The notes beneath the pieces are model-generated. The model searched no databases. It saw nothing but the letters and a program-made list of their open reading frames with translations, and was not told the DNA's origin. Of a stretch of DNA of 64,000 bases, positions 1-64,000 are shown one piece after another; position 1 is the stretch's first letter, and each line of letters opens with the position of its first letter. Location: the NCBI GenBank assembly GCA_964016885.1, contig OZ024741.1, positions 171,120,001 through 171,184,000 on the forward strand, read 5' to 3'. Origin of the DNA: Eledone cirrhosa (Eukaryota). The position numbers and the translations under genes are program-made.

Positions 1-18258: not shown

Positions 18259-21200
18259 TGGTATTTTCTTCGGGGTTATAAGAGGCTTAGCTCTGTTTCT
18301 CGACCGTTATATCGCGTGACTATCTCCCCCTCCGCCTTTTGGGATTCTTTCTCACGTCGTGTAGACGCGTTCTTGAGACTAGTAAAATGAGGTATCCTCT
18401 TGATAAGTCGGCAGACCTCGCAAGGACTCTATATCTTTATGATATATTGTTTTTGTTTATGCCACGAAACTACGTAGTCGAGGAATTTAGGAGCAGTTTA
18501 GGTATGATACATTTTATTACTAATTATATCTAAATGTTTCGTCTCTCTTCATAATGTATTTTTAACTCTGATACTGGTTCAGTCTAGTTCAACTGAATTG
18601 GCTGTCCCAGTCATTCATTGAGCAACATCGGTGAAGTTGGCACCCTTAACTCACAGTTGGGTGCATATGCATTCATGTATATCTGTGTGTGTCCGCATGT
18701 ATCTGTGTGTTTCTAAATATATTGTTAATAACTCCCTCTGGTCGAGCAATCTTTGAGGTGTGGGGACAGCCGGAAAGCTTCCATTACTCATACTTCTCGC
18801 CTTCTTCACCACCTCTTCTACGGCCTCGATATAAATACCCCCTCCGCCTCCGTGGTATTTTCTTCGGGGTTATAAGAGGCTTAGCTCTGTTTCTCGACCG
18901 TTATATCGCGTGACTATCTCCCCCTCCGCCTTTTGGGATTCTTTCTCACGTCGTGTAGACGCGTTCTTGAGACTAGTAAAATGAGGTATCCTCTTGATAA
19001 GTCGGCAGACCTCGCAAGGACTCTATATCTTTATGATATATTGTTTTTGTTTATGCCACGAAACTACGTAGTCGAGGAATTTAGGAGCAGTTTAGGTATG
19101 ATACATTTTATTACTAATTATATCTAAATGTTTCTTCTCTCTTCATAATGTATTTTTAACTCTGATACTGGTTCAGTCTAGTTCAACTGAATTGGCTGTC
19201 CCAGTCATTCATTGAGCAACATCGGTGAAGTTGGCACCCTTAACTCACAGTTGGGTGCATATGCATTCATGTATATCTGTGTGTGTCCGCATGTATCTGT
19301 GTGTTTCTAAATATATTGTTAATAACTCCCTCTGGTCGAGCAATCTTTGAGGTGTGGGGACAGCCGGAAAGCTTCCATTACTCATACTTCTCGCCTTCTT
19401 CACCACCTCTTCTACGGCCTCGATATAAATAACCCCTCCGCCTCCGTGGTACTTTCTTCGGGGTTATAAGAGGCTTAGCTCTGTTTCTCGACCGTTATAT
19501 CGCGTGACTATCTCCCCCTCCGCCTTTTGGGATTCTTTCTCACGTCGTGTAGACGCGTTCTTGAGACTAGTAAAATGAGGTATCCTCTTGATAAGTCGGC
19601 AGACCTCGCAAGGACTCTATATCTTTATGATATATTGTTTTTGTTTATGCCACGAAACTACGTAGTCGAGGAATTTAGGAGCAGTTTAGGTATGATACAT
19701 TTTATTACTAATTATATCTAAATGTTTCTTCTCTCTTCATAATGTATTTTTAACTCTGATACTGGTTCAGTCTAGTTCAACTGAATTGGCTGTCCCAGTC
19801 ATTCATTGAGCAACATCGGTGAAGTTGGCACCCTTAACTCACAGTTGGGTGCATATGCATTCATGTATATCTGTGTGTGTCCGCATGTATCTGTGTGTTT
19901 CTAAATATATTGTTAATAACTCCCTCTGGTCGAGCAATCTTTGAGGTGTGGGGACAGCCGGAAAGCTTCCATTACTCATACTTCTCGCCTTCTTCACCAC
20001 CTCTTCTACGGCCTCGATATAAATACCCCCTCCGCCTCCGTGGTATTTTCTTCGGGGTTATAAGAGGCTTAGCTCTGTTTCTCGACCGTTATATCGCGTG
20101 ACTATCTCCCCCTCCGCCTTTTGGGATTCTTTCTCACGTCGTGTAGACGCGTTCTTGAGACTAGTAAAATGAGGTATCCTCTTGATAAGTCGGCAGACCT
20201 CGCAAGGACTCTATATCTTTATGATATATTGTTTTTGTTTATGCCACGAAACTACGTAGTCGAGGAATTTAGGAGCAGTTTAGGTATGATACATTTTATT
20301 ACTAATTATATCTAAATGTTTCTTCTCTCTTCATAATGTATTTTTAACTCTGATACTGGTTCAGTCTAGTTCAACTGAATTGGCTGTCCCAGTCATTCAT
20401 TGAGCAACATCGGTGAAGTTGGCACCCTTAACTCACAGTTGGGTGCATATGCATTCATGTATATCTGTGTGTGTCCGCATGTATCTGTGTGTTTCTAAAT
20501 ATATTGTTAATAACTCCCTCTGGTCGAGCAATCTTTGAGGTGTGGGGACAGCCGGAAAGCTTCCATTACTCATACTTCTCGCCTTCTTCACCACCTCTTC
20601 TACGGCCTCGATATAAATAACCCCTCCGCCTCCGTGGTATTTTCTTCGGGGTTATAAGAGGCTTAGCTCTGTTTCTCGACCGTTATATCGCGTGACTATC
20701 TCCCCCTCCGCCTTTTGGGATTCTTTCTCACGTCGTGTAGACGCGTTCTTGAGACTAGTAAAATGAGGTATCCTCTTGATAAGTCGGCAGACCTCGCAAG
20801 GACTCTATATCTTTATGATATATTGTTTTTGTTTATGCCACGAAACTACGTAGTCGAGGAATTTAGGAGCAGTTTAGGTATGATACATTTTATTACTAAT
20901 TATATCTAAATGTTTCTTCTCTCTTCATAATGTATTTTTAACTCTGATACTGGTTCAGTCTAGTTCAACTGAATTGGCTGTCCCAGTCATTCATTGAGCA
21001 ACATCGGTGAAGTTGGCACCCTTAACTCACAGTTGGGTGCATATGCATTCATGTATATCTGTGTGTGTCCGCATGTATCTGTGTGTTTCTAAATATATTG
21101 TTAATAACTCCCTCTGGTCGAGCAATCTTTGAGGTGTGGGGACAGCCGGAAAGCTTCCATTACTCATACTTCTCGCCTTCTTCACCACCTCTTCTACGGC

Positions 21201-21523
21201 CTCGATATAAATACCCCCTCCGCCTCCGTGGTATTTTCTTCGGGGTTATAAGAGGCTTAGCTCTGTTTCTCGACCGTTATATCGCGTGACTATCTCCCCC
21301 TCCGCCTTTTGGGATTCTTTCTCACGTCGTGTAGACGCGTTCTTGAGACTAGTAAAATGAGGTATCCTCTTGATAAGTCGGCAGACCTCGCAAGGACTCT
21401 ATATCTTTATGATATATTGTTTTTGTTTATGCCACGAAACTACGTAGTCGAGGAATTTAGGAGCAGTTTAGGTATGATACATTTTATTACTAATTATATC
21501 TAAATGTTTCTTCTCTCTTCATA

Positions 21524-21529
<6 letters not shown>
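18259..21529 (+). repeat. Tandem array, 5.5 x 594 bp, one variant hammerhead per unit (retrozyme-like)
   Basis: Exact 594-bp period (ORFs at 18339, 18933, 19527, 20121, 20715, 21309). Only three variable positions were seen. Confidence 0.97.
18395..18484 (+). ncRNA. Type I hammerhead with U3-A8 core and long stem II (also starting at 18989, 19583, 20177, 20771, 21365)
   Basis: TCCTC-TTGATAA-GT(C)GGCA...TGCCAC-GAAA-CTACGTAG-TC-GAGGA: stem I TCCTC/GAGGA, palindromic stem III, GUC site. Confidence 0.8.
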
Positions 21530-21560
<31 letters not shown>

Positions 21561-22026
21561 AGTACAATAACAACAAACACATATAAATACACACTAGTGA
21601 ACAACTAATTTCTCTCAATAACTACTTCCTAACTATTTCCCCCACCCCCACACTGCAAGCCAATACCCTGCTTAACATTATAAATGGGTACTTGAGTGCG
21701 ATTTGCAGACTACAACTATGAACTCGATGTATCCCCTTCTCGTAGCTTTCCTCTGTCGTCTCTCTCTATCTCTCTTTCTTTCTCTCTCTCCCTTCTTCTC
21801 TCTCTCTCTCTCTCTCTCTCTCGCCATCGGTCTACCCCCTCCCTCTCCACATCTATGAACCTGCTCTCAGTGGCAATAAATAATTCCAACACAATGCCTA
21901 GGTTGTCAATTTGAGAGTAAACGGTATAATAAAACCCCTACCACATCATTTTGATTAAGCTATCTGTATTCTTCAAACCACTCTCTCCCGTTTCTCCAAC
22001 TCCTAAATCTCTCTCTCTCTCCTAAA

Positions 22027-22067
<41 letters not shown>

Positions 22068-22478
22068 CTCTCTCTCTCTCTCCCCCTCTTTCTCTCTTCC
22101 TTTTTCTACTCTATCTTCCCCAATAACTTCCTTTAAGAAATACAAGGGTATTTAAATTTTAACTATTCTGCTCTGAGGAAACGGTAGTGGCAGCATTTGA
22201 AAATTGAGTTTCTGCAAACAACTAATTACCAATTTGCATATAGCATGTATAATTTCTGTTGAAACATTTGTAAGCACTCGGAATAAATTACCTCTTTATG
22301 ATGTCTACCTGTTATTATTTATTCTTTATCTACACTCCGGAATGCAGAAGGATCAAAAACTGAGTTTCTTCAACTATTCTTCTATAACTTGTTGAGTAAC
22401 CCCTCACCTTATGTCAACTCTATCTAGTCTAGTAATCAACCATTACTGCATTCAGGTTAATCCTAAGCATGTCTTGCA

Positions 22479-22510
<32 letters not shown>

Positions 22511-22516
<6 letters not shown>

Positions 22517-23074
22517 ATGCTTTGGGAGGGTCATGTTGCCAATAAGAAACGCACGCACCAGTGCTTTCACTTCAATTTATTATAAATTAAATTTATAAAT
22601 TTAGGAATTTATAAATTTCCGGTTCGTTGGTTGGTTCCACAACCAGACGATTGTTCATACATTATCAGAGTTCTTTCGTCACAGATTCTGTGACCTCTTC
22701 AGTGACTGGAGATTCTTTTCTTTGATTTTGTGCCTCTCCTTTGTTCTGTCCTACGCCATCTTGTTTTGATGGCGTAGGATAAGATGGCGTTTTGATGGCG
22801 TAGGACAAGATGGCGTTCTGATGGCGTAGGACAAGATGGCGGAGGACAGAACAAAGGAGAGGCTCAAAAACAAAGAAAAGAATCCCCAGTCACTGAAGAG
22901 GTCACATAATGTGTGACGAAAGAACTTTGACAATATATGAACAATCGTCTGGTTGTGGAACCAACCAACCGGAAATTTATAAATTCCTAAATTTATTAAT
23001 TTAATTTATAATAAATTGAAGTGGAAGCAGTGGTGCGTGCGTTTCTTATTGGCAACAGGACCCTCCCAAAGCAT

Positions 23075-23080
<6 letters not shown>
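22511..23080. mobile_element. Fold-back of two Penelope-like pseudo-LTRs, HHR in each arm (22664-22706 minus; 22889-22931 plus)
   Basis: Arms of about 250 bp. Minus strand reads GTCA-CTGAAGA-G-GTCACAG(AAT)CTGTGAC-GAAA-GAAC-TC-TGAT. Both ends are CCCTCCCAAAGCATAACAAT(AT)n. Confidence 0.88.
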
Positions 23081-23108
<28 letters not shown>

Positions 23109-23113
<5 letters not shown>

Positions 23114-26100
23114 TAAGTTAAAGTGTACATCTACATATGTATACGGAAGTATTAGTATGCATATAAATACACACATGTATACATATGTACATGTAATCAG
23201 CTTTTCACTAGACACTTTACAGTGTCAGCTAGTCTGTATGTAACCACACAGACGGACCGGGTTTTAGAGTCATACGGGTTTTCAAGGAAACACATTTCCT
23301 CTATTCTCCAGAGGGCCAGACAGGAATATTGGACTAGTTTCGATGTTATTACATCTCATCAGCAATATTTACCCATCTTCCGGCTTCTCTGGAGAATTGT
23401 AAAAGCACATATCGTTATATGCTTTTTCTATGAAAATTAGTAGTGGGTAGACTAATTTGCATAGAACGTGAGTCATTGTACGCACCGGTTCAGCGGAAAC
23501 GATAAAAACAAATAACGAAACGAAATTAAATTTCGTTTCGCTTCTAACTCACTTTTGTATGACTGACGCTTAAACAATTAAGTTAAAGTGTACATCTACA
23601 TATGTATACGGAAGTATTAGTATGCATATAAATACACACATGTATACATATGTACATGTACTCAGCTTTTCACTAGACACTTTACAGTGTCAGCTAGTCT
23701 GTATGTAACCACACAGACGGACCGGGTTTTAGAGTCATACGGGTTTTCAAGGAAGCACATTTCCTCTATTTTTCAGAGGGCCAGACAGGAATATTGGACT
23801 AGTTTCGATGTTATTACATCTCATCAGCAATATTTACCCATCTTCCGGCTTCTCTGGAGAATTGTAAAAGCACATATCGTTATATGCTTTTTCTATGAAA
23901 ATTAGTAGTGGGTAGACTAATTTGCATAGAACGTGAGTCATTGTACGCACCGGTTCAGCGGAAACGATAAAAACAAATAACGAAACGAAATTAAATTTCG
24001 TTTCGCTTCTAACTCACTTTTGTATGACTGACGCTTAAACAATTAAGTTAAAGTGTACATCTACATATGTATACGGAAGTATTAGTATGCATATAAATAC
24101 ACACATGTATACATATGTACATGTACTCAGCTTTTCACTAGACACTTTACAGTGTCAGCTAGTCTGTATGTAACCACACAGACGGACCGGGTTTTAGAGT
24201 CATACGGGTTTTCAAGGAAACACATTTCCTCTATTCTCCAGAGGGCCAGACAGGAATATTGGACTAGTTTCGATGTTATTACATCTCATCAGCAATATTT
24301 ACCCATCTTCCGGCTTCTCTGGAGAATTGTAAAAGCACATATCGTTATATGCTTTTTCTATGAAAATTAGTAGTGGGTAGACTAATTTGCATAGAACGTG
24401 AGTCATTGTACGCACCGGTTCAGCGGAAACGATAAAAACAAATAACGAAACGAAATTAAATTTCGTTTCGCTTCTAACTCACTTTTGTATGACTGACGCT
24501 TAAACAATTAAGTTAAAGTGTACATCTACATATGTATACGGAAGTATTAGTATGCATATAAATACACACATGTATACATATGTACATGTACTCAGCTTTT
24601 CACTAGACACTTTACAGTGTCAGCTAGTCTGTATGTAACCACACAGACGGACCGGGTTTTAGAGTCATACGGGTTTTCAAGGAAACACATTTCCTCTATT
24701 CTCCAGAGGGCCAGACAGGAATATTGGACTAGTTTCGATGTTATTACATCTCATCAGCAATATTTACCCATCTTCCGGCTTCTCTGGAGAATTGTAAAAG
24801 CACATATCGTTATATGCTTTTTCTATGAAAATTAGTAGTGGGTAGACTAATTTGCATAGAACGTGAGTCATTGTACGCACCGGTTCAGCGGAAACGATAA
24901 AAACAAATAACGAAACGAAATTAAATTTCGTTTCGCTTCTAACTCACTTTTGTATGACTGACGCTTAAACAATTAAGTTAAAGTGTACATCTACATATGT
25001 ATACGGAAGTATTAGTATGCATATAAATACACACATGTATACATATGTACATGTACTCAGCTTTTCACTAGACACTTTACAGTGTCAGCTAGTCTGTATG
25101 TAACCACACAGACGGACCGGGTTTTAGAGTCATACGGGTTTTCAAGGAAACACATTTCCTCTATTCTCCAGAGGGCCAGACAGGAATATTGGACTAGTTT
25201 CGATGTTATTACATCTCATCAGCAATATTTACCCATCTTCCGGCTTCTCTGGAGAATTGTAAAAGCACATATCGTTATATGCTTTTTCTATGAAAATTAG
25301 TAGTGGGTAGACTAATTTGCATAGAACGTGAGTCATTGTACGCACCGGTTCAGCGGAAACGATAAAAACAAATAACGAAACGAAATTAAATTTCGTTTCG
25401 CTTCTAACTCACTTTTGTATGACTGACGCTTAAACAATTAAGTTAAAGTGTACATCTACATATGTATACGGAAGTATTAGTATGCATATAAATACACACA
25501 TGTATACATATGTACATGTACTCAGCTTTTCACTAGACACTTTACAGTGTCAGCTAGTCTGTATGTAACCACACAGACGGACCGGGTTTTAGAGTCATAC
25601 GGGTTTTCAAGGAAACACATTTCCTCTATTCTCCAAAGGGCCAGACAGGAATATTGGACTAGTTTCGATGTTATTACATCTCATCAGCAATATTTACCCA
25701 TCTTCCGGCTTCTCTGGAGAATTGTAAAAGCACATATCGTTATATGCTTTTTCTATGAAAATTAGTAGTGGGTAGACTAATTTGCATAGAACGTGAGTCA
25801 TTGTACGCACCGGTTCAGCGGAAACGATAAAAACAAATAACGAAACGAAATTAAATTTCGTTTCGCTTCTAACTCACTTTTGTATGACTGACGCTTAAAC
25901 AATTAAGTTAAAGTGTACATCTACATATGTATACGGAAGTATTAGTATGCATATAAATACACACATGTATACATATGTACATGTACTCAGCTTTTCACTA
26001 GACACTTTACAGTGTCAGCTAGTCTGTATGTAACCACACATTCGGACCGGGTTTTAGAGTCATACGGGTTTTCAAGGAAACACATTTCCTCTATTCTACA

Positions 26101-26945
26101 GAGGGCCAGACAGGAATATTGGACTAGTTTCGATGTTATTACATCTCATCAGCAATATTTACCCATCTTCCGGCTTCTCTGGAGAATTGTAAAAGCACAT
26201 ATCGTTATATGCTTTTTCTATGAAAATTAGTAGTGGGTAGACTAATTTGCATAGAACGTGAGTCATTGTACGCACCGGTTCAGCGGAAACGATAAAAACA
26301 AATAACGAAACGAAATTAAATTTCGTTTCGCTTCTAACTCACTTTTGTATGACTGACGCTTAAACAATTAAGTTAAAGTGTACATCTACATATGTATACG
26401 GAAGTATTAGTATGCATATAAATACACACATGTATACATATGTACATGTACTCAGCTTTTCACTAGACACTTTACAGTGTCAGCTAGTCTGTATGTAACC
26501 ACACAGACGGACCGGGTTTTAGAGTCATACGGGTTTTCAAGGAAACACATTTCCTCTATTCTACAGAGGGCCAGACAGGAATATTGGACTAGTTTCGATG
26601 TTATTACATCTCATCAGCAATATTTACCCATCTTCCGGCTTCTCTGGAGAATTGTAAAAGCACATATCGTTATATGCTTTTTCTATGAAAATTAGTAGTG
26701 GGTAGACTAATTTGCATAGAACGTGAGTCATTGTACGCACCGGTTCAGCGGAAACGATAAAAACAAATAACGAAACGAAATTAAATTTCGTTTCGCTTCT
26801 AACTCACTTTTGTATGACTGACGCTTAAACAATTAAGTTAAAGTGTACATCTACATATGTATACGGAAGTATTAGTATGCATATAAATACACACATGTAT
26901 ACATATGTACATGTACTCAGCTTTTCACTAGACACTTTACAGTGT
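23109..26945 (-). repeat. 465-bp tandem array, left arm (about 8.25 units, HHR on minus strand)
   Basis: Exact 465-bp period. HHRs at 23325-23369 and every 465 bp up to 26580-26624. Confidence 0.97.
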
Positions 26946-26947
26946 AC

Positions 26948-30170
<3,223 letters not shown>

Positions 30171-30249
30171 TATATATATATATATATATATATATAGCTT
30201 ACATTTCTAATAATTTCAAAGCCACTCGCTGTTTCGAAGATATTCTTAC

Positions 30250-30292
<43 letters not shown>

Positions 30293-30302
30293 TATATATA
30301 AT

Positions 30303-30600
30303 ATATAAGATCAAAAGATGGTTAAATGAGTTCCATGTATTTTATTATGCGCATTTCAAAAACAAATATCATCATGCAATAACATTTGTGTTTTCATCAG
30401 AGAAAATAGGAGGACATGATATGAAGGTTAAAAACACTTGTGGATAGTGCAGTTTTAAATCAACATATCCACAAGTAACCTTCATATCATGTCCTATTTT
30501 ATCTGATGAAAACACAAATGTTATTGCATGATGATATTTGTTTTTGAAATGCGCATAATAAAATACATGGAACTCATTTAACCATCTTTTGATCTTATAT
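30303..30600. mobile_element. Fold-back element with hammerhead in each arm
   Basis: Arms of about 125 bp are near-perfect reverse complements, next to (TA)n. Confidence 0.9.
30495..30565 (+). ncRNA. Type I hammerhead ribozyme
   Basis: TATTTTAT-CTGATGA-[stem II of about 15 bp]-GAAA-TGCGCA-TA-ATAAAATA: perfect 8-bp stem I, palindromic stem III ATGCGCAT, AUA site. Confidence 0.85.
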
Positions 30601-31193
30601 ATTATGTATACTCCAGTCCTACAAACTGTAGAGTGCTTCTTATCCGATATCTGCATTGCTTTATTGTACTACAATAAAACTCACCTCCTACATATATATA
30701 TATATCAATGACTTTAATAAATGGAAACTATATTTATGAAACCATATTTATTCTATTATATATAATTCAAGGGTACCAAGACTTTGCTACGCACTCAACA
30801 GATAAAATACAAAGTTTGTTTTATAAATATTGACATATCCAGGAATGAGACCTTAACGGATCAAGTTTCACCTTGCCCTATATACATATATATATATATA
30901 TGTTTACTTCCGCTTTCGCTACGGACTGGTTCATGTACAGGTCAAATTTCCGCTTCACTCGATCTTGTGCTAGCTTGTGATGGCAATATATTTTGCCGTT
31001 CCTGGGACTTTAGCCCTAGGAAAGGAAAATGGTTTCTGATGAACTTGACTTCTCCATTGGAAATCCCATGGATTTCCAATGTTTTGTGAAGGGAAACCGA
31101 TCGGTAAGAGCAACTGGAGTAAGTAAATATTTAAATTATATTTTTTAGTTTATTTAAAAAAAATTGTTTGATTTTTGCTTGTTCTGCTTATCT

Positions 31194-31333
<140 letters not shown>

Positions 31334-31496
31334 GTTGCCATTTTACGTCTGTAAGTATGGATTTAATATTTAATATTTTCTAGATCGATACAGGCGGACT
31401 ATATGTACTTGAATTAATGTATTTCTATCTGGCTAAAAAATTATTGTCATTTTGCAAAAAAAAAAACACATTAGTGTTGATCATATTTTTTAAATT

Positions 31497-31585
<89 letters not shown>

Positions 31586-31834
31586 TTGTTATTATTATTA
31601 TTATTGCTGTCATCATCATGTTTCTTACCTGCGTTATAGTTGTTATCTCTGTTCATCTTGTCGTTGAAATCATCCTTTTTGTAATTGTTTCTATTATTGC
31701 TTTCATTGCAATCTCGTTGTCGCTTTTGTTTTGTTGCTGTCTGTCATCCTGACTGTTATTGGTTGTGGTGGTGTTTTGTGTTGTTGGTGGTGGTGTTATT
31801 TGCTTTTTGTTTTTGTTTTTATTATTATTGTTGT

Positions 31835-32025
31835 GGGCGGTGGATTGGCAATATCGGTAGAAGGTCGGACGCCATGCTTTCCAGCAAAGTGTTACGGCCC
31901 TTTATGGTCTGATTTCAAATCTCGCCGAGGTTAACTTTGCCTTTCATCCTTACGGGGTCGATAAAATAAAGTACCAGCAATACACTGGGATAATTGCTGG
32001 CCTTGTGCCAAAAGTAGAAACAATT
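31835..32025 (+). mobile_element. tRNA-derived SINE
   Basis: A-box-like TGGCAATATCGG, B-box-like TTCAAATC, conserved CTTTGCCTTTCATCCTTACGGGGTCGATAAAATAAAGTACCAG and a (TTA/TTG)n tail. Confidence 0.9.
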
Positions 32026-33185
32026 ATTATTGTTGTTGCTCTTGATGTTGGTGTTGGTGGTGGTTGTGGTGGTGGTGTGGAGGTGGTGGTGGCGGCGAAG
32101 GCGGTGGTGGTGGTGGTGGTGGTGGATGTGGTAGCGGTAGTAATGTTGGACGTTGGCGCTGTTGATTGTATTGCTATTATTGGCATTGTTTTTCTTATTG
32201 CTGTTACCGCCATCATTGTTGCTGTCGTCGTCGTTGTTGTTGTTGTTGTTATCATGGTTGTGATTGCAGTTATAGTTGTTGCTGTTAATATTATCTTTGT
32301 TGTGGTTGGTGTGTATTTGAATTTTCTAGGAGTGAGCTGGAGAAGAATTCGCCAGGGACGAAGATCAATATTAGAATACAGAGAAAATCGTAAACATTTC
32401 CTATAGGAACAAAATTGAACTAAATGGACTAAGAAGTTCAGATTTTAGAATATGCGTTTCTATAAATAGGCCTCACTAATGAATCCTAACAACGTTGGAA
32501 ACAACAGTAACTGCAATTAAAACAACAACAACAACATCAAAAACTTACACTGCATAACCACCACCAACAGTAACAACAATGACTACAGAAACAGTAGCAA
32601 CTACAAGTGTCAACAATGAGGAGTCTTTATGTAGTCGCTTGATTTGCTGAAAATTGTAGACAAATATCCTTCAAATCTCACCTTGCTGTTGTTTGGACAA
32701 TATAGTCCCTGGTATACACAAGTCAGTGGTCATGGTTGTAGCGCCTTTCGAACTCATGTCTGCTGCTCAGTCAGGATTTGTCCTTTTGCTAAAAAACAGC
32801 AAGCAATAAGAAACCTTTATGTAGTTACATGAAGTGCTAGAAATAGCAGAGAAATATCCATAAAATCACACCTTACCCTCGGAGAAAAGAAGAAATGACA
32901 AATTTGACATTAGTAATCACAGACTAAACATCTCAGAAACACTATGAGATGGTCATGGCTGGAACGATTTTGATAAAAGAAAACGTTAACAAGAATACAG
33001 AAACGTTAACTACAACAACTGTAGGAGCACAATGCAGCACAGTCCTCTCCAGAAGAAGATATGTCAGAAACTGCGACAACAACAATAACAACAAAAACAG
33101 CGAATAAATAAATCTAGAATGAGTTTTACTGAGAATATTCTGGGTTATTCAATAAATATTAAAAACTTGTTTCATTTCTATTGAC

Positions 33186-33370
33186 ACCATACTTTGCAGC
33201 ATAGAGTTATGGCCCTTTGCGTTCTGAGTTCAAATCCTGCCGGGGTTAGATTTGCCTTTAATCCTTACGGGGTCGATAAAATAAAGCACCAATCACGCAC
33301 TGGAGTCGATTTAATCGCCTTTCCCCTCTCTTTACAATTGTTGGCCTTGTACCTAAATTAAAAGCAATTA
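33186..33370 (+). mobile_element. tRNA-derived SINE, 5'-truncated
   Basis: GAGTTCAAATCC B box and family body. Confidence 0.85.
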
Positions 33371-34666
33371 TTATAAGAAAACAAACAAAATGTTTCCTCC
33401 TCCTTTTAATTTTCCACATTCCCCGCCTCTTCACCATTGCCCTATTCTACATACACCACTGCGTACATAGTGTTCGCTCCAATTCTTTTAACTTCATTTC
33501 GTTTTTTTTTTATGTGTGTGCTGGACACAGACGTGTGCACACATGTGGCTAACAAAATAATTTATTATTCAAAACTACTGGTCATGTACTTAAATTAGAA
33601 ACCATTAATATTCTTATTGACGCCTCAGCACCACAAGCCCATTACAGAAATGTTTCTCTTTGTGAGCGCAGAATCAAAACGTGAAGGTGGGTGCATAAAG
33701 CTCAATTGTTGCATTTGAGATTCCTTTGCTCTGGGGCGTTGAAAATAGAATCAAGTAATGAGCAAGTTTCTGGGGTTACTGTTCCTGGATTACCATCAAC
33801 CATAGAACCGGTTCCATTTCTGGGAATAACAGAAACATTTACTCCCCCCTTGCTTCCTGAAGCAGATGATACCGAAGTACTTCTTCCTTATTCTGAGATT
33901 GTAGAGTAAATTATATTTCGCTCAGTGGTTCCAAGATTCCTTCTCTTAAGATTACCAGCCCATCTGTTTGTGATGGTGAGAACAAAATAGAAGAATAAGA
34001 TGACAGACAGACTGCTGAAAAGAGATGAAATAAAAATAAACCCGAAAAACACTGCTAAACCTCTTCTAAAACTGACATTAAGCAATGTGATTCCTTGCAA
34101 TATACACTCGTTTGAATCAATAACATTGAGTTGCTAAACAAAATATATGAATCGGAGGAGATGAAAACTGAGGCAATATGTGTATGAGCTTACAAATAAA
34201 GTATTACTTCCGAACACTCCCGGATATTAGAATCTAACTTCTAACAACAACAAACAAAAATATAGGAAAAAATAAAGTACTTCTAACCAAAAGGATGGAT
34301 TTTAACGGGGTGTTTTATTCATCTACGGGAAATATATAATGTATGATAAGCGAGCAGAAACGTGGCGTATTCTGATGCGACATAATTAGTGGGTTCCCAA
34401 CTGCTCATGAATGGGTAACCTCTATACTTTTGTTTGTGTTATATATCATATCTTATGTTAAATATCATGTTTTATTATGTCATACTTATTTCATGTATTA
34501 TCAAAGTAATCTGCCTACTGTATAAGGCTGTTGCCTCTAGCTTCATTGTATACAATTTTGCCCAGCCACATGTATAGTTACCTCAATTTTCATAAAGTTC
34601 GCTGCATTTTATGTATAAGCTCTGGTGCCTAATAAAGAAAGTATTATCATTATTGTTGTTGTTGTT

Positions 34667-34873
34667 AGGGCGGTAGATTGGCAGCATTGGTAGAGTGTCA
34701 GACACCATGCTTTGCAGTATAGGGTTATGGCCCTTTACCTTCTGAGTTCAAATCCCGCCGAGGTTAGATTTGCGGTCTCAATAAAATAAAGCACTAGTAA
34801 TGCACTGGGGTCGATTTAATCGACTTTCCCCCTCCTCCAAAATTGTTGGCATTGTGCCTATAGTAGAAATCAT
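34667..34873 (+). mobile_element. tRNA-derived SINE
   Basis: GGGCGGTAGATTGGCAGCATTGG...GAGTTCAAATCCCGCCGAGG...GTAGAAATCATT. Confidence 0.88.
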
Positions 34874-36393
34874 TATTGTTGTTGATTACAAAGGACTAAA
34901 CTGTGCTGATTCTGAGCTCATGTGAGATTTTTGAGTTGATATTAATGTAAAGAAATCGCCCAGAGAGACGTAAATGTAGATCTTATTTCTGCAACCACAA
35001 CTCTTTGTGCGTGTTTCCAAGAACAATTTACCAATATCCAATATGGATCTCAAAGAAGAAACCATATTATTTAAGGGAGATTATGCTGAGAAAGAAAGAT
35101 TTAGGGGAGTCAGCATGTGACGAATTCAGGGAGCAAGAGAAGTAATTTTTTCCCTTGCACAGAGTCTTACATAGTAACAGCTTCTTATTGTAACGACAAC
35201 AAATATAGAAGAACATGAAAATTCCAACAACAATCACCACAACAAAAATTGTCACCAACAATAACGAAAACATAGTATATATAATAATAATGAAACAAGT
35301 GACAGAAACAAAAATATTATTTTGTTGATTCTGATAACGATTTTCCGATTAGCTAACCACGAATAACAACAGGAGCAACAATAATAATATCAACATTGGT
35401 GACAACTCCATCACAACTACCATCGTTTTTAGAGTGGCAGACGGCAACTTTCCAACAAGAAACATCACTTTCACCAACAACACTGATACGATAAGGAGAA
35501 ATATATGGGCTGTCGAAATACAGTAAGGCTGCAATATATTCAGATTTAACTCAAGCGGATAAACATACATTATATAAACACGTGTGATTGTTGTTCATAC
35601 GAATGTTGTTGGAAAATAAATAAAAGTGTGCTGTCATGTACAAATATATAGATATGAGGAAATGGCGTGTAAAAACATTGACGCACGCATTGGTGAAAAG
35701 GCTTGAAGAAGGTTCGGAAGGAAAAGATTTTACTCTACCGAAGTAGATAATTCGACACGAAGTTTGTATAACTTCTGATAAATTGACGAGGCCGAAATCA
35801 ATCGCCCGTTTGAAGGTTGACGATTTTCCCTTATCCTTTCTGTCATGGGAAGGCGTCTGACGAAGGTAAGGTTGATTTATGTGTTGCATCTTGGAAACTA
35901 AGATGCTTCATCTGAGTTGCTGGACGGGAACTGAGCTGCAGCTACTGATTCAAAGAGATTAGAAGTAGATAAAGAAATTCTCTGACGTGAACAATCTGTA
36001 AAACAGCATAGAATTCTCTTTGGTGTTTGGTGACAAAATTTCAGGTACCACAATTGTGGTGGAAACACACACTTAACGTGTGTCCACTTGGAACAGCGAA
36101 CTAAACAAGCGTTACCCACGTTCTTACCGACTCTAGATACTCAACAGCAAAAACTACTTCGAAAAAAATTACAATAGCAACAGCAGCAACTGCAGCCAAA
36201 CTGCTGTTGCAGGTGTAGCTGCAAACAACAACAGCAACAACATTAACACAAGTAACCCTAGCAATGACAGCTACAGTAAAAACATCAGCAGAACCCGTTA
36301 TCAAATCCCCACCCTCAATATATGAACTCAGAGGGGCAGACAAAGCACATTTGTTCGGGGTACTTCACATCCGAGAACTATCATTATTATTAT

Positions 36394-36775
36394 TGTGGTG
36401 GATTGGCAGTATCGGTAGAGGATCTGACGCCATGCTTTGCAGCATAGAGTTACGGCCATTTATGGTCTGAGTTCAAATCCTGCCGAGGTTAACTTTGCCT
36501 TTCATCCTTACGGGGTCGATGAAATAAAATACCAGTAATGCACTGGGATAATTGCTTGCCTTGTGCCAAAAGTATAAATAATTATTATTGTGGTGGATTG
36601 GCAGTATCGGTAGAGGGTCGGATGCCATACTTTCCAGCATAGTTACGTCCCTTTACGGTCTGAGTTCAAATCCCGCTGAGGTTAAATTTGCCTTTCATCC
36701 TTAGGGGGTCGATAAAATAAAGTACCAGTAATGTACTGGGTAATTGTTGGCCTTGTGCCAAAAGTAGAAACAATT
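36394..36775 (+). mobile_element. Two tandem tRNA-derived SINE copies (36394-36582, 36590-36775)
   Basis: Two near-full family copies joined through a (TTA)n tail. Confidence 0.9.
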
Positions 36776-36859
36776 ATTATTATTGGCTGTCAGACAGTGA
36801 AGACTTGTTTTATTTAGCTCCGCCAAGTGGCAAATTTTCAGTTTTGTTTTGGTTTTCCA

Positions 36860-38870
36860 TTTGTATTAATTTTTATATTTTTTTAAAAGTCATAAGACTT
36901 TTGTCTTTGCCCTGTGAAGGGGAGACGTTATAATATTAGGGCCTTCTGGCCCAAATATCTGAACAATATATATTTTCTCATTTAAAAAAAAAAAAAAAAA
37001 AAATGAATGCCCCCCCACCCCCAACATTAACTCTGCAGTCTCAGAAATGTGACACAAAATTAATTACAAACACAACATGCAAAAATAAAATTAGCAACAC
37101 CACCACTAACAGCTCCAGCTGTACTAAGAGCAAAAAAAAAAGTACCAACACCAACACCAAAACCAACGCCAACTGCAACAACCAAAGCAGCAACTGCACA
37201 AACAACAACACCAACACCAACTACAACAGTAACAACAACAACACCAACGCCAACTGCAACAACCAAAACAACAACTGCAACAACAACAACACCAACACCA
37301 ACTGGAACAGCAACAACAACACCACCAACAAAAGCAACTGTGAAAGCAGCAACAACAACAATGAAAACACCAACAAAAAGAACTCTTTCATTACTGCAGC
37401 AGATAAAAGAAGGCCATGCTTTAGAGTGGACCTTACCCAAAAAGAGAAAGATCTGGCCCGGGCATTGAAACTCATTAAACAAACACAAACCTCGGCCAAT
37501 CGAAACGTCCCGGCAGAGTTCATAGGAGAGGCGGAGAGGAGAATGGTGGACTTTAGATGCATCTCAATGTAGATAAAAACCGACCATCACTCCCCAAGTA
37601 GACATCGAAGCTTCACTGATGTGCAGCAGAGTGACACCGAATATATAGCGAGGGGTAGACAATACGGCACCATCTCGGTATTGTTTAAGTTGTGAAACAT
37701 TCAGTGAACCCTTGCAAAACGAGCAAAGTCATCATGTACCCCTCCGACATGCAAAAAAGAACACTTAGAGTCAGCATTCCCAGGATTCCACCAGGACTAG
37801 ACACGTGGTGGCTCCTGGGACGCGTGGTTGTGGAGAGAAAAGATGCAGTCCAGATAGAAGCAACAAGAACAGCCAAGGAGGACTGGTCCGGGGTTGATTT
37901 GGATATACTTCTCCAAACAAGGCGTGAAAGCCTAAAAAAAAAAAAATCATGGACCACGTCCGTCTCCAAAATGGGACAGTACTGCAAATAATAACAGAAT
38001 GGTGAAAGCCGTACTGTTTCGTCTGTGGAGTAACAACTTGCGAGCACTCTAGCCTCAACTCAAAATCGCAAGGATTCAAAATCCTCCACAACTCCTGTCG
38101 GCGGGGCGCGGACCACCAATTGAAAATGCTACCACCAACTTTAACCACCCAGGAGGAATACTAGCCCCCCTCCCCTTCCCCAATACACACATTGACAGAA
38201 AAATACAGAGACACAGGCACATTTACAGACACAGGCACCTCTTCTTCTAGTAGAGAAGACGAAGAAACAATCATAGAAAGCAAAAAAAAAAATTATAATA
38301 AATAAATAGGTAAACGCAGACACAAGAAAAAAATTGAAACATCCCCCACTCACAAACAACTGAAACCGTAGACGTCACACTCACAACAAACTTTACCACA
38401 TCAACACCAATACCACAACCACCAAATCCCCCCTACACAAACAACCACAACAGACACAAGACATACAACATCGTGCTCGTAAGAAGGGCCAAGAAAGATT
38501 TGATGGCCCTGATAGCATGGAGGCAAGAAATAGAAAAGGAGTGGCTGATGTTTGGAACGAGCATATTTCGCATACCAGAAGATTTACTACTGGTACGAAT
38601 GTCGCTCGACTTCTATAAAGGGATTAGAGAGAGCTTTCCTCGGGACATGGGAATCCCAAATGTGAAACCTATATCTAGACTTTCCAACGGGTGTCCGAAG
38701 GAAACACTTCAAGCATGGAGGTCCAACCACCTGACCGCCACAAGCTCCCGAGAGGCAAGTAAACTGTTCCTCTCTCTTTTAGCCTGCCAACATGGACATC
38801 CTAAGAGTAAGTTGTTTAAATGTTCGTGGCCTGGGGTCATCCTGGAACCAGGGTTTCTGTTGGAGAATAC
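36860..38870 (+). mobile_element. Tx1/L1-like LINE 5' part (ORF1 remnant and start of APE endonuclease)
   Basis: Low-complexity N-terminus, then VIMYPS..KRTLRVSIPRIPPG, a PYCFVCG knuckle remnant and MDILRVSCLNVRGLG. The layout parallels the element at 49657-57131. Confidence 0.7.
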
Positions 38871-40101
38871 CAACTTTTAAGTTATTTAACATTAAATTTC
38901 AGGCACCCTGTAATTCATATTTAGATCAGAGAGTTCTACATATTATGCTAGTCAATATATTATTTAATTTCGCGAAATGATGGTTCACCTGGGATATTGC
39001 TAAAACATTTCTCACATCCTTTTCTTATCATAGCTGATTTCATTTTAAGGTACTGAATCTTTTGAATCTCTATCTCCAGGATTTTGTATTTATTTAGTTT
39101 TTCAAATTCTTTTATTCATATATTTTACTATTATTATTTACATGATTATTGTTATTGCTCACAGCTGGGCTGTCAAGATATATTTCTTGATAACTGCTGA
39201 CAGCTTTGAAAGTTTGGATAATTTTACCCTTTCAAAGAAAAAAAAATCATTTCTTTATTTGGATTAACATGCAAAATATATTCTCTACGCGTGGAACACA
39301 TATTTTTTACCAAATTAAACGAAGAAAGTGGGTGTTTCTGACATGTTTGCATTTCTTTTCATTTATTTTGTAAATAATTTCTTCCACAGCACAAAATGAA
39401 AATACACCTGCAACATTCCAAAAACAAAAAACAATCAAAAACAGAGATTGACAAAGATATAATTGTAAAAATTGTTGCGTTTTCAAAGGCAGATAACTAT
39501 GAAAAACAATATTGACTTAGTGAAGTGATTTTATTAGCAGTAACGACAGCATACGCACATAACCTTCGCCGAATGGTAGTTATTTAATGTCGGAAAGGTT
39601 TTTACTTGTTTCGTTTTCCAGTATTACTAGTAAATATTACAGATATTGAATATTTGTGAGTTTGAAGAGATGAGGTCAGTATGGCAAAGATTTTAAAACC
39701 AAAGAATCTACTGTTCTTCTTGGCCACTTTATAGAGAGCGAGTAAAGGAAAAAAGAATTAGCATTATAATTACCAAAAGGACATCAGTTATTTGTAGCGT
39801 TGTCCGGAGAAAGCATTTTACAATGATTCCTGTCAATTTGTCACTGGATAAAAAATTAACCATTACGAATTACCGAGTGAAGTAGAGAAAGCAGAGAAAG
39901 CTTCATCATGCACTTTTAGATTGCAGAATACATCTGAGAGGGGTATTACATTTGAAGTTGATGTTAATATTGAACCTGTGGCATTCGCTGATTCCCACTA
40001 GCTTTTAGAGCATTTCATTTCCTTTCATTTGAATGCTAATATTTGACAAGCATTTTATTTTTCATAATTGAATTCACAATTGTTTTTTATTTATTTCCAC
40101 A

Positions 40102-40216
40102 GGTAAGGATGAAAGGCAAAGTTAACCACGGCGGGATTTGAACTCAGAACGTAAAGGGCTCTATGCTGCTAAGCATGTTGTCCGCCGCTTTACCGACACT
40201 GCCAACTCCCCACCCT
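40102..40216 (-). mobile_element. tRNA-derived SINE, 5' half
   Basis: Reverse complement of GGGTGGGGAGTTGGCAGTGTCGG...GAGTTCAAATCCCGCC..CTTTGCCTTTCATCCTTAC. Confidence 0.85.
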
Positions 40217-40641
40217 GTAATAATAAAAACAACAATAATAATAATAACAAAATTAACAAAAAACTGCAATTCCGATCTATGCAACATCTAATATAAAACT
40301 TATTGTAGCTAATGGTGTGATATTTGAGTAGAAAAGCAAAATATATAGATGTCTACAATTTATGAAAACAAAATAGTAATAAAATACTCATCCAAACTTT
40401 GTATTTATTTTTTATTACACAAAAAAGTAGAAATCATCAGAAATAAAGAAACAGCAAAGAGATAAAGCAGAGAAAAAATTAAATTTTAATAGAACAAGAT
40501 ACTACACGTTGCGATTGTGAATCTTAGGTAAGCTTGAAAAGATCGACAAAAAAAAAGAAGAAACTTAAATGTAAAGCTATTTCAATTCCTGGCGCATGTA
40601 CCGTTGCTGTTAATATGGTTCTTATTATAGTAACTGGGGTA

Positions 40642-40775
40642 AGGGCGTTGGATTAGCAGTATCGGTAGAAAGTCGGACACCATGCTTTGCAGCATAGAGT
40701 TACGGTCCTTTACGGCCTGAGTTGAAATCCCGCCGAGATTAACTTTGCCTTTCATCCTTACGGGGTCGATAAAAA
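40642..40775 (+). mobile_element. tRNA-derived SINE, 3'-truncated
   Basis: Family consensus up to GGGGTCGATAAAA. Confidence 0.88.
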
Positions 40776-41003
40776 AAAAAGTATATATATATAAAATTGT
40801 ATATATATATACAATATATATAATATATATATATTATATATATATATATTATATATATATATATTATATATATATATATTAAAGAGTTAAACAAGATTCA
40901 ATGAGTACATCAAAGAATGAGTTTTACAGTAGATTGGAAGCACTCTACAGCAAATAAATTTTCCAGAGTTATTAATATTAATTCAAATATTAACAAAATA
41001 GAT

Positions 41004-41825
41004 ATTCTTGTGATCAATTAAATTTTATTATACATATTTCAGAGGTACTTGAATCAAGTTCAACAGTACGTCCTCATCAGATAAAATAAAATGATACATG
41101 ACATACCCTGACATGTTAGATGGTTAAGATTTAATCAAGGAAGTGATTAACTTATGAGACAACTCAATATTTATACCCTAATAATGAGAATATGCGAAAA
41201 CGTAATAGAATCAATAGAGAGGGTAAGAAAAACATTGCTTTAATGTAACAGTTATAGAGTTTTGAAAGTCTGGAATACTACAATTAAAACTATAGAGGAA
41301 GACGTATCTGGAGTTATAATTTTTTTAGTTTTTAGCTTGAGAATGCAACTGATAGATAATTAAAGAGAGGGAGAGATAAAGAGGAGTAATTTATGCACAC
41401 ATTTTCATCGGACACATATAAACATGTATAGCTTTGGCAGTTAAATTTCAAAATATTTAATTTATGTTATTTTAGGGTAAAACATCAAGATTTTAGGTTT
41501 TAAAAGTAGATGGTTATTTGTATTAATTTTATAAATTTTATAAATTTTATAAATGTATCAAATTTCTAAAATTCAAAGTTTTATGAAAACAAATTTATGA
41601 AAACAAACTTATGAAAACGAATTTAAAGGATTTACTAGGCCCGCGAAAGAAGAATATATACTGTTCAATATTCACACAAAGGTAATCTTTAACAAAATTA
41701 CTTGTAACAGTGTCAACATTTTTCGTATGTATAGTTTGTGGAGTATTTACTGTTATAACTATCAAATAATTTATTGTTAAATTGTTATAGTGTCTAAAGT
41801 ATAATAATTAAACCAGAGTTTTCAG

Positions 41826-41905
<80 letters not shown>

Positions 41906-42495
41906 ATTGATCGTAGTAAGAGGACTATAAATTATTATTTTTTATTATTTGTACATATATTATATTAAATCACTAGATTAGTTCTACCTTCTATGGAAGA
42001 CCAAACTCTACTTCTGATTATGTTATTATACAATATAAATATATTTGCACAAACTATATATAGCGTTATACCGAACTATAATTATGAATATGTTATTATG
42101 CATTATAAACATATTTGCAAAAAACTATATAGATAGATATACCGAACTATACTTATTATTATGATTATGTTATTATACAATATAAACATATTTGCACAAA
42201 TTACTTATAGAGAGATATTCCAGACTTTAAAAACTCTATAACTGTTAGATTAAAGCAATGTTTTTCTTACTCACACCCTCTCTATTGATTCTATTACGTT
42301 TTCGCATATTCTCATTATTAGGGTATAAATATTGAGTTGTCTCATAAGTTAATCACTACCTTGATTAAATCTTAACCATTTAACATGTCAGGGTATGTCA
42401 TGTATCATTTTATTTTATCTGATGAGGACGTACTGTTGAACTTGATTCAAGTTCCTCTGAAATATATATAATAAAATTTAATTAATCACAAGAAT
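41004..42495. mobile_element. Inverted pseudo-LTR pair (41004-41277 / 42216-42495) with hammerheads
   Basis: Arms of about 275 bp are highly similar in reverse complement, with a spacer of about 940 bp. Confidence 0.88.
42412..42477 (+). ncRNA. Type I hammerhead ribozyme (mirror copy on minus strand near 41021-41077)
   Basis: ATTTTAT-CTGATGA-GGA...GAACTTG(ATT)CAAGTTC.TCT-GAAA-TATATA-TA-ATAAAAT. Confidence 0.78.
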
Positions 42496-42523
42496 GTGTG
42501 TGTGTCTGACTGTGTGTGTGTGT

Positions 42524-42630
<107 letters not shown>

Positions 42631-43126
42631 TCAATAATCAGTGTTGATTTATCAATGCAGTCGACCAAGTTAATGTAATCGGTTTAATCAAACATAAGTA
42701 CTCCACTTTACGGGTATCACAAGATATTACGTATATGGTATCATAAGGAGTATCAGCATTACGAAAGAGAAGAGAGAGGGTTTCACATATGCAACTCCAG
42801 TTTATTGCATTACACATGTTAAGTCCATTTCAAAGGCATTAAATTATCATAAACTAATAGATTTCCAATGCGCTGACTAATTACAACACATTATTTTTCT
42901 CCTCTCTACACTTTTACGTGTTTCTCTTTGAAAATTATCTATTTATTCCTTCCAATACACCCCCTCTTCTTTCTCTTTCTATCTTCTGATGACGGACAAT
43001 TGTGCCCTTAAGACGCTTTTCCAAGTATATCAAATGTTCAATTAATATGAGATCATTATATTGTATTGTTCTCCTGTGTTGCTTTTTCTAGTTTACACAC
43101 ACACACCAATCACACACAGACACTTA

Positions 43127-43165
<39 letters not shown>

Positions 43166-43179
43166 ACACGCACACACAG

Positions 43180-43314
<135 letters not shown>

Positions 43315-43659
43315 TATAGATATATGCATATTTTAAATAAGATAATTCTGCAGGACTACAAATGTTTTATATGTATGAGATCATTAGGGTATTCGTTATG
43401 ATTTCGTACAAATGAAGCAGCGCTTGTCCTGAAGACGTTATTTCTATGCAAAATAAAATTATTTCTCTCAATTAACCTGGGTTTTCCACTATATATAGAT
43501 ATTTTTTCCCCATCCACTTCGGAAAACCATCTTTAATCACAACCACACACACACGCATACATATACATATATACATATATAATATTAAGATAAGCAGAAC
43601 AATATCATAGACAACCTATATATTTCTAGGGGTACTTAGTACCCATGGGCATATTAACT

Positions 43660-43705
<46 letters not shown>

Positions 43706-43802
43706 CAGATTAAAGTTTAAGCACTGAATCGGTGCGTTCACCCTTAACGAGATCTTCTGAAATTCTGTATATATATATATATATGTATAAAACACGGTAT
43801 AA

Positions 43803-43989
43803 GGGCGGTGAATTGGTAGTATCGGTAGAGGGTTGGACGCCATGCTTTCTAGCATAGTTACGTCCCTTTACAGTCTGAGTTCAAATTCCGTCGAGGTTAA
43901 CTTTGCCTTTCATCCTTACGGGGTCGATAAAATAAAGTACCAGTAATGTACTGGGTAATTTCTGGCCTTGTGCCAAATGTAGAAACAAT
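43803..43989 (+). mobile_element. tRNA-derived SINE
   Basis: Full family consensus with A and B boxes. Confidence 0.9.
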
Positions 43990-44360
43990 ATATATGTATA
44001 AAACACATTAGATGGGAGCCGCTGCTGCTTCTGTCTACCAAATTGTAAGGCTATGGTCTAGACATTTGTCCTAAATGTCACGCAAGGAGATTGTTATGAT
44101 GGTGTGATACACCTGTTTTGTATATCTGTAGGAACGAGGGTAGAACCCATGGTATTCGCCAGGCGTAATTCTAAACTAACTACGAGAGACTACGTACACA
44201 CAGTTCCCGTGACCGTTCACTTTCAGTTACACGGGTGTGTTCAGGGTTTTTTCCCCACAATAGAGATAGAAGCTGAAACCATGTGATTACGAAGATAGTT
44301 TCTTAGTTCACCGATATTCCAACCGTGAAAACCCTACCTCCTGAAATATATTTATTGTTA

Positions 44361-44466
44361 ATCCCGCCGAAGTTGACTTTGCCTTTCATCCTTACGGGGT
44401 CGATAAAATAAAGTACCAGTAATGTACTGGATAATTGCTGGCCTTGTGCCTAAAGTAGAAACAATT
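44361..44466 (+). mobile_element. tRNA-derived SINE, 3' half
   Basis: ATCCCGCCGAAGTTGACTTTGCCTTTCATCC...GTAGAAACAATT. Confidence 0.85.
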
Positions 44467-45144
44467 ATTAACCCCATCTAATATTTTCTCTCTTTATCAA
44501 GGTTGCCACGTGTGATTTTAGTGAAATATAGCTGATATATCTAGAAATCAGTCGTCTATCTAGCGGCTCATTCTTAAAACTCACCTATATGACATGAAAC
44601 AGCCAACATTTTTTGTCTCCGCAGCTACGCAATCAGAATTATTATGTAAAACCAGCAAACAAAAGTAAGCAGAAAAAATTAATACATGATTTGGTGTTTT
44701 AAAATATTGATATATTGCATAATTATGAAACAATCAGATACGATAGGATTACAATCAGCGAACGAAAGACAGACAAATATAGACATGATTTTTTTTTTTT
44801 TACTGTTATAGAATTGTTGCCTTTCTCCAGGATTACCTCAGGGAAATGATCGTGTATCAGTAATAACAACAGCATTGTAGTGTATACGGCAATGTGAATG
44901 TGAGTACATATACTTAGGAAAATATATGCATACGTGGCTAAATGATTGGAAATATGCAGCTAAGATCGTAATATGCAGGCATATTACACACAGATACACA
45001 TGTGTACACACAGATACACATAAAATCACATGCGCTAAAACGTGGACGGAAACAACCTCCTCTCTCTCTTGGGGAAGAAGTATGTCTAACAACATACTTT
45101 CCAGGTATGTATCTATGTATGTATATACACAACAACTCACACAC

Positions 45145-45217
<73 letters not shown>

Positions 45218-45251
45218 TACGTATATATATATATATAGGTACATATATATA

Positions 45252-45819
45252 AGTGTGCATGTATGTATATATATATATACATACTATTGTACGTCTGTAT
45301 ACATATATGTATGTACGTATACATACTTGTATTTAAGTAACAGCCGTACCAAGAGTGAGAAATGAAATTTCGTTTCATTTTTTCCATTTATCGTTTTCGG
45401 TGCGCCCGGCCGATTAACTCACTCGATATGCAAATTAGGCTGCTCAGCCGTTATTATGCATGAGGAAAGTATATCTTTCAGACGTTCAATCATCTGACAG
45501 GAAGGTATACGTTGCTGAAGATAGCTAATAAGCTTGAAACTAGTACATCGTTCCTTTGTCAGTGTTGAACAAACGAGCAACGATGGTTGCTAAACACTGT
45601 ATGGCTAAATCCGGGATGTTTGTTTACAAACAAACTGAGCATTATAATAAATGTTCGGTAAATCCATACCTACATATATATATGTGTGCATGTATGTAGA
45701 TATATATATATATACATACTAATGTACGTCTGTATACACATATGTATGTACGTATACATACTTGTATTTAAGTATCAGCCGTACTAAGAGTGAGAAATGA
45801 AATTCGTTTCATTTTTTCC

Positions 45820-45901
<82 letters not shown>

Positions 45902-46650
45902 GTCCAATCGACTGACAGGAAGGTATACGTGCAGACGACAGCTAATAAGCTAGAAACTAGTTAATCGTTCCTTTTTCAGTGTTGAACAAAAGGGCAACGA
46001 TGGTTGCCGAACACTGTACGGCTAATAATTAGGGATGTTTGTTTACAAAAAAAAACGACCATTATAATAAATGTTTGGTAAACCCATACTACATATATAT
46101 ATATATGTGTGCATGAATGTATGTATATATATATACTACTGTACGTCTGTATACATATATGTATCTACGTATACATATTTATATTTAAGTATCAGCCGTA
46201 CTAAGAGTGAGAAATGAAATTTCCATTTTTCCATTTATCGTTTTCGGTACGCCCGCCCGACTAACTCACTCGATATGCAAATTAGGCTGCTCAGCCGTTA
46301 ATATGCATTAAGAAAGTATATACTTTCAAACGTTCAATCGACTGACAGGAAGGTATACGGTGCTGATGACAGCTAATAAGCTAGAAACTAGTTCATCGTT
46401 CCTTTGTCAGTGTTGAACGAAAGGGCAACGACGGTTGCCGAACCCTGTACGGTTTAATTCGGGCTGTTTGTTTACAAACAAACCGAGCATTATAATAAAT
46501 GTTCGGGAAACCCATACGCACATATATATGTGTGCATGTATGTATATACATACTACTGTACGTCTGTATACATATATGTATGTACGTATACGTTACTTAT
46601 ATTTAAGTATCAGCCGTACTAAGAGTGAGAAATGAAATTTCTTTTTTTCC

Positions 46651-46655
<5 letters not shown>
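45252..46655 (+). repeat. Diverged tandem array, about 3.3 x 420-435 bp, homologous to the 465/469-bp HHR repeats
   Basis: AAGAGTGAGAAATGAAATT recurs at 45351, 45787, 46203 and 46621. The second unit is interrupted by (TA)n. Confidence 0.88.
46357..46399 (+). ncRNA. Minimal type I hammerhead (also 45509-45551; decayed copy near 45927-45968)
   Basis: ACGGTG-CTGATGA-CAGC(TAATAA)GCTA-GAAA-CTAG-TT-CATCGT. The first stem II pair is mismatched. Confidence 0.78.
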
Positions 46656-46726
<71 letters not shown>

Positions 46727-47367
46727 TTTAGTACAGCATTGACGAAGCTTTAGAATACGGCCAAGCTAGCGTATATGCATAATCGGTCTGTAGCTTGAGC
46801 ACTCGGATGAGGAAAGACCCCAGAGTAATAACATTACGTTCAGACAGCTTAGCAAATCAGATATAGCAGTCGGCAGTCCAGCCGCATTACCAGAGCAACG
46901 AAAATACAGGAACCAGGAAAAGATTTTATACTGACACGGACACAGCGGTGAGGCTGTGTGTAAAATATATAACTTACATCGTATATCAACAATATAGATC
47001 ACAATATCACATCCAACATCAGCGCTAAGTTTCTACAAATCCAAGATCGATAAATTCCTATTGCAGGAGTCTGCAATATAATGGTTTTTGACGACAGAAC
47101 ATAGGATTTACTTCTTCAGCAAGTCTTTCGTTCTTAGCCAGAGCGGATATGTTGTAACTTTAAATGTCGCCACAGACACGTGGTTTACTCCAAGGGAGGT
47201 AACCCCCGCTTAGGCGGTGAATTCTAATTTGATATAAAGGAATTAATCCCTTTAGACAAACCGAATAAAGCACTCGACTAGAAGTTATCAAACAAACTTA
47301 AACAATTAATCAATCAATAGAATCATCTAATTAAATTAATCAGTTAATCGTTAATTCTAGGAGTAAA

Positions 47368-47477
<110 letters not shown>

Positions 47478-47516
47478 GTATGTATATATATATGTGTGTG
47501 CGTGTGCGTGTGTATG

Positions 47517-47572
<56 letters not shown>

Positions 47573-47583
47573 TGTGCGTGTGT

Positions 47584-47900
47584 ATTGTTATACTTGGGGA
47601 GGGTCATATTGTTATAATATTGCCAGAAATAATAACGGAACACACATTTTGTTTTGGTTGGTTTTCGCTTCTGTATCTTTTATATCTCCATAGTTAATTT
47701 ATTTGGCAATCAACGTCTATCATTGATTGTCTAGCGGTTAAAAATACAGATATAAATATATATATATAGTCCATCAAAGTTCTTTCGTCACACATCTGTG
47801 ACATCATCAGTGGTACTATTATGCTTCCTCCCATTGTATTGTAATACCTACGCCATTTTTATTTTATTTTATTTTACTTATTTATTTATTCTTGTTATTC
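47584..47900 (-). mobile_element. Penelope-like pseudo-LTR with HHR (near 47771-47815)
   Basis: Same terminus as 12421. Minus strand reads CCA-CTGATGA-TGTCACA(GA)TGTGTGAC-GAAA-GAAC-TT-TGATGG. Confidence 0.75.
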
Positions 47901-48559
47901 TATATATAACAGTAAGGAGAGAAATACACATAAATATGTGTTCGAATATATGCGTTTTTAGTCTTCTATTATCTCTCTAGACGTGAAGTGCATATTCACA
48001 GGGACATCTACCGACGAGCTATACCTGTAATATGAATTCTTCACATAATAGCGGAACATGATTCTACTTTGGATATTTATAGTTATAAAGGTCGGTTTGT
48101 ACACTTTGATTTAATCTTTTAATTAATTTATATTCATCATTCGTTCCGTAGTTAATATGTTTATCACCCTGGTGGTTTTATATCCCCATATGATAATGTC
48201 TATTTATTTCATTACTGTTTTATAAAGAGCTCCGAATGTGTTCATTGATCTTATTTGATTGTAGGGAAATTTTGAGAGATTTTAACTCGACATTTTAATT
48301 ATGTATATATGCCGATGATCCGTGATTTTACATCTGTGATATGCCGATTAATGGTGAAATGTAGTTCTTTAATGAAATATATACAAAGGAGATTAATCAT
48401 TATTGCAAGGTATCTATATCTGAGGTTCTCGTTAAATTTAAATATGTTACCTACGTGACCATGTGTGTTTACACTCTTTACAAATTATCCCCTCTAATTG
48501 TTTGATGTGTTTATTATTATTATTATTATTATTATCATAATAATAATAATAATAAACAC

Positions 48560-48648
48560 AACTTTGCCTTTCATCCTTACGGGGTCGATAAAATAAAGTA
48601 CCAGTAATGTACTGGGTAATTGTTGGCCTTGTTCCAATAGCAGAAACA

Positions 48649-48652
<4 letters not shown>
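48560..48652 (+). mobile_element. tRNA-derived SINE, 3' half
   Basis: AACTTTGCCTTTCATCCTTACGGGGTCG...GAAACAATT(ATT)n. Confidence 0.85.
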
Positions 48653-48679
<27 letters not shown>

Positions 48680-48680
<1 letters not shown>

Positions 48681-49597
48681 AGTTGCATTTATCTTGCTTT
48701 ATGTTCATACGAGTTATCACCAAGTCACAACCAGTGACCTCAAGAGACAACAAGGTCCGCCATGTTCAAGGAAGAACATACATACTCACACATGCATCTT
48801 TAGTGTTTAGACTTGTGATGTACTTATATTGACAGAATCTTCCTTAGTATATGGGCAGTTCCCATTAGTACTATCTTTTGTATTTCTCCTATACGCGGGT
48901 TTCCTGGGATCTGCGATAAGTAATCATTAGACCCCTTAGGTATCATTCCCAGAGCGCCTACAACCGCTGGTATTGTTTTAGTTCTCAATTTCCACATTTT
49001 TCCAATTTTTACCTCCAGGTTGCTTAATTTTTCAAATGTTTTTATAGATACATTCTTGTCTATTGGAACAGACATATCAATTAGCAGGCATACCCTCTTT
49101 TTAAAGTCCTTCAATATTATATCAGGTCTATTTGCATCTATTTTTCGGTCTGTTTGGAAGCTAAAGTTCCACAAGATTGAGATGTGATCTTTTTCAAGTA
49201 TGGGAGGTGGTTGATGCTCCCACCAATTCTTTTGATGGGGCAGGACAAAATGCTTACACATTATCCAATGTATGTATTGTGCAGCTCTGTCATGCCTGTT
49301 TAGGTATTCGGTTGGAGCTATAGGACTGCACATTGAAATTATATGGTCAATGGTCTCTGGTTGTTTTTTGCATACACGGCATAATGGGCTGCATCCATTT
49401 TTTATTATGTTGGCTTGATAATTTTTTGTTGGCAGACACTGATCTTGTGCTGATATAATCAGTCCTTCAGTCTCCGATTTCAGTCCAGAGGATGCCAACC
49501 ACTGATGGGTTAAAGTTTTGTCAACATCAGGATTGTTAGCTCGCTCTGGGTATTTTCCATACAGAGACTTTTCTTGCCATTTCTTAGCCAGTTTCTG
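48680..49597 (-). mobile_element. Dong/R4-clade non-LTR retrotransposon 3' part (CCHC finger plus restriction-like endonuclease), 5'-truncated
   Basis: ORF 48824-49498: ETEGLIISAQDQ, CRVC...ETIDHIISMC, RHD, RPDII...LIDMSVP...K..K. Flanked on both sides by (TAA)n. Confidence 0.9.
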
Positions 49598-49599
49598 TA

Positions 49600-49634
<35 letters not shown>

Positions 49635-49656
49635 TATTAATATTATTATTATTATT

Positions 49657-50247
49657 GAATGCCATGGTTGATGGAGGCTCGGCTCTTTAAGGTATAGTAA
49701 TTTTTAACCGCTATAACAATTGTAAATTGTTCAAAACTTGAACCAAATTGTAGATAATAACACCCTTCTCCTCGTGAGAGGGGTCTTTTCTGCCCGTTAT
49801 TTGGCCCTTCGAGGTTAAATAACCACTTATTGGGGTTTTGTGCCCAATATTCATTTTAACCGTAAAAAAAACATGGCTAGAAAAAAGAATTTTCACAAGT
49901 CACTCCAACTTTTTCCGTCTTCTTCTTCCTCAATCGTCACTACATCAGAGAGAAGATTGTCTCTCTCCCTCCCTTCTCTAAATGTGGTGTCACCTCTTTC
50001 GCAAGCGACGCCATTAAAGAAAAAGAAAAATATAGTTTCTGGTAGCTTTCACAAAGAGAACGTGCATTCCGTGGAACATTTCTCCACGACGACGACAACA
50101 ACGAAAAAAGTGTGCGGTAAATACGGAAAGCCATTTCATTCGTCTGACGTCATGAAGGATAGCAGCAGCAGCCGTAATAACAGCAGCAGCAGCAACCGTG
50201 ACAGGGAAAATACTAGTAGCAGCCGCAACAATATCAGCAGCAGCATA

Positions 50248-50278
<31 letters not shown>

Positions 50279-53200
50279 ACAACAGCAGCGGCAGCAACAA
50301 CAACAACCACAGCAACAGCGGCGGCGGCGGTCGTAGTATCAGCAGCAACAACAAAAGTAACAGCAGCTCTGACGACGACAACAACAACAACAAGAAAGAA
50401 AAACCAATCTCGTTTGCAGGTATCGCAAAGAACCTGGAAAATTTTTTCGAAACCCAACACCACTGTACGGTCGCGTACTGTACAGTAAGCACAAAATGAC
50501 GTAGAGTTGAAAGAACCACAGAGGCTCAAATACAAAAAGCCTTAGGGTCTATGTGACAGCGGAAAACGCATATCACCCGAGGCAAGAAATATTCCACCGT
50601 GGACGTGGTTTTTGCCACACCCCAGGAGGCAAAGGGTCAATCCTTAGTGACCCTAAGGAGCGAGGAAATGGTGTTGGTGCCCTCCTACTGCGGGCAAAAA
50701 ATTGTGAGGGTCAAACAGACCAACGCCCCCCCCCCCCTCCCCGAGATGGCCCCTTCTTGGCTGGCCGGGTCTGTCTTCGTTGGTATCGAGGACAAAACAC
50801 CTGTACTGCAAGTGCAAGTACAGAAAAAAGTACGAGAAGATTGGGTAGGCACCTCCATTGAGATGTTAATTGAAACCAACCAGGAGGGCATCGAAGCTAT
50901 TCCGGATGTGAAAGACTTCGATAACGGCACTCAACTGCCCATAAGTGTTGAGGGCAAACGCCCGAAATGCTTTCGCTGTGGGTCGAAGACTCCCCTCAGG
51001 GCCTTTTGCAATGAGAAGAACCTGAGAAAGGAGAAAACCCCCCTCCTTCCGAAACCAGCTCCACTGCTACCAGCAACGCGACAGGCGGCAAACAGGAAGG
51101 ATAGGTCCGTGGTACCCTTACCCACGCCACGCAAATCAAGAACAGCAGCAGCAGTGGAAGTATTAACAACAACAATAGTAATACCAACTGCAACAGAGAC
51201 TCCACTGCAACCATCACCAACAAGCTATAGAGAAAAATAGAGCAGAGGGAGAACTAGTTAGAAAATTAGACGAGGCGCTTAGCAAAGGCATCACGACCGA
51301 CGTACTTGCGGCGAAATTGGCCCTTGACCAATTCTTCAATGAAAAAGTACGAAGGCTGCGTTTTCAGAACTAGGGTGCGTGCTCTCAGACACGAGGGGAC
51401 GAATGCTGTTCAATGGGACCGAGTAGCGGATGCGCGTCGTTGCAACAAAGCCACGATCCGGTCTTTGGTGGACCACGACAGGCGCATGCTACTCGATCCC
51501 GTGTGAAGCTTTTCAGCGACACTTCGCACAGCTGTTAGGGGGCAGCGGCGGGCCGGATCGAGGGATGGATTTTAGTGTCTACCTCGACGGACTGCTGCAG
51601 CTGTCGGCCACTGAGGCGGAGTGCTGCTAAAAGCTGATAACAGCCGCTGAAGTACAGTAAACAATTACTGGCTGCACAAGGGGTAAATCGCCTGGTTTGG
51701 AAAGCTTTCGATAGGGTAGACCACCGTTACTTAGCGGCAGTCCTGAAGGCGGCTGACTTTGGGCTTGTCTTCAGAGGTTGGATCGCTGCCATGCACAGCG
51801 ACATCTGCTCTGTGGTGAGAGTGAACGGTCACCTTTCGGAACCGTTCAACATCATGCGCTCGGTCCGCCAAGGATGTCCCCTCTTGCCCCTCTTGTACGT
51901 ATTGACTCTCGAGCCAGTACTGCACAAACTGGAGACGTTGAGGGGTGTCCCGCGCGAACTAGGATGCGGAAGATCCGTGTCAGCATATGCGGACGCGGTC
52001 ACCGCAGTGGTGTCGAACGCCAAACACATCGAGGCGATCGGCACTTCACTAAGAGAATACCAAGCGGTGACAGGAGCAATGATCAACCAGAAAAAGTTAG
52101 TGGTTCTGCAGCTCGGCACCTGGAGAGGCAGGTCCATGCCGACCAACAGCGTCGTCGGGCGCTGAACGAACGGACCGGTTAAATTGCTAGGGGTCTGGTT
52201 CGGTCCGGCCCTCCAGAGGGACAAAAACTGGGACGAGGTGACGAAATTCGCGGAGAGGAAGCTATCCCTGAAAGGTCGAGCGGAGGTGGCTAACTCGTAC
52301 ATCGCGTCCGTCATCTACTACCGCCTGACCGTCGTACCTTGTCCTAAGACCAGCCTGACTGCGCTGGAGCGTTTGCTCTTTCGCTTTTTGTGGAAGGGAG
52401 GCGCTCCGATGGTCAGGCGGTCAATCTGCTGTCAACACACGCTACGCGGAGGGTTGGGCATGCCGTGGCTGATGATGCGCAGACACGCGCTCAGGCTACG
52501 TCATCTCCACCTATTCCTGGACGTTATTCAGGTGTGGTCGCCGTCTGCTAGACGCTTCTTTCCCCAGCTCGTTTCCTTGACAGAGCTGCAGTCCTGGGTC
52601 AAGCGAACACCGAGGGGGAGTGCTTGGAGACTGGAATGTTTTCAGGCGCTCACAGCCCTCGACCAATCGGGCAATGTGATCGGTGGAAACTCCACCTTGG
52701 CGTTCTATAGAAGATTAGTGGAGGGGAAGAGCAACGACGTACTGTGGGGAAACTCTTGGCGTCGACGTCAATCAACTAGCCAATCTCTTCGGAAGAACTT
52801 TCGGGCCGGGGCCTATGGACAACTTCCAGAAATCCCTGGCCTGGCAGTGCTACCGAGGAGCTTTGCCAGTTCGGGATAAATTCTACAGGCATGGAGGTGC
52901 CCTCAGCCGGGCATGTCCGAGATTCGCGCAGGGCGATGAAACAGTCCTGCACGCACTCGTCCAGTGTCCGAGCATTGCTGACTTGTGGGTTTATGTCGAA
53001 CACCTGCTGTCGCGTGTAGGACGGATCCAGCTATCAGCTGAGTGCATCGTGAAGATTTCCACGCCCTCTTCCTTTAACCGGGAAGGGCAGGCAGTTGTTA
53101 TCTGTCTGATGGCCATGGCGAAAGAGATAGTATGGTGGACACGTTTGAAAGGGCTGAAGACGAGCACTTACCTCTTCGGTGATGCCCTGATTAACTTTTT

Positions 53201-53430
53201 CAAATTTCATTTGAAAAGGAAAATCAGGGTAGAGAGGGAAGTGCTCTCTTCCCAGCATTTTGTTGAAAATGGGTGAGAGAGGCAAGAATGGCCCGAGTGA
53301 ATGGGCCTACTCTGAGTATGTGTCTGTAAATTAAAGGTGGAAAAGTGGGAGAGGGCACTTGCCCTGGTGGTCAGGGTCACTGTGGCTTTTTAATGGGCTT
53401 TCTACACGAATGTCCCTCGGAAGTCTCTCC
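49657..53430 (+). mobile_element. Tx1/L1-like LINE, internally deleted (ORF1, partial RT, C-terminal Zn finger, 3'UTR)
   Basis: ORF1 with RPKCFRCG knuckle. KAFDRVDH, RSVRQGCPL.PLLYVL.LEP, AYADAV, GGLG and CPRF...ETVLHALVQC. The endonuclease is deleted at about 51225. Confidence 0.93.
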
Positions 53431-56400
53431 CGAGCAAACGGCGACTACACCTGATCACCGTCGAGGAAGAGGTGGAGATGTCGTAGCCTGAGCGCGTGTC
53501 TGCGCATCATCAGCCACGGCGTCCCAGCCCTCCACGTAGCGGGTGTTGACAGCAGATTGACCGCCTGACTATCAGAGCGCTTCCCTTCCACAAAAAGGGA
53601 AAGAGCAAACGCTCCAGCGCAGCCAGGCGGGGCTTAGGACAAGGTACGACGGTCAGGCGGTAGTAGATGACGGACGCGATATACGCGTCAACCACCTCCG
53701 CTCGACCTTTCAGGGATAGCTTCCTCTCCGCCCATTTCTGGGTGAGAGAAGCCACCTTGCTCGTCACCTCGTCCGATGTGTTTGGCATTCGACACCACTA
53801 CGGTGACATCGTCCGCATATGCTGACACAGATTTTCCACATCCTAGTTCGCGCGGGACCCCCCTCAACGTCTCCATTTGTGCAGTAATGTCTCGAGAGTC
53901 AATACGTACAAGAGGGACGAGAGGGGACATCCTTGGCGGACCGAGCGCATGATGTTGAACGGCTCCGAAAGGTGACAGTTCACTCTCAACACAGAGCAGA
54001 TGTCGCTGTGCATGGCAGCGATCCAGCCTCTGAAGACGGGCCCAAAGCCAGCCGCCCTCAGGACTGTTGCTAGGTAACGATGGTCGACCTTATCAAAAGC
54101 TTTCGACTGATCTAAATTGATCAAGGACCCACCCGTGCCAGGTTCCCTAGCTACCCTCTCTACGATGTATCGCATGAGGTGGAGGTTGTCGTGGATGGAT
54201 CTGTCGGGAATGGCGCCTCTCCCACCAGACCACCAACGACAAGCGCCAACCTCTTTGCTAGCACCTTGTCCAAAATCTTGAACTCTGGGTTTAGCAGAGT
54301 TGTGGGCCTGAAATTATCTATGTTATCCCCCTTGTTCGGATCCTTTCACAGCAGCGCCACAGCTCCTCGGCTCACAGAGCTGGGAATTCTCCCGTTCTGT
54401 TGCCATTTGCAGTAGACGTCCGCCAAGAGACCTCCGAACAAGTCTGGTATCTGTACGTAAAGTTAATAGGGCAGACCATCCAAACCAGGCGATTTGTCCC
54501 TTGTGCAACAAGTCATTGCCTCCCGTACTTCAGCGGCTGTTATCGGCTTTTCGCAGCACTCCGCCTCAGTGGCCGAGAGCTGTGGAATTCCGTCGAGGTA
54601 GACACTAAAGTCCATCCCTCAATCTGCCCGACGCTGCCCCCGAACAGCTGAGCGAAGTGTAGCTGGAAAGTTTCACGCATTTTCCCGGGATCGAGTAGCA
54701 TGCGCCCGTCGTGGTCCACCAAAGACCGGATCGTGGAATTGTTGCAACGACGCGCATCCGCTGCTCGGGCCCATTGAACGGCTTTCGTACCCTCGTGTCT
54801 GAGAGCACGCACCCTAACTCTGACAACGCAGCATTCGTGCTTTGCATTGAAGAATTGGTCAAGGGCCAATTTCGCTGCAAGTATGTCGGTCGCGATGCCT
54901 TTGCTAAGCGCCTCGTCTAATTTTCTAACTAGTTCTCCCTCTGCTCTATTTTTCTCTATTGCCAAAGCCTTACTAAACCTAATGGACTCTATTCTAATCG
55001 CTCTTTTCAGAGCAAACCACCACTTGTGGTCGACGATGGCCCCCGTCAACGCCCGCCTAACTAGTTCGCTAATCCGGTCTCTGTAGGCCTTGCGCGCTGT
55101 TAAAGACGCGTTTAGCTTCCAGTAGCCGGGTCCTCGTCTATGAAGCCTAGCTAAATCTAGCACACAGATCACGAATTTGTGGTCCGTGTAGCTGACTATC
55201 TTGAATTGTGGACAGCCTATGCTAGACCTATCTATTTCACTACAAAATACTCTATTGCGGTTTGTCCAGTCCACATTGGCACATTAGGGAAATCCAATCG
55301 GTACCTGTCAGACAGTTCAAAACGCCTGTGCTGGTTGGTGAGGCTCTTGCAACCTCCTCCCCTATCCGCTAATCCCACACAGTCCCAGCGTGCATCTAAG
55401 ATCCTGTTCCAGTCGCCCACTAACATTAAAGAGCGGGACGTTCCTAGAAAGGTCTCCAGACGCCGGAAGAAATCAGGCCGCCCTGCTCCTGTGGGGGCAT
55501 AGACGGCCACTAGCCTGAAAGCTTGCCCGTCTCCGCCGGTCACATCCAGCACCAGCAACTTACCTTCTGGGTCCAGGAAGATGGCCCGTATGGCGAGATC
55601 CAAACCTCTCCGAAAAAGCGCAGCAACTCCTCCCCCCGATTCAGGACGGCTAGTAGGTGCGTACACATCGTAGCCGCCGAAGATCGGTGCGAAGGCCCGT
55701 GCTTCGGAGATTCTGGTCTCGCTGATAGCCACTACATCTATGTTTAGTGACCTGAGGTCGTTGAGCAGGTGGCCCTGCTTCCATAACGACCCCAAGCCAC
55801 GCGCATTTATGATGCCTCTTCTGAGTGAGGTCATGTTGAAATGGAGTGGAAAAGATGGGAAAGACCTTACTTCTCGTAGAGGAAGGATGGTTTCTCCATC
55901 ACTTTTCACTTGATCGTCTGGTAAAGGGACCGTTGATCGTCCCTTCGGCTGGTCGTCGGTTCTTCCGTGAGTACATCCGAATATACTCTCCGGTTGAGTG
56001 TCCCTCCTAGGTTTCTGAAATCACCAACTGGGTTGGGGAATCCGTTTATATGTTTGTGTATTATTTCTGTGCTATTCTTACCAGTCTTTTGTTCGTTGGT
56101 GTTTTGATTGGTGCTGGTATTATGAAGTCGTGCTGTGAAATGTCTGTGTCTTCAATTATGTAAGTCATTAGTTTCTTGTTGTGTGTATTTATTGCTGTGC
56201 ATTTATTTTTCTGGGGGTGGGGTGTAGTTCTGCTATTTTCTTGTCGTTGTTGCTGGGTGTGTGTGTCTTGCGATGTTGGTGCTTATGGTGGTGGTGTTGA
56301 AGGTGTTGAAGGTTGTTGTTAATACTTCCACTGCTACTGCTGTTCTTGATTTCCGTGGGGTGGGTATGGGTAACACTGACCTATCCTTCCTGCTTGCCGC

Positions 56401-57131
56401 CTGTCCTGTTGCTGGTAGCAGTGGAGCTGGTTTCGGAAGGAGGGGAGTTTTCTCCTTTCTCAGGGTCTTCTCATTGCAGAAGGCCCTGAGGTGAGTCTTC
56501 GATCCACTGCGAAAGCATTTCGGGCGTTTGCCCTCAACACTTATGGGCGGTTGAGTGCCGTTATCGAAGTCTATCACATCCGGGATAGCTTCGATTCACT
56601 CCTGGTTGGTTTGGATTAACATCTCAATGGAGGTGCCGACCCAATCTTCTCGTACTTTTTTCTGTACTTGCAGTACAGTTGTTTTGTCCTCGATTCCAAC
56701 GAGGACAGACGCGGCCAACCAAGAAGGGGCCATCCCGGGGGGGGGGGTCAGTTTGACCCTCACAGTTTTTTGCCGGGAGTAGGATGGCACCAACACCATT
56801 TCCTCGCTCATTAGGGTTACTAATGATTGAGCCTTTGCTTCCTGGGGTGTGGCAAAAAGCACGTCCATGCTTGTAGAGTTTATCCCGAACTGGCAAGGCT
56901 CCTCGGTAGCACAGCCAGGCCAGGGATTTCTGGAAATTGTCCATAGGCCCCGGCCCGAAAGTTCTTCCGAAGAGATTGGCTAGTTCATTTTCGTCGACGC
57001 CTAGAGTTTCCCCAAGTACGTCGTCGCTCTTCCCCTTCACTAATCCTCTATAGAACGCCAAGATGGAGTTTCCACCGATCACGTTGCCCGACTGGTCGAG
57101 GGCTGTGAGCGCCTGAAGACATTCCGGTCTC
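53431..57131 (-). mobile_element. Second, rearranged copy of the same Tx1/L1-like LINE (part of ORF1, APE endonuclease, RT)
   Basis: INARGL, ISET, VYAP, GDWN, TDHK, GPGYWKLN, NLDQSKAFDKVDH, QGCPLS and AYADDVT, with frameshifts. Confidence 0.93.
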
Positions 57132-57349
57132 CTAATAATAATAAAAGAACGATTTGTTGTCTTCATTACGTTGATTGAGTAGTGACGCGTGTTTGGCTAT
57201 TGATCAGCTCAAGATTCGATCTATATAGATCTAGCTCGACTCTGGTAATGACAGAATGAACCTAGGGCATAGAAAGGTCTATAACGATTCATATTCATTT
57301 ATGGTGGTCAGTTCACTCGGGTGAACCTACAGTAACTGCACATTATATT

Positions 57350-57385
<36 letters not shown>

Positions 57386-57388
<3 letters not shown>

Positions 57389-57756
57389 CAACTTCGGCCT
57401 CCCTCTACTAGTGTGTCTGCGCAGGAGCTCCCACCGGTGCACTGAGTGCAGTGTCAACTCTGAATATCGGTGAGCATGTGTAGCTAACCGCAGCCTCCTC
57501 TGTGTTACTTTCAGGCTGACTTTTGGGAGTCTCCCGTACAGCTCTGTGTTCTTCATCCTCAGTGTATACTGATTAATTTTCAGAGCCATCCCCAGCATTC
57601 TTGTGTACCACCCATCCACCATCTGAGTGAGTTTCTTGGTCAGTGTTCAAGTCTCAGGCCCGCAAAGTAGCACAGACAAGACACGGCGGCGATGATGAAG
57701 GACATAGACCGCTGGAGAGAACTCGTCCATGGATCTCAGGAATTTTACCCGCCCTA
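57386..57756. mobile_element. RTE-like LINE 3' end with 5' inversion (same family as 7037-7519)
   Basis: 57386-57679 matches the 7108-7397 region on the minus strand. 57678-57756 matches 7442-7519 on the plus strand. Confidence 0.85.
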
Positions 57757-58306
57757 TATACCTATATACGCGCGTATGTGTATGGTTATTTGGAAGCATA
57801 GTTGAAAGTGTTATCACTTCACAATTCATTTTTTTTTCACTGCGAAATTTAATTTTTTTTTAGTTAATCAACATTTAATTTTCCTTAGAATATGTTATTT
57901 ACACACACACACACTCACACGTATTAATATGCTTTGAGGTATTTTGTTATGTAGCTATATTATACGAGATATCTCTCCAAAGTTGTTATAATTTAATATA
58001 TTGCACTATATTCCATTCCTAAACTGTCGCACGAATAATCTCGTGTTTTATAGAAGATATATCTTGATGTTATTTATGTCCGGCTGTCTGACTAATTGGC
58101 CCCCACCCTCTCTCTCTCACTCTATCTCTCTAAATATCCGTGATAGTATGCGCGGGCTGATCATCAGTCAATGACCCACAGGATCAGATATCGAAATATC
58201 CAAGACACGCAGACACTAACCACTCGATGGTTGAGGGATAATTAATTCCTGTATCAATTAAAAAGTGACACAGCAAATATAGACACGCACACACACAGAG
58301 ACCCCC

Positions 58307-58338
<32 letters not shown>

Positions 58339-58505
58339 ACCTCTCTCTCTCACAAACACACAGCCACAGACACGCACGTATACATACACACACACACGTG
58401 TGCTCCCAAACTATGACTGTATATCTGTATCTAAACAGATTAGAGCAATATGAATTGAGTACACGTTGAAACTGAAAATATACATATTAGTTGATATTAT
58501 TAATT

Positions 58506-58877
58506 GATTGGCAGTATCGGTAGAGGGTCGGACGCCATGCTTTCTAGCATAGTTACGTCCCTTTACAGTCTGAGTTCAAATCCCGCCGAGGTTGACTCTG
58601 CCTTTCATCCTCACGGGGTCGATAAAATAAAGTACCAGTAATGCACTGGGTAATTGCTGGCCTTGTGCCTAAAGTAGAAACAATTATTGATTGATTGGAT
58701 TGGTAGTATCGGTAGAGGGTCTGACGCCATGCTTTGCAGCAAAGAGTTACGGCACTTTATTGTCTGAGTTCAAATCCCGCTGAGGTTAACTGCCTTTCAT
58801 CCTTACGGGGTCGATAAAATAAAGTACCAGTAATGCACTGGTTTATTGCTGGCCTTGTGCCAAAAGTAGAAACAATT
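58506..58877 (+). mobile_element. Two tandem tRNA-derived SINE copies (58506-58685, 58696-58877)
   Basis: Two family copies separated by a (TGAT)n-like tail. Confidence 0.9.
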
Positions 58878-59132
58878 ATTGATTGATTAATTATTTGTAT
58901 TTGTTTAAACTGGTCGAGAACTTGAATTGGGTAGATGTTGAACAGACATAATTGTTTTGTTTAGACTCTGAATTTGACTGCCAAAAACCTGGATGGGATA
59001 TTTCATCTTTCGTTGAGAAAAAACACGCGACAGTGAGTGATACTACAATCATTAACGGCAACGTTTTACACCGTATTCTACGCACAGAAGGGAAAACTAT
59101 TGAAAACGTGAGTGCAATCGAGGATATTATAT

Positions 59133-59222
59133 AATTGTTTCTACTTTTAGCACAAGGCCAGCAATTAACCCAGTGTACTACTGGTACTTTATTTTATTCG
59201 ACCCCGTAAGGATGAAAGGTAA
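59133..59222 (-). mobile_element. tRNA-derived SINE, 3' half
   Basis: Reverse complement of the family 3' end. Confidence 0.82.
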
Positions 59223-59441
59223 AGATACGGTCCAGGTTTGTTATGTAACCTGATTTTATTGTCCCTTTAACCACAGTTTTCAATGTGTCACGCCTGTTAA
59301 CGTATGTTTATTATTCTAAGATGTAACTTATCGATTTATCAATATTTTCTTATTGACTAATTCGTGCAAAGCTTCCAAATATTGTCTTCTTTTCGTGGAT
59401 GCTGGCCGAGCGTTACAAATTCGATTATACTGGGTTCCACT

Positions 59442-59512
<71 letters not shown>

Positions 59513-59513
<1 letters not shown>

Positions 59514-59897
59514 TAAATCGAAAGTGTAAGTCGACAGGTTAAAATTAACTCCGTTAATTCATATTAGCTGTTACATGTATTTCGGTGATAACCATTATTC
59601 AACAGATATGACCTCACCAGACAGCTAGAAGTTGAACAGTAAAAAACAGAAAAACATAATGATGGAACAATGTTTACCCCCGTTATTTCGACCATTTGAT
59701 ATGCCCAGTCACAAAATATGGTGTTGTTTTCTCAAAGAACTGGTGGCATATGTTTTTCTGGTTTTTTTTTTCTATTCAAGTCTAGCTGTCTGTTGAGGTC
59801 ATAATTATTGAATAATGGTTATCAGCGAAATATATATTACAGCGAATATGAATAAACGAAGTTAATTTAAACCTGTTGAATTACACTTTTTGTTTTA
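59513..59897. mobile_element. Fold-back element with degenerate hammerheads (59566-59626 minus; 59785-59843 plus)
   Basis: Stem I AGCTGT/ACAGCT. Cores are CTGGTGA and CTGTTGA (A6 mutated). GAAA-TACATG-TA and GAAA-TATATA-TT follow. Confidence 0.8.
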
Positions 59898-59923
59898 TAT
59901 ATATATATATATGTGTGTGTATG

Positions 59924-60003
<80 letters not shown>

Positions 60004-60096
60004 TATATAGATAGATAGTTCGTTATATATATATATATGTATGTATATACTGTCACGATTGTGTTGTTAATTCTGTTTACCTTTTACATACATATG

Positions 60097-60184
<88 letters not shown>

Positions 60185-60289
60185 TATATATATCTATATA
60201 TATATCTATATCTATATATATATATATATATATAAACAAGAAGTGTTAGTCAACAGGTTAAAATTAACTTCGTTTATTCATGTTCGCTG

Positions 60290-60329
<40 letters not shown>

Positions 60330-60436
60330 TTGCAGTTTCAAAGTGTACTCGATACATATTGTTCCAATCCGTTTAAATACAGATATACTGTATATATCCG
60401 TCAGAGGTTACGAGTGCACGTGTGTGTGTGTGTGTT

Positions 60437-60504
<68 letters not shown>

Positions 60505-61081
60505 TGTGTGTGTGTGTGTGAGTATTTGCTGAGTCACTTTTTAATTGATACAGGAATTAATGAAATTATCCATCAACCATCCAGTGATTAGTGTCGGCGT
60601 GTCTTGGATATTTTGATATATGATCCCTTGGGTCATTGACTGATGATCAGCATACTATGACGGATATTTAGTGAGAGAGAGGGAGAGATATATAGATAGA
60701 TAGATAAATAAATATATATATATATATATATTTAGAGAGAGAGAGAGAGAGAGAGACGGCGAATTAGTCAGACAGCCAGACATAAATAACAAACATAAAG
60801 ATATGTGTTCAACAAAACACGCGACTATTCGTGCGACAGTTTAGGAATGGAATATAGTGCAATATATTAAATTATAACAACTGCTGAGTGATATCTCGTA
60901 TAATATCAATGTAGCTATATAAAAAAAGAAAAACGTCAGAACATATTAATATATGTGAGTATGTGTGTGTGTGTATATGCATATTCTAAGTTAAATTAAA
61001 TGTCGATATAACTAACAAAATTAAATTTCGCAGTGTAAAAAATAAATTGTGAAGTGCGATCACTTTCAAATATGCTTTCAT

Positions 61082-61136
<55 letters not shown>

Positions 61137-61281
61137 AATACGCGCGTATATATATATAATCCTAACACTAACCCTTACACTTCTTGTTTTTAGATTGCTC
61201 CGGAGTAAACGGTCTCAGCTGCGCACTTCGTGAGTGCTTTACCCTGCATACTGAAATGTCGGTAACTAACCAACACATACT

Positions 61282-61374
<93 letters not shown>

Positions 61375-61377
<3 letters not shown>

Positions 61378-61605
61378 CGTAAACCAAGCACATAGCACAC
61401 AACACACAAAATAAAAACACAGTCACTGAGGAGGTCTCAGAATGTGTGATGAAAGAGCTTTGACAATATATGATCAACCATCCGGTCATCCAACCAGCCA
61501 ACCGAACCATCCAACTCCAACCGGAAATTTCTAATAAATTGAAGTGATAAACAACAAGTTAGTGTATTTTTATTGTTAGCATGACCCTCCCAAAGTATAA
61601 CAATA
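61375..61605 (+). mobile_element. Penelope-like pseudo-LTR with HHR (opposite-strand copy at 62120-62315)
   Basis: GTCA-CTGAGGA-...-GAAA-GAGC-TT-TGAC. It ends GACCCTCCCAAAGTATAACAAT(AT)n and is homologous to the arms at 22511-23080. Confidence 0.78.
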
Positions 61606-61635
61606 TGTATATAACAATATATATATATATATATA

Positions 61636-62005
61636 TATACGATATTAAATAAATGGAAACTATATTTATAAAACCATATTTATTTCATTATATATATTTC
61701 AGGGATATCATATTAAAAGTATGGTATGCCTTCATCAGACAAAATACAATATAAACAGTCTTATAAATAGATAGATTTGACATACCTTACAACTTCAACT
61801 TCCATTTAAAAAGTTGATTTAAAAAGTTGATTTAAATGGAAGTTGAAGTTGTAAGGTATGTCAAATCTATCTATTTATAAGACTGTTTATATTGTATTTT
61901 GTCTGATGAAGGCATACCATACTTTTAATATGATATCCCTGAAATATATATAATGAAATAAATATGGTTTTATAAATATAGTTTCCATTTATTTAATATC
62001 GTATA
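61636..62005. mobile_element. Perfect-armed fold-back with hammerhead in each arm (61681-61746 minus; 61895-61960 plus)
   Basis: Arms of about 175 bp look identical in reverse complement. TATTTTGT-CTGATGA-AGG...CCT-GAAA-TATATA-TA-ATGAAATA. Related fragments occur at 1-62 and 30710-30775. Confidence 0.9.
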
Positions 62006-62086
62006 TATACTCCAAATACTTGTTGAGTGCTTTTATATCAGTTATAAATATTTACTCGTTGTAACCCAACAATTTAAATAAAACTT

Positions 62087-62121
<35 letters not shown>

Positions 62122-62312
62122 TGGGACGGTCATGCTAATAATAAAAACACGCACCTGTTGGTTTTCACTTTACTATAAATTTCCGGTTCGTTGGTTCGGT
62201 AACCGGATGGTTGTTTTTATATTTTCAAACCTCTTTCATCACAGATTCTGTCACCTCCTCAGTGACTGGGTTTTTATTTTGCATGTCGTGTGCTATGTGC
62301 TTGGTTTGTGCT

Positions 62313-62367
<55 letters not shown>

Positions 62368-64000
62368 ATTTGTGTGTGAGGACATGATAATATCCGTTTA
62401 TGTAGGCTAATCCACGTTACAGTGAAATGAATATGCGAAACAAAAGAAATACAAGAGGCAACTTACCATTTAATTGTGTTCAACGTGATTGGTGGAGTTG
62501 CGTAACAAGTATCTTGAGGATACAAGATGTATCATCGAGTATGATACATATTTTCGAAGGAGATTTCACAGAGTAATATAAAGTGAATGGGGTATATTGA
62601 AGAAACTAGGCAAAATCCGAGAAATATTTATTTCATAATATATGTCTCTTATACCCGTTTCAATACTGTTACGTAATTAATTGCCTACGAGAGCTTAAAG
62701 AATACTTTATATAAATTCATTTTCTCGCACTGCTTATTTGCAATGGCATTTCTTCAAAGAGGTCAAAGCTAGAAATGAAGCTCAGTGGACAGGTCACCTA
62801 TTCATCGTAATAACTGTTTCTACTTTTGGCACAAGGCCAGCAAATTACCCAGTACATTACTGGTAAATAACGGCATGCAGTCAGGTATCTCGTCAGAGAC
62901 ATTATTGGCACATTAATGAGATATTTTTAAGTAGATATTTTAGTCAATTAAATATAAACTATATTTCATAAAAGGAAGTTTTACAATGAAGGAAATATGA
63001 AAAAGAAAAAAGAAAAACAAAATTAAGTAATAAACAGTGCGGGGTGGGTATAAAAGGGCAGATCTCGCTGTATAGGAAAGTAGAGGAAAGGGAGGGGAAA
63101 AGCAAGGCCACGGAAAAAAGAGAGGTAGAAGAGGAGAGGGTGATAGGACTTATGTCTAGCGTGGGATGATGTTCGTCTGCGACCCGCGGACAACATTATA
63201 AATACATGTTCGCAGACAATGGCCAGCAATACTCCAGCCACCCCCGCCTCAGATGGGCTGCTGACGTTCCGATGTTACGGAGGAGCTCGGTAGTACGGGA
63301 TTCGAGGACGCCTGATGTCTCATTGGCAGCTGGTGCGAAGAAGAAACAACCGGACAAGACCCGATATTTTCTTATCTTGCTGCCCTAAGCCTTGCGAGCC
63401 GCAGTACCGGGGTTTGTGGCCGAACCGACTAAGTTAGAGCCGGAGAACGTGTCATAACATGTGATATTCTAGGTGAGAGATTTACATTCTTCGAATGGGA
63501 AAAGGGTAATTCCGTCGGGTCGCTCGCCATTTCCACGGTTGTACCTATAATAGAAATTATTATTATTATCATTATTATCCTCAATATTATTCTTTCCATG
63601 AAAGATTACGTTTGAAGGAAAGGATCTGAAGGGGCATCTTCTGGACGTTATTCTTTCTTCGAAAAAAGTGTGAGAGATAGAAAAACAAATAGGTTAAACT
63701 CAGGTAAAAGAAGAATAAAACTAAAACAATATGTACAGGAGAAAAGCACCCATGGAGGGAGAAAGAATGAAAGAGAAATAGTTCATAGCCATGCATAGTT
63801 AGTATATTAGCTCATCAAGTTTCCACACGGCTTGATTTTTACATTTTATTTTGTATTTTCTCAAGTACTTTTAGGTCTTCTGTGATATTCTTCTAGATTC
63901 TGTTGACATCGCCACTTTAGGTTGGTAATTATCACTAATATTGCGACGATATATACGAGGTTTTAGCATAGCTAAATCTAAATAATCTATTTAAAGTTTT

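Follow-up and report, generated by a model that had tools for sequence, protein, structure and literature searches.

A dispersed 594-bp retrozyme-like repeat of Eledone cirrhosa with a U3-A8 hammerhead and a likely stem I/II pseudoknot

The 594-bp array and its surroundings

We analyzed a stretch of 64,000 nucleotides from Eledone cirrhosa (contig OZ024741.1, positions 171,120,001 to 171,184,000), which we call the window and whose own numbering is used below. On its forward strand, positions 18260 to 21529 hold an array in which five whole 594-bp units are followed by a partial sixth (∼300 nt), which terminates in (TA)n; the array is a single insertion, and its unit recurs genome-wide at 98 to 99% identity. 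The units vary at three positions in all. Along the five whole units (18260 to 21229), unit position 579 alternates C-A-C-A-C, as expected from a two-unit template or from duplication. On neither strand of the unit did we find an open frame longer than chance.

An earlier note on this DNA had read a hammerhead-like motif, TCCTC-TTGATAA-[59 nt]-GAAA-CTACGTAG-TC-GAGGA (18395 to 18484), in all six copies of the repeat. The motif indeed recurs letter for letter with a period of 594, starting at 18395, 18989 (copy 2, 18989 to 19078), 19583, 20177, 20771, and 21365, and, as claimed, positions 3 and 8 are the only ones at which TTGATAA and CTGATGA disagree. Its core fits YUGANRA/GAAA/UH with a Watson-Crick 3-8 pair, which is U3-A8 in six of six copies. 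Features of type I hammerheads are present as well: three helices with an open helix I, and G10.1-C11.1 and A15.1-U16.1. Stems I and III show double changes.

In the first unit, all on the + strand, the 5′ strand of stem I (18395 to 18399) pairs with 18480 to 18484, and this stem covaries in older lineages. Core nucleotides 3 to 9, U3-U-G-A-U-A8-A9, follow at 18400 to 18406, and a long stem II occupies 18407 to 18465 with a basal helix that has one bulge, an internal loop, and a distal hairpin. G12-A13-A14, the palindromic stem III (A-CTACGTAG-T), and C17 lie at 18466 to 18479. By the hammerhead consensus, the predicted cut falls after C17 at 18479, and the 3′ strand of stem I would be the 5′ end of the unit-length RNA. 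Directly 5′ of stem I in every unit stands TGAGGT (18388 to 18393), predicted to form a pseudoknot with ACCTCG in the internal loop of stem II (18415 to 18420). Given this strand, the ribozyme probably starts 7 nt further upstream, at 18388. A 48-codon frame that begins with ATG (18388 to 18534) spans the entire hammerhead of the young unit; frames of Penelope-like elements (PLEs) can start in the hammerhead.

About 22 nt beyond the cut is a splice-donor-like AG|GTATGA (18500 to 18507, + strand), and a donor-like GGT ∼20 nt past the predicted cut is present in most lineages. Two contigs of run X4, a run of unrecorded kind, exit the element exactly at AG|GT (18501/18502 and, in unit 2, 19095/19096). 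The site is a hint, and only a hint, of a PLE-type intron signal, and copies might splice into host exons. Contigs of four sequencing runs, whose kind is likewise unrecorded, cover the unit joined head to tail, which has no bearing on expression.

Searched against Rfam, one 594-bp unit gave no hammerhead match even at E values up to 10, so the prediction that motif searches would overlook the family holds for Rfam. The 469-bp and 465-bp arrays of the window are matched by Hammerhead_HH9, below the gathering score. The 594-bp family was also correctly called unrelated to these hammerhead arrays (best BLAST E value, 0.17). They lie at 5145 to 7000 and 23109 to 30057, are related to each other (86% alike), and carry canonical C3-G8 hammerheads; the array at 23109 to 30057 is a 7-kb fold-back. 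Elsewhere in the window, tandem 192- to 193-bp units with a tRNA-like GAGTTCAAATCC box occur at 36386 to 36781 and 58495 to 58892, presumably a SINE. A 6-kb stretch at 50000 to 56000 has 51 to 55% GC and CAG/CAA runs in a background of 30 to 36% GC and probably represents either one long coding exon or a different element. The inverted repeat at 61737 to 61904 is long and almost perfect.

Immediately upstream of the 594-bp array, on the same strand, is the decayed 3′ part of an older PLE (17460 to 18259), with a CX4CxxC linker and a YIGET sequence that we take to be a GIY-YIG endonuclease motif. The PLE label rests on these two motifs, and Pfam returned no family for the fragment. The linker pattern is described for Neptune, Nematis, and Naiad elements in bioRxiv 10.1101/2021.04.23.441226. 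The tail of the older element resumes past the array, at 21550 to 21583 (+ strand). Since the tail known from its relatives reappears directly after the array, the array is an insertion in an AT-rich spot of this element, which was its target and not its parent. None of 29 other copies of the frame is followed by a 594-bp unit, and most have their own tail and a canonical C3-G8 hammerhead. The decayed CX4CxxC family (loci L032 to L060) is abundant, with 3938 candidates, and, ∼200 nt from the start of its tail, bears a separate minimal C3-G8 hammerhead; the window copy lacks ∼210 bp present in its relatives.

Genome-wide copies and insertion ends

An exact 20-mer across stem I, core, and stem II matched the genome 6067 times, versus 0 matches for the reversed control. 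A DNA search returned 1205 candidates; among the 39 that were scored, 98 to 99% identity was seen on many contigs. The family has ∼6,000 young copies and many older lineages, including some at 75 to 83% identity (421 and 425 pattern matches). Copies are dispersed, mostly in (TA)n, 5′ truncated, and often inverted, and whole units stand head to tail in both young and old lineages. A tandem, non-coding unit with one type I hammerhead each, dispersed in high copy number without LTRs or a coding frame, shares these traits with non-LTR retrozymes. The suspicion of a second retrozyme-like family with a large monomer is supported.

The 3′ ends of the copies cluster at two sites ∼165 nt apart: end A at unit position ∼300 (18550 to 18560, + strand), where the array itself stops in its sixth unit, and end B at ∼455 to 470 (18714 to 18730, + strand). 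Among 50 ungapped two-armed insertions (5 gapped ones were excluded), 38 join A with B, 4 join A with A, 1 joins B with B, and 7 have other ends. Where both ends were classed, A is paired with B in 38 of 43, against an expectation of one-half (P ∼1e-7). One-armed insertions (n = 46) end at A in 27 cases and at B in 11. The 5′ ends of young arms show no enrichment at the predicted cut (1 of 73, with 1.1 expected).

Among the loci scanned, no autonomous partner homologous to the 594-bp unit was found; a scan for frames, made at loci other than L088 to L207, met no uninterrupted sense-strand junction between a unit and a PLE frame. L014 was rejected as a full-length helper because its neighbor, set off by an unrelated spacer, is a piece of a different decayed PLE. 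The PLE frames near old units at L226/L253 and L240/L254 were rejected too, being separated from the units by other sequence or having a hammerhead of their own. At L253, a nearly whole, frame-broken PLE with a reverse transcriptase and a C-terminal endonuclease (2609 to 5537, − strand) lies ∼600 bp from an old unit; (TA)n separates the two, so the locus gives no evidence of partnership.

Ribozyme conservation, the 3-8 pair, and the predicted pseudoknot

To study selection on the ribozyme, we picked 30 older copies by a pattern outside it, of which 29 were used and one did not cover it. Divergence from the window amounts to 8/348 cells (2.3%) in the core versus 1037/4409 (23.5%) in the flanks. 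The stems diverge at 19/232 cells (stem III), 38/377 (basal stem II), 39/290 (stem I), and 365/1334 (27%; distal stem II). A column-level Fisher test of conservation was not significant (9/44 versus 54/156 columns variable; P = 0.10). In the 29 copies and the window, 93% of the cells of the named structure are paired and 11 are double-change cells, a count that 0 of 500 shuffles equaled; these fall in stems I and III, at three pairs only, a number of pairs not above that of the shuffles. In older lineages, the changes are of the kinds expected: stem I has changed from C-G to U-A and from U-A through U-G to C-G, the stem III palindrome has changed from A-U to G-C, and the bulged base of stem II varies freely. 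Stem III is palindromic or nearly so also in altered 8- and 10-nt forms. On this sequence evidence, with the 20-mer matches of the genome set against their empty control and the core far less diverged than the flanks, the motif is not a product of chance. Likewise, the hammerhead core and the three stems are maintained by selection across lineages.

Energy models favor the hammerhead in pairs of copies. Cofolding of two copies gave a double hammerhead with an unpaired core at −60.9 kcal/mol versus −47.2 kcal/mol for two monomers (13.7 lower). In the monomer, pair probabilities are 0.2 for stem I and 0.04 or less for stem III. Longer segments fold otherwise, a GAGG/CCTC hairpin competing in them, and RNAalifold did not recover the hammerhead fold. 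As a circle, the unit folds with a z score of −4.4 against 25 shuffles.

Position 8 of the hammerhead acts via its 2′-OH and G12 acts as a base, so A-U can replace G-C. The change to U3-A8 had been proposed to be compensatory, with covariation of positions 3 and 8 among copies as its test. Among young copies, this covariation fails: position 3 is altered in 14 and position 8 in 13, both are altered in none, and no C3-G8 was found. Such single changes follow from the decay of inserted copies, so the signal can be read at the lineage level only and independence among copies is an ill-posed test. Across lineages, by contrast, covariation holds, with three switches on the tree, and at that level the compensatory reading is supported.

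These lineages came from several searches. A search for C3-G8 copies that keep the stem III of the young family had 0 matches, and one for shorter-stem relatives with this stem III had 34, which are deletions or rearrangements. A search via the changed palindrome gave 69 matches, including relatives at ∼62% identity in which the stems are new, position 7 varies freely, and U3-A8 persists. A C3-G8 hammerhead of the same build was met by chance in the flank of locus L229. The pattern of its lineage matched 76 times versus 2 in the control, counts forced by a pattern that holds both pseudoknot strands and the core, and 2 of the 76 look like chance. One apparent C3-G8 copy proved to be a mis-match on the TGAGG strand. 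The upstream flank by itself suffices to align the C3-G8 sister lineage with a U3-A8 lineage (z = 7.5 to 22.9 over 5 x 4 pairs), and the window is linked to them through other lineages (z = 9.5 to 12.3).

The tree was built from 53 copies (the window and 52 that span the lineages) with positions 3 and 8 masked. It requires three state changes, forced by the starred branches and the same in all bootstrap trees, of which one depends on a single long-branch copy (L288) and one on two copies; the U3-A8 and C3-G8 states that it compares were imposed by the search patterns, and the pseudoknot pattern excluded mixed states. Mixed states were permitted in the young-copy, shorter-stem, and changed-palindrome searches only, and there they are scattered single copies. 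The three switches may be, for example, three moves from U-A to C-G; in a 22-row alignment, the pair is U-A in 14 rows and C-G in 8. Since the tree needs three U-A/C-G switches, the compensation is a natural one, and we infer from the aligned copies that the pair flipped between the two states at least three times in the history of the lineages. Within the C3-G8 sister lineage, one branch (L256 to L285) has A at position 17 and an 11-nt, non-palindromic stem III, and its ribozyme could fold as a monomer. The flanks of L227 and L229 also hold another canonical hammerhead, unrelated to the 594-bp family, with an 8-bp stem I, a 36-nt stem II, and a palindromic TGCGCA stem III.

Between lineages, stem II differs in its distal sequence and in length (44 to 62 nt). 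The 5′ side of its internal loop is always CCTC(A/G), 8 to 9 nt after A9, and TGAGG stands 6 to 7 nt before U3. In the window, TGAGGT is complementary to ACCTCG, and the duplex of −8.0 kcal/mol is reached by 0.7% of random pairs of segments from the unit; this control uses energies, as one by helix length is uninformative because G-U runs score as long helices. The complementary strands occur also in copies gathered without requiring them, including the C3-G8 copy at L229. Each of the 10 larger superfamily clusters retains a helix of 5 to 7 bp at this place; the two copies that form an eleventh cluster carry a motif unrelated to it. A pattern of both strands and a U3-A8 core with a non-U at position 7 gave 296 matches versus 0 in the reversed control, counts again forced by the elements that the pattern holds, and stems I and II between the knot strands are widely different among the pattern matches. 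In alignment A1, no pair within the knot strands has changes on both sides. Differences between lineages are wobble changes only (U-A to U-G), and L219 has one single-copy double change. Lineages with TGAGGG have no splice donor and keep the pairing. From these comparisons, TGAGG(T) and (A)CCTC(A/G) likely form a stem I/II pseudoknot in all main lineages, which would account for the long stem II. Literature searches, with figures and some supplements outside their scope and sources available in part, brought up no description of pseudoknots in the hammerheads of animal PLEs or retrozymes, nor any of cephalopod retrozymes.

A retrozyme reading, its alternatives, and known systems

The 594-bp unit is probably a non-coding, non-autonomous non-LTR retrozyme. 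Its type I hammerhead is predicted to cut the dimer after C18479, likely with the help of the stem I/II knot, and its copies would enter (TA)n through a likely borrowed Penelope-type enzyme. As modeled by cofolding, neighboring hammerheads would swap stem III strands to form a double hammerhead, and the TGAGG(T):(A)CCTC(A/G) pairing would hold stems I and II parallel, as loop-loop contacts do in canonical type I hammerheads. If the knot does the job of these contacts, stem II would owe its extra length to being the scaffold of the internal loop. By analogy with the retrozymes of coral, mussel, and axolotl, transcription would be followed by release of a 594-nt monomer from cut to cut and its ligation to a circle. 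By analogy with the anole PLE, a helper protein would nick both strands of AT-rich DNA, and reverse transcription would start at two internal sites, ∼80 and ∼245 nt downstream of the cut, so that insertions have several units and two arms. More tentatively, and with some doubt, we see in the lineages an old, still active retrozyme superfamily of an undescribed build that combines a dimer-type stem III with a 5- to 6-bp knot from the flank into the internal loop; the knot would stabilize the active fold so well that the 3-8 pair could flip freely.

The same element and helper might instead use a linear tandem transcript as a template, with a slow or protein-assisted hammerhead, no circle, and arrays derived from parent arrays or local duplication. 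We consider this unlikely. That the core and the dimer-type palindromes have been strongly conserved in many lineages implies that the ribozyme matters, and the animal retrozymes tested, from coral, mussel, and axolotl, accumulate as circles (PMC7229834). A linear template would sit well with the missing 5′-end mark at the cut, with the alternation at unit position 579, which fits a two-unit template or duplication, and with the anole Poseidon PLE, whose hammerhead is described in PMC11167929 as cutting only with protein and as dispensable for insertion in vitro. Of no greater weight is the reading that the hammerhead is real and that TGAGG and CCTCA stay unpaired, kept for recognition by a helper protein, by splicing, or by a promoter factor, with the long stem II as a protein-binding arm. 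Both strands are almost invariant, without a lineage-level double change, and TGAG|GT can be read as a splice donor in some lineages. Yet the strands are perfectly complementary at a fixed spacing while the intervening stems are replaced, their existing changes are wobble compatible, and TGAGGG lineages still pair without a donor. Pseudoknots serve at this place in ∼40% of hammerhead representatives, across all three types, according to PMC3088659.

It is quite improbable that an undiscovered autonomous PLE has the unit as its terminal repeat (pLTR) and that the array is a run of solo ends and no independent replicon. PLE-type ends, a palindromic stem III, a basal bulge in stem II, and a donor-like motif are indeed pLTR traits (PMC4209133). 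However, the PLE fragment next to the array is interrupted by it and comes with a separate tail and canonical hammerhead, the frame scan described above met no unbroken sense junction of a unit with a PLE frame, and whole units stand head to tail in lineages both young and old. Least credible by far is an ordinary satellite whose hammerhead-like motif is dead or arose by chance. The blank Rfam result and the monomer fold, which energy models do not favor, agree with it; the tenfold-lower divergence of the core, the double changes in stems I and III, the homologous C3-G8 lineages, and dispersal with retrotransposon ends do not.

Hammerheads of animal retroelements have been described as minimal, slow, and without tertiary contacts. 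If the retrozyme reading with its knot is true, the conserved pseudoknot would be a fast, protein-free solution, PLE-type hammerheads would not all be minimal, and the lineages would be a naturally occurring series on which to examine the buffering of core changes by distal structure. The knot would also explain why variants with a long stem II escape Rfam and descriptor searches, so that counts of invertebrate retrozymes would be underestimates. Phylogenetic confirmation of the 3-8 tertiary pair is rare, and repeated natural U-A/C-G switches within a single homologous family provide it; the switch lineages are ready-made constructs. Two fixed ends on opposite arms allow a direct test of how a PLE protein copies non-coding RNA into both strands.

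Natural U3-A8 cores have been published and are active in vitro (PMC3088659), and a dedicated descriptor picked out ∼1,300 U3-A8 hammerheads in the PLE ends of Schistosoma (PMC4209133). Retrozyme units, as PLE derivatives, range from 51 to 972 bp, and only one of nine Xenopus retrozyme dimers tested was cleaved (bioRxiv 10.64898/2026.07.22.740005). Neither the U3-A8 core nor the unit size is new; the likely pseudoknot and the repeated natural 3-8 switch are the additions. Like the metazoan non-LTR retrozymes (PMC7229834; bioRxiv 10.64898/2026.07.22.740005), the 594-bp family, which lies within their size range, has a non-coding tandem unit with one type I hammerhead each, thousands of dispersed monomers to multimers, GC of <45%, a self-paired unit, and a presumed PLE helper. 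Unlike them, it has a U3-A8 core, a 59-nt stem II with an internal loop, a likely knot that replaces canonical loop contacts, and two fixed PLE-type ends ∼165 nt apart. The retrozymes of coral, mussel, and axolotl have been seen as RNA circles (PMC7229834).

With the hammerheads of metazoan PLEs, among them the U3-A8 variant of Cercyon from Schistosoma mansoni (PMC4209133), the family shares U3-A8 covariation, an unusually long helix II, a short helix I, a palindromic helix III, predicted action as a dimer, and a nearby intron signal. In contrast to the published helix II of 6 to 8 bp, stem II of the superfamily measures 44 to 62 nt, and both core states occur in one homologous group. In PMC7761336, PLE hammerheads are called minimal and said to lack loop-loop contacts; the stem II loop of the superfamily, by contrast, is conserved and complementary to the 5′ flank of stem I. 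As in pseudoknot-stabilized hammerheads (PMC3088659), a short stem I/II helix would replace non-canonical loop contacts. The example tested there is a type II ribozyme from a metagenome, and highly repetitive type I motifs were excluded from some of the analysis; unlike in that example, the partner strand of the 594-bp family is placed in the internal loop of its long stem II, and the ribozyme is of the dimer type and belongs to an animal retroelement. The build is not that of the pistol-like PK hammerhead, whose knot replaces helix II (PMC11300833), nor is it a permuted type SGC (PMC10085705). Finally, the Poseidon protein of Anolis nicks AT-rich DNA on both strands and extends each of them, and two internal start sites fix the genomic ends (PMC11167929). 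The 594-bp family resembles it in AT-rich targets, probable extension of both strands, and two probable starts downstream of the hammerhead; Poseidon is autonomous and its starts lie 30 to 40 nt apart in the tail, whereas the spacing between ends A and B is ∼165 nt.
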